Part shown: positions 1-64,000 of the stretch, in pieces
How positions within the stretch are numbered: position 1 is the first letter of the stretch
Layout: the number at the start of each line of letters is the position of its first letter
Assembly (NCBI GenBank): GCA_038231435.1
Contig: JBBRLJ010000006.1
Location: forward strand, 32,001 to 96,000
Source of the DNA: Planctomycetota bacterium
GTDB taxonomy: Bacteria; Planctomycetota; UBA11346
DNA length: 64,000 bases
Direction: 5' to 3'
Made by a program: the position numbers and the translations under genes
The notes under the pieces: generated by a model
What the model saw: only the letters and a program-made list of their open reading frames with translations
What the model was told of the DNA's origin: nothing
Database searches by the model: none

Positions 1-779
1 AGGTAGTCGGGGTTGAAGCGCAGCGCGGGATTGGTGAGCGCGGTGGAGCCGGCGAAGCTCTCCATCACCATCGGCGTGTCGCCCACCACCGTCGCGGTGA
101 CGATGTCCGGCTTCACGGTGAGCGAGGGCACCTTGACGCCATTCTTGAACTGGCTCATCGGCTGCACGCCGTCGCGCCAGTCGATGGAGCCATCGCCGAC
201 GTCCGAGGTGCCGGACATCAAACCCCTGCTGTCGGTGGCGATCACCGCGCCGTCCCAGCGCCGATTGAAATTGACGCGCTGCGAGACGAAGCCGATGGGC
301 GACGAGTTCGGCGGGCCGTGCTGCACGCGCAGGAAGATCAGCTCCTGGCTGGGCAGGCGGTTGGCCGCGGGCAGGGCGTTGAACCATGGGTCGGTCCACT
401 GCAGCACGTTGGCGGCGGTGCGCTGCCAGGCGGCGAACTGGGTGCCCGCGGGGAAGCCGTTCGTGCTCTGCACCACCACGAACGGATAATAGCGCAGCAG
501 GCGGTCCTTCGCCGGATTCAGCAGGTCGGCGAGATCGGTCGCCTTCGCCGCTGGCGGGCTGGTGCGGATGGTCACCAGCCAGGCGCTGTTGCCGAGATCG
601 TTCACCAGCTCGCGCATCACGCGCCGGCTCTCGAGGGTGAGGTCGTTGGTGGTGGACTCGGTGCTGATGAAGCCGCGCATCGACGACAGCGACTGCAGCA
701 CGGCGAGCATGATGATCGAAAACATGCTCATGGCGATGATGACCTCGAGCACCGAGAGGCCGCGGCGGGGGGCTGACAT
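1..779 (-). CDS. Prepilin-type N-terminal cleavage/methylation protein (3' end outside window)
   Basis: Manual translation from ATG at 779: MSAPRRG|LSVLEVIIAMSMFSIIMLAVLQ, a class III signal (G|hydrophobic, E+5). Starts 2 nt after the stop of the upstream pilin-like gene. Absent from the ORF track because it is truncated. Confidence 0.85.
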   Translation of the reverse strand, partial: MSAPRRGLSVLEVIIAMSMFSIIMLAVLQSLSSMRGFISTESTTNDLTLESRRVMRELVNDLGNSAWLVTIRTSPPAAKATDLADLLNPAKDRLLRYYPFVVVQSTNGFPAGTQFAAWQRTAANVLQWTDPWFNALPAANRLPSQELIFLRVQHGPPNSSPIGFVSQRVNFNRRWDGAVIATDSRGLMSGTSDVGDGSIDWRDGVQPMSQFKNGVKVPSLTVKPDIVTATVVGDTPMVMESFAGSTALTNPALRFNPDY

Positions 780-781
780 GA

Positions 782-2284
782 TCACTTCCTCCTCTCGAAG
801 ACGAGTTCGTGACGACGGGTGCCCGAGCGGGTGCTGGGGGCGGCAAGGTTGGTGACGTCGTCGAGCACCGAGTCCCAGGTGATGACCACGCGGATGCCGA
901 CCGAGCCGACGACATCGACCAGGCCGACGGTGTCGAAGTCGAAGGGCGTTTCGATGCGGCGCAGCGGGCCGGTGGTGTTGGCGGGGTCCGGGACCGCGAG
1001 CAAGTAGGTCTCGGTCGCACCGCTGACAGGCAGCACCCTGGTGGGCAGCCGCTTGGCGAAATCAGTGCGACTGGCGTGGTTGTTCACCGTGCCGTCGAAA
1101 GAGAAGATGTTCATCGCGCCGACTCCGCCGGTCGGGAAGGTATTGTAATATTCCAGGAAGATCTGCAGGTTACGCAGTCCGGGCGGATCGTGGAAAAGAC
1201 CCAGTCCACGCACCGGAGTGGCGGCGGTGTAGTCGGGATCACCCGACCAGGTAGCTCGCGCCTGCGCGTCGACGGCGGCGGTGACGGATTCGAGCGCGCA
1301 GTCGACGACCACGATCTCCTGGTAGGGCAGGCCCTGGTTGATGAACAGCGAGCGTGCGCCGCTGCCGGTGAGCGTGATGGGGGGATTGTACAGACCGGTC
1401 TGGAGCGCCGGCCCAGGAGACGCCACCGCAGTCGGGATGGCGGGCTGCGCGCCGTTCGGCGACCAGTAGACCGGACCCGGAGTGGTCCAGGCCGGATTGG
1501 GATAGACCTCGCGCCGGAACCACGACCACGGCTCCTCGGGCACGCCGAGGCGATGCCAGCTGGCGCCCTGGATGCGTTCGGCCATGAGCTGGGCGACTTC
1601 CTGCACCTTGGCGGTTTCGCGCGCAGCCTGGTGGCTCTTCCCGAGTCCGACGATGGTTCCGAACATGGTCATCAGGCACACCGCCAGGATGACGGTGGCG
1701 ACCAGCACCTCGAGGATGCTGAAGCCCTTGCGGGGGCCGCCACTCTTGGTGGTCGGCGAGCCGAACTTGGATTTGATCTGGACGACCAGGGGCCCTTGCT
1801 GCGATTTGGCGGGCTTGGGCGCCGCGATCGCGCCAACCGAACGACGACGCCAGAAGGCGACTCCCGCGGCGAATGCCGCCACGATCGCCAACGGCATCAG
1901 CAGGCTGCCCGATTCGGACTTCGCCTCATCCGCGCGCGCGGCGGCGAGTGCGGCGGCGGTGGGCGCGGGTTCGCCCGATGGACCCGTCGGCGCGGCGGGG
2001 GGTAGCGGCGGCCGCGAGGCGGTCTCCTGCTGGAGCCACGGCGGCGTGGTCTCCTCGGGCCTGGTCGGGTTCCTGGTCTCCGGAATCGCGGGCTTCGGTT
2101 TCTCGAACTGCTTGTACCAGTCATCGCGCTCCGACTTCGCGGGGATCGGCATGCCGTCGGAGTCGTACTGCGTGGGCGTCGTGGCCGTGGCCGACCAGCC
2201 GTGGTTGGCGACGACCGCGAGGACGGCCGACAGCGCCGAGGTGCGGAAGCGGACGGGGGAACGGAATGAGGCTGCGCGGGGCAT
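782..2284 (-). CDS. Pilin/pseudopilin-like protein with long N-terminal extension (internal prepilin motif)
   Basis: Internal PRKG|FSILEVLVATVILAV motif. N-terminal signal-like segment, Pro-rich region and TM+RRR precede it. Start uncertain (2284 or 1897). Confidence 0.7.
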   Translation of the reverse strand: MPRAASFRSPVRFRTSALSAVLAVVANHGWSATATTPTQYDSDGMPIPAKSERDDWYKQFEKPKPAIPETRNPTRPEETTPPWLQQETASRPPLPPAAPTGPSGEPAPTAAALAAARADEAKSESGSLLMPLAIVAAFAAGVAFWRRRSVGAIAAPKPAKSQQGPLVVQIKSKFGSPTTKSGGPRKGFSILEVLVATVILAVCLMTMFGTIVGLGKSHQAARETAKVQEVAQLMAERIQGASWHRLGVPEEPWSWFRREVYPNPAWTTPGPVYWSPNGAQPAIPTAVASPGPALQTGLYNPPITLTGSGARSLFINQGLPYQEIVVVDCALESVTAAVDAQARATWSGDPDYTAATPVRGLGLFHDPPGLRNLQIFLEYYNTFPTGGVGAMNIFSFDGTVNNHASRTDFAKRLPTRVLPVSGATETYLLAVPDPANTTGPLRRIETPFDFDTVGLVDVVGSVGIRVVITWDSVLDDVTNLAAPSTRSGTRRHELVFERRK

Positions 2285-2507
2285 GCGGATCTCCACAAGA
2301 TGATACCCGGCACGCGGGCCGGCGGCAAAGCCTGAAGGACGACCGCAGCCGGCATCGGTGATCCGTGAGGAGCGCATGATCCGAAGAGAGCACGCGGCGT
2401 ACCGAGACGATTGCTACGACTGGCCGGTTCGTGCGCTCTGTCCGGGGCGGATCTGCCCCTTCCAGGGCGGAACGGGACGTTTCGGCGCCGTCAGGCCGCC
2501 GATTGGG

Positions 2508-4286
2508 TCAGGCCTGGCGGCGGGCGGAACTGGCGAGGCGCATCCGCGTGAGGAACGCCACCGCGAACGCGATCAGGATGGCGGTTCCGGAGCCCAGGCC
2601 GCAGCCCTTGCTGCTCGAGGACGTCGGCAGGGTGCGGACGGGCGCGGTCGGAGTGGTGGTCGCGCCCGTGGTGCCCGACGGAGTGGTCGGGGTGGTCGCG
2701 ATCGGAACGCCCGAATCGGCGATGTTCACCGTGACGGATGGCCCCGTGGTGGATCCTGGCGAGGACACGTTGACGAAATCGAACGACGTCTGCATCGTGA
2801 TCACCACGGTCTCGATGGTTTCGGTCAGCGCGTCGCTGATCGCAACGATCGGAATGTCGATCGTGGTCGCCCCCGCCGGGATGGTGACAGAGCCCGACAG
2901 CGTCGCATTGTCGAGACCGGCTATGGTGTAGTCGACTCCCGGAGTCGCGCTTCCAGCCACCGTGAATGGGACCTGGACGGCCACCGGGAACGATCCGGAC
3001 AAGGTGACGCGGGCGATGCCGTTGGTGCTGCCTTCGATGGCATTGCTGATGAGGTTGATCGAGGCCGTAACGTTGTCATCGCCGATCGTCACCGTGCCGA
3101 CCGTCGGATCCAACGTCGAATAATCCGGAGATTGGACCAGTGAGCAGACGACGGTCTCGCCGCCTTCGGCGGTGGTATCGGTCAACGGGTAGATCTCGTA
3201 CTCGATCTGCCGGTATCCGGCGGGAAGATTGATGGTCAGGCGGTTGTTTCCCGTCAGATCGATGGGAATAGACGTCTGGATCTCTGCGCCGTTGAGCAGA
3301 TCGCCCGCGAGAGGCGGGAAGACCGTGAACGACCTGGTGCTGGTGACCAGGGGAGCGGGTCCGGCCGGAGCCACAGCGGAAACCTGGTAGGTTCCCGTGA
3401 CGCCCGAGAACGTGACCACGTCGCCGTTTTCGATCTGCCCGACGCCATTGCGGCTGTTGCCCACGATGATGGCGGCGGTCGTCGTACCCTTGGCATATCC
3501 GCTGGTTCCCGTGCTGCCGATCGGGGTGCCGCCGGTGACGACCCCGTTGAGCGATCGCCTGCCAGCATCCAGCAGGATGCCGGCGCCGCTGCCTGCCGGG
3601 ATGTCATGCCCATAGACGATCTGGAGCGAGTAATCTACTCCCGGTGTTGCGCTGCCGGTAAACTGCACCTGGAGATTGCGATTGAAGGTGGTCGCGGTGA
3701 AGCTGGCACGAAATACCGCGGCGCTGAACGGATCCAGCGGGGTGCCGGGCGGAGCGACGCCGGGTTCGTAGCACACCGCGATCGGGGTCTCCATGCTCGC
3801 GGTCAATTCGTCATCGAGGATGGTGATGAGCGCGACCGACGGCGTTCCGATCGTGTAGGTGAACGGCGCCGCATCCTTCACCAGGGTCAGGACGACGGAT
3901 TCGGATCCCTCTGGAAGGGCGTCATCGAACGGCTGAACGACCACATCGACATCGTCAGGGCGAAGCGGATCGGCACTCGGGAAGGTCGCCGTGCCCGACA
4001 GGGTCAGGTAATCATTGCCGCCGCCGGCCACGGGGCCGGGAGTCGCTGAGCCGGTGACGACATACAGCACCGTCAACGGACCCGTCGAGCCCGAGCGATG
4101 GATGGTGAAATGTGCGGTACCACCGCCGGCTTCCGACACCGACGCGGTCGAGGCGACTACCGAGACCTGGTCTTGGGATGACGAGGCCGCCGATAGCGAC
4201 GTCGTAGCGGCCAGGGTCAGGGCTACAGCCAGGCCGGCACGCCAGAGGGCGGAGGCGAAGGACCGGGGCGGAGTGCAAGGGATCAT
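2508..4286 (-). CDS. Secreted Calx-beta-like repeat surface protein with C-terminal Cys/TM sorting signal
   Basis: Signal peptide; repeated Calx-beta-like motifs (GSATPGVDY, DALPEGSESVVLTL, TITILDD-type ends); Thr/Pro linker; C-terminal SSSKGCGLG-TM-basic tail. Confidence 0.8.
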   Translation of the reverse strand: MIPCTPPRSFASALWRAGLAVALTLAATTSLSAASSSQDQVSVVASTASVSEAGGGTAHFTIHRSGSTGPLTVLYVVTGSATPGPVAGGGNDYLTLSGTATFPSADPLRPDDVDVVVQPFDDALPEGSESVVLTLVKDAAPFTYTIGTPSVALITILDDELTASMETPIAVCYEPGVAPPGTPLDPFSAAVFRASFTATTFNRNLQVQFTGSATPGVDYSLQIVYGHDIPAGSGAGILLDAGRRSLNGVVTGGTPIGSTGTSGYAKGTTTAAIIVGNSRNGVGQIENGDVVTFSGVTGTYQVSAVAPAGPAPLVTSTRSFTVFPPLAGDLLNGAEIQTSIPIDLTGNNRLTINLPAGYRQIEYEIYPLTDTTAEGGETVVCSLVQSPDYSTLDPTVGTVTIGDDNVTASINLISNAIEGSTNGIARVTLSGSFPVAVQVPFTVAGSATPGVDYTIAGLDNATLSGSVTIPAGATTIDIPIVAISDALTETIETVVITMQTSFDFVNVSSPGSTTGPSVTVNIADSGVPIATTPTTPSGTTGATTTPTAPVRTLPTSSSSKGCGLGSGTAILIAFAVAFLTRMRLASSARRQA

Positions 4287-4324
4287 GGTGTCCTCAGTGG
4301 TAGCCGGGAAATACGCGGAGGGCG

Positions 4325-5050
4325 TCAGAAACGCCAGCCGACTTCGCCGCCGAATCCGAATCCGTCGCGGTCTAGGGTGAGCTTGCTCTTGCCGCCATTG
4401 GAGAGGTCAATGTCGACCTGGCCGGATCCGGCGACGTAGAAGCCGGTGATGCCGGCGATCACGTGGCGCTCGGTGACGAAGGCGCCGGCGCGCACGCCGT
4501 ATTCGTAGAAATATCCGAAGCCGCTGAAACGCTCGAGGTTGCCCGCGGAGTTCAACCCGGCGGTTTCGCCGTACGCGCCGCCGCCGCCCGCGAAGGGAGC
4601 GAGCTCGCCGTAGAATGAGAATTCCTCGGGATCCTGGCTCGACCACCAGCCGACTCCCGCGGAGAAATCGACGCCAGCGGTGCCCGAGCGCAGTTTCTGC
4701 GAGCCCGTCGAGAATACCGTGCCGTTGTCCTGCACGATCTGGGCGGGGGTGCTGTCGTAGCGCGCCACGGGCAGCGACAGGCCGAGGACCAGGCTGCCGC
4801 CGCACGGATGGAGGCAGCCGCCGAATGCGGCGATCTCGCCCTGGACGCCGTGGGACTTGGCGCCCTGCCAATCGAAGCGTGAAGAAGCGCCTCCGGAGGT
4901 CACCTTCTCGGTGATGTCCGGGCTCGGCGAGCTGCTCACGCCGATGCGCAGGTCGAGGAAGTGGGCACGCTCGTCATCGACGGCGAAGCATCCCGAGGAG
5001 ACGGCGAGGAGGAGGGCCGAGGCCGAGAACCGAAGGTACGGGTAAGACAT
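4325..5050 (-). CDS. Putative outer-membrane beta-barrel protein
   Basis: Signal peptide, Gly/aromatic amphipathic strands, terminal GFGGEVGWRF with C-terminal Phe (BAM signal-like). Confidence 0.7.
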   Translation of the reverse strand: MSYPYLRFSASALLLAVSSGCFAVDDERAHFLDLRIGVSSSPSPDITEKVTSGGASSRFDWQGAKSHGVQGEIAAFGGCLHPCGGSLVLGLSLPVARYDSTPAQIVQDNGTVFSTGSQKLRSGTAGVDFSAGVGWWSSQDPEEFSFYGELAPFAGGGGAYGETAGLNSAGNLERFSGFGYFYEYGVRAGAFVTERHVIAGITGFYVAGSGQVDIDLSNGGKSKLTLDRDGFGFGGEVGWRF

Positions 5051-5217
5051 CCACGCTCCGAGGGTAGCGGCCGGTGGGACCGCGCAGTTGACCCGTCGCT
5101 TCCGTCGCCATGAGTGTAATGGCGACGGAGACAGCAGGTTATCTACGTGCATATACAACGCCGGGCCTCAAACCGCAATAAGCAAGCGGTCGCGCCAGAA
5201 GCTTGCACGCCAATCAC

Positions 5218-6513
5218 TTAGGGGTCGGTCATGACCGATCTGATCTCGGCCTCGCAGCACAGTTGGCCATCCACCAGGATCTTCCCCTGGCAGGCGCTCA
5301 TGCGCGAGCGCATGCGCAGGACGTCGACCTCGATGCGCAGGGTGTCGCCTGGGTGCACCGGACGGCGGAACTTCACCCGGTCCATGCTCATCAGGTAGGG
5401 GATCTTGCCTTTGTTCTCTGGCTGGCTCATCAGCAGGATCGCCCCGACCTGGGCGATCGATTCGAGCTGCAGCACGCCGGGCATCACCGGCATGCCCGGG
5501 AAGTGCCCTTGGAAGAACGGCTCGTTCACGGTCACGTTCTTGAGGCCGACGATCATCGAGCCGGGGACGTAGTCGATGATGCGGTCGACGAGCAGGAAGG
5601 GATAGCGGTGCGGCAGCAGCTCGAGCACCTTGCGGATGTCGAACACCAGCTTGGGCTTGGCAGCCGCCTCGATGCGGCGGTTGATCTCCTGGACCAGGAG
5701 CATGTTCTCGCGATGGCCAGTGCGCACCGCGATGACATGGGCGTTGAGCTTGCGGGTGGCGTGGGCGAGGTCGCCGATCAGATCGAGGATCTTGTGGCGC
5801 GCAGCCTCATCGGTGAAGCGCAACTGGTTGTCGATGACGCGGGTGCCGTCGTAGACGCAGGTGTTCTGGTAGTTCGCGCCCTTGCCCAGGCCCATGGCGC
5901 GCAGCGCCTCGACCTCCTTGGCCAGGCAGAAGGTGCGCGCGGGGGCGATCTGCTCGGCGAATGAACGCTCGTTGAGCTCGACCTCGACCACCTGGGCCCC
6001 CTTCAGGGCGCCGCCATGGTCATCCAAGGTATAGGTGATCTTGAGCCCCGCCTTGTAGGGCAGCGCGACGATCGAGTTATGGCCGTCGCTCACCGAGATC
6101 GGCTCGGTCAGGTCGAAGGTCAGGCGCGTTTCGGCCTGCTCGACGATGCCGGCGCCGTGGAGGCAGTCGACGAAGTCCTTGGCCGAGCCGTCGAGTCCGG
6201 GCAATTCCACCGCGTTCAGCTCGATGCGCAGGTTGTCGATGCCCAGGCCCTGGCAGGCGGCCAGGAAGTGCTCGGTGGTGTGGACCTCGACCTCGTGGCC
6301 GTCGACGACCGCGGCGATGGCGGTGCGGCGCATGCGCTGGCACAGCCGGCTGGGATGGGCGACGATGGCCGGCGAGCCGGCGAGATCGGTGCGAACGAAC
6401 GTCATGCCGGTGTTGGCTGCCGCCGGCTTGAACACCACCGTGCACGGTTCGCCCGAATGCAGCCCGATGCCCGAGACGCTCGCTTCCTTCGCGATGGTGC
6501 GTTGGGCGGTCAT
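5218..6513 (-). CDS. lpxC/fabZ: Bifunctional LpxC deacetylase / FabZ dehydratase fusion
   Basis: QRTI..GIGLHSG, TEHFLAA, HKILDLIGDL (LpxC); LPHRYPFLLVD, FFQGHFPGMPVMPGVL (FabZ). Confidence 0.97.
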   Translation of the reverse strand: MTAQRTIAKEASVSGIGLHSGEPCTVVFKPAAANTGMTFVRTDLAGSPAIVAHPSRLCQRMRRTAIAAVVDGHEVEVHTTEHFLAACQGLGIDNLRIELNAVELPGLDGSAKDFVDCLHGAGIVEQAETRLTFDLTEPISVSDGHNSIVALPYKAGLKITYTLDDHGGALKGAQVVEVELNERSFAEQIAPARTFCLAKEVEALRAMGLGKGANYQNTCVYDGTRVIDNQLRFTDEAARHKILDLIGDLAHATRKLNAHVIAVRTGHRENMLLVQEINRRIEAAAKPKLVFDIRKVLELLPHRYPFLLVDRIIDYVPGSMIVGLKNVTVNEPFFQGHFPGMPVMPGVLQLESIAQVGAILLMSQPENKGKIPYLMSMDRVKFRRPVHPGDTLRIEVDVLRMRSRMSACQGKILVDGQLCCEAEIRSVMTDP

Positions 6514-6556
6514 GCGGGCTCTCGCCTGGATGGCGGCGCGCGGCGTGCGGCAGTCC

Positions 6557-7627
6557 TCACGGCTTCTTCCCTAATTCCGCCAGGCGCTTCTCGAGCTCCG
6601 AGACCCGCGCCAGCAGCTCCTTCACTTGCGCCTGGGTACCAGGTAGCCGGCGCAACGCGATCTCGGACGCCTGCGCGGATTTGATCTCCTGCGCCGGGAT
6701 GCCGCGCACCACCATCTTCGGCGGCACGCTCTTCGACACGCCGGACATGGCGGTGACGATCGCCTGGTCACCGATGGTGACGTGGCCGACGATGCCGGCC
6801 TGGCCGGCGATGGTCACGTGGTTGCCGAGGCGCGTCGAGCCGGCGATGCCCACCTGCGAGATGACGATGCAGTGGCTGCCGGTCTCGACGTTGTGGGCGA
6901 TCTGCACCAGGTTGTCGATCTTGGTTCCCTTGCCGATCTTGGTCTTGCCGAAGCGCGCGCGGTCGATCGCGGTGTTGGCGCCGATCTCGACGTCGTCCTC
7001 GACGACCACGGTGCCGACTTGTGGGATCTTGTGGTGCACGCCCTCGACCGAGGCGTAGCCGAAGCCGTCCGAGCCGATGACCGCCCCGCTGTGGACGATC
7101 ACGCGGCTGCCGAGCCGACAGCGCTCGCGGATGCTCACCTGCGGGTAGATCAGGCAGTCGCTGCCCAGCGCGGCCTCGACGCCGATATAGACGTGGGGGT
7201 AGAGGATGGTGTTGTCGCCGATCTCGGCCTGGTCGCCGATGACCACGTAGGCGCCGATCGCGACGTTCTTGCCCAGGCGCACGCGCTCGCCGATCACGGC
7301 CGTGGCATGCACGCCCGGCGGCGGCGGAACCGCCCGCGGCCCGAAGGTGGCGACCACCTTGGCGAAGGCGAAATCCGCGTTCGCGACCACGATCTGCGCG
7401 AGCGAGCCTCCGCGGCTGGCGGCCTCGGGCTGCGCCGCGGTGACCAGCACCGCGGTGGCGCGGGTCTCGGCCACGTACTGCGCGTACTTGGGATTGGCCA
7501 GGAAGCTGATGTCGCCGGGGCTCGCCTCGCTGAGGCTGGAGATGCCGGTGATCACCTGGTCGCCATCGCCGATCACGGTGCCGCCGACGACCCCGGCGAT
7601 GTCGCGCACGGTCACCCGCATGGTCAT
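6557..7627 (-). CDS. lpxD: UDP-3-O-acylglucosamine N-acyltransferase
   Basis: ISFLANPKY, hexapeptide repeats, [19 protein letters not shown]. Confidence 0.97.
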
Positions 7628-8352
7628 TTTGGCGGTGCCGGAGCCGGCGCCGGTTCCTTGGTCCCGTTGGAAACCGGATCCTTGGGCGTCGCGTCCTTCG
7701 CTGGCGCATCCTTCGCCGGCGCATCCTTGGATACGGGCTCCTTGGTGCTCTCGGCGATCCAGCGTTCATTCAGGTACTGGATGAACGCGTCGGTGATGTC
7801 GAGCGACGGATCGAAGTAGAGCACCGACTGCGCGAACAACTGCTGGTTGATGTCCATGTTGCTGTTGGCGTTGATCTCAGGATTCGGAGCGAGGTGCACA
7901 AGCTTGATGCCGCGCTCCTGGCAGAACACCTGCAGATTGCCGCGCAGCGTCGCGTACGAATCCTTCACCAGGGCCGCGCGCTGGCGGGCGATGTCCAGGT
8001 TGCCGCGCTCGACCATCATCTTCTCGCGCTGGCGCGTGAGCTCGAAGTCCATCTTCAGGTCGGCGAAGGCCTTGCTGTCCTCCTTCATCACCTGGAGCTT
8101 GGACTCGAGATCCGCGAGGTGCTCCTCCATCTTCTTGATCTCGACCTGGCCCTCGGCGACGACCTGCTTGAGCTTGTCCATGCCCCCGGTGTAGAGCTTG
8201 AACGCCATCAGCGTGTCCTCGAGCCGCAGCACTGCGATGCGCGGCGCCTCGGGCTTGGACTCCACCGCCCGGGCGACCGTCGCGCAGCACAGGCTCAGCG
8301 CCATCGCCAACATGAACGGCATCGGGAACAGGGTCGTGCTCATCGCTCGCAT
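7624..8352 (-). CDS. skp: OmpH/Skp periplasmic chaperone
   Basis: Signal peptide, RIAVL, coiled coil, [14 protein letters not shown]; canonical position between bamA and lpxD; C-terminal KDAPA repeats. Confidence 0.85.
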
Positions 8353-8419
8353 GGTCGGTCCTTCGGGGTCGCCGGATGCTAGACCGGGCCCCCGCATGGT
8401 CCAGCGCGGCCCGCCCCCT

Positions 8420-8678
8420 TCTGCAGACAGGGCTGCCAGCCGCCGCAGGCGGCTGAGTCGGCGCGCCCCGCGACGACCAAGCGCGCAGCGCGCAGCGGCC
8501 CGTTCTGTCTCCGCGTGCGCGGGTAACGCCTCGACAGCGCAATGGGGGGCAGCGCCGAAGGCGCGTTGATGGGGGGATCGTCCTCGATCCCCCCATCTGC
8601 AGACAGAGCTGCCAGCCGGCGCAGGCGGCTGAGTCGACGCGCCCCGCGACGACCAAGCGCGCAGCGCGCAGCAGCCCG
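8420..8678. repeat. Two 83-bp direct repeats (8420-8502, 8596-8678) with a perfect 13-bp hairpin (8568-8597) between them
   Basis: The copies differ at 4 of 83 positions. GATGGGGGGATCG-TCCT-CGATCCCCCCATC inverted repeat. Confidence 0.9.
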
Positions 8679-8685
8679 CGAAGTC

Positions 8686-11109
8686 CTAGAAGCGGATGTT
8701 CCCCAGCCCGAAATGCACCTGCGTCTGCGACTCGCCGTAGCCCGGATTCACCAGCCACGCGAAGTCGAGCGCGACCGGGATCTGGATCGGGAAGCGGATG
8801 CCGAAGCCGAAGGCGGTGCGCAGATCGTGGAAGTCGACCGCCTGCTCCTGCCCCCACACGTTGCCGCAGTCCGCGAAGACGATGGCACGCACGCCTTCGT
8901 TGGTCATCTGCACCGGCACCGAGAGCTCGAGCGTGGCCAGCGCGTTGCGCGTGCCGCCGTAGCGGGTCAGGAAACCGTTGGCGTTGATCTGCTCGGGGCT
9001 GAGGTCGTCGTAGTCGAAGCCGCGATGGCGCGGCGCCGGTCCACCGTCGCGGTAGCGCTGGTAGAACGGCACGGTGGGCGAGGAATCGATCGGGTCTTCC
9101 TGGCGCCAACGCCCGGACAGTCGGAAGTAGGTCACGCCGCCGTCCTCGAACTCCGCCACCGGCAGGAAACCGTCGCCCTTGCCGGTGAGCTCGGTGTAGT
9201 TCGCCGACGAATCCATGACGTCGCCGGTGACGCTCTCGGACGCGCTGAGCTGGTAACCCGAGGTCGGACTGTTGCGGTCCGGCTTCAAACGATCGTAGCT
9301 CTGGCCGAGCGTCCAGGTGTTGAGGAAGTAGTGCCCTCCCACCGCGTCATCCGCCGCGGTCGGCAGCACGTTGGTGATCTTCAGGTCGGTGTAGTTGTAT
9401 CCGAGACTGAGGCTCAACCGGTTGTTGAGGAAGTAGCGCCCGGCCGTTCCGGAAGTGGAGATGCGCACCTCGTCCCACTCGCGCAGCGTCGAGTCGCTGC
9501 GGCTGATGGTGCCGGACAGCGAGTAGGGGCCGTCGAGGACATGCGGATTCGTCCAGCTGGTCGACACCGACTTGGCTGGTTTCGACCAACTCGCCTGGAA
9601 TTCGAGGGTCTGGTTGGCGCCCCGGAAATGGTCGATGCCGCCGGTGACGAATCCGAGCAGGTCGAAGTTGCGTTCGGTATAGCCGAGCGAGCCGAAGATC
9701 TTGGTCGCCGAGCTGTAGCCCACCTGGAAATTCAGCGAGCCGGTGCTCTCCTCGTCGACGTTCACGATCAGGTCCGCCTCGTCCGGCCGGTCGTCGGGGA
9801 AATCCGGCTCGATCGCCAGGGGGCGCGGCAGGCCAGCCTTGAACACGCCGGTTCGCCGCACCTGGTCGAGCGATTCGTCCTTGGCGTCGTCGTTCCACAG
9901 ATCGCCTGGATGCAGGAACATCGCGCGCCGAACCACCGCATCGCGGGTATGCTCGTTGCCGTGCACATCGACGCGGCCGATCTTGTATTTGCGGCCTTCG
10001 AAGACGTGCAGCACCAGGTCGACGATGTGGTTCTTCACGTCCAGCCGGCGGTCGACGCGCAGATCGCAGCGCGCGTAGCCCTGGTTGCTGATTACCCGCC
10101 GCGAATGCTCGATCGCGCCCTTGTCGCCGCCCGGACGCGGCTCTCCGTAGAGGTCGTCGCGCTTGTACCAGGCCCCCTCGGGCATGCCGAAGGCCGAGCG
10201 CATCTGCTCCTGCGTCGCCACCGTGTTGTCGACGAAGCCGACCTTGCCGAGCCGATAGCGCTCGCCGGGCTCCACGATGTAGGTGAGCACCATGCGGTCG
10301 TTGTAGTAGCCGTCCGGGGCGAATTCCGGCCCGTGGCGCCGCCGTTCCTCGACCGGACGCACGTAGTCGGCCACCTCACGGCGGGTCTCGATCAGCCGCG
10401 CGTCGAGCCAGCCGAGATCCTGGAGCTTGCGCACCACCGCCTCTTGGTCGATCTGGACCAGTTCTGGCTGGTACGCGGCGCCGCGCGGCATCAGCAGCAC
10501 CTTGTCGATGACGCGCGGGCGCGCGCCGTCGGGCAGGCCGATGTAGTTGACCTGCGCGACCTTCACCTCCTGCCCGAGGTTGACCGAGAAGACCACGCTG
10601 ATCGAGCCGCGGTCCTCGTTCTGGTCGGTATGCACGCGGCACCAGCGATCGCCGCGGTCCTGGAACAGGCGCTCGAGGGCGCGACGGTCGTTCTCGAGCA
10701 GCAGCTCGTTGAGATAGCTGCCGGACCTGGTGGTCACCACCTTCTCGGCCTTCTCCTTGTCGAAGTAGTCGAGGCCTTCGAAGGCGACCTTGGCGACGTA
10801 CGGCAGTTCACGGAAGCGGTAGACGACGGTGACCTCGCGCCCGTCATCGCTGCGGCGGAGCTCGCTGCGGGTGCCGGTGAACGGCCCCATGGTCTCGATC
10901 GCGCGCACGTCGTCGGCCACCGCTTCGTGCAGCTGGCGCTCGGTGTAGGTCTTGGTCGAGCGCACCTCGAGCAGGAAGCGGATGCGCTCCTGGTTCACGT
11001 GGTGGTTGCCTTCGACGATGACGTCCTTCACGACCAGCGTCGGATCCGCGGCGAAAGCGGCCGCGCAAGCGAGGCTGGGAAGCAGGAACGTCAGCCTCAG
11101 TGCGGCCAA
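8686..11109 (-). CDS. bamA: Outer membrane protein assembly factor BamA (Omp85)
   Basis: POTRA-like repeats ([25 protein letters not shown]), EESTGSL, ERNFD, C-terminal barrel ending FGLGNIRF. Start TTG 11109 is estimated. Confidence 0.93.
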
Positions 11110-11258
11110 AGGCTCTCCGGGGAGCCGGGATGGTAGGCGAGACCCGCCCGGGGCAAGACGGGGCGGGTCGTGGAGCACCGATGAGCCGGGTCCGGCCATT
11201 CCGGAGCGGCGCCGGCCAGAATCCATTCCGGCCCACTTGGGGCGCGCTAGCGTCGAGC

Positions 11259-12269
11259 ATGGCCGAGCCGCTGCTGACCGTCCGTGGGCTGAAGAAACTC
11301 TTCCCGATCCGCAAGGGCGTGCTCGGTCGGGTCGTGGGCCACGTGCGCGCGGTGGACGGCGTCGATCTCGACCTCGATGCCGGCAGCGCGCTGGGCCTGG
11401 TCGGCGAATCGGGCTGCGGCAAGACCACTACCGGCCGCTGCCTGCTGCGCCTGGTCGAGCCCACCGCGGGCTCGGTGCGCTTCGCCGGCGAGGACCTGCT
11501 CGCGATGCCGCAGCGACGGCTGCGGCCGTTTAGGCGCCACCTGCAGATGATCTTCCAGGATCCCTACGGCAGCCTGAACCCGCGCATGACCATCGGCGAC
11601 ATCCTCGCCGAGCCGCTGATCGTCCACGGCCTGGCGCGACGCAAGGACGCCTGGGACCAGGCCGCGGCGCTGATGACGCGCGTCGGCATGCCGCCCGAGC
11701 GGCTCGGCGACTACCCGCACCAGTTCTCGGGCGGCCAGCGCCAACGCATCGGCATCGCGCGCGCCCTCGCGCTCAAGCCCAAGCTGATCGTCTGCGACGA
11801 GCCGGTCTCGGCCCTCGACGTGTCGGTCCAGGCGCAGGTGCTGAACCTGCTCAAGGAGCTCCAGGAGGAGTTCGGCATCGCCTACCTGTTCATCTCGCAC
11901 GACTTGGCGGTGGTCGCCCACCTGTGCGCGCGCGTCGCGGTGATGTACCTGGGAGAGATCGTGGAAGTCGGCCCGGTGTCGGCGATCTACGACACCCCCC
12001 TGCACCCGTACACGCAGGCGCTGCTGTCCGCGATCCCGTCGGGGATACCCGGCGGCAGCGGCAAGCGCATCATCCTCGAGGGCGATCCTCCGAGTCCTCT
12101 CGAGCCGAGCTCGGCGAAGCGCTTCGTCGGCAGGTTCCCGAAGCACGCGGCCGCGTTCACCGAGGGCGAGATCCGCCTGCGCGAAGCCGATCCGGGGCAT
12201 TTCGTGCGCTGTGCGAATCTCGATGCGCTGCGTAGCCTGGCGGCGCGCGGCGCCGAGGCTTGGGCCTGA
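11259..12269 (+). CDS. Oligopeptide/dipeptide ABC transporter ATP-binding subunit (OppF/DppF type)
   Basis: [57 protein letters not shown]. Confidence 0.95.
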
Positions 12270-12275
12270 GCGAGC

Positions 12276-13442
12276 CTAGCCCGCCGACCGGTCCCCGAAG
12301 CGCAATACCACCCATGCGCCGCGATCCGCTGAACCGCGGCACGCGTGCAGTTCGCGGCGCGCCGGCACCGCCACCACGCAAGCGTTGGTGCTGGTGCCCT
12401 GGTTGTCCTCGGCGAAGCGGTTCACCGAATCGACTCCGTCACTGCGATCCGCGAACACGCGCTTGAGCGATTCCACCGACTGTTTTCCGGTGGTGATGGA
12501 TGCGCCCGTGCGGGCCAGGCGCGCCAACGACGATGACGTCGGCGGCTCGCCCTCGATGCGGCGATGCGCATCATCCAGGCAATGGTTGGTGCGCGCGAGC
12601 GGCGCCTCGGCGACGCGGTGGACGCAGCGCTCGACCGAGCATTCGAAGTCCTCGGCGCCGGCGGCGTCGGCGATCCAATAGGTGTGCGCGGCGGCGCGCG
12701 GCGCATCTCCGATCACCGCGGCGGCCTCGGCGCGGGTGTGCGAGCCTAGCGCGCGGTGCAGGATCGACAGGTAGGGCACGCCCACGCGCGCGCCGCGGGT
12801 CTTGATGTTGGTGGTGCCCACCGCCACGCCGTGCTCGTTCATGCCGATCAACGACGGGCAGCCCGCGCAGGTGATGCTCCAGGTCTCGGGGGCGCCCGTC
12901 GGGCGGCGATGCACGGCGACCACGAAGTCGAGGTCGGTGGGATTCAGATCCCAGGTCTGCGCGGCGATGACCTCGCCACCGGCCGTCGCTCGGCCCGGAA
13001 GCAGGAGCGCGGTGCAGCCCTCGCCGTCGACCTTCGGCGCGTGATGTCCAGAGGCGTGACCCCCGGCGTGCGGAGCGTGCGGCTTATGGCCGTGGCCGAT
13101 CACCGCCTCGCGATCGAGGGGAAAGGTCACGACGTCGCGGAGGTCGGTGTAGTTGGCGGCGGTGTAGAGCTCGTCGACGGGGATGCCGGCGCCCTCGGCC
13201 ACGCCACGGTGCTCGAGCCAGCCCTCGTGGTCCCACTGCTTGAGCTGCTCCAGGCAGCGGCGGCCGAGATCGCTGATCGCCGCGGCGTCGCGGATGCCGC
13301 GCTCGCGCAGGTAAGCCTTCGCCGCGCGCTGGCGCTGCGCGACGAATTCGCGCGCCATGCCGGCGACCGCCGCGCCATATGCACGGCCCATGGCCTCGGT
13401 CGAGCCGGAGACAGTGATCAGGGGGAGTTCGAGCAGGGACAT
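12276..13442 (-). CDS. C45 family Ntn-hydrolase / acyltransferase (isopenicillin-N acyltransferase-like)
   Basis: G|CT autoprocessing site, AQTWD, GMNEHGVAV, RTNH, SSLARLAR. Confidence 0.88.
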   Translation of the reverse strand: MSLLELPLITVSGSTEAMGRAYGAAVAGMAREFVAQRQRAAKAYLRERGIRDAAAISDLGRRCLEQLKQWDHEGWLEHRGVAEGAGIPVDELYTAANYTDLRDVVTFPLDREAVIGHGHKPHAPHAGGHASGHHAPKVDGEGCTALLLPGRATAGGEVIAAQTWDLNPTDLDFVVAVHRRPTGAPETWSITCAGCPSLIGMNEHGVAVGTTNIKTRGARVGVPYLSILHRALGSHTRAEAAAVIGDAPRAAAHTYWIADAAGAEDFECSVERCVHRVAEAPLARTNHCLDDAHRRIEGEPPTSSSLARLARTGASITTGKQSVESLKRVFADRSDGVDSVNRFAEDNQGTSTNACVVAVPARRELHACRGSADRGAWVVLRFGDRSAG

Positions 13443-13577
13443 CCCCCGAGTCTATCCGGGCGGGGCGCGGGACAAATCGGCATTGTCCATGTCGCACACG
13501 CGGTCTGGCCAGGAGGAGACCAAGACGCTGGAAGACGGAAGGGGGAAGGCCGACGGCACGGAGTGGTGTCCGCTGTA

Positions 13578-13622
13578 TTCACTCTTCACTCTTCACTCTT
13601 CGGTCTTCGGTCTTCGGCCTTC
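13578..13622. repeat. Heptamer tandem repeat (TTCACTC)x3 grading into (TTCGGTC)x2-3
   Basis: Read directly: ttcactc ttcactc ttcactc ttcggtc ttcggtc ttcggcc ttc. Confidence 0.85.
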
Positions 13623-13646
13623 CCCCTTGCCCCCGTTCTCCCCCTC

Positions 13647-14684
13647 CTACCAGTCCAACGGCATCGCCCAGCACGGCGATCCGGGCTCCAGGCCCAGGCG
13701 ATGCGAGAGTTCGTGATAGAGCCGCAGGCCCTCGGAGGTGATCTCGCACGGGGCGGACAGGAAGCAGTGGCTGGCGGGATTGGCGACGAGGTGCATCGGC
13801 AGCGCGACGCCCTTGGCCACGAGCGGCGGCAGATCGAGCCGCACCAGCCGGCGGCTGCGCTGGATCGGCTTGATCTCGCTGACCAGCGCGCCGTCGTGCG
13901 GGCCGGCATCGAAGGGATCGACGGTGCCGAGGTACTTGAATCCTGCGCGCGTCAGCAGCGAACGCACCGGGGTGGTCGCCGGGCCCTCGTGGCCGATCAG
14001 TTCACGCGCCTCGGGCGGCAGCAGATCGACGACGATCTCCTCATGGGGGAAGAACGCGTCGATGAATTCCTTGTCGCTGCGGCACAGCAGATCGGCGCGG
14101 TAGTAGTCGAGGCCGGTGAGCGGCGCGCCGACCGAATCCCAGAAGGCATTGCCGCCGTCCTCGCGCCGCGGCGGCAGAAGCTCGGCGAGCAGACGACGGC
14201 AGAAGCGCTCGGGGTGCATCGCCACCAGCAGCAGGCGCGCCGCGACCAGCAGCTTGCCGACGCCGTGCCCGCGCGCCTCGGGGTGCACGACCAGCCCGCC
14301 GAACTCGGTCCACGGCTCGGTGTCCTTGCCGAGCTTGAGCAGACGTCGGGTGCGATCGGCGTTCAGTTGCCGGCTGTGCACGACCTGGTCGACCACCTTG
14401 AGGAAGTAGTGCGGCTCGTCGGGCATGCCGTGGTAGGCGAACAGGCTGCCGGTGCCGAGCAGCTTCTCGGGCCCACCGCCATCGGGCTCGCGCACCGCCA
14501 CGAAGGTGTAGCTGGCATGGCGCGGGTCGACGCCGGCGTAGCTCTTCTCGCTGTCCGCGATGAGCTTGCCGATCGCGGCGGGATCATCCGGCAGATTCAC
14601 GGTGTCCAGCAGGTCGGCGAGCGCGAGCAGCTGCGCGGCGTCCTCGGCGCGCGCCGGCCTGATGATCACCGGATTGCTGGGCAT
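13647..14684 (-). CDS. astA: Arginine N-succinyltransferase
   Basis: IIRPA..D, VNLPDD, TEFGGL, RLLAEL, NAFWD, RADLL, VDPFDAGP; AAGGAGG RBS; adjacent to astD and astB. Confidence 0.9.
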   Translation of the reverse strand: MPSNPVIIRPARAEDAAQLLALADLLDTVNLPDDPAAIGKLIADSEKSYAGVDPRHASYTFVAVREPDGGGPEKLLGTGSLFAYHGMPDEPHYFLKVVDQVVHSRQLNADRTRRLLKLGKDTEPWTEFGGLVVHPEARGHGVGKLLVAARLLLVAMHPERFCRRLLAELLPPRREDGGNAFWDSVGAPLTGLDYYRADLLCRSDKEFIDAFFPHEEIVVDLLPPEARELIGHEGPATTPVRSLLTRAGFKYLGTVDPFDAGPHDGALVSEIKPIQRSRRLVRLDLPPLVAKGVALPMHLVANPASHCFLSAPCEITSEGLRLYHELSHRLGLEPGSPCWAMPLDW

Positions 14685-14870
14685 CGCCCTCCTTGTACGC
14701 GGCGGTGGCGGAGAGCCAAGACGGCAGGCCACACCAGTCTACGCCGTTGATCCGCCTGTGGCGTGCTCCCGACACCTGATGCCACCAACTCGCACCCCGT
14801 CATGCCGTTCGCTGTCCGTCGTCTGCTTTCGGCTTTCTCCTTCCTGCTTAAAGCTCTCCGCTCTTCCCCC

Positions 14871-16220
14871 TCACTCCCACACCGCCGTCTCGTCAGCGAA
14901 GATCTGGCAGGCGGCGACCGCCGCCGGGCGGCCGTTGCCGCTCAGGCCGCAGCCGCCGAACGGCAGGTCCGAACGGGCGCCAGCGGTCGGGCGGTTCCAG
15001 TTCACCTGGCCGTACGGCAGGCGCGCGGCCATGGTGCGGAAACGCTCGTTCGAGGCGGTGAACACCGATGCCGCGAGCCGGTGCGGATTGGCGGCGACGC
15101 GCGCGACGCACTCGTCCGGGTCGTCGTAGGCGTCGACGATCAGCGCCGGACCGAAATGCTCGTCTCGATACAGGTCGCTCGCGCGCGCCCCGCTATCGCG
15201 CGCCACCAGCAGCAACGGATCCGCGAAGCACGACGCCGGCGACGCTGGCTGCGCGCGGCCCGCGATCAGCTCGATGCCGCGCGGAAGCGCGCGGTACGGG
15301 CCCTGGAAGCCCTCACGCAGCGTTGCCGAGATCATCGGACCAGCGGCGGCGCTGGGATCGCGGCCCGGCACCCAGCGCCCTCGCGCCGTGGCCAGCGCAT
15401 CCAGCGCGTCGTCCAGCAGTGCGCGGGGAACATGCGCGATGCGCGTCGCCGTGCAGCGCTGACCGGCCATGCGCCAGGCGCCGTCGGCGATCGCCTCGAC
15501 GGCCGCGGGCAGTGCTGCGTCGTCGCAGACGAGGGCATGATTCACGCCACCCAGCTCGAGCGCGAGCACCGTCTCTGGACGCACGGCGAGCACGTGCGCG
15601 AGGCCGAGGCCCATGCCCCGGCTGCCGACCGCCGCCACGGTGGCGACACGCGCATCGCCCGCGAGTGCCGCGGCGATGGCGCTGCCGCCCTGGACCACGC
15701 GGCAGACGCCATCGAGCCCGGCGCGCGCGAGCAGGTCGCGGTACAGCTCGCCCAGCGCCGGGCAGCGCTCGCTGGGCTTGGCCACCACCGTGCAGCCCAC
15801 CGCCAGCGCCGGCGCCACCAGCCCGTGCAGCAGGTGGAGCGGGAAGTTGTACGGGCCGATGGCCAGGGCGACGCCGCGCGCGCGCCAGGCGATCGACGAG
15901 CCCGCCGTCGCGGTGACGCGCGCGAGCGCCTGCTCGAGCGTGACCGCGATCTTCTTGGGCAAGAGATCGGCTTCGGCATCCGCGTCGGCGCGCGTCTTCC
16001 CCGCCTCGCGCACCAGCAGCGCGCTGATCTCCTGCCGCGCGGCGGCGAGGACCTGGGCGAATCCGCGCAGGCGTTCGGCGCGATCGTGGGCTGAGGACCA
16101 GGCGGGAAACGCCGCAGCCATCGTGGCGACCGCGGCGGTGGCATCGCCCGCGTCCGCGGCCTGGCCGGTGAACACCTGCTCGCGCGGGTTCCACGGACTG
16201 ACGCTCACCAATGCGGTCAC
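14871..16220 (-). CDS. astD: Succinylglutamate-semialdehyde dehydrogenase
   Basis: GPYNFPLHL, KPSE, LALELGG, GQRCT, NWNRPTAGARSDLPFGG.GLSGN.RP. GTG start overlaps the astB stop (GTGA). Confidence 0.9.
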   Translation of the reverse strand: MTALVSVSPWNPREQVFTGQAADAGDATAAVATMAAAFPAWSSAHDRAERLRGFAQVLAAARQEISALLVREAGKTRADADAEADLLPKKIAVTLEQALARVTATAGSSIAWRARGVALAIGPYNFPLHLLHGLVAPALAVGCTVVAKPSERCPALGELYRDLLARAGLDGVCRVVQGGSAIAAALAGDARVATVAAVGSRGMGLGLAHVLAVRPETVLALELGGVNHALVCDDAALPAAVEAIADGAWRMAGQRCTATRIAHVPRALLDDALDALATARGRWVPGRDPSAAAGPMISATLREGFQGPYRALPRGIELIAGRAQPASPASCFADPLLLVARDSGARASDLYRDEHFGPALIVDAYDDPDECVARVAANPHRLAASVFTASNERFRTMAARLPYGQVNWNRPTAGARSDLPFGGCGLSGNGRPAAVAACQIFADETAVWE

Positions 16221-17575
16221 ACCGGCCCGCCTTGGAAGCGGTAGAGTCGCGGAAGGCCCAGCAGGATTGACAGCTCTTCGAGCGCGACGCGGCTCTCGTC
16301 GAGCAGGCGCTCGTCGCGCAGATCGGCGATCGAGAGTTCGCGGCGATAGCGCCGGTCGACCCACTGTTCGAGTTGCCGCAGCTTGTCCTCGTCAAGCACG
16401 ATGCCCGCTGGCAGCGCGGCGAGTTCGCGCGCGTTCAGCGGCACGCGCAGGCGCAGGCACGCAGGGCCGCCTCCGCCCATCATGCTCTCGCGCAGGTCGA
16501 TGAACTCGACGCGGTCGACGAAGCCGTCGGCGCGCAGGCGGTCGATGACCGCGCGCGCAGTGCCGTCCGCGCTCTCGGCGGGCGCCACCAACGCGACGCC
16601 GCGCGGAGTGTGCAGGATCTGGCTGTTGAAGAGGTACGAGCGCACCGCCTGATCGAGCGCGAGCTCGGCCTCGCCGACCACCGCCACGCGCAGCTCGCCT
16701 GCGTGCGCGGCGAGGTCGGCGAGCACCCGCGGCTGGTCGACCAGGGCGCGCTCGTGGATCAGGATCCGCTCGCGCGAACCGACCATGACCACATCGTTGT
16801 GGAAGGCGCCGGCATCGATGGCCGCGGGATGCTGGCGCGCATGCACGACCGCCTTGGCGCCGCCGAGCCGCGCCGCGGCGGCGGAGGCCTCGCGCCATTG
16901 GCGCGGGGCGAAGCGCCGGGGCAGCTCCTCGGCGCTGGTCGACGCCGAGCGCCCGTGCACGAACAGGTGGCAGGCGCCGGCCGGGCCGACCGCGCGGTGG
17001 TGGTTGGCCGCGCCTTCGTCGCCCAGCGCGGCGGTGGACGGCAGGGGATCGTGGACCACGAAGCGCTGGCCATCGGCGAAGATGCGGCGCAGCATGCGCG
17101 CGCGCGGCTCGGCCTCGAGCGCGCGGTGCGGCATCGCCGCGAGATTGGCCGTGATCAGGTGGCAGAGCCCGTCGGGGCTGTCGCTGGATGGGATGACGGT
17201 GGCGCAGTTCGCCGTCCACATGAACGCGCTCGAGCAGGCGTGACGCAGCAGCTGGGGCTCGGCCTTGGCGGCCTGCGCGACGATCTGCGCGTCGCTGCCG
17301 GCGAAGCCGAGCCGGCGCAGGAAATCGACCTCGGGCCTGGGCAGCGGCGGCAGCACCGCCTGGGTCACGCCCAGCGCCATGACCACGCGCATCTTCGCCA
17401 GGCACTGGCGCGCCGCGGCGCGCGGATTGGCCTTGGCGCCAGCGTTCGCCTGGCTGGCGAGATTGCCGGGGCTGAGTCCGCCGTGGAAGCTGGTCGGCCC
17501 GGGCAGGCCGTCGAATTGGACTTCGGTTTCGACGGCGTCGGCGTGCGGCGTGCGGGGTGCGACGTGCGGCGACAT
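16217..17575 (-). CDS. astB: N-succinylarginine dihydrolase
   Basis: EVQFDGLPGP, GLSPGNLAS, MWTAN, GDEGAANH, FHNDV, SYLFNSQ, GGGPACLRLRV. Confidence 0.96.
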   Translation of the reverse strand: MSPHVAPRTPHADAVETEVQFDGLPGPTSFHGGLSPGNLASQANAGAKANPRAAARQCLAKMRVVMALGVTQAVLPPLPRPEVDFLRRLGFAGSDAQIVAQAAKAEPQLLRHACSSAFMWTANCATVIPSSDSPDGLCHLITANLAAMPHRALEAEPRARMLRRIFADGQRFVVHDPLPSTAALGDEGAANHHRAVGPAGACHLFVHGRSASTSAEELPRRFAPRQWREASAAAARLGGAKAVVHARQHPAAIDAGAFHNDVVMVGSRERILIHERALVDQPRVLADLAAHAGELRVAVVGEAELALDQAVRSYLFNSQILHTPRGVALVAPAESADGTARAVIDRLRADGFVDRVEFIDLRESMMGGGGPACLRLRVPLNARELAALPAGIVLDEDKLRQLEQWVDRRYRRELSIADLRDERLLDESRVALEELSILLGLPRLYRFQGGPV

Positions 17576-17635
17576 GAACGGCAGTTTCCCCCTCTCGGCG
17601 CTTGCCGCCATCCTGAAATGGCATCCTCTGACGCC

Positions 17636-18484
17636 ATGACCGATCGTACCTCAGACGCCGCATCCCGCACCCCGCACCCCGCACTGCCGCCGTTGGCCTT
17701 CATTGGCGGCGGCAACATGGCCACGGCGATGATCAACGGCCTGCGCGCGCTGCCTCAGGCTCCAGCCATCACGGTGGCCGAGCCCGATCCCGGCAAGCGC
17801 GCGTCGTTCACCGCGCTCGGGCTGGTCGCCACCGCCGACAACGGCATGGCCACCGCGTCGGCCGGACTGGTGTGCCTGGCGATCAAGCCGCAGATGGGCG
17901 CGCAGGTGGTGCCCGAGATCGGCGCCGCGTGGGCGACCGACAAGCTGCTGGTCTCGATCCTCGCCGGCACGCCGACCGCGAAGCTCGCCGGCTGGCTGCC
18001 GCGCGGCGCGCGCGTGGTGCGTGCGATGCCGAACACCCCGCTGGCAATCGGCAAGGGCATGGTCGGCCTATGCCGGGGTGAACACGCCACCGAGGCCGAT
18101 CTCGCGGTGGCCGAGGCGCTGTTCGCGCCCTGCGCGAAGGTGTTGCGCGTGAGCGATGAATCGCGCATGGATGCGGTCACCGCGGTCTCGGGCAGCGGAC
18201 CCGCCTATTTCTTCGCCTTCGCCGAGGCGCTGGTCGCGGCGGCAGAACGGCTCGGTTTCACCCGCGACGAAGCGGTGCTGCTGGTCGGGCAGACCGGCGC
18301 CGGCGCATGGGACTACCTGCTCGGCAGCGGCTTCGAGGCCAGGCGTCTGCGCGAACAGGTGACCAGCCCGGGGGGTACCACCGCGGCGGCGCTGAAGGTG
18401 CTCGACGATGCGGGTTTCGCCGCGCTCATCGATAAGGCCCTGGCCGCTGCGGAGCGGCGCGGCCGCGAGCTCGCGAAGCTGTAG
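17636..18484 (+). CDS. proC: Pyrroline-5-carboxylate reductase
   Basis: FIGGGNMA, RAMPNTP, TAVSGSGPAY, VTSPGGTT. Confidence 0.97.
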   Translation: MTDRTSDAASRTPHPALPPLAFIGGGNMATAMINGLRALPQAPAITVAEPDPGKRASFTALGLVATADNGMATASAGLVCLAIKPQMGAQVVPEIGAAWATDKLLVSILAGTPTAKLAGWLPRGARVVRAMPNTPLAIGKGMVGLCRGEHATEADLAVAEALFAPCAKVLRVSDESRMDAVTAVSGSGPAYFFAFAEALVAAAERLGFTRDEAVLLVGQTGAGAWDYLLGSGFEARRLREQVTSPGGTTAAALKVLDDAGFAALIDKALAAAERRGRELAKL

Positions 18485-18621
18485 CGGCGCGAATCTGTAT
18501 CCGCGCGAAGTTGAAGCCGCGCGGTGCTTAAGCCGCACGATGCCTAGCCGCGCGAAGCCGTTGCCGAGAGTCGAGAAGGTCGCCAAGAAAGCCGCCTCGC
18601 ATGGACGCGGCGGTGGTTTCG

Positions 18622-19113
18622 CTAATACGTGATAGGCTGCCTCACGCCCTCGGCGGCCTTGCCGGCGCCGTTCCCGCTGCCGTGCATGCTCGCGACGTAC
18701 GCGGCCAGCGCGTGAATGTCCTCGACGGGCATGAAATTCTTCCACACCGGCATGGCCTTCGCCGCGTTGCCCTCGGCGATCGCCCGGCAGAGGTCGCGCA
18801 TGTCCGAGCCGTGCAGCCAGTAATCGTCGCGCAGGTTGGGGCCTTGGGTGCCCTCGCCCGCGGGGCCATGGCAGCCGATGCAATTTCCCCACAGCGCGCG
18901 CCCCCTCGCGACGACCGCCGGATCGTGGGCCAGTTGGCGCAGCTCGGCCTCGGGAAGCTCGGTTGCCGGCGCGCTGACGGCAACGCCGACCGGAGCGGCG
19001 AGCGATCCGATCCAGAGCAGGGGAAGACCGGCGGCGACCGCGATCGCCCACCACCACCACGGTGGCTTCCACCCTCGGGGCTGGGCGGCGGGCTGCGTCG
19101 GGCCGGGCGGCAT
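18622..19113 (-). CDS. Membrane-anchored monoheme cytochrome c (CcoP/cbb3 subunit III-like domain)
   Basis: N-terminal TM, CIGCHG..GEG..GPNLRDDYWLHG, MPVW axial Met. Confidence 0.85.
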   Translation of the reverse strand: MPPGPTQPAAQPRGWKPPWWWWAIAVAAGLPLLWIGSLAAPVGVAVSAPATELPEAELRQLAHDPAVVARGRALWGNCIGCHGPAGEGTQGPNLRDDYWLHGSDMRDLCRAIAEGNAAKAMPVWKNFMPVEDIHALAAYVASMHGSGNGAGKAAEGVRQPITY

Positions 19114-19247
19114 GGCGAGAGGGTGCCAGCGCGGCGGCGCGCGCAATCCGCCGCTCGGCGGCGCGGGCCGGCAGCGCCGTCCAGCCCAGGGAACCCTTTC
19201 GCTAGCGCGGAAGAATCGGACCCTAATGCTCTCGGTGAGAGGTCACC

Positions 19248-19748
19248 ATGGACATCGGCGCCAATTCGATCGTCAGCATGCACTACCGCGTCGCCACCGC
19301 CGAGGGACAACACGTCGACCAGAGCGAGGAAGGTCAACCGATGGTCTACATGCACGGCCACGGACAGATCATCCCCGGACTCGAGGCCGCGCTGATAGGT
19401 CACAAGAAAGGCGAGAAGATCGAGGCCGAGATCGCGCCCGCCGACGCCTACGGCGACTACGACGCCGGACTCGACCTCAAGGTCTCGAAGGATCTCTTCC
19501 CGAAGGATGTGCAGAAGAAGCTGAAGCCCGGATTCCAGTTCATGGCCGAGCACCCCACCAAGGAGGGCGAGAACGTCCTCTTCACCGTCCACAAGATCGA
19601 GGACGACGCGGTGCTGGTGAGCGGTAACCATCCGCTCGCCGGGCAGCGCCTGCTTTTCAAGGTCGAGGTCGTGGACGTGCGCCCGGCCACCGAGGAGGAG
19701 CTGTCGCACGGCCACGCCCACGGTCCTGGTGGCCACCACCACCACTGA
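19248..19748 (+). CDS. slyD: FKBP-type peptidyl-prolyl isomerase SlyD
   Basis: GQIIPGLE, PADAYG, NHPLAG, RPATEEELSHGH, His-rich tail. Confidence 0.96.
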   Translation: MDIGANSIVSMHYRVATAEGQHVDQSEEGQPMVYMHGHGQIIPGLEAALIGHKKGEKIEAEIAPADAYGDYDAGLDLKVSKDLFPKDVQKKLKPGFQFMAEHPTKEGENVLFTVHKIEDDAVLVSGNHPLAGQRLLFKVEVVDVRPATEEELSHGHAHGPGGHHHH

Positions 19749-19860
19749 GATCAGGTCTCTACGAGAGTGCACGTCGCTTGGCGCCTGGGCCCGGTCGCCC
19801 CTGTCCCACCCTGCGGGGCCAGCCCTGGCGCCGGCTGGTCGCGCCCTAGGCTGCTTCGCG

Positions 19861-20634
19861 ATGCGGCACGCGACGGATCCTGACGGCGTCTTGGCGGTGA
19901 TCCCGGCCTATAACGAAGCCGGCCGGATCGTTGCGGTCATCGAGGGTCTGCTGGCGATCGGCCTGCCCGTGCTGGTGGTCGACGACGGCAGCCGCGATGG
20001 CACCGGCGACGCGGCGCGCGCCGCGGGCGCGCGGGTGCTGCGCAAGATCAATGGCGGCAAAGGCACGGCGATCCTCGCGGGCTGCGCCTGGGCGATCGAG
20101 CGCGGCTTCGCGAAGGTGGTGCTGCTCGACGGCGACGGCCAGCACGATCCGCGCGAGGCTCTGCGCCTGATCCGTTCCTCGGGCCGCGCCGATCTGGTGA
20201 TCGGCAAGCGCGTGCTCGGCCTGTCCGCCCAGCCGCTCTACCGCCGCGTCTTCAATCGCCTGAGCAGCCTGCTGGTCACGCTCGCCGCGGGACGCCGCAT
20301 CATCGACAGCCAGAGCGGCTTCCGCATGTGCGATCCCCGACTGCTGCTGCGCCTGCCGCTCGCTGGCCTGCGCTACGATCTGGAAAGCGAGCTGTGCGTG
20401 CTCGCCGCGCGCGCCGGCATGCGCATCTCCGAGGTGCCCATCTCGGTGATCTACAACGACAAGCGCTCCGGCGTCCATCCGGTCTACGATACCGCCCGCT
20501 TCGTGCGCGCGGTGGCTCGCAGCGTGGTCAGCAGTCGCCCGCGCCTGCGACCGGTGCGCATTCCGGCGGCTGCGACTCCCCTGGCGCCGGCCGCCGCGCA
20601 AGGTCTTGCGCTCGCCTCCTCAGCCGCTTCCTAG
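19861..20634 (+). CDS. Glycosyltransferase family 2 (DPM1-like)
   Basis: VIPAYNE, VVDDGSRDGT, DGDGQH, DSQSGFR. Confidence 0.92.
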   Translation: MRHATDPDGVLAVIPAYNEAGRIVAVIEGLLAIGLPVLVVDDGSRDGTGDAARAAGARVLRKINGGKGTAILAGCAWAIERGFAKVVLLDGDGQHDPREALRLIRSSGRADLVIGKRVLGLSAQPLYRRVFNRLSSLLVTLAAGRRIIDSQSGFRMCDPRLLLRLPLAGLRYDLESELCVLAARAGMRISEVPISVIYNDKRSGVHPVYDTARFVRAVARSVVSSRPRLRPVRIPAAATPLAPAAAQGLALASSAAS

Positions 20635-20660
20635 CGCCCCAGCGCCGCTACGGTGTGGCG

Positions 20661-22574
20661 ATGGCTACGCCCCCGACCATCCGCCAGCTTCCCGAGATCG
20701 TCGCCAACCAGATCGCGGCTGGCGAAGTCGTCGAACGCCCCGCCGCGGTGGTGAAGGAGCTCGCCGAGAACAGCCTCGATGCCGGCGCGCGCCGCGTGAT
20801 CGTGCGCTGCGAGGATGGCGGACGGCGCCTGGTCGAGGTCGAGGACGACGGCCACGGCATGCGCCCTGGCGATCTGCGCCTCGCGATGTCGCGCCACGCC
20901 ACCAGCAAACTATCGACCGCCGAGGACCTGTTCCGCGTCGGCACCCTGGGCTTCCGCGGCGAAGCCTTGCCATCGATCGCGGCGGTGAGCGAATTCTCGC
21001 TCGCGAGCCGGCCGCACGGCGCCGAGATGGGCCAGCGCCTGGCGCTCAGCGGCTCGCGCGAGGACGCCTACGAGGCTTGCGCCATGGCCGCCGGGACCCG
21101 CGTGACGGTGCGCAACCTGTTCTGGAACGTGCCCGCGCGGCTCAAGTTCCTCAAGAATGAGGCCTCCGAGACCGGCCATGTCACCGAGCAGGTCATCCGC
21201 CTCGCGCTCGGGCACCCGCGCGTCGCCTTCCGACTCGAGACCGGTGGCCGCGCGCCCGTGGATCTGCCGGCCGACCAGACGCTCGAGCTGCGCGTGTGCG
21301 CGCTGTTCGGCAAGGGCTTCGCCGACAGCTTGCTGGCGGTGGCTGAGAGCAACGAGGGCATGCAGCTCGCCGGCTTCGTCGCGCATCCGCGCGAGGCCAA
21401 GCCGACGGCGAAGCGCCAGTATTGCTTCCTCAACGGCCGCTTCGTGCGCGACAAGCTGCTGCTGGCCGCGGTGCGCGAGGGCTTCAAGGGCTTCCTCGAG
21501 CCGCGCCTGCATGGCGCGGTGTTCCTGCACCTCGATCTCGATCCCGCGCTGGTCGACGTCAACGTGCATCCGACGAAATCCGAAGTGCGATTCCGCCGCG
21601 AGAGCGAGGTCTTCGTGCTGGTCAGCCGCGCCCTGCGCCGCGCGCTCGAAGCCAACAGCGGGAATTTCAGCCTGCTCACACCAGCTGATGCGGCGCTGCA
21701 ATCGTCGGCGCGACCGGCGGCGCCCTACCGCGAGATCGTCAAGCCGGCTTTCGCGCCCACGGCGCCGACGGTGCAGGAACGCTACCTGCCGCATACGCCG
21801 ATGACCCACGAGGCGCCTCGACAGGCCCCCGCGACGGTGGCTCATTCCATCTCCCCGGCAAATCCTGGTGCGGCGCCCGTTCGCGAGCGCGCCGCCGAGC
21901 CCGCGAGCGGCTACTCAGTCAGGGACTCGGCGAGGGACTCCGCGCGCGGGGTCGTCATCGCCGCGCGCGGTCCGGCCGAGGATTCCGCACGCGATACCAG
22001 CATGCCCGCCGGCGTGCGGCGCGTGCTGCAGCTCAATCGCATGTACCTGCTGATCGAGACCGACGACGGCGTGCGCATCGTCGACCAGCACGCCCTGCAC
22101 GAGAAGGCGCTGTTCCTGTGCCTCGATCCGGCGATCGGCGATTTCACCGCCGGCGGCCGCCAGGAGCTGCTCATTCCCAAGACCATCGAGCTGACCGCCG
22201 CCGAGGTCTCTGCCGTCGAACCGCTGCTGCCGAGCCTCGAGGCGCACGGCATCCACGCCGAGGTCTTCGGCCCCACCTGCGTGCTGGTGCGCTCGAGCCC
22301 GGCCGCGCTCAAGCGGCTGAACTGGGTGGCCTTCTTCTCGGGCCTCGCCGATTCGGGCTCGGGCGCCAAGGCCGCGGGCACCATCTCGGAGCGCATCGCG
22401 CACAGCGCCGCGTGCCATGGGGCGGTGAAGGCCGGCCAGGAGCTGGCCCCGGAAGAGCAGCTCGAGCTGGTGCGCCTGCTCTACCGGCTCGAACACATGG
22501 AGCACTGCCCGCATGGGCGGCCGACGACGCTCGATCTTGGTTGGGGCGAACTCGCCCGCCGATTCCAGCGCTGA
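20661..22574 (+). CDS. mutL: DNA mismatch repair endonuclease MutL
   Basis: NQIAAGEVVERP, GFRGEAL, VDVNVHPTK, DQHALHEK, ACH, CPHGRP. Confidence 0.98.
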   Translation: MATPPTIRQLPEIVANQIAAGEVVERPAAVVKELAENSLDAGARRVIVRCEDGGRRLVEVEDDGHGMRPGDLRLAMSRHATSKLSTAEDLFRVGTLGFRGEALPSIAAVSEFSLASRPHGAEMGQRLALSGSREDAYEACAMAAGTRVTVRNLFWNVPARLKFLKNEASETGHVTEQVIRLALGHPRVAFRLETGGRAPVDLPADQTLELRVCALFGKGFADSLLAVAESNEGMQLAGFVAHPREAKPTAKRQYCFLNGRFVRDKLLLAAVREGFKGFLEPRLHGAVFLHLDLDPALVDVNVHPTKSEVRFRRESEVFVLVSRALRRALEANSGNFSLLTPADAALQSSARPAAPYREIVKPAFAPTAPTVQERYLPHTPMTHEAPRQAPATVAHSISPANPGAAPVRERAAEPASGYSVRDSARDSARGVVIAARGPAEDSARDTSMPAGVRRVLQLNRMYLLIETDDGVRIVDQHALHEKALFLCLDPAIGDFTAGGRQELLIPKTIELTAAEVSAVEPLLPSLEAHGIHAEVFGPTCVLVRSSPAALKRLNWVAFFSGLADSGSGAKAAGTISERIAHSAACHGAVKAGQELAPEEQLELVRLLYRLEHMEHCPHGRPTTLDLGWGELARRFQR

Positions 22575-22579
22575 CTTTT

Positions 22580-22659
22580 TGTTGGGGGGCTACGGCCCCC
22601 CAACATCGGCCTCCGGCCTGCCCCCCAGACAGCTGGGGGACCTGGGGTGGGACGGCGGA
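22580..22659. repeat. REP-like multi-hairpin element, copy A
   Basis: TGTTGGGGGGC-TACG-GCCCCCCAACA hairpin, then GGCC-TCC-GGCC; homologous to 24526-24603. Confidence 0.8.
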
Positions 22660-22693
22660 CTACTGGTGATTGCGATCCTGATGCTTTCTTGAG

Positions 22694-23578
22694 TCAACGC
22701 AGACGCGGGGTCTTCTTGCCATGCTTCTGTTCCCGCCAGGTGCTGGCGGAACAGCCGGCGATGGCGGTGAAGGATTTGGCGAAGTGCTGGGATGAGGAGA
22801 AGCCGAGGTCGAGGGCGATCGCGGTGATGGCGGCGTCGCTGGTGGCGAGTTGGTGCTTGGCGCGCTCGATGCGTTGGCGCAGCAGGTACTGGCGCGGCGA
22901 GACGCCGACCTCGTGGGTGAAGAGGTTGACCAGATGGTTGGGCGACATGCCGACCAGGCGGCCGAGCTCGATGAGGCGCCAGGCCTGCTCGGGATGACTC
23001 TCGATCAGGTGCTTGGCCTTGGTGACCGCCGGATGCATGGGGATGAGCGGATCGCCGCGCCGCGCGCCGGCGGCGGCCTCGAGCAGGCGCGTCGCCTCGA
23101 TGACCACGGTGTCCAGCGCCGCGCGCAGGCCCTCGGCGCGATGCGGCTGGGCCATGGTGACTTCGCGCACTAGTTGGCGGAACGGCGGCTCGATGGCTTC
23201 GGCGTTCTCGATGCGCAAGAACGAGCCCTTCCGCCACGGCCCCGCCAGGCCGGGCAGGCGCGCGAAGACGGCATCGAGGTCGACGATGGCGAAGACGAAG
23301 TGGTGCTTGCGGGTAGAGCTGTCGACCAGGCGGTGCTCGACGTCGGGCGGCGCCGCGTACATGTCCCCTGGCCCGAGTTGCACGCCACCGCGCGCGCTCC
23401 GCCAACGCGACACCCCGTCGAGCTGCAGGTACAGCTCCCAGGCATGATGGGCATGTACGCCGATCTCGCGCTGCCTGGGGAACCACTGCTCGCCCAGGGC
23501 CAGCAGCTCAGGCACCGTCTCGTCAGGTGCATCGGCATGGAATCCGGCGATGACGCCGTGGGGTCTGACGTACTGCAT
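22694..23578 (-). CDS. AraC family transcriptional regulator with cupin sensor domain
   Basis: HAHHAWEL cupin motif; C-terminal HTH (GVSPRQYL, IALDLGFSSSQHFAKSF). Confidence 0.93.
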   Translation of the reverse strand: MQYVRPHGVIAGFHADAPDETVPELLALGEQWFPRQREIGVHAHHAWELYLQLDGVSRWRSARGGVQLGPGDMYAAPPDVEHRLVDSSTRKHHFVFAIVDLDAVFARLPGLAGPWRKGSFLRIENAEAIEPPFRQLVREVTMAQPHRAEGLRAALDTVVIEATRLLEAAAGARRGDPLIPMHPAVTKAKHLIESHPEQAWRLIELGRLVGMSPNHLVNLFTHEVGVSPRQYLLRQRIERAKHQLATSDAAITAIALDLGFSSSQHFAKSFTAIAGCSASTWREQKHGKKTPRLR

Positions 23579-23648
23579 GGCGTAATATTTGATACATGTG
23601 CGATGCGCGCGGACAAGCCCCGGCGCCGCGTGCGGAGATGATCCCGAC

Positions 23649-24596
23649 ATGGACTTCCTGCTGACGGACGAGGAACGCGCCCTGCTGCCAACCGAGGACG
23701 AGGTCGAGTCCTTCCGCGAGCGCGGCTGGTACATCTCGCGGCCGCTGTTCACCGCCGAACGCCTGGCGCGCGTGGTCGCTGCCAGCGAGCGCTTCTACAC
23801 CGGTGAACGCGACATGCCGATGCCCGACGGCAGCGCCGACTACAAATGGACCTGGAAGCCCGAGCACGGCGATGGACTGCGCAAGAGCGACTATTCGTCG
23901 CTGCAGAACCGCGAGCTCCAGGCGCTGGTGCGCTCGCCGATCCTGGGCGCGATCGCCGCGGTGCTGACCGGGTCGGACGAGATCCGGCTGTGGCACGATC
24001 AACTGCTGTACAAGCCGGTCGACTCAGGCGAGCGCAACAACAGCGTCGGCTGGCACACCGATCGCGGTTATTGGAAGACCTGCTCGTCGAGCGCGATGCT
24101 CACCGCGTGGGTGCCGTTCCACGATTGCGACGCCACGATGGGCACCGTCAGCATGATCGATGGCAGCAACCATTGGCCGGACAACACCGAGAAGCTGAAC
24201 TTCTTCGATCCGAACCTCGAAGCGCTCGAACGCCAGTTCATCACCGGCGGGAAACCGGTGGTGAAGGTGCCGATGGAGCTGCGCGCCGGGCAGGTCAGCT
24301 TCCACAGCTGCCTCACCATCCATGGCAGCGGCCAGAACCGCTCCCACCGCCCTCGCCGCTCGATCGCCATCCACATGCAGGACGCCTCCAACCGCTGGCA
24401 GGAATACCGCCACGCCGACGGCAAGCTCGCCACCCACGCCAACGACGACTTCGCGCGCAAGCTCGACGGCAATCCAGACTACAGCGATCCCGCCATCTGC
24501 CCCGTGCTGTGGAGCGGTGCTGTCGGTTGGGGGACTACGGCCCCCCAACATCGCGCTCTGCGCTGCCCCCCAGGAAGCAGGACGGCCGAGGTTTGA
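23649..24596 (+). CDS. Phytanoyl-CoA dioxygenase (PhyH) family Fe(II)/2OG enzyme
   Basis: DQLLYKP, WHTD (HxD), TAWVP, GSNHW, FHSCLTIHGS, RRSIAIH. Confidence 0.9.
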   Translation: MDFLLTDEERALLPTEDEVESFRERGWYISRPLFTAERLARVVAASERFYTGERDMPMPDGSADYKWTWKPEHGDGLRKSDYSSLQNRELQALVRSPILGAIAAVLTGSDEIRLWHDQLLYKPVDSGERNNSVGWHTDRGYWKTCSSSAMLTAWVPFHDCDATMGTVSMIDGSNHWPDNTEKLNFFDPNLEALERQFITGGKPVVKVPMELRAGQVSFHSCLTIHGSGQNRSHRPRRSIAIHMQDASNRWQEYRHADGKLATHANDDFARKLDGNPDYSDPAICPVLWSGAVGWGTTAPQHRALRCPPGSRTAEV

Positions 24597-24603
24597 CGGC
24601 GGA
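24526..24603. repeat. REP-like multi-hairpin element, copy B
   Basis: GTTGGGGGAC-TACG-GCCCCCCAAC, then GCGC-TCT-GCGC; same orientation as copy A. Confidence 0.8.
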
Positions 24604-24672
24604 TGTCGCGCCCCATCCCTCCTTCCTCCCCTCTCCCCTTCACGCGGGCGTGCACGTGGACACCATGCGCGC

Positions 24673-25950
24673 ATGGATACCGCCCCCGCCCAGGCCCTCT
24701 GTCGCTTCATCGATGATTCGCCGAGCCCGGCGCATGCCGCGACCACGTTGTCGCGCGGCCTGGCCGCGGCTGGATTCGCAGAGGTGCAGGCCGAGCGTCC
24801 GGACTGGGGTCTGTCTCCCGGTCGCTACCAGGTGCGCCGGGGCGCGAGCGTGGTCGCGTTCATCGTGCGCGGCAGCGATCCGAACCGGTTCTCGCTCGTC
24901 GGCGCGCACACCGACAGCCCGCACCTGCGCCTGAAGCCGCGGCCCGCCTTCCAGGCCGAAGGCTGCAGCCAGCTCGGGGTCGAGGTCTACGGCGGCGCGC
25001 TCCTGAACTCGTGGCTCGACCGCGATCTCGGCCTTGCCGGCACCGTGCACGGCGCCGACGGCACCGCGCGCCTGGTCTGCATCGACCGCCCGATCGCGCG
25101 CGTCGCGCAGCTGGCGATCCACCTCGACCGCAAGGTCAACGAGGACGGATTGAAGCTGAACCCCCAGACCCAGCTCGCGCCGATCTGGGGCCTCGCGCGC
25201 GCGGGCGGCGATGTCCAGGCGGAGTTCGCGACCCTGCTCGAGAAGGCCAGCGGCATCCCCGCGGCCGAGATCGTCGCCCACGACCTCTCGCTCTTCGATC
25301 TCACCGAGAGCCGTCTCGGCGGCGCGTCGGAGGACCTGATCCTGGCGCCGCGCCTGGACAACCTCGCCTCGTGCCATGCCGGACTGATCGCACTGGTCGC
25401 CGCCGGCGATGGCGAGCCCCGCACCGTGCCGGTGCTCGCCTGCCTCGATCACGAGGAGGTCGGCTCAACCAGCGACCGCGGCGCCGACGGCACCTTCGTG
25501 GGCATGGTGCTCGAACGCATCGCGCTCGAGCTCGGCCTGTCGCGCTCGGCCTTCCTCGCCGCGCTGTCGTCGAGCCTAATGATCTCGGCGGACATGGCGC
25601 ATGCCGCGCATCCGAACTACGCCGACCGCCACGAGCCGCGCCACAAGCCGCTGCTCGGCCACGGCCCGGTGCTCAAGTGCAACCACAACCAGCGCTACGC
25701 CACCTCGGGAGCCAGCGCCGCCGCCCTGCGCACCCTCGCCAGGCGCGCCGAGGTGCCGCTCCAGGACTTCGTCGCCCGCACCGATCTCGGCTGCGGCTCG
25801 ACCATCGGCCCGATCGCCGCCGCGCGCCTGGGCATGTCGGTGGTCGATGTCGGCAACCCGATGCTCTCGATGCATTCGGCCCGGGAATGCGCCGCCACTG
25901 CCGATCACCCGCTGTACATCGCGCTGTTGCGTGCGCACCTGGGCGCCTGA
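24673..25950 (+). CDS. M18 family aspartyl aminopeptidase
   Basis: GAHTDSP, WLDRDL, RLDNL, DHEEVGS, SADMAH, CGSTIGP, LSMHSARE. Confidence 0.95.
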   Translation: MDTAPAQALCRFIDDSPSPAHAATTLSRGLAAAGFAEVQAERPDWGLSPGRYQVRRGASVVAFIVRGSDPNRFSLVGAHTDSPHLRLKPRPAFQAEGCSQLGVEVYGGALLNSWLDRDLGLAGTVHGADGTARLVCIDRPIARVAQLAIHLDRKVNEDGLKLNPQTQLAPIWGLARAGGDVQAEFATLLEKASGIPAAEIVAHDLSLFDLTESRLGGASEDLILAPRLDNLASCHAGLIALVAAGDGEPRTVPVLACLDHEEVGSTSDRGADGTFVGMVLERIALELGLSRSAFLAALSSSLMISADMAHAAHPNYADRHEPRHKPLLGHGPVLKCNHNQRYATSGASAAALRTLARRAEVPLQDFVARTDLGCGSTIGPIAAARLGMSVVDVGNPMLSMHSARECAATADHPLYIALLRAHLGA

Positions 25951-26026
25951 GCGCTTCCACCGTACTTCGGCTGTCGCTCTTCCGCCTTCGTCTTCGCGCC
26001 TCCTCGGACCGGCCGCGATGTCCCGA

Positions 26027-27367
26027 TCAGGCGAATTCGTTGTAGATGGCGCGGATGGCGGTGGCGAGATCGTTCTCCTCAATGCCCACGATGATGTTCT
26101 GCTCGCTCGATCCCTGATCGATCATGCGCACGTTGACGCGCGCCTTGGCGAGCGCGGTGAACAGCCGAGCGGCGGTGCCGATCGCGTGATTCATGCCTTG
26201 GCCCACAGTGGCGATCATGGCCATGCCCGGCACCACCTTCACCGTGTCGGGTTTCACCGCGCCAGTGATGTCGTCGACGATGCGGTCGATCTTGCTGATG
26301 CCCTTGGCGTCGATCAGCTGCTTGTCGCTGACCACCACCGACATGGTGTCGATGCCGGTCGGCGTGTGCTCGTACGAGACGCCGAGGCTCTCGAACACGT
26401 CGAGCAGCCGGCGGCCGAAACCGACCTCGGCGTTCATCAGCGCCTTCTCGACGTTGACCACGGTGAAGCCCTTGGTGCCGGCGATGCCGACCACCACCTG
26501 GTGGCCCGCGTCGCGCTCGGCGACGATCATGGTGCCGGGGTCCTCTGGCTTGTTGGTGTTGCGGATGTTGATCGGGATGCCCTTGCCCTGCGAGGGGAAG
26601 TCGCGCACCGGGAACACCGCCTCCTCGTGCAGCACGCTGGCGCCCATGTACGACAGCTCACGCAGCTCGCGGTAGGTGATCTCGGTGATCGGCTTGGCCT
26701 CTGGCACCACGCGCGGATCGGTCATCAGCACACCAGAGACGTCCGTCCAGTTCTCGTAGAGCGCCACCTCGCACGCACGCGCCACGATCGCGCCGGTGAC
26801 GTCGGAGCCGCCGCGGCTGAAGGTCTTGACCTCGCCATCGGGAGACGACCCGTAGAAGCCGGGGATGACGTAATGGTGCGGGCCCGAGCAGCGCGCCTTG
26901 ATGGCCGCGAAGGTCTTCGGGTCGAGGCGGCCCGAGCGGTCGAAGTGCACGACCTCTGCGGCGTCCACGTATTCGGCGCCCAGGAGAGCGGCCAGCACCC
27001 GCCCGTGCAGCGCCTCGCCGCGGCTGGCCGCATAGTCGGGCGTGCAGCCGGCCTGGATCCTGCCGCGTACCTCCTCGAGGGCCGGGGCGAGATCGAGATT
27101 GAGCTTGAGCTCGGAGATGATGGAGGTGAAGCGCGCCGCGATGCCGTCCCACACCTGGCCGATCGGCTGGCGCTTGGCGCCGAGCTGCTGCGCGAGGTAG
27201 AGGAGGTCGGTCACCTTGGTGTCGCCGGATGACGCCTTGCCGGGCGCCGACGGCACGATCAGGCGACGGCCCGGATCGGCCGCGATGATCGCCTTGACCT
27301 TGAGCAGCTGCGCGGCGGTGGCCACCGAGGTGCCGCCGAACTTCGCGACCTTGAGCGCTGCCGCCAT
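26027..27367 (-). CDS. lysC: Aspartate kinase
   Basis: KFGGTS, SAPGK, TFSRGGSD, WTDVSG, ELSYMGASVLH, two ACT domains. Confidence 0.95.
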   Translation of the reverse strand: MAAALKVAKFGGTSVATAAQLLKVKAIIAADPGRRLIVPSAPGKASSGDTKVTDLLYLAQQLGAKRQPIGQVWDGIAARFTSIISELKLNLDLAPALEEVRGRIQAGCTPDYAASRGEALHGRVLAALLGAEYVDAAEVVHFDRSGRLDPKTFAAIKARCSGPHHYVIPGFYGSSPDGEVKTFSRGGSDVTGAIVARACEVALYENWTDVSGVLMTDPRVVPEAKPITEITYRELRELSYMGASVLHEEAVFPVRDFPSQGKGIPINIRNTNKPEDPGTMIVAERDAGHQVVVGIAGTKGFTVVNVEKALMNAEVGFGRRLLDVFESLGVSYEHTPTGIDTMSVVVSDKQLIDAKGISKIDRIVDDITGAVKPDTVKVVPGMAMIATVGQGMNHAIGTAARLFTALAKARVNVRMIDQGSSEQNIIVGIEENDLATAIRAIYNEFA

Positions 27368-27508
27368 GACTCTCCCCGTGCTTTCACCGGCGTCGCCGGA
27401 CGTTCTGCCTGCCGCGTGCTGCCTGCTCGAAGGCGCGGAGGCTAGCGCGCGTGGTGAAAAGGAAATGCCTGGGGCGACTTCGCCGTCGCTTGGCTTGGGC
27501 CGGCTTAC

Positions 27509-28006
27509 CTACCGGTTCAAGAGGTGCACGAAGGCGCTGATGATCACCACCAGGCTGGCGACCACCGCCGCGAAGCCGACCAGCGCCATCGCCACCCACA
27601 CGAAGAAGCCGAGCACGGTAGGCAGGAACCACAGCAGGGGCGAGCGGTGCAGGTAGCACCAGCGGGGATAGTCGCGCAGCCAGCGCGCGATCGGCAGCAG
27701 CACCCACGAGCTGAACATGACCACGACGCAGGCCGCCACGATGCCGATGGCGAAGCGCGTGGTCTTGGGGTCGAGCGTCGGCCGCACCTTGGGGCCGTGG
27801 TCCCAGGTGAAGAACAGGCAGCTCAGGCCGACGATCGGGATGATGTTCACCACCACCAGGAAGCGCAGCCGCTCCCACAGACCGAGCGCCAGCCGTGGCG
27901 GCGAGCCTGATTCATGTCCGGCCGATGTCCGGGCCGATGCCTTGGCGGACCCCCTTGCGGATCCCCCCGCGGAAGTCCCGGTGCTGGTGCGCGCGCGTTC
28001 CGGCAT
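27509..28006 (-). CDS. Hypothetical membrane protein (about 3 TM)
   Basis: Three hydrophobic segments; fills the gap between hemL and lysC on the same strand. Confidence 0.7.
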   Translation of the reverse strand: MPERARTSTGTSAGGSARGSAKASARTSAGHESGSPPRLALGLWERLRFLVVVNIIPIVGLSCLFFTWDHGPKVRPTLDPKTTRFAIGIVAACVVVMFSSWVLLPIARWLRDYPRWCYLHRSPLLWFLPTVLGFFVWVAMALVGFAAVVASLVVIISAFVHLLNR

Positions 28007-28014
28007 CGCGCTCT

Positions 28015-29352
<1,338 letters not shown>

Positions 29353-29361
29353 GGTTCGGTG

Positions 29362-29943
29362 ATGATCCTGCTCGCCAGCCGGAGTCCGCAACGGGCGCTG
29401 CTGCTCGAACGGGCCGGCCTCGCCTTCGGCGTCGTCGCTTCGAGCGCCGACGAGGAGCTGGTGTCGGCGGCCGATCCCGACGCGCTCGCCCTGGCGCGAG
29501 CCCGCGACAAGGCGCGTCAGGCCCAGGTCGTCGATGGCCTGGCGCTGGGCGCCGACACCGTGGTGGCCCTGGGCGAGCGCGATTTCGGCAAGCCGCGCGA
29601 TCGCGCCGATGCCGAGCGCATCCTCGCGTCGCTCGCGGGCACCACCCATCGCGTCATCACCGGGCACTGGTTTTCGCGCTTCTCCGGAGGCAGGGTGGTG
29701 GGCGAGGCCGGCGAGACCGCCACCACCTGGGTGTCGATGCGCGCGATGAGCCTGGCGCAGATCCGCGCCTACGTGGACACCGGCGAGAGCGACGGCCGCG
29801 CCGGCGCCTATGCCATCCAGGAGAGCGGTGACCGCTTCGTCGAGGATCTCGACGGCGCCTGGGACACGGTGGTCGGCCTGCACCTGCCCGCGGTGGTGCG
29901 CCTGCACCAGCTGGTGGCGGGCAAGCCACCGACACGCGCCTGA
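29362..29943 (+). CDS. maf: Maf family nucleoside triphosphate pyrophosphatase
   Basis: LLASRSPQR, GADTVV, GKP, H.VITG, AGAYAIQ, VVGL. Confidence 0.92.
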   Translation: MILLASRSPQRALLLERAGLAFGVVASSADEELVSAADPDALALARARDKARQAQVVDGLALGADTVVALGERDFGKPRDRADAERILASLAGTTHRVITGHWFSRFSGGRVVGEAGETATTWVSMRAMSLAQIRAYVDTGESDGRAGAYAIQESGDRFVEDLDGAWDTVVGLHLPAVVRLHQLVAGKPPTRA

Positions 29944-30058
29944 GCACCACCGCTCTGGCCTGGCCGAGCGAACGCCGCCGGTTGAACCCGTCGGCCCCCC
30001 TCGCACCATCCGCGCCGGCGTCGGAGACCCGTCGGTAAGCGGCAGTCAGCGCGGAGGA

Positions 30059-31351
30059 ATGGCCATGGAACGATGTGCGATCGGCCTGATCGGCTGGGGT
30101 ACCGTCGGCACGGGTGTCGTCGACATCCTCGCTCGCGACGCGGCGGTGATCAGCGAACGCTGCGGGCTGGACCTGTACATCAAGACCATCGTCACGCGCT
30201 CACCCGCCCGCCGGCGCGAACAATCGCCCGGCGCGGCCACGGTTACTTCCGATATCCAGGTGCTGCTGCGCGATCCGGAAATCGCCACCGTCATCCACCT
30301 GGTCGGCGGCACCACGGACGCGCGCACCCTCTGCCTGCAGTGCATTTCTGCGGGTAAAAACGTGGTTACCGCCAACAAGGCGATGCTCGCCGAGCATGGC
30401 GACGAGATCTTCGCCGCGGCCGCGGAGCGCGGCGTCGGCATCGCCTTCGAGGCCGCGGTCGCCGGTGGCATCCCGGTGATCGCCGCGCTGCGCGACGGCC
30501 TGGTGGCCAACCGCATCCAGGCGATCTACGCCATCCTCAACGGCACCTGCAACTTCATCCTCACCAAGATGGAGTCGGAGGGAAAGGGCTACCAGGAGGC
30601 CCTGGCCGAGGCGCAGAAGCTCGGCTACGCGGAATCCGATCCCACCCTGGACGTCGACGGCACCGATACCGCCCACAAGCTCGCCCTGCTCGCGCGCATT
30701 GCCTTCAACGCTCGCATCCCCGTAGTCAAGGTGCGGGTCGAGGGCATTCAGAACCTCGGTTTCCTCGACATCCGCTCGGCGAAGACCATGGGCGCGCGCA
30801 TCAAGCTGATCGCCGCCGCTCGGCATCGGCCCGAGGGGCTGGAGCTGCGAGTCGCGCCGACGCTGGTGCCGCTCGACCACCCCCTCGCCGACGTCAGCAA
30901 GAACTACAACGGCATCTACATCGTGGGCGACGCCGCTGGCCCCACCCTGCTGGTCGGGCAGGGCGCTGGCGCGCTGCCCACCGCGAGCGCGGTGCTCGCC
31001 GACGTGGTCGATGTCGCGAGCGGCCGTTACCAGCATACCGCCAGCCGCTTCGCCTTCTTCCGCGGCGGCAAGGACATCAATTTCCTCCCCGAGAGCGAGG
31101 AATACACCGGCAGCTACGCCCGGTTTGCAGTGCCGGACCGTGCTGGCGTGCTAGCGGGCATCAGCAATGTCCTGAGTGCCCATGGCGTCAGCGTGCTGAG
31201 CATCCACCAGGGTGAGCCTGATGAAGCCGGCAGCGCTCTTATAGAGGTAGTAACACACCCCGTCCGCGGCGGGTCCTTTTTGACCGCTGTTGAGGCCATA
31301 GACTCCTCTGGCCTGACCCTCAAGCCCACCGTCACCCTCCGGCGCCTATGA
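30059..31351 (+). CDS. hom: Homoserine dehydrogenase with C-terminal ACT domain
   Basis: GWGTVG, VVTANK, FEAAVAGGIP, ILNGTCNFIL, GYAESDP, GQGAG, DRAGVLA. Confidence 0.97.
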   Translation: MAMERCAIGLIGWGTVGTGVVDILARDAAVISERCGLDLYIKTIVTRSPARRREQSPGAATVTSDIQVLLRDPEIATVIHLVGGTTDARTLCLQCISAGKNVVTANKAMLAEHGDEIFAAAAERGVGIAFEAAVAGGIPVIAALRDGLVANRIQAIYAILNGTCNFILTKMESEGKGYQEALAEAQKLGYAESDPTLDVDGTDTAHKLALLARIAFNARIPVVKVRVEGIQNLGFLDIRSAKTMGARIKLIAAARHRPEGLELRVAPTLVPLDHPLADVSKNYNGIYIVGDAAGPTLLVGQGAGALPTASAVLADVVDVASGRYQHTASRFAFFRGGKDINFLPESEEYTGSYARFAVPDRAGVLAGISNVLSAHGVSVLSIHQGEPDEAGSALIEVVTHPVRGGSFLTAVEAIDSSGLTLKPTVTLRRL

Positions 31352-31367
31352 TGTTCCACGTGGAACC
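31352..31367. promoter_or_regulatory. parS: parS centromere-like site 1 (TGTTCCACGTGGAACC)
   Basis: 15/16 match to the widespread parS palindrome TGTTCCACGTGGAACA; directly upstream of parA. Confidence 0.93.
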
Positions 31368-31378
31368 TTGCGGCTCGT

Positions 31379-31394
31379 GGTTCCACGTGGAACC
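31379..31394. promoter_or_regulatory. parS: parS centromere-like site 2 (GGTTCCACGTGGAACC)
   Basis: Perfect 16-bp palindrome with the parS core, 11 bp after site 1. Confidence 0.92.
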
Positions 31395-31403
31395 TTCTCG
31401 CCC

Positions 31404-32138
31404 ATGACTCGGGTGGTTGCCGTTTCGAATCAAAAGGGCGGCGTGGGAAAGACCACGTCGGTGGTGAATCTCGCGGGCTATTGCGCGCTGGCAGGCAAGC
31501 GTGTCCTGGTCGTTGACAACGATCCCCAGGGAAACGCCTCAAGCGTACTCGCTCAAGGGCTGGGTGACAAATCCGTCTATAGTGGCCAGGCGCCCATCCA
31601 GTCGCGCATGAGTGGCTTGGCGGTCATTCCGGCGAGTCGGGATTTGAACGAGCGAGAACGCTCTCTGTCTGGAGGGGACGGCCGCCTCTCCCTCCGTCGG
31701 GCTCTCGCCCCCTATGTGGCTAGCTTCGACATCATCTTGATCGATTGCCCTCCAAACCTGTCCTTGTTGCCCATCAATGCCCTGCTCGCGGCTGATCGGC
31801 TGCTGCTGCCCCTCCAGTGCGAGTACTTCGCGATGGAGGGCATGGCTCAGCTCCTGGCCTTCATGGAGGATCTCCGCGACGAACAAACTGCCGCCGTTGA
31901 GCTCCTGGGCATCCTGTTGACCATGCACGACGCCGGACATCCTCTCTGCCGACAGGTCGAGACCGACATCCGCGCGCATTTCGGTGAGAGGACCTTTGCG
32001 ACGACCATTCCCAGGGATGTCAGTTTGGCCGCGGCTCCCAGCCATGGTCAGACCATCGGCGAGTATGAACCGTTGAGTCCAGGCGGAATCGCCTACCTTG
32101 CCGCAGCGAAGGAGCTGATCGATGGGCTTGAGCGATAG
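31404..32138 (+). CDS. parA: Chromosome partitioning ATPase ParA/Soj
   Basis: NQKGGVGKTT, DNDPQGNAS, IDCPP, PLQCEYFAMEG, APSHG. Confidence 0.97.
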   Translation: MTRVVAVSNQKGGVGKTTSVVNLAGYCALAGKRVLVVDNDPQGNASSVLAQGLGDKSVYSGQAPIQSRMSGLAVIPASRDLNERERSLSGGDGRLSLRRALAPYVASFDIILIDCPPNLSLLPINALLAADRLLLPLQCEYFAMEGMAQLLAFMEDLRDEQTAAVELLGILLTMHDAGHPLCRQVETDIRAHFGERTFATTIPRDVSLAAAPSHGQTIGEYEPLSPGGIAYLAAAKELIDGLER

Positions 32139-33009
32139 CGGCCTCGGTCGCAGTGTCAGCGACGTGCTGGCGAAGACCATGCGTCGGTCCGAGCCCTCGA
32201 AGGGCTACTTCGAGGTCGATATTGGTCTATTAACCCCTCCAAAGGGCAATCCCCGCACCGATTTCGATCGTGCGGCTTTGGAGGAGCTCGCCGCCAGCAT
32301 CCGCCTCCATGGCATCCTGCAGCCCATCGTGGTCATGAAGCGCGAGGTGGGCTATGAAATCCTTTCCGGTGAACGTCGGTACCGAGCGGCAAAGCTCGCT
32401 GGCTTGGCCAAAGTGCCTGTGGTCGTGCGCGAGGAGGACAATCCGCAACACCTCGCTGAGCTCCGCCTCGTCGAGAACATCCAGCGCGAAAATCTTAATC
32501 CCATAGAACTTGCGGCCGCTTACAAGTCCCTGCTCGAGCTCCATCACCTCACTCACGATGATTTGGCCGCCAGGGTCAATAAGGACCGCAGCAGCGTCAC
32601 CAACGCGATGCGCTTGCTGACTCTCCCCGAGCGGATCCGTCAGCTGGTCGCCAATGGCAGCTTGACCCTCGGTCACGCCAAGGCCCTGCTCTCGTGCGAG
32701 GACCTGGCCTGGCAGACGAGCCTCTGCGACCGCATCGTCGGGGACGGGCTGTCGGTCCGCGAAGCCGAACGCCTGGCGAAAGAGGGGGCGCCCAAGGCGG
32801 TCGCGGCGCCGGCCGAGAAGCCCTCGCACATCCGCGAGCTCGAGGGCAATCTCTTCCGCCTGCTCGGTACCCGCGTGGTGGTGAAAGAGAAAGGCGGCAA
32901 GGGCACGCTCTCCCTGCGCTTCGACAGCAAGGACCAGTTCCAGCGCGTCGTCGCGATCATGGAGCGCTTCGTCAAGCAGGCCTCGCTCGAAGACAAGCCG
33001 CCAAAGTAG
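32122..33009 (+). CDS. parB: Chromosome partitioning protein ParB/Spo0J
   Basis: [47 protein letters not shown]. Confidence 0.97.
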
Positions 33010-33137
33010 TCGGCAGCCCGGGGCCTCTGGCAGGTGGCGCTGGGCGAAGCTCCTGCCGCCTGGAAGGCCCTCCGCCGCATAGCGTCGAAATGAGATGAGA
33101 TGAGCGAAGCGAGGTCGGCGACGGCGCCGCCAGGCCG

Positions 33138-33359
33138 TCAGTGGCAGCCGCAGGCGGACTCGGCGCACGCTTCCAGCGCGACGCGAGAGACCTCGAGGAT
33201 GCACACCCAGGTCACCGGATCGGTCATGACGTCGATGGTCGCCGTCGCGGGAGTCAGCAGGGTCTTGCCGCTGATCTCCGCGACATGCCGGGCCTGGTAG
33301 GCGAACGCGCTATCGCGGCGCTCGGTCCACGGATGCGACCACATGCTGCGCGGGTGCAT
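33138..33359 (-). CDS. Small hypothetical protein (73 aa) with Cys/His-rich C-terminus
   Basis: ORF fills the parB-ppdK gap; near-consensus sigma70 promoter ends 6 nt before the ATG; ends CAESACGCH. Confidence 0.55.
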   Translation of the reverse strand: MHPRSMWSHPWTERRDSAFAYQARHVAEISGKTLLTPATATIDVMTDPVTWVCILEVSRVALEACAESACGCH

Positions 33360-33365
33360 GAGCCA

Positions 33366-33393
33366 AATGTAGCCATTCGTTAACTTATGTCAA
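33366..33393 (-). promoter_or_regulatory. Sigma70-type promoter TTGACA-N16-TACATT
   Basis: Minus strand reads ttgaca taagttaacgaatggc tacatt tggctc ATG, in an AT-rich patch. Confidence 0.7.
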
Positions 33394-33420
33394 TCCTCGG
33401 ATGGGGTCTGGAAACGAAGA

Positions 33421-33446
33421 ACCCCCGGGAACGACTCCCCGGGGGT
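33421..33446 (-). terminator. Probable intrinsic terminator of ppdK
   Basis: ACCCCCGGG...CCCGGGGGT stem followed by TCTTCGTTT on the minus strand, 26 nt after the ppdK stop. Confidence 0.65.
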
Positions 33447-33472
33447 CTAGCGGGCCTCTGGAAGGCGTTCGA

Positions 33473-36424
<2,952 letters not shown>

Positions 36425-36534
36425 GTGCGGATCCTTTGCTCGGGAAATTGCCGACACGGGCGCGGGGGGCGCCCGTCGGAAGGGTCTGGCACGATAGGGA
36501 GCGATCGGCTGCGGTCAACGCGCGCTCACGACGA

Positions 36535-37776
36535 TTATGCGCCCTCGGCGAGCATCGCGCGGGCTAGCGCGATGCCCTCGTCCCGGCTCCGGAAACGACC
36601 CTCCAGTTGGGCGTCTTCGAGCCTCGCCAGGGTCTCGCCGAGCCGTGGCCCGGGACGGACGCCGAGCTCGATGAGGTCCGCGGCGCGGATGGACGGCTTC
36701 CAATCGGGCTCGGTCGCCTCGCGCGCGAGCGCGGCCTCGAGGGCTGTGGTCGCCTCTGCGGCCGGTGCGCTGGCGCGCGCAGCCTGCAGCAGCAGGGGGG
36801 CCGAGGGATCGCGGGCCAGGCGCCGGCCCTGGGCGACCGGCAGCGCCATGAAGCCGTCGAGCGCGCGCAGCCGCTCGACCAGCCAGGATACCTGGCGCAC
36901 GAACGCCTTCTGGAGCGGCATCGCGGCGAGCCACGCCGCGCTCGCCCGCGGCCCGGTCGGCGCCAGCCACACCGCAGCCTTGGCTGGCAGGGCCGCATCA
37001 TCGGCGATGGCGTCGAGCGCGCGTCCGAGCCGTTCCGACTCCGCCTCGGACAGCTCGGCGACCGGCGGGCACAGTTCGCGCAGCTTGCCGCTACGCGTCA
37101 GCAACACGAGCCACGCGCTACGATGCTGCCCGCCCAGCGCCTTGAACCACTCCTGCACCAGCCGTTCGCCGCTGAGCCCCGCGAGCGGAGTAGCGACGAT
37201 CGCCCGCCAGGTCTCGGGTTCGATCTCGAGCCCGAGCGCGGCGGCGAAGCGCAGCCCGCGCAGCACCCGCAGGCGGTCCTCGCGCAGGCGCGCCGCGGCG
37301 TCACCCACCGCACGCAGCAGCCGTGCGCGCAGATCCGCCAAGCCCCCGACATGATCGAAGACGAGCCCCGAGAGGGGGTCCAAGAGCAGTGCATTCACCG
37401 TGAAATCTCGGCGTTCCACGTCATCGCGCGCGGTCCCGTAAGTGACGCCCACCGGCCGACGGCCATCGATGTATGCACCGTCATGGCGAAAGGTCGCGAC
37501 CTCGATGTTCGCACCGCTCGGCGCGACCACGATGATCACCCCGAAGCTCTTGCCGACGGCCACGGTGCGCGGGAACAACGCCTCGACCCGCTCGGGCGGA
37601 GCGTCGGTGGCGATGTCGATGTCCTTCACCGCGCGCGCCAACAGCAGATCGCGCACGCACCCGCCGACGTACCACGCCTCGTGGCCCGCCATGCGCAACG
37701 TCTCCGCCACCGCGCGCGCCTCCTCCCACGGCGCCCCGCTGGGCAACGCCACGATTGTCGGTTGCGGGTTGCTCAT
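36535..37776 (-). CDS. cca: CCA tRNA nucleotidyltransferase / poly(A) polymerase family
   Basis: VGGCVRD, DIDIAT, EVATFR, RRDFTVNA, EDRLRVLR. Confidence 0.9.
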   Translation of the reverse strand: MSNPQPTIVALPSGAPWEEARAVAETLRMAGHEAWYVGGCVRDLLLARAVKDIDIATDAPPERVEALFPRTVAVGKSFGVIIVVAPSGANIEVATFRHDGAYIDGRRPVGVTYGTARDDVERRDFTVNALLLDPLSGLVFDHVGGLADLRARLLRAVGDAAARLREDRLRVLRGLRFAAALGLEIEPETWRAIVATPLAGLSGERLVQEWFKALGGQHRSAWLVLLTRSGKLRELCPPVAELSEAESERLGRALDAIADDAALPAKAAVWLAPTGPRASAAWLAAMPLQKAFVRQVSWLVERLRALDGFMALPVAQGRRLARDPSAPLLLQAARASAPAAEATTALEAALAREATEPDWKPSIRAADLIELGVRPGPRLGETLARLEDAQLEGRFRSRDEGIALARAMLAEGA

Positions 37777-37945
37777 GATCCCAGCTTGTACGGCCACTAA
37801 CTCAGGGAAATGCGCGTCTTCCCTCGCAGGCGAGGACCGTTATCGACATCGAGGCCGAGTCGGCGACGCCGAAACGTTGGCAGCGACAGCGTGAACGCCC
37901 GAGACGACTCCGACGTCGTCGACAACGGCCGCAGCTGCCCGCAGC

Positions 37946-39091
37946 TCAGGACGGCAGGCTGATCGGCATGATCAGATACGTCGCGCCCGGCTCGCGCATG
38001 ATCAGGCCGCGCGACAGTTCGACGGTGATGCGTTCTGATTTGTACACGCGCAGCACGTCGCTGAGATACTGGGAATTGATGCCCAGTTTGTTCGCCGCAC
38101 CTGAATACGTGCAGGTCACCGGGATGCGCGCGCTGCCGTTGGTGTAGTTCAGGTTCGAGAACACCGCCTGATCGTGCTCGAGCGTGAGCACGATGCCGCG
38201 GCTGGTCTGATTGGTCATCAGCGCGGCGCGGCGCACCGCCGAGGCGAGCTCGCCGGCCTGGAAGGTGACGCTGGTCGCGGTCGATGCGGGCAGGGCGTTG
38301 CGGTAGGCGGGGAAATTGCCTTCGACCAGGCGGCTGGTGAGCTCGACCTGCAGGCCGGTCGCCATGATCAGGCGCACGAACACGAGTTTTCCCGCGAACG
38401 CGAGATCGACCTGATCGGGCTGGGTCGAGCCGAGGATGCGCTGGAGATGGCTGATGGTGATCGCTGGAACCACGGCCTGCACCGCTTCGCCGCTGAAGCT
38501 CTCCTTCTTTTCGATCGCCTCGCACAGCACCTTGCCATCGGTTGCGGCGAGCACGAGTTCGCCGTTGCCGACCGAGATGTACATGCCGGAGAGCACCGCG
38601 CTGGTGCGGTCCTTGTCCATGGCGAACACGGTCTGGCGGACCATCTCCTCGAAACGCGCGCCGTTGATCGCCGTCGAACGCACGTCGGTCGGGAAGAACG
38701 ACACCGGCGGGAAGGTCTCGCCGACGATGGCCGGAATCTGGTAATCGCCGTCGCCGAGCGCGATATGCAGCAGGCTCTGCTCACCCTTGCCCTCGAGCGT
38801 CAGCGACACCGACTGCGACGAGGACTCCTTGAGGATCACCGCCAGCTGCCTGGCCTGGACCACGGCCTGGCCTGATCCGCGCACCTGGACCTTGCGCACC
38901 ATGCTGCGCAGACCGACCTGCAGATCGGTGGCGACGATCTCGAGATGGTCATCCTTGGCATCGAGCAGCAGGTTGGTGAGGATCGGCTTGGTGCTGTTCG
39001 AAGGCACGACCGCATCCGCGGCTTGGATGGCCGCCAACAGGTGGTCACGATCGCACTGGAGGTTCAGTGCCTTGAGGACAGATGGTTCCAT
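37946..39091 (-). CDS. dnaN: DNA polymerase III beta sliding clamp
   Basis: KPILTNLL, ATDLQ, QTVFA, ATDG, SRLVEGNFPAY, C-terminal YLIMPI. Confidence 0.95.
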   Translation of the reverse strand: MEPSVLKALNLQCDRDHLLAAIQAADAVVPSNSTKPILTNLLLDAKDDHLEIVATDLQVGLRSMVRKVQVRGSGQAVVQARQLAVILKESSSQSVSLTLEGKGEQSLLHIALGDGDYQIPAIVGETFPPVSFFPTDVRSTAINGARFEEMVRQTVFAMDKDRTSAVLSGMYISVGNGELVLAATDGKVLCEAIEKKESFSGEAVQAVVPAITISHLQRILGSTQPDQVDLAFAGKLVFVRLIMATGLQVELTSRLVEGNFPAYRNALPASTATSVTFQAGELASAVRRAALMTNQTSRGIVLTLEHDQAVFSNLNYTNGSARIPVTCTYSGAANKLGINSQYLSDVLRVYKSERITVELSRGLIMREPGATYLIMPISLPS

Positions 39092-39129
39092 AGGTGTTTA
39101 GGACTCTATTCCTCTTATTCCCTCTGCCA

Positions 39130-39290
39130 CGACTAAAGCGGCTAAAACCATGCAAGCCGGAACGATCCGAGGACTTAGCCAAGTCGAAGGAGTTGTCGGC
39201 CCGTGCGCGCGAGCGTGCCGCTTTCCGACGCTTCCGACGGACCGGCTCGTCGGAGGACTCGCGAATGGCTGAAGCTCGCGCTTTTAGCCG
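39130..39290. repeat. Cluster of nine degenerate 9-mers (candidate initiator boxes / oriC)
   Basis: TTTTAGCCG x2, CTTTAGTCG, ACTTAGCCA, CTTCAGCCA, TTTCCGACG, CTTCCGACG, CCTCCGACG, CCTTCGACT on both strands, three abutting pairs, directly upstream of dnaN. Confidence 0.5.
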
Positions 39291-39363
39291 GCGTCTGGCG
39301 TGCCGCTGTCGGGCTATCGTCGTGGTCCTTGAGTATGCTCCCGAGCGCATGGATACTGCCTCC

Positions 39364-39903
39364 ATGCACGGTGTCAGGATCCTCGCGTGGCTGGTGATCG
39401 GAAGCGGAGCACTTGGCTCGGCCGGCTGCCTGCAGACCCTGGTCGGCGCGATGATCGCTCCCGAGAGCGTGGCCGCCGCTGGCGCCTCCGGAGGCGTCAA
39501 CGCCCTCGCCTCGGCGGTCTCGGGCGAAGACCTCGGCTCGATGACCGACGTGGCATCGACCGCCGCGGACATCGACCGCATCCTCGCCGCCCATCCCGAT
39601 GCCGTGAATCGCCCGGAGCTGGAGGCTCTGAGGGATGAACTGAAGATGAAATCCATGCCGGAAGCCGCGCACCATCGCGAAGGCTCCGCCGCCGCCGAAC
39701 CCGACCGGCTTGCCGAGCGCGACCGCCGCGTCACCGTGCCGATCGACCACGACATGCAGCCAGACGCCCTGGTGATCGAGACGCCACCGCCGCGCAAGCG
39801 CGGACCGTCCAAGGGGCCCGAGGCCTTCCCCGAGCCCACCAACCTCGATTGCTGGCAGCCCCAGTGGCACGTGCTCGACACGGAGCCCGTCCGGCTGCGC
39901 TGA
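39364..39903 (+). CDS. Hypothetical lipoprotein
   Basis: Hydrophobic leader with lipobox-like SAG|C; no family recognised. Confidence 0.65.
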   Translation: MHGVRILAWLVIGSGALGSAGCLQTLVGAMIAPESVAAAGASGGVNALASAVSGEDLGSMTDVASTAADIDRILAAHPDAVNRPELEALRDELKMKSMPEAAHHREGSAAAEPDRLAERDRRVTVPIDHDMQPDALVIETPPPRKRGPSKGPEAFPEPTNLDCWQPQWHVLDTEPVRLR

Positions 39904-40067
39904 ATTGCGGGGGCTTTGCCCCCGGCCCCCCACGTCCTTTATCGCCCGTCATCCTGGCCCAGCGGTCCAGGATGTTTGCGTGATGGGCTCCGCCCATTGT
40001 TCACGCAAACCGGGTCTCGGCGGCCGGCGGCTTCAGCCCCGGTTTGTTGGGAGAATATGGGAGAAGC

Positions 40068-40589
40068 TCAAGCGGGCTTGACGGCTTCTGACGGGCCGTC
40101 GAGGGCGATCACGTCCATCAGGTTCATGCGCACCTGATCCTCCTCGGCGGCGTTCATGCCCGGATCGCGCAGGCGGTGGACCACACCCCGGGGACGGTCC
40201 TCGAGCAGCAGGAAGGTGCCGCTGGACTCCTTCAGCACCGATAACACGTGCAATTTGCGCATGCGCGCGAGGCACAGGGCGACGACATAGCAGAAGCATT
40301 GGCTCGGGCGGTCCTTCGCGTCCTTCAGATCGGCGAAGATGCGGCCGAGCGACACCGCGTCGAGCTTGAGGGCGCGGCGCTTGCGGTCGGGCTGGGGCAC
40401 CGACTGGCGCCACCAGCTGAGGAAGGCCGCGGGATCCTGGGCAGGCCAGGCCTCGGCCGAGAAATCGCTGCGCGCGAACAGCCCGTGGGTCAGGCGCAGG
40501 GCCGAGAAGAAGGTCTCTCCTGGGGCCAGGGCCCGCGCGGTGGCCGCGCACACCAATTTCGGCTGTTCGATCTTGCCGTCCCACTCCAT
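40068..40589 (-). CDS. Hypothetical protein
   Basis: MEWDGKIEQPKLVCAAT..GETFFSAL..R.DF..W..SWW; globular-looking, typical codon usage. Confidence 0.7.
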   Translation of the reverse strand: MEWDGKIEQPKLVCAATARALAPGETFFSALRLTHGLFARSDFSAEAWPAQDPAAFLSWWRQSVPQPDRKRRALKLDAVSLGRIFADLKDAKDRPSQCFCYVVALCLARMRKLHVLSVLKESSGTFLLLEDRPRGVVHRLRDPGMNAAEEDQVRMNLMDVIALDGPSEAVKPA

Positions 40590-40733
40590 GCGCCGGCTCC
40601 TGCCGCAGCCTAGCGCGCAGTGGCAACGGACAACTCCCGTCATCCGATGGCCGATACGCCACGGGATGACCGAGCGCGGAGACCCGGGCCGGAAGGGATT
40701 CCCAAGCGCCCTCGCGCGGAGATGATGCGAGCG

Positions 40734-42569
40734 ATGGCCCCCACCATACATGCCGGCGTGAGCCGCTGGGTCGACGAGATCACCGCGCTGTGCGCTCCGT
40801 CGCGCGTGCACTGGTGCGATGGCTCCGAAGGCGAATACCGGAGCCTCTGCGACCGCCTGGTCGCCGCAGGCACCTTCACGCCGCTCGCCGCGCGGCCGCG
40901 CAGCTACGTATGTCGCACCCACCCCAGCGATACCGCGCGCGTCGAGGACCGCACCTTCATCTGCAGTCTCAAGAAAGAGGATGCGGGCCCCACCAACCAC
41001 TGGGCTGAACCGCTCGCCATGAAGCAGACACTGCTGGCGAAGTTCCGTGGCAGCATGGCCGGGCGCACCATGTACGTGATCCCCTTCTGCATGGGCCCGC
41101 TCGGCTCGCCGCTCTCGCGCATCGGCGTCGAGATCACCGATTCCGCCTACGTCGCGGTCAGCATGCGCGCGATGACGCGCATGGGCGCCGGAGTGCTCCG
41201 ACAGTTGGAGAAGCAGGGAAAGCCGGGCGCTGAAAGCGCCTTCGTGCCATGTCTGCATTCACTCGGCGCTCCGCTCGCCCCCGGCCAGCTCGACGTGCCG
41301 TGGCCGTGCGCGCCCGATCCGGCGGATAAGTACATCGTGCATTTCCCCGACGATCCCAGCATCTGGTCGTTCGGATCCGGATACGGCGGCAACGCCCTGC
41401 TCGGCAAGAAGTGCCTCGCCCTGCGCATCGCCTCGACGCTCGCGCGGCGCGAGGGCTGGATGGCCGAGCACATGCTCATCCTGTCGCTGACCTCGCCCGC
41501 GGGCGCGACCCGCTATATCACCGCCGCCTTCCCGAGCGCCTGCGGCAAGACCAATCTCGCCATGCTGACGCCGAGCCTGCCTGGCTGGACGGTGCGCTGC
41601 GTCGGCGACGACATTGCCTGGATGCACGTCGGGCCCGATGGGATGTTGCGCGCGGTGAATCCCGAGGCCGGCTTCTTCGGCGTCGCGCCGGGGACCTCCG
41701 AGCATTCGAACCCGAACGCGATGGCGAGCATCCGCAGCGACACCATCTTCACCAACGTCGCGACCACGCCCGACGGCGACGTGTGGTGGGAAGGGATGAC
41801 CGAGGCTCCGCCCGCCGGGCTGGTGGATTGGCACGGCAAGCCGTGGGATCCGGGCAGCGGGGAGCCGGCGGCGCAACCCAACGCGCGCTTCACGGTGCCC
41901 ATCGCGCACTGCCCGGTGCTCGATCCGCACTGGGACGATCCCGAGGGCGTGCCGATCTCGGCGATCGTCTTCGGCGGGCGGCGTCCCGGCACCATCCCGC
42001 TGGTGAACGAGGCCCTGTCGTGGGAGCACGGCGTCTTCCTCGGCTCGACCATCGCCTCAGAGACCACCGCGGCGAGCACGCAGCAGACCGGCGTGCTCCG
42101 CCGTGACCCGTTCGCCATGTTCCCGTTCTGCGGCTACCACATGGGCGACTACTTCGCCCACTGGTTGGCCATGGGCCGGGCGCTTGGCGCAAACGCACCG
42201 CGCGTGTTCTGCGTCAATTGGTTCCGCAAGGATGCGGCCGGGCACTACCTGTGGCCGGGATACGGCGAGAACATCCGCGTGCTGAAGTGGATGTGCGAGC
42301 GCATGGACGGCGAGGACGTGGCCGAGCGCACCGACATCGGCTGGCTGCCCAAGGCCGGGTCGCTCGATCTCTCCGGCCTCGAGCTATCCGAGACGACGAA
42401 GAACGACCTGCGCGCCGTCGACAAGGACGGCTGGCGCCGCGAAGTCCACGCCGTCTCCGACCATTACGCCAAGTTCGAGCCCCGCCTGCCCGCCGCCCTG
42501 GCCGGCGAGCTGCGCGCCCTCAAGCAGCGGCTCGGCATCCTGAGCCACCGCATCGGCGTGCAGCCGTGA
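40734..42569 (+). CDS. pckG: Phosphoenolpyruvate carboxykinase (GTP)
   Basis: [53 protein letters not shown]. Confidence 0.98.
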
Positions 42570-42684
42570 TCCCGATCCGGTCTCGCCGGCAACGCCCCGC
42601 GCTCCCGCGCGTATGCCTTGGACGGGGCGTAACCTTATGGCGGAACACGACCGAAACCCCTTGCCGGCTGACGTGGAGCATCGC

Positions 42685-43461
42685 ATGAATTTTCTGGTAC
42701 GAGCCTGCCTGATCGCGGGCATCCCGGTGCTGGCGACGGCTTGGTCGACCCGCCTGTCCGCGGCGGATGATGGCGCGCCGGCGGTGGCAGTCTCGGTGAA
42801 GCTCACGGCTGACGCCTCCATCGGCAATCGAGCCGACAGCGGCGCTGACATCCGCGCCGAGGCAGTGGCCCTCCACCAGGCCCGTCTCGCCGGTACGGTG
42901 TCGCGGCTCGAGCGCGAGCTCGGATCCTTCCCCGACGACCCCGACGGGATCGTCGCCGCGCGCCGCGGGTCCGACGCCGTCGCCGGCCTCGAGGTCTGGG
43001 ATCTCAACGCCGAGCGCACCATGCTGCGCCGCCGCATCGACGCCCTGCGCGAGCGCATCACGCTGTTCGAGCAGATCGACCAGCGCCAGGACAAGCTCGA
43101 CCGCGCGCGCCTGGTCGAGCACCAGGAGGCGATGGTCTCGCTCGCGACCGACCGCGCCTATGCAGGCAAGCGCAAGACCGAGACCGAGATCCGCCTCACC
43201 TCCAGCGAATGGACGGCCGCTCGCCGCCAGGCGAAGCTCGAAATGCTCGCGGACGTCCGCCGCGAGCTCGACGCGCTCGTGCTGCCGGCGACTCCAGCGA
43301 GCGCCACGCAAGTGGAGATCCGCGTGCCCATCACCGTCGAGCCGGCCCACGTCGACTCGGCAAAGTCCGATGAGGTGAAGACCGAGGCCGCGCCCGCTCC
43401 CCAAGCAGAGCAGGCCCCGGCTGCGCCCGTTGCGGAGCCCGTACCGGCCCCGCAGCCCTGA
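42685..43461 (+). CDS. Hypothetical secreted coiled-coil protein
   Basis: Signal-peptide-like N-terminus, helical charged core, Pro/Ala tail. Confidence 0.7.
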   Translation: MNFLVRACLIAGIPVLATAWSTRLSAADDGAPAVAVSVKLTADASIGNRADSGADIRAEAVALHQARLAGTVSRLERELGSFPDDPDGIVAARRGSDAVAGLEVWDLNAERTMLRRRIDALRERITLFEQIDQRQDKLDRARLVEHQEAMVSLATDRAYAGKRKTETEIRLTSSEWTAARRQAKLEMLADVRRELDALVLPATPASATQVEIRVPITVEPAHVDSAKSDEVKTEAAPAPQAEQAPAAPVAEPVPAPQP

Positions 43462-43476
43462 TGCGTCCTCGACGGT

Positions 43477-44685
43477 TCAGCCGCGCATGGCGGCTTCGAG
43501 CCCAGCGACGTCCTTGGGGATCGCGCGCGTCATGTCCTCGCAGCCATCCGCGGTGATCAGCAGATCGTCCTCGATGCGGATGCCGAAGCCTTCGTCGGGA
43601 AGATAGACGCCCGGTTCGTTCGAGATGATCATCCCCGCCGCGAACGGCTTGGTGTAGTCGGCCGGATCATGGACATCGAGCCCGATGTGGTGGCTCAGGC
43701 CGTGATGGCGGGTGAAGCCGGCATCGATGATCGGCTTCCAGGCGATGGCGTTCAGCTCATCGCGGGTGATCCCGGGCTTGGCGTGCTTGCGGCCCAGAGC
43801 GTTGCAGCGCAGCACCAGTTCGTAGACCTCCTTGAAGCGCTTGTCGTCGAATCGGCCGTGCTGCGGCACGGTGCGCGTGACGTCCGCGCAGTAGCCGCCG
43901 GCGGTGGCGCCGGAGTCGATCAGCAGCGGAGCGCGCTTCACCAAGGGCTGGTCGTTATGCGGATAGTGCAGCGTCGCTCCGTGCACCGCTGATCCGACGA
44001 TCGGCGGGAAGGCGAGGGGGCCGTAAGCAGACTTGCGGTATTCGGCGACCAACTCGCTCGCGACCTCGGACTCGAGCTTCAGCTTGGGGATGCGCGGCAG
44101 CACGCGTGCGAGACCCTTGCGCGTGATCTCGATCGCGTGGCGGTGCCAGGCGATCTCGTCGGCATCCTTGTACATGCGCTGATGCACCAGCGTCGGCTCG
44201 GCGTTCAGCAGGGTCACCCCCTTGAGTTTCTTCTTCCAGTCGGCGAAGGCGCTCGCCTGGAAGCCCGGCTCGCGGTCGCGGGTGCACATCGCCAGGCGAT
44301 GACCCGCGCGCTTGGCGGCGGCGGCGACGCGCGCCTCGAGATCCTTGATCGAGGCCACCGCGTGCACGCCGTGCGCGCGCTTCGCGCGCTGATCGGGCCC
44401 CAGGCGCGGCCCGTCCCAGATCACCCTCGCCGGATCTCCCGGATCGAGGAACAGCGTGTCGCGCGTCGACGAGTCCGGATCGATCAGCAATGCGGCCTCG
44501 GGCTCGGCGCAGCCGCTATAGTAATCGAACCACGGGTCCTGGCGCTCGCGGCGCAGGTGGTGCTCGTCGCAGCCGATGAACAGGATCGGCACCCGCCGCT
44601 CGAAGGCGCGCTGCACCAGCTGCGCGGCGCGCGCGCGCCGGGCGCGGTAGGTGGCGATGGGCATGGCGAGGCCGCGGATGGTCAT
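43477..44685 (-). CDS. pepP: Xaa-Pro aminopeptidase (M24B)
   Basis: RQDPWFDYYSG, LHY, LIDSG, ADVTRT, HHIGLDVHD, NEPGVY, GIRIEDD. Confidence 0.93.
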   Translation of the reverse strand: MTIRGLAMPIATYRARRARAAQLVQRAFERRVPILFIGCDEHHLRRERQDPWFDYYSGCAEPEAALLIDPDSSTRDTLFLDPGDPARVIWDGPRLGPDQRAKRAHGVHAVASIKDLEARVAAAAKRAGHRLAMCTRDREPGFQASAFADWKKKLKGVTLLNAEPTLVHQRMYKDADEIAWHRHAIEITRKGLARVLPRIPKLKLESEVASELVAEYRKSAYGPLAFPPIVGSAVHGATLHYPHNDQPLVKRAPLLIDSGATAGGYCADVTRTVPQHGRFDDKRFKEVYELVLRCNALGRKHAKPGITRDELNAIAWKPIIDAGFTRHHGLSHHIGLDVHDPADYTKPFAAGMIISNEPGVYLPDEGFGIRIEDDLLITADGCEDMTRAIPKDVAGLEAAMRG

Positions 44686-44906
44686 GGTATCCACTATCCT
44701 ACGCCGGGCTCCGGCACAATCGCTCTCATCCACAACCGCGGGGTGCATGGTGCAGCGAGGAGACACCCGCACGGCGCCACCGTGCCTGCTCACCGCGCCA
44801 AGACTCGTGCGGTTGACGCCTGTCTCCGCACGCCGCACCCCGCTCCTGCCATCGCACGTCCTATCGCACGTATTGTGATCGCGGGGACCGACGCGAGGAT
44901 GCGAGC

Positions 44907-45734
44907 ATGTCGATGCGCAGCCTGCTCCTCGAACTCGCCAAGATCGGCGGGAAGATCGCCCGCGAGCATTTCGCCACGGTCGCCGAGAAGGACGTGCGGG
45001 TGAAGGGCCAGCACGACTACGTCAGCCATGTCGACCGCCTGGTCGAGGACACCATCATCCGCCGCATCCGCGCGCGCTATCCAGACCACCTGATTCTCGG
45101 CGAAGAGACCTCGGGCGCGCAGCCGCCGCCGGCCGATGATCCGCGCCCAATGTGGGTCATCGACCCGATCGATGGCACTACCAACTTCATCCACGGAATT
45201 CCCGCCTTCGCGATCTCCATCGCCTTCTGCGAGCGCGGCGAGCCGCAGGATGCGATCGTCTACGATCCGATGCGCGACGAGGCCTTCATCGGCGAGGCCA
45301 AGTCCGGGCTGTGGCTCAACGGCGAGCGCGCCAACACGTCGGGCTGCACCGACATCGCCAACGCGCTGCTCGCATCCGCCCTGCCCTTCCGCTTTCCCGA
45401 GGCGCTCGACGACTGCCTCAAGGTATTCGCCGGCATCCAGCGCCGGTGCGACGATCATCGCCGCGGTGGCTCGGCCGCGCTGGACATGGCCTATGTCGCG
45501 GTCGGGCGGCTCGACGGGTATTACGAGCTCGGCATCTACCCGTGGGATACCGCGGCCGGTGAGCTGCTGGTGCGGTGCGGCGGCGGTGCGGCGACCGATT
45601 ATCGCGGCGGGACGGGCCAGCTGATCGGCCGGCGCTCGATGGTCTGCGGCGCCACCGCCCAGTTGCAGCAGGCCCTGCTCGAGGAGATGAAGCCCCTGGC
45701 GCCTTGGCTCGATCGCGCGCCGTTCGCCCGATGA
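44907..45734 (+). CDS. suhB: Inositol monophosphatase family (SuhB)
   Basis: ILGEE, WVIDPIDGTTNF, GSAALDMAYVA.GR, PWDTAAG. Confidence 0.95.
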   Translation: MSMRSLLLELAKIGGKIAREHFATVAEKDVRVKGQHDYVSHVDRLVEDTIIRRIRARYPDHLILGEETSGAQPPPADDPRPMWVIDPIDGTTNFIHGIPAFAISIAFCERGEPQDAIVYDPMRDEAFIGEAKSGLWLNGERANTSGCTDIANALLASALPFRFPEALDDCLKVFAGIQRRCDDHRRGGSAALDMAYVAVGRLDGYYELGIYPWDTAAGELLVRCGGGAATDYRGGTGQLIGRRSMVCGATAQLQQALLEEMKPLAPWLDRAPFAR

Positions 45735-45791
45735 TCCCGCGCCCTCGGCCCGGCCGGGGCGCCGTGCCAGCCACAGGCGGAGGGCGCTGAC

Positions 45792-46490
45792 GTGCTGCTC
45801 GTGCATCCGACCGACATCGACGGCGCGCCTGCCGCGGCCTCTCCCCCGCGCCGCGCCTGGGCCACCTGGGCGGTCGCGGGACTCGCGGCCTCGGCCTTCG
45901 TCGTCGACCGCGTCGCCTGCTGGAGCCTCGAGCACGGAGGGCGTCTCATCGGCGAACGCGCCGGCCGCGCCATCACCTTGGCGGTCGCGTCCTCACGCTG
46001 TTACCGCGATGCCGATCGCTTCCAACCGTGGCAGCCGTGGACCAGCGCGCTGATCCATGATGGCTGGTGGCAGCTGCTCGCGGGCCTCGCGGCATTCCTG
46101 GTCGCCGGCCGCGCGGTCGAGCGCGAGCTCGGCGCGGCGGCGCTGGTCACCGCGATCCTCACCCTGGCGCCGATCAGCGGCACCGCGGCGATCCTGCTCG
46201 GCGGCGATCCCGGCATTGGCGGCGTCGCGGTCGGACTGCTGGCGCTGATGTTGTGCCGCCGGCCCCGGGCGCGGGTGCAATGGGGCGTGTCGTACTACGC
46301 GGTCACGGTGGTTGGCCACGTGCCGCTATTCAGTCTCGCGCTCACCGACGTCATCGCCGGCTTCCTCGCCCAGGACGCCGCTCGCTGCCTGATCCACCAC
46401 CAGGCGACTCCATGGGCCAGCTGGCTCGCCGCCGGGCTGGCCGGCGCCGCGCTCGGCTTCGGCTCGCGCCGCTACGGCCCACGCGCCTAG
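45792..46490 (+). CDS. Rhomboid-like membrane protein, apparently lacking the catalytic Ser/His
   Basis: WQPWTSALIHDGWWQL..GRAVERELG resembles rhomboid L1/TM2; the expected GxSG reads PGIGG and the expected AHxxG reads ASWLAAG. Confidence 0.6.
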   Translation: MLLVHPTDIDGAPAAASPPRRAWATWAVAGLAASAFVVDRVACWSLEHGGRLIGERAGRAITLAVASSRCYRDADRFQPWQPWTSALIHDGWWQLLAGLAAFLVAGRAVERELGAAALVTAILTLAPISGTAAILLGGDPGIGGVAVGLLALMLCRRPRARVQWGVSYYAVTVVGHVPLFSLALTDVIAGFLAQDAARCLIHHQATPWASWLAAGLAGAALGFGSRRYGPRA

Positions 46491-46627
46491 CCCCCCGGGC
46501 GCGTTTGAGGTGTGGAGCCCGCCGCACCGCGTATAACGCCCCCGCCCTCCAGCCGTATCTTCCGCTTTCCGCTGTCGCTCCGTCTTCTCCCGTTTCCTGT
46601 CTTCCCCATCCGAGACCCGACTTGCCC

Positions 46628-47932
46628 ATGAGCACCATCGATCTGCAGCCGGTCAAAGGCACCCGCGATTTCTATCCCGAGGACATGCGCGTCCGCAGCT
46701 GGCTGTTCGCGCACTGGCGCTCCGTCGCCAACGCCTTCGGCTACGAGGAATACGACGCCTGCGTGCTGGAGAGCGAGGAGCTGTACATCCGCAAGGCCGG
46801 CGACGAGATCACCGGGCAACTCTACGGCTTCGCCGACAAGAGCGACCGCCGCCTCGCCCTGCGCCCGGAGATGACGCCAAGCCTGGCGCGCATGGTCATG
46901 GCCAGGGGCTCAGCCCTGCCGCTGCCAGCACGGTGGTTCTCGATCCCGCAGTGCTTCCGCTACGAGAACATGCAGCGCGGCCGCAAGCGCGAGCACTTCC
47001 AGTGGAACATGGATGTCATCGGGCTGCCGTCGGTCGCCGCCGAGGCCGAGCTGATGGCCGCGCAGTGCGCGTTCCTGCGCGCCTGCGGATTGCGACTGGA
47101 GGGCGACAAGCCCGACATCGTCATCCGCGTGTCCAACCGCCAGGTCATCCAGCATTTCCTCGAGGGCCTCGGCATCGTCGGCGACGCCTTCGCCAGCGTC
47201 TGCGTGGTCATCGACAAGCGCGACAAGATCGGCGCTGACGCCACCGCCGTCGAATTGGCGAAACTCGGGATCTCGGCGGAAGCCGCCAAGCGCATCCTCG
47301 CCCTGCTCGAGGTCACCGGCCTCGCTGCCGCCACCGAGCAGGTGGGCGCGGACAATCCCGGCATCGTGGCGCTCACCCAGCTCACCCAGCTCGCCGCCTC
47401 GTTCGGCTTTGGCGACGTCCTGCGCGTCGACCTCTCGGTGATCCGCGGGCTCTCCTATTACACCGGCACGGTGTGGGAGGTCTTCGACGCCTCGGGTTCG
47501 CTGCCGCGCGCCATCGCCGGCGGCGGCCGCTACGACAAGCTGATGGAGGTCTTCGGTGGCGCGCCCGTGCCGATGGTCGGCTTCGGTTTCGGCGACGTGG
47601 TCATCACCGAGATCCTGTCAGAGCGCGGACTGCTGCCCGCCCAGGCACTCGCGCGCACGCTCGACGACGTCGTCTATCCGATGAGCGCCCCTGAATTCGC
47701 CATCGCTAACCGCATCGCCGCGCATCTGCGCGCCCTGGGCCGCCGGGTGGCCGTGGACTATAGCGAGCGCCGATTCAAGCACGCCATCAAGCGCGCCGAG
47801 GACGACGGCGCCAAGCGCCTGATCATCCTCGGCAGCAACGAAATAACCGCGGGCGTGGCCATCGTCCGCACCCTGGGCGGCACCGAGCGCCAGGAGCAGA
47901 AGATTCCGCTCTCAGAGCTCGGCGCGGGATAA
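46628..47932 (+). CDS. hisS: Histidine--tRNA ligase
   Basis: KGTRDF, LRPEMTP, FRYE, GRKREHFQ, RGLSYYTG, GGGRYD. Confidence 0.98.
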   Translation: MSTIDLQPVKGTRDFYPEDMRVRSWLFAHWRSVANAFGYEEYDACVLESEELYIRKAGDEITGQLYGFADKSDRRLALRPEMTPSLARMVMARGSALPLPARWFSIPQCFRYENMQRGRKREHFQWNMDVIGLPSVAAEAELMAAQCAFLRACGLRLEGDKPDIVIRVSNRQVIQHFLEGLGIVGDAFASVCVVIDKRDKIGADATAVELAKLGISAEAAKRILALLEVTGLAAATEQVGADNPGIVALTQLTQLAASFGFGDVLRVDLSVIRGLSYYTGTVWEVFDASGSLPRAIAGGGRYDKLMEVFGGAPVPMVGFGFGDVVITEILSERGLLPAQALARTLDDVVYPMSAPEFAIANRIAAHLRALGRRVAVDYSERRFKHAIKRAEDDGAKRLIILGSNEITAGVAIVRTLGGTERQEQKIPLSELGAG

Positions 47933-47971
47933 CCATCACAGACGCGCGAACGCCAGCCCATCAAACCGGGG

Positions 47972-48127
47972 GCCCCATCGCTCCGCGATGGGGCGGGCGC
48001 AGAGGGGCGGTCGGCGGATAGAATGGGCGTAGCCCATCCGCCGATGAGTTAGCCTGCGCTCCGCCGGCTAACTCAAGCCCCGACCAAGCCCGTGGGGTAG
48101 GCCGCAGGCCGTAGGGGCGGAGCCCCT
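47972..48127. repeat. Intergenic array of five consecutive hairpins (REP/MITE-like)
   Basis: GCCCCATCGC-TCC-GCGATGGGGC; TCGGCGGAT..ATCCGCCGA; TGAGTTAGCC..GGCTAACTCA; GGCC-GCA-GGCC; AGGGGC-GGA-GCCCCT. Confidence 0.7.
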
Positions 48128-48130
48128 GAG

Positions 48131-49591
48131 CTAAGAGTCCGTCTTCTTCTCTTTCTCTTTCTCTTTCTCCTTCTCCTTGCCGTACAGGCTGCCGTCCAGA
48201 TGGCAGCCCTGCAGCAGGTGGGCGACGTTGCGGTCGAAGCCCTCGTCGACGAGCATCTCGTCGATCACCGCGGTCGGGTCCTTGCCCGGATCGTCGGCGG
48301 TGCGCTCCTCGAACGCGGTCGCTACCGCGAGGATGCGCGCCTCGGTATCCAGATCGTCGCCGCCGATCTTCAGCGGCCCGGAGCCGTCGACGCGCTCGTA
48401 CGCCAGGCGCACCAGGGGCAGCACCGGATCGAGATCGTCCACCGCCTCGAGCAGCTCGATGCCTTTGTAGGTGGCCTTCTTGGCGACATCGATCATGCGT
48501 GGGAAGCGGTGCAGCAGACCGGCCTGGCGCAGCCGCTCACGGCTCGAATGGCTCAGGTGCATGGCCTCGGCCAGCGCCGAGCAGGTACGCGCACAGCGCT
48601 CGCCGCTGCCGGGATGGTCGCTGCGGGTCTCGAGCGCGCGGATCATGGTGACCATCAGCTGCCACATGGTGCCGCGATGGCGGCGGCGCTCCTCCATGCC
48701 GTGGTGCGCGAGCCCGATCTGGATCGCGCAGGCCGAGATCAGCTCGAGATCGAATTGATCGAAGGCAGGGGCGTTGGTGCCGCGGCTGAGATAGAGCACG
48801 CCGCGGGTATGCCCGCCCACCGCGAGCGGAACACAGATCACCGAGCGGATGCCCTTGGCCACCACGCTGTCGTTGCGGTCGAAGCGCTCGTCCTCTTGCG
48901 CGTTGGCGCTGTGCAGCGCCTTGTTCTCGGAGAACGTCTTCTTGATGATCGATCGGCTGATCACCGGGCGCACGTGCGGCGCCGAGGTGCGCACCGCGCC
49001 TGGCACCAGCTTGCCGCTGGCCGGATCGCGGCGGAAGATCAGCGCGCACTCCGCGGGCATGGTCTGCACCAGGCAGTCCAGCACGCGCGCCTCCTTGTCG
49101 GAGCCTTCGTTCGGGTCCGAGATCAGCCGGCCGACCTGGTAGAGGATGCGCAGGCCTTTGACGTTCTGCGCCGGCGCCTCGTGCTCGAACGGCTCGGAGA
49201 TATCCGACAGCTCGTCGACGCGGAACTCGAGGGTGTTAGAAAGCACGTCGGGGTCGTCGTTGTAGGCGATGCGGTTCGAGCTGTCGTCGTCGGCAAGCGC
49301 GGCGCCGCTCTCGAACACCATCTCGGTGGTGCCGATCTTGATGATGTCGCCGACGCGCAGCAGCTCTTCGTCGGCGAGGCGCTCATCGTTGACGAAGGTG
49401 CCGTTCTTCGAGTCCAGGTCGCGCACGAAGTACATGCCGCCGACCGGGAAGATCTCGCAGTGGAAGCGCGAGGCGCTGCGGTCGAGGATCTGGATCCCTG
49501 CCTCGGCGTCGCGGCCGATGGTCAGCGGTTTCTCGGTGACGGTCTTCTCGCGCCCGCGGTACGGGCCGTTCATGATGCGGATCTTGCTCAT
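48131..49591 (-). CDS. FHA-GAF-degenerate HD-GYP signalling protein
   Basis: FHA (IGR, SRFH, DLDSKNGT); GAF (ISRSII, IRSVICVPL, GVLYL); HD-GYP-like tail with altered motifs. Confidence 0.88.
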   Translation of the reverse strand: MSKIRIMNGPYRGREKTVTEKPLTIGRDAEAGIQILDRSASRFHCEIFPVGGMYFVRDLDSKNGTFVNDERLADEELLRVGDIIKIGTTEMVFESGAALADDDSSNRIAYNDDPDVLSNTLEFRVDELSDISEPFEHEAPAQNVKGLRILYQVGRLISDPNEGSDKEARVLDCLVQTMPAECALIFRRDPASGKLVPGAVRTSAPHVRPVISRSIIKKTFSENKALHSANAQEDERFDRNDSVVAKGIRSVICVPLAVGGHTRGVLYLSRGTNAPAFDQFDLELISACAIQIGLAHHGMEERRRHRGTMWQLMVTMIRALETRSDHPGSGERCARTCSALAEAMHLSHSSRERLRQAGLLHRFPRMIDVAKKATYKGIELLEAVDDLDPVLPLVRLAYERVDGSGPLKIGGDDLDTEARILAVATAFEERTADDPGKDPTAVIDEMLVDEGFDRNVAHLLQGCHLDGSLYGKEKEKEKEKEKKTDS

Positions 49592-49744
49592 GCCCTGACC
49601 AGCGGATCCATGGGAAGACGAACGTGGAAACGAGGTGATGCAGGCATCGGGCCGCAGACTACCAGCCTCGGCAGGCGGTACCATCGCTTGCAAACATCGG
49701 GCGAAAACCAGTGCAATCGTCGCGCCTCGGACCGAGCAGCCGGA

Positions 49745-50224
49745 TCAGGGCTGGCGTTCGATCGCACGGGCGTGGCGCGCCGCCTTGGCGGCGATGGCGG
49801 CCTTGCCATCGGCCTTCGCCATCAGCGCGAGCAGGTCCCAGGCTCCGGGTTCGCCCGGCGCGATCCGCGTCAGGCGCGTGGCCGCCGCCACCGCCGCGGG
49901 CAGGTCGTTGCGCAGGTAGGCGGTGGCTGCCTCGCGATGGACTCCGCGCACCGCTACCGCGTCGATCCGCGGTTGCCGCGCCAGCGCCCAGAGCCCCAGG
50001 TCGGCGGCGAGAGCGAGCGCAGCGTAGGCCAGGGCATCGCGCGCGATGCAGGCGGTGTCGAAACCCGGGACGCCGGCGAACCCCAGCGCGACCAGGCAGA
50101 GCGCGAGCAGGGCGGCGACCAGCAGGCCGAGTCCCACTGCGAGCTGGCCACGGGCCACCAGCGCCGCGCCCGGAAGCAGCGCGTTCGCCACGTAATTCAC
50201 CGCCGAGGGAGCCGCGCCAGCCAT
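49745..50224 (-). CDS. Hypothetical membrane protein with C-terminal TPR-like helix pair
   Basis: NALLPGA.L hydrophobic helices, then AYLRND..A..P..AW.LLA. Confidence 0.6.
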   Translation of the reverse strand: MAGAAPSAVNYVANALLPGAALVARGQLAVGLGLLVAALLALCLVALGFAGVPGFDTACIARDALAYAALALAADLGLWALARQPRIDAVAVRGVHREAATAYLRNDLPAAVAAATRLTRIAPGEPGAWDLLALMAKADGKAAIAAKAARHARAIERQP

Positions 50225-50359
50225 GCCCGCGACGCTATGCGCGCGATCGGGGCGCGCAATCGCAGCCGCGTGCTCTGCTCCAGAGGGAACCGCCTCACGG
50301 CGGTGGAGGGCCCTTCCACCAGGCCCTGGCCCGTGCCGCGCCCGGCCTACGCTGCGGCC

Positions 50360-51769
50360 GTGGCGAATCTCCCGGACCATCCCCACGCACCCCACGCGCC
50401 CCCTGTAGATGCGCATCGCGCTCCGCTGCCGGAGCGCATCCGCCCGAAGACCCTTGAGGAGGTGGTCGGGCAGCCGCACCTGATCGGTTCCGATGGAGTC
50501 CTGACGCGCCTGATTGCCACCGGCCATCTGCCGTCGATCGTCTTCTGGGGCCCGCCCGGCTGCGGCAAGACCACCATGGCGCGGCTGCTGGCCGAGCGGC
50601 TGTCGCTACGCTTCGCGCCCTTCAGCGCGGTGCTCGGCGGCGTGCCCGAGCTGCGCGCAGCCATCGATGAGGCCAAGGCCGCGCGCGCCTTCGGACAGGG
50701 AACCCTGCTGTTCGTCGACGAGCTGCACCGGTTCAACAAGGCTCAGCAGGACGCGCTCCTACCCCACGTCGAGGCGGGCGTGCTGACCATGATCGGCGCG
50801 ACCACCGAGAACCCGAGCTTCTCGGTCAACCGCGCGCTGCTGTCGCGCGTGCGCGTGTTTCCGCTGCATGGGCTCGACGCGCCAGCGCTCACCCAGCTGA
50901 TCGCGCGCGCCCAGGCGCATCCGGAAGGGCTGCCGGGCCTCGAGGTCGAGGACCAGGCGCGCGACCCCATCCTGCGCCTGTCCGCGGGCGATGGCCGCCG
51001 GCTGCTGCTGCTCTTGGACGAGGCCTGGGCGCTGTGCCGTCCGCGGCCGGTCACCGCAGACGCGATCGCGCGCGTGGCGTCAGCGCCATCGGCGAGCCAC
51101 GATCGCGCCGGCGAGAGCCACTACGACGTCGCCAGCGCGTTCATCAAGAGCATGCGCGCGAGCGACGTGCAGGCGGCGCTGTACTACCTCGCGCGCCAGC
51201 TGGATTCCGGCGAGGATCCGATGTTCGTGGCGCGGCGGGTGGTGATCTTCGCGTGCGAGGATGTCGGGCTGGCAGACCCCCAGGCGCTGGTGGTCGCCAA
51301 CGCGGCGATGCAGGCGACAGCGGGGATCGGCATGCCCGAGGCGGTCTATCCGCTGAGCGAGGCGGTCATCTACTGCGCGACGGCGCCGAAATCGAATTCG
51401 ACGAAGGGGTATTTCGCCGCCGCCGAGGCGGTGAAGCGCCGTCCGGGCGCGCAGGTGCCGATGTTCATCCGTAATGCGCCCACGCAGCTGATGCAGGATC
51501 TCGGCTACCATCAGGGCTACCAATACGACCACGACGCGCAGGACCATTTCGCCGGCAGCCAGTGCCTGCCCGACGAGCTGTTGGGCGAGGTCTTCTACAC
51601 GCCTGGTTCGTTCGGCCACGAGAAGGAGATCGCCAAGCGCCTCGACTGGTGGGAGGCGCGCAGGAAACCGCGGGAAGGTCCGTCGTCCGTAGTCCGTCGT
51701 CCGTCGTCGAAGCAGGCCGATCCGCCACATCCGGACGCTGGCGGAAGGCCGGAAGCGCCCGACTCTTGA
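50360..51769 (+). CDS. rarA: Replication-associated recombination protein RarA/MgsA
   Basis: PERIRP, WGPPGCGKTT, DELHRFNKAQQD, GATTENP, SAFIKSMR.SD, EDVGLADP, APKSN. Confidence 0.96.
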   Translation: MANLPDHPHAPHAPPVDAHRAPLPERIRPKTLEEVVGQPHLIGSDGVLTRLIATGHLPSIVFWGPPGCGKTTMARLLAERLSLRFAPFSAVLGGVPELRAAIDEAKAARAFGQGTLLFVDELHRFNKAQQDALLPHVEAGVLTMIGATTENPSFSVNRALLSRVRVFPLHGLDAPALTQLIARAQAHPEGLPGLEVEDQARDPILRLSAGDGRRLLLLLDEAWALCRPRPVTADAIARVASAPSASHDRAGESHYDVASAFIKSMRASDVQAALYYLARQLDSGEDPMFVARRVVIFACEDVGLADPQALVVANAAMQATAGIGMPEAVYPLSEAVIYCATAPKSNSTKGYFAAAEAVKRRPGAQVPMFIRNAPTQLMQDLGYHQGYQYDHDAQDHFAGSQCLPDELLGEVFYTPGSFGHEKEIAKRLDWWEARRKPREGPSSVVRRPSSKQADPPHPDAGGRPEAPDS

Positions 51770-51832
51770 GCCACAGCGTCATCGTCCAGTCGGCGACGGA
51801 CGACTGACGACGCGACGACGGACGGTCTGACC

Positions 51833-52786
51833 ATGCTCTCGGCGCTGCTCTCGCGACACTTCTGGATCACCGCCTACGCGATGCTCGCCGCAGGGCTGTG
51901 GCTGCCAGGTGACTATTCGGCCTGGCATGCCTGGGTGCCCATCTTCCTCGGCGGCATCCTCTACTTCACCTGCCTGAAGATCCGCTTCCAGGAGATCCGC
52001 GACAACCTGCGCCTGAACGTGCTGCTGCGCGTCGCGGCGCTGATGCCGATCCGCCTGTTCGCGCTGCCGCTGGTGTGCTACGCGGCGGCACGGGCGGTGG
52101 CGCCGGATTGGGCGACGGGCGTGCTGGTGCTCGCGGTGATGCCGGCGGGCTTCTCGTCGATCGCCTTCACCGATCTCTACGGCGGCAACCGCATGCTTGC
52201 GCTGCTGCTGGTGCTCGCCACCAGCGTGGTCTGTCCGCTGACCGTGCCGCTGCTGGTCGAGGGCCTGGGCGCGGGCGGGCACCTCGGCGGCGCTGCGCTG
52301 GCGCACCGCGTCGGCTACCTGCTCGCGGTGCTGATGACGCCCTTCGCGCTCGCGCAGGTAACGCGCGCGCTGGCCGGCGACTTCGTCGAGCGCCACCGTG
52401 AGCGCTGGTCGTACGGGGCGATCCTGAGCAGCTGCCTGATGATCTTCGTCAGCGTGTCCAGCAACCGCCATGCCTGGGAGGGCATCCCGCTCTCTGGGCT
52501 GGCCCTGCCGCTGGGCCTCGGCTGCATGGTCAGCGCCATCGGCTTCGCCGGCGGCATGCTGGTGCGGCTGTTCGTATCGCGCGCAGATGCGATCGCCTTC
52601 ACCTGCGGCGAGATCTGGATCAACAACGGTCTGGCGATCGCGTTCGCCAGCGAGTTCTTTCGCGGCGAGGCCAAGATGGTGCTGCCGGCGGTGCTGATGC
52701 AGGTGCCGATCGTGGCGACCATGGCGCTCTATGGCCAGTGGACGCGACGCATGCCGCGCGATGAGACTCCGACCGGCACGACGTAG
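51833..52786 (+). CDS. Bile acid:sodium symporter (BASS) family transporter
   Basis: About 9-10 TM; MPAGFSS..FT...GGN, CPLTVP, INNGLA. Confidence 0.85.
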   Translation: MLSALLSRHFWITAYAMLAAGLWLPGDYSAWHAWVPIFLGGILYFTCLKIRFQEIRDNLRLNVLLRVAALMPIRLFALPLVCYAAARAVAPDWATGVLVLAVMPAGFSSIAFTDLYGGNRMLALLLVLATSVVCPLTVPLLVEGLGAGGHLGGAALAHRVGYLLAVLMTPFALAQVTRALAGDFVERHRERWSYGAILSSCLMIFVSVSSNRHAWEGIPLSGLALPLGLGCMVSAIGFAGGMLVRLFVSRADAIAFTCGEIWINNGLAIAFASEFFRGEAKMVLPAVLMQVPIVATMALYGQWTRRMPRDETPTGTT

Positions 52787-52807
52787 TCCGACGCGGGCGG
52801 AACGGAA

Positions 52808-52833
52808 AGAGCCGGAGGATCTCCTCCGGCTCT
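52808..52833. terminator. Hairpin between convergent BASS gene and infC (probable terminator)
   Basis: AGAGCCGGAGG-ATCT-CCTCCGGCTCT, 11-bp perfect stem. Confidence 0.6.
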
Positions 52834-52886
52834 GCCGCGCATCATCATGATCACCCGGATCAATCCGGAGGATCCCGGAGGGCCGG

Positions 52887-53450
52887 CTAGACTTTCTTCT
52901 GCGTGGGAGACAGCAGCGCATTCATGCGCCTGCCTTCCATGCGCGGCTCCTGCTCCATCTTCGCGACATCGTCGAGCAAGGCCGTGAATTTCTTGATCAT
53001 CGCGATGCCGAGCTCCTTGTGGCTCATCTCGCGACCGCGGAACTGCAGCATGATCGCCACCTTGTGGCCCTCGTCGAGGAACTCGCGAGCGTGCTTGGCC
53101 TTGATCTCGAGATCGCCCTCGCCGGTGCCGGGGCGCAGGCGCACCTCCTTGGTGTCGACCTTGTGCGCCTTGGCCTTGGTCTGGCGCTCCTTCTTCTGCA
53201 GCTCGAACAGGAACTTGCCGTAGTCCATGATGCGGCACACCGGCGGCTTGGCCTCGGCGGCGACTTCGACCAGGTCGTATCCGGCGGCGACCGCGCGACC
53301 GCGCGCGTCCTCGACGGTGACGACGCCGACCTGCTCACCTTTTTCGTCGATCAGGCGCACCGAGGCGGCACGGATCTTGTCGTTGATGCGCGCCCGGTTG
53401 GCGTGCTCTGGAGGGGGAACGGGGATCCTGCTTCTGCGACGACCGAGCAA
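52887..53450 (-). CDS. infC: Translation initiation factor IF-3
   Basis: INDKIR..VRLID, DLVEV, PPVCRIMDYGKF, KEVRLRP, FRGRE; AGGAG 7 nt before TTG. Confidence 0.97.
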   Translation of the reverse strand: MLGRRRSRIPVPPPEHANRARINDKIRAASVRLIDEKGEQVGVVTVEDARGRAVAAGYDLVEVAAEAKPPVCRIMDYGKFLFELQKKERQTKAKAHKVDTKEVRLRPGTGEGDLEIKAKHAREFLDEGHKVAIMLQFRGREMSHKELGIAMIKKFTALLDDVAKMEQEPRMEGRRMNALLSPTQKKV

Positions 53451-53621
53451 ATTGCGACTCCTAAGGTTTCAGGGCGATCGGTTACGACCGAGCGCGGACG
53501 AGCCCGGGAGCATGCCAACCTCCTGGACCAAGACAAGACGAGCCCGGGACTCTTTACGCGGCGCGTAGCCAAGCCGGAAGTCCGGCCCCGGTCACGTGTT
53601 GGACGTAGCCCGGACGCGGAA

Positions 53622-56600
53622 TCAGTTCTTCTGGTCGGGCTCGACCGCGACCGGTTCTCCGCCCGTGATGGCCGGAGTCTCGCCATCGGTCGGCGCCGTG
53701 GTGTCGACGATGCGGCCCTTGAAGGACAGCAGCAGCGGCGAGGCCACGAACACCGACGAGTAGGTGCCCGAGAGCAGGCCGATCAGCAGGGTCGCGGTGA
53801 ACGCCTTCAGCGCATCTCCGCCGAACAGCAGCAGCACCACCACGGTCACGATCACCGTCGACGAGGTCAGCACCGTTCGCGGCATGGTCTGGGCGATCGA
53901 GATGTCGATGATCTCGGCCAGGCTCTTGCTCATCTTGCGCAGATTCTCGCGGATACGGTCGAAGGTCACGATCGTGTCGTTGATCGAGTAGCCGATGATG
54001 GTCAAGAGCGCCGCGATGACCGTCAGGTCGATGCGGATGCCGAGCATCGAGATCAAGCCGACGGTCAGCAGCACGTCGTGGAACAGCGCCACCACCGCGC
54101 CGATGCCGAAGCGGAACTCGAAGCGTGCCGCCACGTAGGCGAGGATCGCCAGCAGGCTGAGCATGATGGCGAAGAACGCGCGCCACTTCATCTGGCCAGC
54201 GACCTGGCCCGAGAAATGCTCGCTCGACGGGAACGGCTTGGCGATGGTCACGCGGCGCGCGGCGGCGGCGTTGCTGGTGGTGTTGTAGAGATCCTCGGCG
54301 GCGACCACCAGGCCGTTGAGCTCGCTGGGCGAGACCAGCTCGGTGGTCGACTTCGCGAACAGGTCGCGCAGCCGAGCGGCGACACGGTCGGAGGCGATCT
54401 CGGCGGCGTCCGCCCGCGCATCCGGCCTGGCGCGGAAGGTGGCCGTGAGTTCGAGCGCGTGCGGCTCGTCGACGTAGGTCGGTACGACCTTCTCGAGCTT
54501 GTTGCTCGCGGCGAGGCGATCGGTGATCCCGGCGAGCTGGTCGCCCTTCACCGGCTCGAGCACCGCCAGGCGCAGGGTGATGGTGCGGCCGCTGAACGAG
54601 GCGGCGAGGATCTCGTCGCCTTCTTGGCCGACGACGCCGGTGAACGCCTTGGCGATCTGCTCCTTGAAGGCCTCGGAACGGTTCGAGATGTCCTCGGAAA
54701 GCTTGCGGATCTGCAGATCCAGCGGCACGATCTGCTTGGACTGGATCTCCTTGGCCTCGGCCGACTGCAGGCCGTCCTTCTCGCGCGCTTCCTCGGCCTG
54801 GCGCTGCAGGTCGGCGCGCGTCTTCTCGAGCTCGGAGCGCTTGCTCTCGATCTGGCCGCCTTCCTCGTCGCGGCTGCGGAAGACCCACTCGCGGCTCGCG
54901 GCGTGGTTGCCGCCGAGTTCGGCGAAGTACGGCTGCTTGCGCAGCTCGCGGGGGTCGAGGAGGTTGAGGTTCTTCGGGTCGGATTCGTAGGCCTTGGCAA
55001 TGGCCTGCTCGACCTGGCCGAGGGTGTACGGCTCCTTCAGCACCACCTGCGCGGCGTTGCCGCCGGTGAAGTCGATGTCGAAGTTGCGCTCGAAGGTGCC
55101 GCCTACCACGTGATGGCCGAACAGGAACCAGCCCAGGCCGACCAGGCCGGTGACGATCGAGAAGACGTAGCCGACCCAGCGCCATTCGACATACGGCAGC
55201 TGCACCGTCGGCACCCAGCTGGCCATGGACACGGTGACCTTCTTGCGGCACAGCCAATCGGTGAGCAGCCGGCCGATGTACACGCCGCTGAACAGGTTGA
55301 CCACGATACCGATCATCAGCGTCAGGCCGAAGCCCTTCACCGGGCCAGAGCCGATCCAATAGAGGATGAACGCGGTGATGAAGGTCGTGAGATGCGCGTC
55401 GACGATGGTCAGGAAGGCGCGGTCGTAACCGGCGGAGATCGCCGCCTTCAAGCCCTTGTCCTCGCGCAGCTCCTCGCGGATGCGCTCGAAGATCAGGATG
55501 TTGGTGTCGACCGCCATGCCGATGATCAGCACCAGTCCGGCCAATCCGGGCAGCGTGACCGTGGCGCCGAAGATCGACAGCGTCGACCACACGAAGAAGG
55601 TCGTGGCGATCAAGCACAGGTTCGCGACCGTGCCGAGTCGGCGGTAGTAGATCCACATGAAGAACACGATCAGGGCGAAGGATACGCCCATGGTGATCAC
55701 CGAACGCGACACCGTCTGCTCGCCGAGCGTCGCGCCGACCACGCGTTCGGAGAGCACTACCGGCGTTACCGCCAACGAGCCGCCGCGCAGGACCTCGCGC
55801 AGGGCCTCGATCTCCTCGTGGCTGAACTGGCCGCTGATCTGGCAGCTCGACGAGCTCGGGGAGATGACCTTGGGCGCCGAGCGCACTACGCCGTCGAAGA
55901 GAATGGCGATCTCGCCGGTGCCGGTCTTGTTGGTGTCCTCTTCCTTGGCCGACTTGGTGAATTCCTCGTTCTTCACCGCGCCCACCGCGGTGAACTCGAT
56001 GCCGACCGCTGGCTGGCCGTTGTCGGTGGTCTCGTAGGCATTGGCGACGTCCGAGCCGACCAGGTCGGCGCGGCTGAGCAGGTAGAATTTCGTCGGCGGT
56101 TCGCCGGCCGAGACGTGGTCGGGGGCGATGATTTCGCTGCGGTTGCGCTTCTTCAGCTCGTCATGGCCGGGAGCGATGTCCCACTGGCCCTTCTCGTTCT
56201 TGACCACCGCGGGGTTCGGATCGGTGGGCGAGACGGTGATGTAATAGGAACCCCGGCCCGCGCCGCTGCCGTCGACGAAGGGATCGATGACGTGGCGGAA
56301 TTCCAGCCGTCCGGTGGTCTCGAGCACCTTGCGGGTGCGCGCGGCGTCAGCGCGCGTGCCGCCGGGAATGACGACCTGCACGTCGCCATTGGACAGGCGC
56401 GCGACCGAGGGCTCGGTCAGGCCGCGTTCATCGAGGCGGTTGCGCAGGGTATGCACGACCTCGTCGTCGGCGGCGATCTGGCGGCCGTCGTCGCTGTGCA
56501 GGCGGCAGATGAACTCGACGCCGCCGCGCAGGTCGATGCCCTGGGTCAGGTGGAAGAGCTCGCGAGGCGGATTCGGGCGGCGGAACGGTACCGACTGTAG

Positions 56601-56993
56601 GCGCGCGCGGAGGTCGGATTCCTTGACCGATGGGTCGACGGTCACGGTGATCTTGAGGCCCGAATCTGCGGGTTCGCCGACGGTCTTGATCGGCTGGAGC
56701 TCGCGGCGCGGATTACCGCCGAGGCGGCGCTTGACCTCGTCCAGGTCGGACTGGGTGGTCTGCAGGACGTTGCCCGCCACGTCCTTGAAGACGACGTCGT
56801 AGTGCTGCTGCTTCTTCTCGGCTTCTTTCCCCGCTGCGGCATCCGGCTTGGCGGCCTCGGCCTCTGCTTCGGTCGCCTTGACCTCGGCCTGCACCTCCTG
56901 GGTGCCGAGGAAGCTCGAGCACTTGTTCTCGAGGAAGAGCAGGAACAGGCAGATCAGGCCGACGGCGGCGGTGACGGTCAGGCGGCGGAGCAT
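53622..56993 (-). CDS. secDF: Fused protein translocase SecDF
   Basis: GIDLRGG, VGATLG, GMAVDTNILIFERIREE, DFTGG, HDVL, GYSINDTIVTFDRIRE. Confidence 0.97.
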   Translation of the reverse strand: MLRRLTVTAAVGLICLFLLFLENKCSSFLGTQEVQAEVKATEAEAEAAKPDAAAGKEAEKKQQHYDVVFKDVAGNVLQTTQSDLDEVKRRLGGNPRRELQPIKTVGEPADSGLKITVTVDPSVKESDLRARLQSVPFRRPNPPRELFHLTQGIDLRGGVEFICRLHSDDGRQIAADDEVVHTLRNRLDERGLTEPSVARLSNGDVQVVIPGGTRADAARTRKVLETTGRLEFRHVIDPFVDGSGAGRGSYYITVSPTDPNPAVVKNEKGQWDIAPGHDELKKRNRSEIIAPDHVSAGEPPTKFYLLSRADLVGSDVANAYETTDNGQPAVGIEFTAVGAVKNEEFTKSAKEEDTNKTGTGEIAILFDGVVRSAPKVISPSSSSCQISGQFSHEEIEALREVLRGGSLAVTPVVLSERVVGATLGEQTVSRSVITMGVSFALIVFFMWIYYRRLGTVANLCLIATTFFVWSTLSIFGATVTLPGLAGLVLIIGMAVDTNILIFERIREELREDKGLKAAISAGYDRAFLTIVDAHLTTFITAFILYWIGSGPVKGFGLTLMIGIVVNLFSGVYIGRLLTDWLCRKKVTVSMASWVPTVQLPYVEWRWVGYVFSIVTGLVGLGWFLFGHHVVGGTFERNFDIDFTGGNAAQVVLKEPYTLGQVEQAIAKAYESDPKNLNLLDPRELRKQPYFAELGGNHAASREWVFRSRDEEGGQIESKRSELEKTRADLQRQAEEAREKDGLQSAEAKEIQSKQIVPLDLQIRKLSEDISNRSEAFKEQIAKAFTGVVGQEGDEILAASFSGRTITLRLAVLEPVKGDQLAGITDRLAASNKLEKVVPTYVDEPHALELTATFRARPDARADAAEIASDRVAARLRDLFAKSTTELVSPSELNGLVVAAEDLYNTTSNAAAARRVTIAKPFPSSEHFSGQVAGQMKWRAFFAIMLSLLAILAYVAARFEFRFGIGAVVALFHDVLLTVGLISMLGIRIDLTVIAALLTIIGYSINDTIVTFDRIRENLRKMSKSLAEIIDISIAQTMPRTVLTSSTVIVTVVVLLLFGGDALKAFTATLLIGLLSGTYSSVFVASPLLLSFKGRIVDTTAPTDGETPAITGGEPVAVEPDQKN

Positions 56994-57089
56994 CGGTGGT
57001 CCTTCGCGGCGGAGCCGCGGTATTCGCGCAGAAAAAGGGCAGAAAATGGGAGGGTACGGTGCCGGGGCTTCAGGAAGGGCGCGGGGTCG

Positions 57090-57641
57090 TCACTTGGACT
57101 TGCCGATCTCGGCGGCCGCCGGAGCGCCGGCGACGCTGCCGATCGCCGACTTGTTGAAGGTGATGATCGCGGCGTCGTCGCCGGAGCCCACCCTCAGGTC
57201 GATGGTCGACTCCCCGACCGCCGCCACCTCGCCGTGGGCGCCGCCGATGGTCACCACCTTGTCGCCACGCTTGAGGCCCGAACGCAGGTCCTCCTGGCGC
57301 TTGGCTTCCTTCTTCTGGCTGCGCGTGGCCATGAACCACATCAGCGCCAGCGGCACCGCCATGATGAGCAGGAAGTTCATATCGAAGCCGCTGGCCCCCC
57401 CCTTGGGCGGAGCCTGGTGGCCATCCTGGGTGACCGGAGCCGAGGTGGTCGTGGTGGTCGTGGTGGTGGTTCCGCCGGCGGGAGCCGCGCTCGAGGTGGC
57501 CGTGGTTCCGCCGGCGGGCGGCGCGGTGCTTTCCGCTCCGCCATTGGATTCGGCGCACGCGCCGGCCGCGAGCGCGAGCAGCAGGCACGCGGCGAGGGTC
57601 GAGCGGAACGCGGAGCTCAGAGGACGCGGGAGAAAAGGCAT
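57090..57641 (-). CDS. yajC: Preprotein translocase subunit YajC with N-terminal signal and Thr/Ala/Pro extension
   Basis: LKRGDKVVTIGGAHG, ITFNKSAI; upstream of secDF. Confidence 0.92.
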   Translation of the reverse strand: MPFLPRPLSSAFRSTLAACLLLALAAGACAESNGGAESTAPPAGGTTATSSAAPAGGTTTTTTTTTSAPVTQDGHQAPPKGGASGFDMNFLLIMAVPLALMWFMATRSQKKEAKRQEDLRSGLKRGDKVVTIGGAHGEVAAVGESTIDLRVGSGDDAAIITFNKSAIGSVAGAPAAAEIGKSK

Positions 57642-57711
57642 GGTGGAAATCCGTGGGGGTTCCGCCGCGGCGGAGCCACGACGGATGGGGGTTGCGGGGA
57701 AGAGGGTCGCG

Positions 57712-58047
57712 TCAGGGCGCGCGCGGGCCGCGCGACGAGCCGAGCAGCAACGCCGGGCAGTCGTGCGGGGCCGCGGCGGCTGGAGCCGTAGCGGCGGGCC
57801 GGGCAGCGGAGCTGGAATCCGTTCCGAGAACATCGGGGAGGCGCTGCCGGGAATCGTCCGCGCGAGCGATCTCGGCGGCGGCCATCTCCATCAGGGCATC
57901 GGCGCGCCTGATCACGGCCTGGTCGTCGACCCGGCCATCGCCGCCGACGAGGCGGTCGAAGCCGATGCGCGAGCCGCCGAGGGCTGACAACGCCAGCGCG
58001 AGGAGCGCGGCGCAACCCTGCAAGAAACGGCGGGGGAGCAGAGCCAT
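57712..58047 (-). CDS. Small exported protein ending RGPRAP; candidate translation-arrest leader of yajC-secDF
   Basis: MALLPRRFLQGCAALLALALSALGG signal-like N-terminus, 111 aa, stop 70 nt before the yajC ATG. Confidence 0.6.
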   Translation of the reverse strand: MALLPRRFLQGCAALLALALSALGGSRIGFDRLVGGDGRVDDQAVIRRADALMEMAAAEIARADDSRQRLPDVLGTDSSSAARPAATAPAAAAPHDCPALLLGSSRGPRAP

Positions 58048-58154
58048 GGGCCGCGGAGTGTATGGCGGGAGGGAAAGGGGCAAGAACCCGCCAGGAATGC
58101 GGCAAAGGTCCGAAGGAGGGGTCAGGAACGGGCCGCGCCCGACCAACCCCAGCG

Positions 58155-59750
58155 TCACTCCAATTCGCGGGAGCGTCGGTATTCGAGGTAGTTGCCCTTC
58201 CAATCGGTGAGACCGGATTCTTCCATGACGATGACCCGGGAACCGACGATATCGATGAACTCGCGGTCGTGGCTGACGAAGATCAGCGTGCCGGTGTACT
58301 CTTCGAGCGCCTCCTGCAGGGCCTCGATCGACTCGAGGTCGAGGTGGCTGGTGGGCTCGTCCAGGACCAGCACGTTCGCCTCCTGGAGCATGACCATCGA
58401 CAGCAGACAGCGGACCTTTTCGCCGCCAGAGAGCACCCCGACCTGCTTCTTCACGTCGTCGCCCGAGAACAGCATGCGCCCGAGCATCGAGCGCATGTTG
58501 TTGATGTCCTGGTTGTCGGTGTACTGCTTGATCCATTCCAGGATCGAGAGCTCCTTGTTGGCGAACAGGCTCGAACCCTCCTGGGGGAAGTAGGCCTTGG
58601 TCGCGGTCTGCCCCCACACCACCTTGCCCTGGGTCGGCTGGAGGTCGCCGAGCAGCAGGCGCACCAGCGTGGTCTTGCCGATGCCGTTGCGGCCGACGAT
58701 GCCCACGCGGTCGCCGCGGTCGATGCGGGTGGTGAAGTTGGAGATCAGGTTCTTGCCGCCGGGATGGGCGAAGGTCGCCTTCTCCACCGTGATCACGTCC
58801 TGGCCGCTGGGCTTGGCGACCTTGAAGAACAGCCGCGGCGCCACGCGCGACGACGGCATCACCTTCTGTCCGGACAGCGCGTCGATCTGCTTCACGCGGC
58901 TGGTCGCCTGCTTCGAGCGCGCGGCGTTGGATTTGAAGCGCTCGACGAACAGCTTCAGCTTGGCGACCTGGCGCTCGATGCGCCCGACCTCTTTGCTGCG
59001 TTGCGCGCGCGCCAGCTGCTCCTGCGCCATGTACACGTCGTACGGGCCGGCGAAGGCGCGGATGGTCTTGTAGTCGCAGTCGAGGGTGTGCGTGCACACG
59101 CGGTTGAGGAAGTGGCGATCGTGGCTGACCACGACGATGCAGCCTTCGTAGTCGGCGAGGTACTGCTCGAGCCAGACGATGGCCGGGATGTCGAGATTGT
59201 TGGTCGGCTCGTCGAGGAGCAGCAGGTCGGGCTTCGAGAAGATCGCCTGCGCGAGCAGCACCCGCACCTTCAGCGCCTGGTCGATCTCGCCCATCTTCTT
59301 CTGGTGCACGCTCGGCGGCACGCCCAGATCGGTGAGCACCTCGGCGGCGGCGGTCTCCTGCGCGTAGCCGTCTTGCTCCTGGAACTTCTCCTGCAGGGTC
59401 CCGAGGCGCTGGCCGTCGGCGTCAGAGAAATCGGCCTTGGCGGTGAGCGCCTCCATCTCGGCCTGCAGCTTCCAGATCACCGGATGGCCCATGAGCGCAA
59501 CGTCGAGCACGCGCACGTTGTCGTGGCCCGAGATGTCCTGGCGCAGCGAGCCCATGCGCTTGCCGGGATCGAGGACCACCACCCCGGTGGTCTGATCGAC
59601 CTCGCCGGAGATGATCTTGATGAAGGTGGTCTTGCCGGTGCCGTTGGCGCCGATCAGTCCGTAGCAGTTGCCGCCATTGAGCCGCAGCGAGACGTTCTCG
59701 AACAGGATCTTCTGGCCGAAGGCCATGCTCAGGTTGGAGGTCGAGATCAT
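58155..59750 (-). CDS. ABC-F family ribosome-associated ATPase (YbiT/YkpA-like)
   Basis: Two ABC domains (GANGTGKT/LDEPTNNLD; GRNGIGKT/LSGGEK/LDEPTSHLD), SHDR, no TM. Confidence 0.93.
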   Translation of the reverse strand: MISTSNLSMAFGQKILFENVSLRLNGGNCYGLIGANGTGKTTFIKIISGEVDQTTGVVVLDPGKRMGSLRQDISGHDNVRVLDVALMGHPVIWKLQAEMEALTAKADFSDADGQRLGTLQEKFQEQDGYAQETAAAEVLTDLGVPPSVHQKKMGEIDQALKVRVLLAQAIFSKPDLLLLDEPTNNLDIPAIVWLEQYLADYEGCIVVVSHDRHFLNRVCTHTLDCDYKTIRAFAGPYDVYMAQEQLARAQRSKEVGRIERQVAKLKLFVERFKSNAARSKQATSRVKQIDALSGQKVMPSSRVAPRLFFKVAKPSGQDVITVEKATFAHPGGKNLISNFTTRIDRGDRVGIVGRNGIGKTTLVRLLLGDLQPTQGKVVWGQTATKAYFPQEGSSLFANKELSILEWIKQYTDNQDINNMRSMLGRMLFSGDDVKKQVGVLSGGEKVRCLLSMVMLQEANVLVLDEPTSHLDLESIEALQEALEEYTGTLIFVSHDREFIDIVGSRVIVMEESGLTDWKGNYLEYRRSRELE

Positions 59751-59986
59751 GCGGACTCCGGCGGGGCGCGAATGCTAGGACGGAGAGGACAGCGGAGAAG
59801 AGGCAAGCCAGGCAGAGGGGGAAGAAGTAGACGAGGGAAGACAGAAGAGAGCAGGGACAGCAGGGGAGGGAGACATCGGCCTCGATGCACGAGCGTCGCC
59901 CGTCGGCGTTCGCTCCCACGCTCCCACGCTCCCACCTTCTTTCCTTCTCCCTTCCCGTTCTCCTTCCCCCGCCTACAACCCCCGCC

Positions 59987-60253
59987 ATGCCCACGCACGT
60001 CCAGATCCGCATCATCTCGCTGCTCGAAGAAGCGGCGAACAGCTTCGAGCAGCTCGAGACGCTGGCGAACCGCACGCTGACGCAGATCCCGGCCGAGCAC
60101 GTGGACCAGGTCGAGCTGCGCTCGATCGAGCGCGACTACGTCAACGACGAGAACGAGCCCGGCAGCGAGATGGACCACGTGGTCTTCATCCGCTACCGCA
60201 CCGACAAGATCGACGAGGCGCCTGACGCGCCTGAAACCACCGCCGAAGCCTGA
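59987..60253 (+). CDS. Small acidic hypothetical protein (88 aa)
   Basis: Strong GC3 codon bias, fills the gap between the ABC-F gene and lon. Confidence 0.75.
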   Translation: MPTHVQIRIISLLEEAANSFEQLETLANRTLTQIPAEHVDQVELRSIERDYVNDENEPGSEMDHVVFIRYRTDKIDEAPDAPETTAEA

Positions 60254-60268
60254 GCCGCGGAGCCGGCC

Positions 60269-62926
60269 TCAGCGCCGTTCCCTGGCGTCACGACCGCGCG
60301 CCGTCGCCGAAGAGATCAGCCCGGAGTGCTCGAGCACGTCGTCGAGATGGCCGACGAAGGTGACCGCGATGCCCTCCTTCACCAACGGCGGCAGTTCATC
60401 GTAATCGCGCTCGTTGGCTTGCGGCAGCAGCACCCGGGTGAGCCCGGAGCGTTTCGCCGCGACCAGCTTCTCGCGCACACCACCGATCGGATAGACGCGA
60501 CCGGTCAGGGTCAGTTCGCCGGTCATGCCGAGCTTGCGCCTGGTCGCCTTGCCCAATGCCAACGACAGCAGCGCGCACGCCATGGTGATGCCTGCGCTCG
60601 GCCCGTCCTTGGGCGTGGCACCGGCAGGCACGTGCAGATGCACGTGGTGCTTGTCGAACCAGCCGGCAGGCAGCCCGACCTCGCTGGCATGGCTCATCAG
60701 GTACGAGCGCGCGAGGCTCGCCGACTCCTTCATCACATCGCCGAGCTGGCCGGTCAGGGTCAGGCCGCCCTTCTCGCCATTGATGCACACCGCCTCGATC
60801 TCGAGCGTCGCGCCGCCCATCGATGTCCAGGCCAGGCCCGTGACCACGCCCGGCACCGGCGCATTGATCAGCTCGTCGTCGCGCATCAGCGGCTTGCCCA
60901 GGAACTCGGTGAGATCGGAGGGCCCGATGGCGCGGCGGACGAATGTCGGAAGCTTCGCCTTGGCGTCGCTCCTGGGCCGATCGTTCGCCTTGCGGTGCCC
61001 GTTGCTGGCGTCCTTGGCGCCGTCCTTGTCGGCATGCTTCGCTGAGCCATTGCGCGTGCCCGAGGGGACGGGATCGGGCAGCGACTCGGCTTTGGCGGTC
61101 GCCACCTTGCGGCACACCGTGGCGATGAGCTGCTCGAGGTGGCGCACGCCGGCCTCGCGCGCGTAGTCGCGGATGAGCGTAGCGAGCGCGCTCTTCGACA
61201 GCGCCAGGTCGGCGTTCGACAGTCCGTGGGCCTTCTTCTGCTTCGGCACCAGGTAGTCCCTGGCGATCACCAGCTTCTCGGCCTCGACGTAGCCGGCGAG
61301 GCGGATGATCTCCATGCGGTCGCGCAACGGCTCGGGAATCGAGCCGAGATCGTTGCCGGTGCAGATGAACAGCACCTGCGACAGATCGACGCGGACGTCG
61401 AGGTAGTGGTCGAGGAAGTCCTTGTTCTGCTCCGGGTCGAGGACCTCGAGCAACGCCGAGGCCGGATCGCCCTGCATGCCCACCGCCAGCTTGTCGATCT
61501 CATCGAGCATGATCACCGGGTTCATGGTGCCGCAGCGCCGCAGCGCCTGCACCAGCTTCCCCGGCAGTGCGCCGATGTAGGTGCGGCGGTGGCCCTTGAT
61601 CTCGGCCTCGTCGCGCATGCCGCCGAGCGAGAAGCGGAAGAACTTCCGCCCCAGGTTGCGGGCGATCGACTGGCCGACCGAGGTCTTGCCGGTGCCCGGC
61701 GGGCCCACCAGCGCGATGATGCCGCCGCCGCGGTCGGCCTTGAGCCGCCGCACCGCGCAGAATTCGACGATGCGCTTCTTGACGTCGTCCAGGCCGAAGT
61801 GGTCGCGATCGAGTCCGCCACGCAGCGAGGCGAGGTCGAGGTTGTCCTCGCTGAAGGTCCCCCACGGCATCTCGGTCAGCCATTCGAGACGCGAGCGCAC
61901 CACCGCGTATTCGGCGGCTTGCGGATCCAGGAGCGAGAGCTTGCGCAGCTCGGTGTCGATGACCTGCCTGCATTCGTCGGTCAGGTGCGAGCCCTTGGTT
62001 TCGAGCACGTCCTTGAAGCGCTTGAGGTCGAGCGCCTTCTCATCGGTCTCGACGCCCAGCTCCTCCTTGATGGTCTTGAGCTGCTCGTTGAGGAAGAACT
62101 TCCGTTGGTTCTCGGAGACCTTCTCCTCGATCTGATGCTGGATCTTCGCCTTGATCTGCGTGAGCTGGGCTTCCTTCGCCAGCAGCACCAGCACCTTCTC
62201 CATGCGCGGCAGGATGGGCACGGTCTCGAGGATCGCCTGCAGCTCCTCGCGCTTGGCGGTGGTCAGCGAGGCCGCGATGTCGGCGAGTCGGCCGGGACCG
62301 TCTATGTTATTGAAGTTCGACAGCACCAGCTTGATCTCGTCGCCGAACACCGGGTTGTGCTGCACCAGCTCCTTGAGCGCGGTGACGATCGCCATGGCAC
62401 AGGCGCGTACCTCGGGATCCGACGAGTCGACCGGCGTGCGGATCGCCTCGCCGCGCACCAGCACCACCGGCTCGAGGCTCTCGATCTTGGTGAAGCGGAA
62501 GCGCGACACCACCTGGGCGAAGACCTGCAGGCTGCCGCTGTCGACCTCCTGGTGCTTCATGACGCGGGCGACGCAGCCGAAGCGGTGGAGGTCCTCGATC
62601 TTGAAGGTCGCGCCGTTGTCGAGCGCCTCGTGGGTGAGGAAGAAGCCGACGTAGCCGTGCATGTGGCCGATGGCGTGGCGCACCGCGTCGGACAGCCTCC
62701 CCGCCGGGATCACCAGCGGCAACATCATCGACGGGAATACCGGGCGCTGGTTCAAGGGCAGCGCGATGACCACGTTCGGCACGTGCTCCTCGGGACGGGC
62801 GATCGCCTGCTTGGCGTTGTCCGCCGCAGGCTGGTCCTCGGCCTTGCCTGGCTCGTGATCGACGTGCCGCGCTTCCTCGATCGGATGATCGTCCGGGATG
62901 ACTTCCGCGTCCTTGGGATCGCTCAT
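60269..62926 (-). CDS. lon: ATP-dependent Lon protease
   Basis: GPPGTGKTS, GHRRTYIGALPG, DEIDK, HVPAGATPKDGPSAG, MTGELTLTG, IGGVREK. Confidence 0.98.
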   Translation of the reverse strand: MSDPKDAEVIPDDHPIEEARHVDHEPGKAEDQPAADNAKQAIARPEEHVPNVVIALPLNQRPVFPSMMLPLVIPAGRLSDAVRHAIGHMHGYVGFFLTHEALDNGATFKIEDLHRFGCVARVMKHQEVDSGSLQVFAQVVSRFRFTKIESLEPVVLVRGEAIRTPVDSSDPEVRACAMAIVTALKELVQHNPVFGDEIKLVLSNFNNIDGPGRLADIAASLTTAKREELQAILETVPILPRMEKVLVLLAKEAQLTQIKAKIQHQIEEKVSENQRKFFLNEQLKTIKEELGVETDEKALDLKRFKDVLETKGSHLTDECRQVIDTELRKLSLLDPQAAEYAVVRSRLEWLTEMPWGTFSEDNLDLASLRGGLDRDHFGLDDVKKRIVEFCAVRRLKADRGGGIIALVGPPGTGKTSVGQSIARNLGRKFFRFSLGGMRDEAEIKGHRRTYIGALPGKLVQALRRCGTMNPVIMLDEIDKLAVGMQGDPASALLEVLDPEQNKDFLDHYLDVRVDLSQVLFICTGNDLGSIPEPLRDRMEIIRLAGYVEAEKLVIARDYLVPKQKKAHGLSNADLALSKSALATLIRDYAREAGVRHLEQLIATVCRKVATAKAESLPDPVPSGTRNGSAKHADKDGAKDASNGHRKANDRPRSDAKAKLPTFVRRAIGPSDLTEFLGKPLMRDDELINAPVPGVVTGLAWTSMGGATLEIEAVCINGEKGGLTLTGQLGDVMKESASLARSYLMSHASEVGLPAGWFDKHHVHLHVPAGATPKDGPSAGITMACALLSLALGKATRRKLGMTGELTLTGRVYPIGGVREKLVAAKRSGLTRVLLPQANERDYDELPPLVKEGIAVTFVGHLDDVLEHSGLISSATARGRDARERR

Positions 62927-63166
62927 GGGAGTAGTCCTAATGGGTCGAAACGACAGAACACGCGCACGGCGCGTGCCAATCTCGCCGCGTGCGACCGGGG
63001 AATCGGAGAGACCGCCGTGCGGGGCGCTGGAAGCTGCAGCGCAGCCAACGTGGGCCGTGGGGCATGCGGGTAGTAGATGCGATGAAGCAGAATACGCTCT
63101 TGCCGATGCCCCAACCTATCGCCGCTCCTCGGGCCTCCCTGCACATTCCGCACATGCGCCTGTCCC

Positions 63167-63196
63167 GCGCCGCACGCCGCACGCCGCACGCCGCAC
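63167..63196. repeat. Heptamer tandem repeat (CGCCGCA)x4
   Basis: cgccgca cgccgca cgccgca cgccgca cg immediately upstream of ruvA. Confidence 0.85.
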
Positions 63197-63205
63197 GTTG
63201 CCCTC

Positions 63206-63802
63206 ATGTATGATTTCCTGCGCGGCACAGTGGCCTCGGTCGACACCTCCGGTCGGCTCAGCTTCGACGTCGGCGGCGTCGGCTATTCACTGCGCATCAG
63301 CGAGCAGACCCGCCGCGCGATCCCGCTCGACGGCAGCCAGCTGATCCTGCACGTCCGCCTGCAGGTGAAGGAGGATGACCTGGTGCTCTTCGGTTTCATC
63401 GACGTCGCCGAGCGCGCGGCCTTCGACCTGCTGCTGTCGGTGCAGCAGGTCGGGCCGGCGGTGGCGATGGCGGTGCTGTCTACCCTTGGCGTCTCCGAGC
63501 TGCGCCGCGCCCTCGCGTCGCGCGACGTCGCGGTGCTCAAGAAGGTCAAGGGCGTCGGCCCCAAGAGCGCCGAGCGCATCGTGCTCGAGCTCGCCGACAA
63601 AGTCGAGCGCATCCCCGCGCCGCTGACCGGGTCGATGGCCCCTGGCAAGGCGGTGGGAGTCCAGGCGGTCGAGGAAGCGCAACGCGCGCTGATCGTGCTC
63701 GGCTTCGGCGCCAAGGATGCCGCCGATGCGTTGGCCAAGATCGCGAAGCCGGGCATGCCGCCGGAAGAGATGCTGCGCGCGGCCCTGGGGCTGCTGCGCT
63801 AG
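63206..63802 (+). CDS. ruvA: Holliday junction branch migration protein RuvA
   Basis: MYDFLRG, GGVGY, LFGF, VGPAVA, VKGVGPKSAERIVLEL, ALIVLGF. Confidence 0.96.
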   Translation: MYDFLRGTVASVDTSGRLSFDVGGVGYSLRISEQTRRAIPLDGSQLILHVRLQVKEDDLVLFGFIDVAERAAFDLLLSVQQVGPAVAMAVLSTLGVSELRRALASRDVAVLKKVKGVGPKSAERIVLELADKVERIPAPLTGSMAPGKAVGVQAVEEAQRALIVLGFGAKDAADALAKIAKPGMPPEEMLRAALGLLR

Positions 63803-63846
63803 GCCACTTTCTTCCTGCGCCGCTTCCACTGCCGCCTTGGCCCGAC

Positions 63847-64000
63847 TTAGACTGCGCTCGTGGCCGAGGGATGCCCGCCAGAGGCTTCGCGCTGAACGGG
63901 CATCGATGGGCGTGTCAGCGTGGCGGTGCGACGGCGTTCGCGATTCGCCAAGCGCTCGCAGGTCGCCCCGAGATTGCGGGCGAGCTCGAGGTAGCCGTCG
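63847..64000 (-). CDS. 3' end of an unidentified CDS entering from the right edge
   Basis: Open frame ..DGYLELARNLGATCERLANRERRR..TSAV-TAA, convergent on ruvA. Confidence 0.45.
   Translation of the reverse strand, partial: DGYLELARNLGATCERLANRERRRTATLTRPSMPVQREASGGHPSATSAV

Follow-up and report, generated by a model that had tools for sequence, protein, structure and literature searches.

Closest to the case considered here are the arrest peptides of the RQH family, which are RAPP-like and encoded upstream of secA or secDF (Fujiwara et al. 2024, PMC10987492). In the accessible parts of that work RAP* is listed among the ApcA variants and used as a query motif, and the accompanying code files upstream open reading frames (uORFs) of secDF ending RAP$/RGP$ under uDF_RQH for the order UBA7662 and under NAP-stop for Rhodothermales. 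The uORFs of secA that those parts have on record from Planctomycetota are LPPP and, in the order UBA2386, RAPA/RAPG. Termination arrest is demonstrated there for NAP-stop, NSP-stop and DGMK-stop, the NAP-stop uORFs of secDF or secA arresting with the stop codon in the A site in dependence on residues -3 and -1. From what is available of PMC7897499 (Sakiyama et al. 2021), RAP occupies the P site when ApcA arrests, and its A site tolerates G, P, C, N, T, S, D and A and not the 12 other residues; for ApdA and ApdP, Pro is strictly required there. The RAPP stalling mechanism in the ApdA/ApdP structures uses that A-site Pro, as far as the available text of PMC10951233 extends. Also pertinent are CruR (DUF2946), a RAPP-type uORF acting through Rho-dependent termination (Roy et al. 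2022, PMC9426467, in its accessible portion), the LudP preprint, available parts of which describe one motif arresting both elongation and termination, and the G-P-R-A-P-P uORFs listed from other phyla in passages of PMC12992588.

The locus to be compared with these lies in a Planctomycetota genome, within a 64,000-nucleotide stretch of DNA that was analysed as a whole (the window). Its features, in window coordinates, are as follows.

57712..58047, minus strand: the uORF, encoding a candidate secretion-monitoring arrest peptide of 111 aa, from ATG at 58047 to TGA at 57712, with the C-terminus LLLGSSRGPRAP-stop
57973..58047, minus strand: residues 1-25, a basic n-region and hydrophobic h-region assigned by hydropathy, resembling a signal peptide or a single membrane anchor
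57742..57972, minus strand: the spacer, divergent in sequence and conserved in length (64-103 aa in relatives), dN/dS 0.40
57712..57741, minus strand: the putative arrest motif G103-S-S-R-G-P-R109-A110-P111 plus TGA, with R and P invariant, dN/dS 0.11
57642..57711, minus strand: the C-rich intergenic region of 70 nt, with a weak GGA ribosome-binding site 8 nt 5' of the yajC ATG
57090..57641, minus strand: yajC, 183 aa, PF02699 at E 6.7e-21 over residues 91-168, with a signal-like N-terminal extension
53622..56993, minus strand: secDF, fused, 1123 aa, with PF02355, PF22599 and PF21760
58078..58083, minus strand: the -35-like element (TTGC..) of a promoter-like motif, predicted from a pattern shared with relatives
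58057..58062, minus strand: the -10-like element TACACT, 9 nt 5' of the uORF ATG, consistent with a near-leaderless mRNA
58155..59750, minus strand: an ABC-F ATPase gene immediately upstream of the uORF, with two ABC domains and ABC_tran_Xtn

The uORF forms the last part of an open frame (57712..59097) that extends back into the upstream ABC-F gene. A sequence-only reading of the window had picked out this 111-aa frame at the end of a longer shadow frame and placed it 70 nt upstream of co-oriented yajC-secDF, and both points hold, on the minus strand, with yajC starting at 57641 and with Pfam matches for yajC (PF02699) and secDF. Under a codon model trained on the host genome the uORF frame tops the six frames in coding score (+9.6, the next being 0.0), with GC1/2/3 of 0.78/0.61/0.86; the plus strand across 57712..58047 has no meaningful translation. 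The N-terminus had been read as signal-like, and hydropathy bears this out, the best 12-residue window scoring 2.48 in the host peptide and 2.05-2.93 across 17 of 17 family sequences. Tat export of the peptide was considered and set aside, the RR-FL of the host sequence not being conserved in relatives. The YajC proteins of the order themselves open with a basic-hydrophobic, signal-peptide-like segment, and an Ala/Gly/Pro-rich linker joins it to the YajC domain; this holds for the 30 uORF-bearing and the 11 uORF-less genomes.

The order to which the host belongs consists of 48 genomes, all of one family, with a YajC match in 47. Five of the 47 relatives were excluded, one for want of yajC and four for having less than 300 nt of contig upstream, and among the 42 assessable ones an equivalent uORF stands in the same place before yajC in 31, representing 14 of the 16 assessable genera. 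Of these, 25 end RAP-stop (two cut by a contig end and one frameshifted), one RSP-stop, three RAPC or RAPCA, one RAPT plus six residues, and one RDPPAA. In the frameshifted member (L069, from genome G050, 62% complete) the signal segment lies out of frame with the motif; G047, a close relative, has an intact uORF, and either a sequencing error or a decayed gene would account for the frameshift. Its absence from 11 of 42 relatives (7 of 7 in genus g2, one with 357 nt upstream only, 2 of 2 in g18 and 2 of 6 in g3) makes the uORF dispensable. On a quick SecDF tree of 28 rows, with no bootstrap, four uORF-less genomes fall in three places, each beside uORF-bearing ones, which suggests that the gene is ancestral in the order and was lost at least three times. 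The divergent RDPPAA-stop member (L015:733-990, genome G005) is the weakest and has no match to the profile; its genus is sister to the uORF-less g2 on the same tree, and replacement or drift may therefore explain its form. Judged by comparison across these genomes, the uORF is no chance open frame and is a real, conserved protein-coding leader gene.

Searching 1.84 billion representatives with a profile gave 78 clusters at 50% identity, the query members included and with genomic context known for a minority. In 301 genomes of the phylum, strong matches to the profile occur inside the family alone, in 9 of 15 relatives, and eight weak ones (E 5e-4 to 8e-3, judged by E-value alone) occur among the 285 other genomes. 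At five out-of-family loci yajC was seen in four and the uORF motif in none. A motif scan of genome contigs yielded at least 119 matches; of the 80 with full flanks, two had yajC/secDF in the flank and five were family-like. Among 80 metagenome yajC loci, 67 of them assessable, one had such an ORF, and it was a family member. Nothing convincing outside the family thus emerged from the out-of-family loci, the contig motif scan, the phylum profile search or the metagenome yajC loci, and the original description of the leader as lineage-specific stands. Upstream of secA and yidC in the host genome, as roughly called, there is no leader ORF of this kind. For the uORF peptide the ESM Atlas lists unnamed Bacteroidota clusters first, with recognition below threshold; clusters named SecM, SecM_small and DUF2946 are among the nearest named ones at scores of 0.90-0.91, again below the recognition threshold and a lead only, and the largest named cluster set nearby is DUF6769.

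The C-terminus is where the family is most distinctive. Relatives' ORFs upstream of yajC-secDF, collected as had been proposed, have a conserved signal-like N-terminus and a terminal R-x-P motif, and 77 of the 78 clusters from the profile search end R-[AS]-P, the motif Arg and Pro being invariant in 30 of 30 full sequences and in all 77 clusters. The conserved core is GSAxG[PA]RAP, with lead-in counts among the 77 of 70 for the first G, 60 for S, 65 for A, 72 for the second G, and 52 and 25 for P and A respectively. The motif had first been written 'RGP-RAP', which does not survive the comparison, the Arg of 'RGP' in the host occupying the variable x (G 35, R 20, L 8, N 5 and H 4 of 77). Nor is the RAP-stop motif itself new, as had also been supposed, since it is on the list of Fujiwara et al. 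(PMC10987492, in its accessible parts). As DNA, the pattern for GPRAP plus TRR occurs genome-wide at about control frequency, a few times per genome.

After R-[AS]-P comes a stop codon in 66 of the 77 clusters and a sense codon in the other 11 (C 3, D 3, S 2, T 2, N 1), so that a stop in place of the second Pro, the other part of the sequence-only reading, is dominant and not required. All 11 sense residues fall in the set tolerated by ApcA, giving 0 of 77 non-permissive. That set follows 51% of the 457 internal RAP in the host genome and makes up 26% of the single-base neighbours of stop codons; for about seven independent events, a number that we estimate, the probability of a permissive-only outcome is about 0.009 or less, which lends stalling indirect support. 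Pro follows RAP in 0 of 77 clusters and in 1 of 30 genomes, that being the divergent RDPP member. By analogy with the toeprints of ApcA, ApdA, ApdP and RQH, the predicted P site is the Pro111 codon (57717-57715), which puts the stop codon in the A site. In the host, RAP-stop endings are not avoided (4 of the 3859 genes in a rough call), and Pro is over-represented as the last residue, at 13.1% against 5.7% overall by the same rough calls, so any arrest must need the lead-in residues as well. If Pro-stop slows termination, such an excess of terminal Pro is unexpected.

The explanation preferred here has three steps. The uORF product would be a RAPP-like (RQH/ApcA-type) secretion-monitoring translation-arrest peptide, usually stalling at its own stop codon; the uORF would be the first cistron of a uORF-yajC-secDF transcript and carry the operon's promoter-like motif; and the stalled ribosome would keep Rho off the untranslated gap of some 70-200 nt, a transcription attenuation as described for CruR. 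That the product is an arrest peptide is very likely, that it is a secretion-monitoring one controlling yajC-secDF is probable, and how the stall raises yajC-secDF output is the least supported step.

For the second step the relevant feature is TTG[CA]nn-N15/16-TAnnnT, present before the uORF in 24 of 30 uORF-bearing genomes, a count that is not independent, since the pattern was derived from these same sequences and the starts were partly picked by it. The TAnnnT element lies 8-10 nt upstream of the chosen uORF start in 23 of 30 genomes; for comparison, 94 sites of this kind were counted among 3166 host ATG genes. In the uORF-yajC gap the promoter-like motif is found in 1 of 30 (background 0.012 per 280 nt), and in uORF-less genomes it lies 33-71 nt before yajC in 10 of 11. 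Occurring before the uORF, rarely in the gap, and before yajC where the uORF is absent, the motif indicates that transcription of yajC-secDF most likely starts at the uORF. A standard sigma-70 scan found no promoter; it demands spacers of 16-18 nt and matches at 9 of 12 consensus positions, and the spacer of the motif here is 15 nt. More independent than the count before the uORF are the position of the motif in uORF-less genomes and its frequency across the host genome, where TTGCnn-N15-TAnnnT is enriched, with 91 occurrences against 35-55 at other spacings, its spacer falling two bases short of the textbook 17. The host has a further TAnnnT peak 6-7 nt before ATG (187 sites among 3166 genes), which suggests many leaderless mRNAs in this genome. 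As for the gene upstream, 12 of 41 upstream regions, which differ in length, have an ABC-F match, two uORF-less genomes included, and in three g3 genomes the uORF closely follows the ABC-F gene without the promoter motif; ABC-F proteins relieve ribosome stalls. In one relative (L042, G012:C35) the yajC-secDF distance is about 1 kb greater than in the others.

The gap between uORF and yajC is 69-196 nt in 30 of 30 genomes and never shorter than 69 nt; that between yajC and secDF is at most 10 nt in 8 of the 18 loci where it could be placed. Ribosome-binding sites in the host are GGA/AGGA/GGAG 5-8 nt before ATG, and that of yajC is weak. A hairpin of the SecM type, which a stalled ribosome would open to unmask the SD of yajC, was sought by equilibrium folding only and not found: opening the yajC initiation region costs on average 6.7 kcal/mol in the free state and 6.5 kcal/mol once a stalled ribosome is modelled in, the median change being 0.0 (n=30). 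The control energies are 13.4 and 12.8 kcal/mol (150 of 864 control gene pairs), the yajC site being already open. A consensus scan for intrinsic terminators gave 0, and loose terminator-like hairpins followed by U are not clearly enriched, at 16 of 30 gaps against 25 of 70 controls. Rho is encoded in the host genome. The C-G skew of the gap is 0.135 compared with 0.034 (SD 0.146, 814 host controls), and in each of 13 genera the mean exceeds the control median; at these loci the yajC-secDF gap is equally C-rich (0.21 vs 0.14, n=10, p=0.16), as are 7 of 11 uORF-less yajC leaders, and the skew is thus not specific to the uORF gap. What is specific, unlike the skew, is length (at least 69 nt), which fits Rho loading and equally fits keeping a stalled ribosome off the yajC start. 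For the output step, transcription attenuation via Rho is the leading candidate at somewhat under an even chance, mRNA stabilisation or membrane localisation is a tentative second, SD unmasking is doubtful, and some other route would be rather a surprise. Only tentatively, too, can the whole combination be put forward, that of a near-leaderless Sec monitor with a RAP-stop termination stall and with control by Rho attenuation or mRNA fate and not by SD unmasking.

The same negative results at the gap lend some weight to the reading in which a ribosome stalled on the arrest peptide, and docked at the translocon through the signal sequence, keeps the operon mRNA at the membrane or protects it from decay; YajC and SecDF would then be produced beside the translocon, and their expression level is not what is set. 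It shares the motif and architecture evidence with the secretion-monitor reading, it would account for there being no SD switch, no enriched terminator and no specific C>G signal, and it too needs a long gap so that the stalled ribosome spares yajC initiation; SecM is known to localise its mRNA. Against it is the length of the spacer, the distance from hydrophobic window to P site being 64-103 aa (n=29) and 73-88 aa in 26 of 29, since length-conserved spacers are a signature of force-released monitors. This alternative is considered unlikely. A low-complexity spacer rich in Ala, Pro and Ser had been noted at the outset; the length-conserved spacer is upheld, and its Ala/Pro/Ser richness is not common to all members.

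A further alternative dispenses with the stall, the product being a small protein, exported or anchored in the membrane, that acts as an accessory to the YajC-SecDF complex, and GSAxGPRAP a tag for binding or degradation. Selection bears on this in both directions. Eight close pairs give dN/dS values of 0.21 (codons 1-35), 0.40 (spacer) and 0.11 (last 12 codons), so the N-terminus and spacer are also under purifying selection; LLLSAxGGxR is conserved after the h-region; and the probable co-transcription with yajC-secDF and the ordinary host genes that end in RAP-stop are equally what an accessory protein would allow. Yet the spacer has no conserved column, the middle 80 residues averaging 26-28% column identity, and conservation peaks at the ribosome-proximal end. 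The natural read-through variants obey the A-site rule of ApcA, which a binding tag would not predict, and the product has no Pfam match, with no meaningful NCBIfam match for any of 17 family members. An accessory role is accordingly judged improbable, and the preferred reading remains that of an arrest peptide. As judged from the alignments, purifying selection is on the peptide, and the idea that an RNA or DNA element is what is conserved, the ORF being incidental, is very hard to credit: a uORF coding score (+9.6) under the rough gene caller's cut-off of 12 and the frameshift between signal and motif in G050 speak for it, and against it stand freely varying third positions in the motif codons of 30 sequences, with Ser as both TCN and AGY, Arg as CGN and AGG, and all three stops, the low dN/dS over the last 12 codons, and a local fold of window positions 57600-57800 no better than shuffles (z -1.27).

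Neither the main text of PMC10987492 nor 12 of its supplements use the word 'yajC'; because genes upstream of secDF homologues were taken in that screen, and yajC is never mentioned, the family was probably missed by it. Nor does yajC appear in the passages of PMC12992588 or its 10 supplements that were searched. Our literature search, to which most subscription papers were outside coverage, found no prior description of an arrest peptide upstream of yajC and no direct test of RAP-stop arrest. An order-wide family (78 clusters at 50% identity) is added to the map of secretion monitors, and more may hide before yajC, a position apparently outside the reach of the published screen. As A-site Pro explains ApdA/ApdP stalling and this family does without it, its members make up a natural variant series bearing on how RAP blocks release factors, and its A-site variants (stop, Cys, Asp, Ser, Thr and Asn) could then show whether release and peptidyl transfer are both blocked by a single conformation of the nascent chain. 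With no SD hairpin found, some other way of controlling output has to be considered, and a near-leaderless RAP-stop monitor, if that is what this is, would join export sensing to a CruR-like output and make monitors upstream of yajC a blind spot of earlier screens.

With RQH the locus shares a small uORF co-oriented with sec genes and lacking any Pfam or NCBIfam match, except that yajC here intervenes before secDF; an N-terminal localisation signal, here by hydropathy in 17 of 17; a RAPP-like C-terminus in three or more genomes of one order, here in 31 of 42 relatives; and a signal-motif spacer of more than 30 aa, here 64-103 aa (n=29). It differs in being upstream of yajC, one gene farther from secDF than the screen in PMC10987492, from its accessible parts, appears to cover, in forming its own sequence family with the stop codon dominant in the A site, and in that no SD-sequestering hairpin of the uDF_RQH_Enterobacterales kind was found. 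CruR offers a RAPP-type uORF, a long intergenic region and a high-GC host, as here (PMC9426467, in part); it senses copper via CXXC and controls a TonB-dependent transporter, whereas no CXXC is conserved in the present family and the Rho signature in the uORF-yajC gap is not specific. The NAP-stop uORFs have in common with it a sec uORF with a stop codon at the A-site position; here, by contrast, there is Arg and not Asn at -3, a GSAxG[PA] lead-in, a stop replaceable by C, D, S, T or N in 11 of 77, and another phylum. ApdA and ApdP (RAPP, upstream of secDF) and SecM (RAGP, upstream of secA) resemble it as exported leaders with R-x-P/G at the P site and sec genes downstream; unlike ApdA and ApdP it has A-site Pro in the divergent RDPP member only, and the SD-unmasking switch of SecM was not found at yajC. 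The nearest parallel to the motif is ApcA of Actinobacteriota, upstream of yidC2 (PMC7897499, in the text available), with R-A-P and a relaxed A site: RAP-stop members exist in that family too, one listed ApcA ends G-P-R-A-P-A, and both families avoid following RAP with Pro (0 of 77 here). ApcA itself is membrane-spanning, lies upstream of yidC and belongs to another phylum, the sequence resemblance being in the motif. The best reading of these comparisons is that the uORF would behave like ApcA at the ribosome and resemble ApdA/VemP in position, and so would be a member of the RAPP-like class and not a new class.
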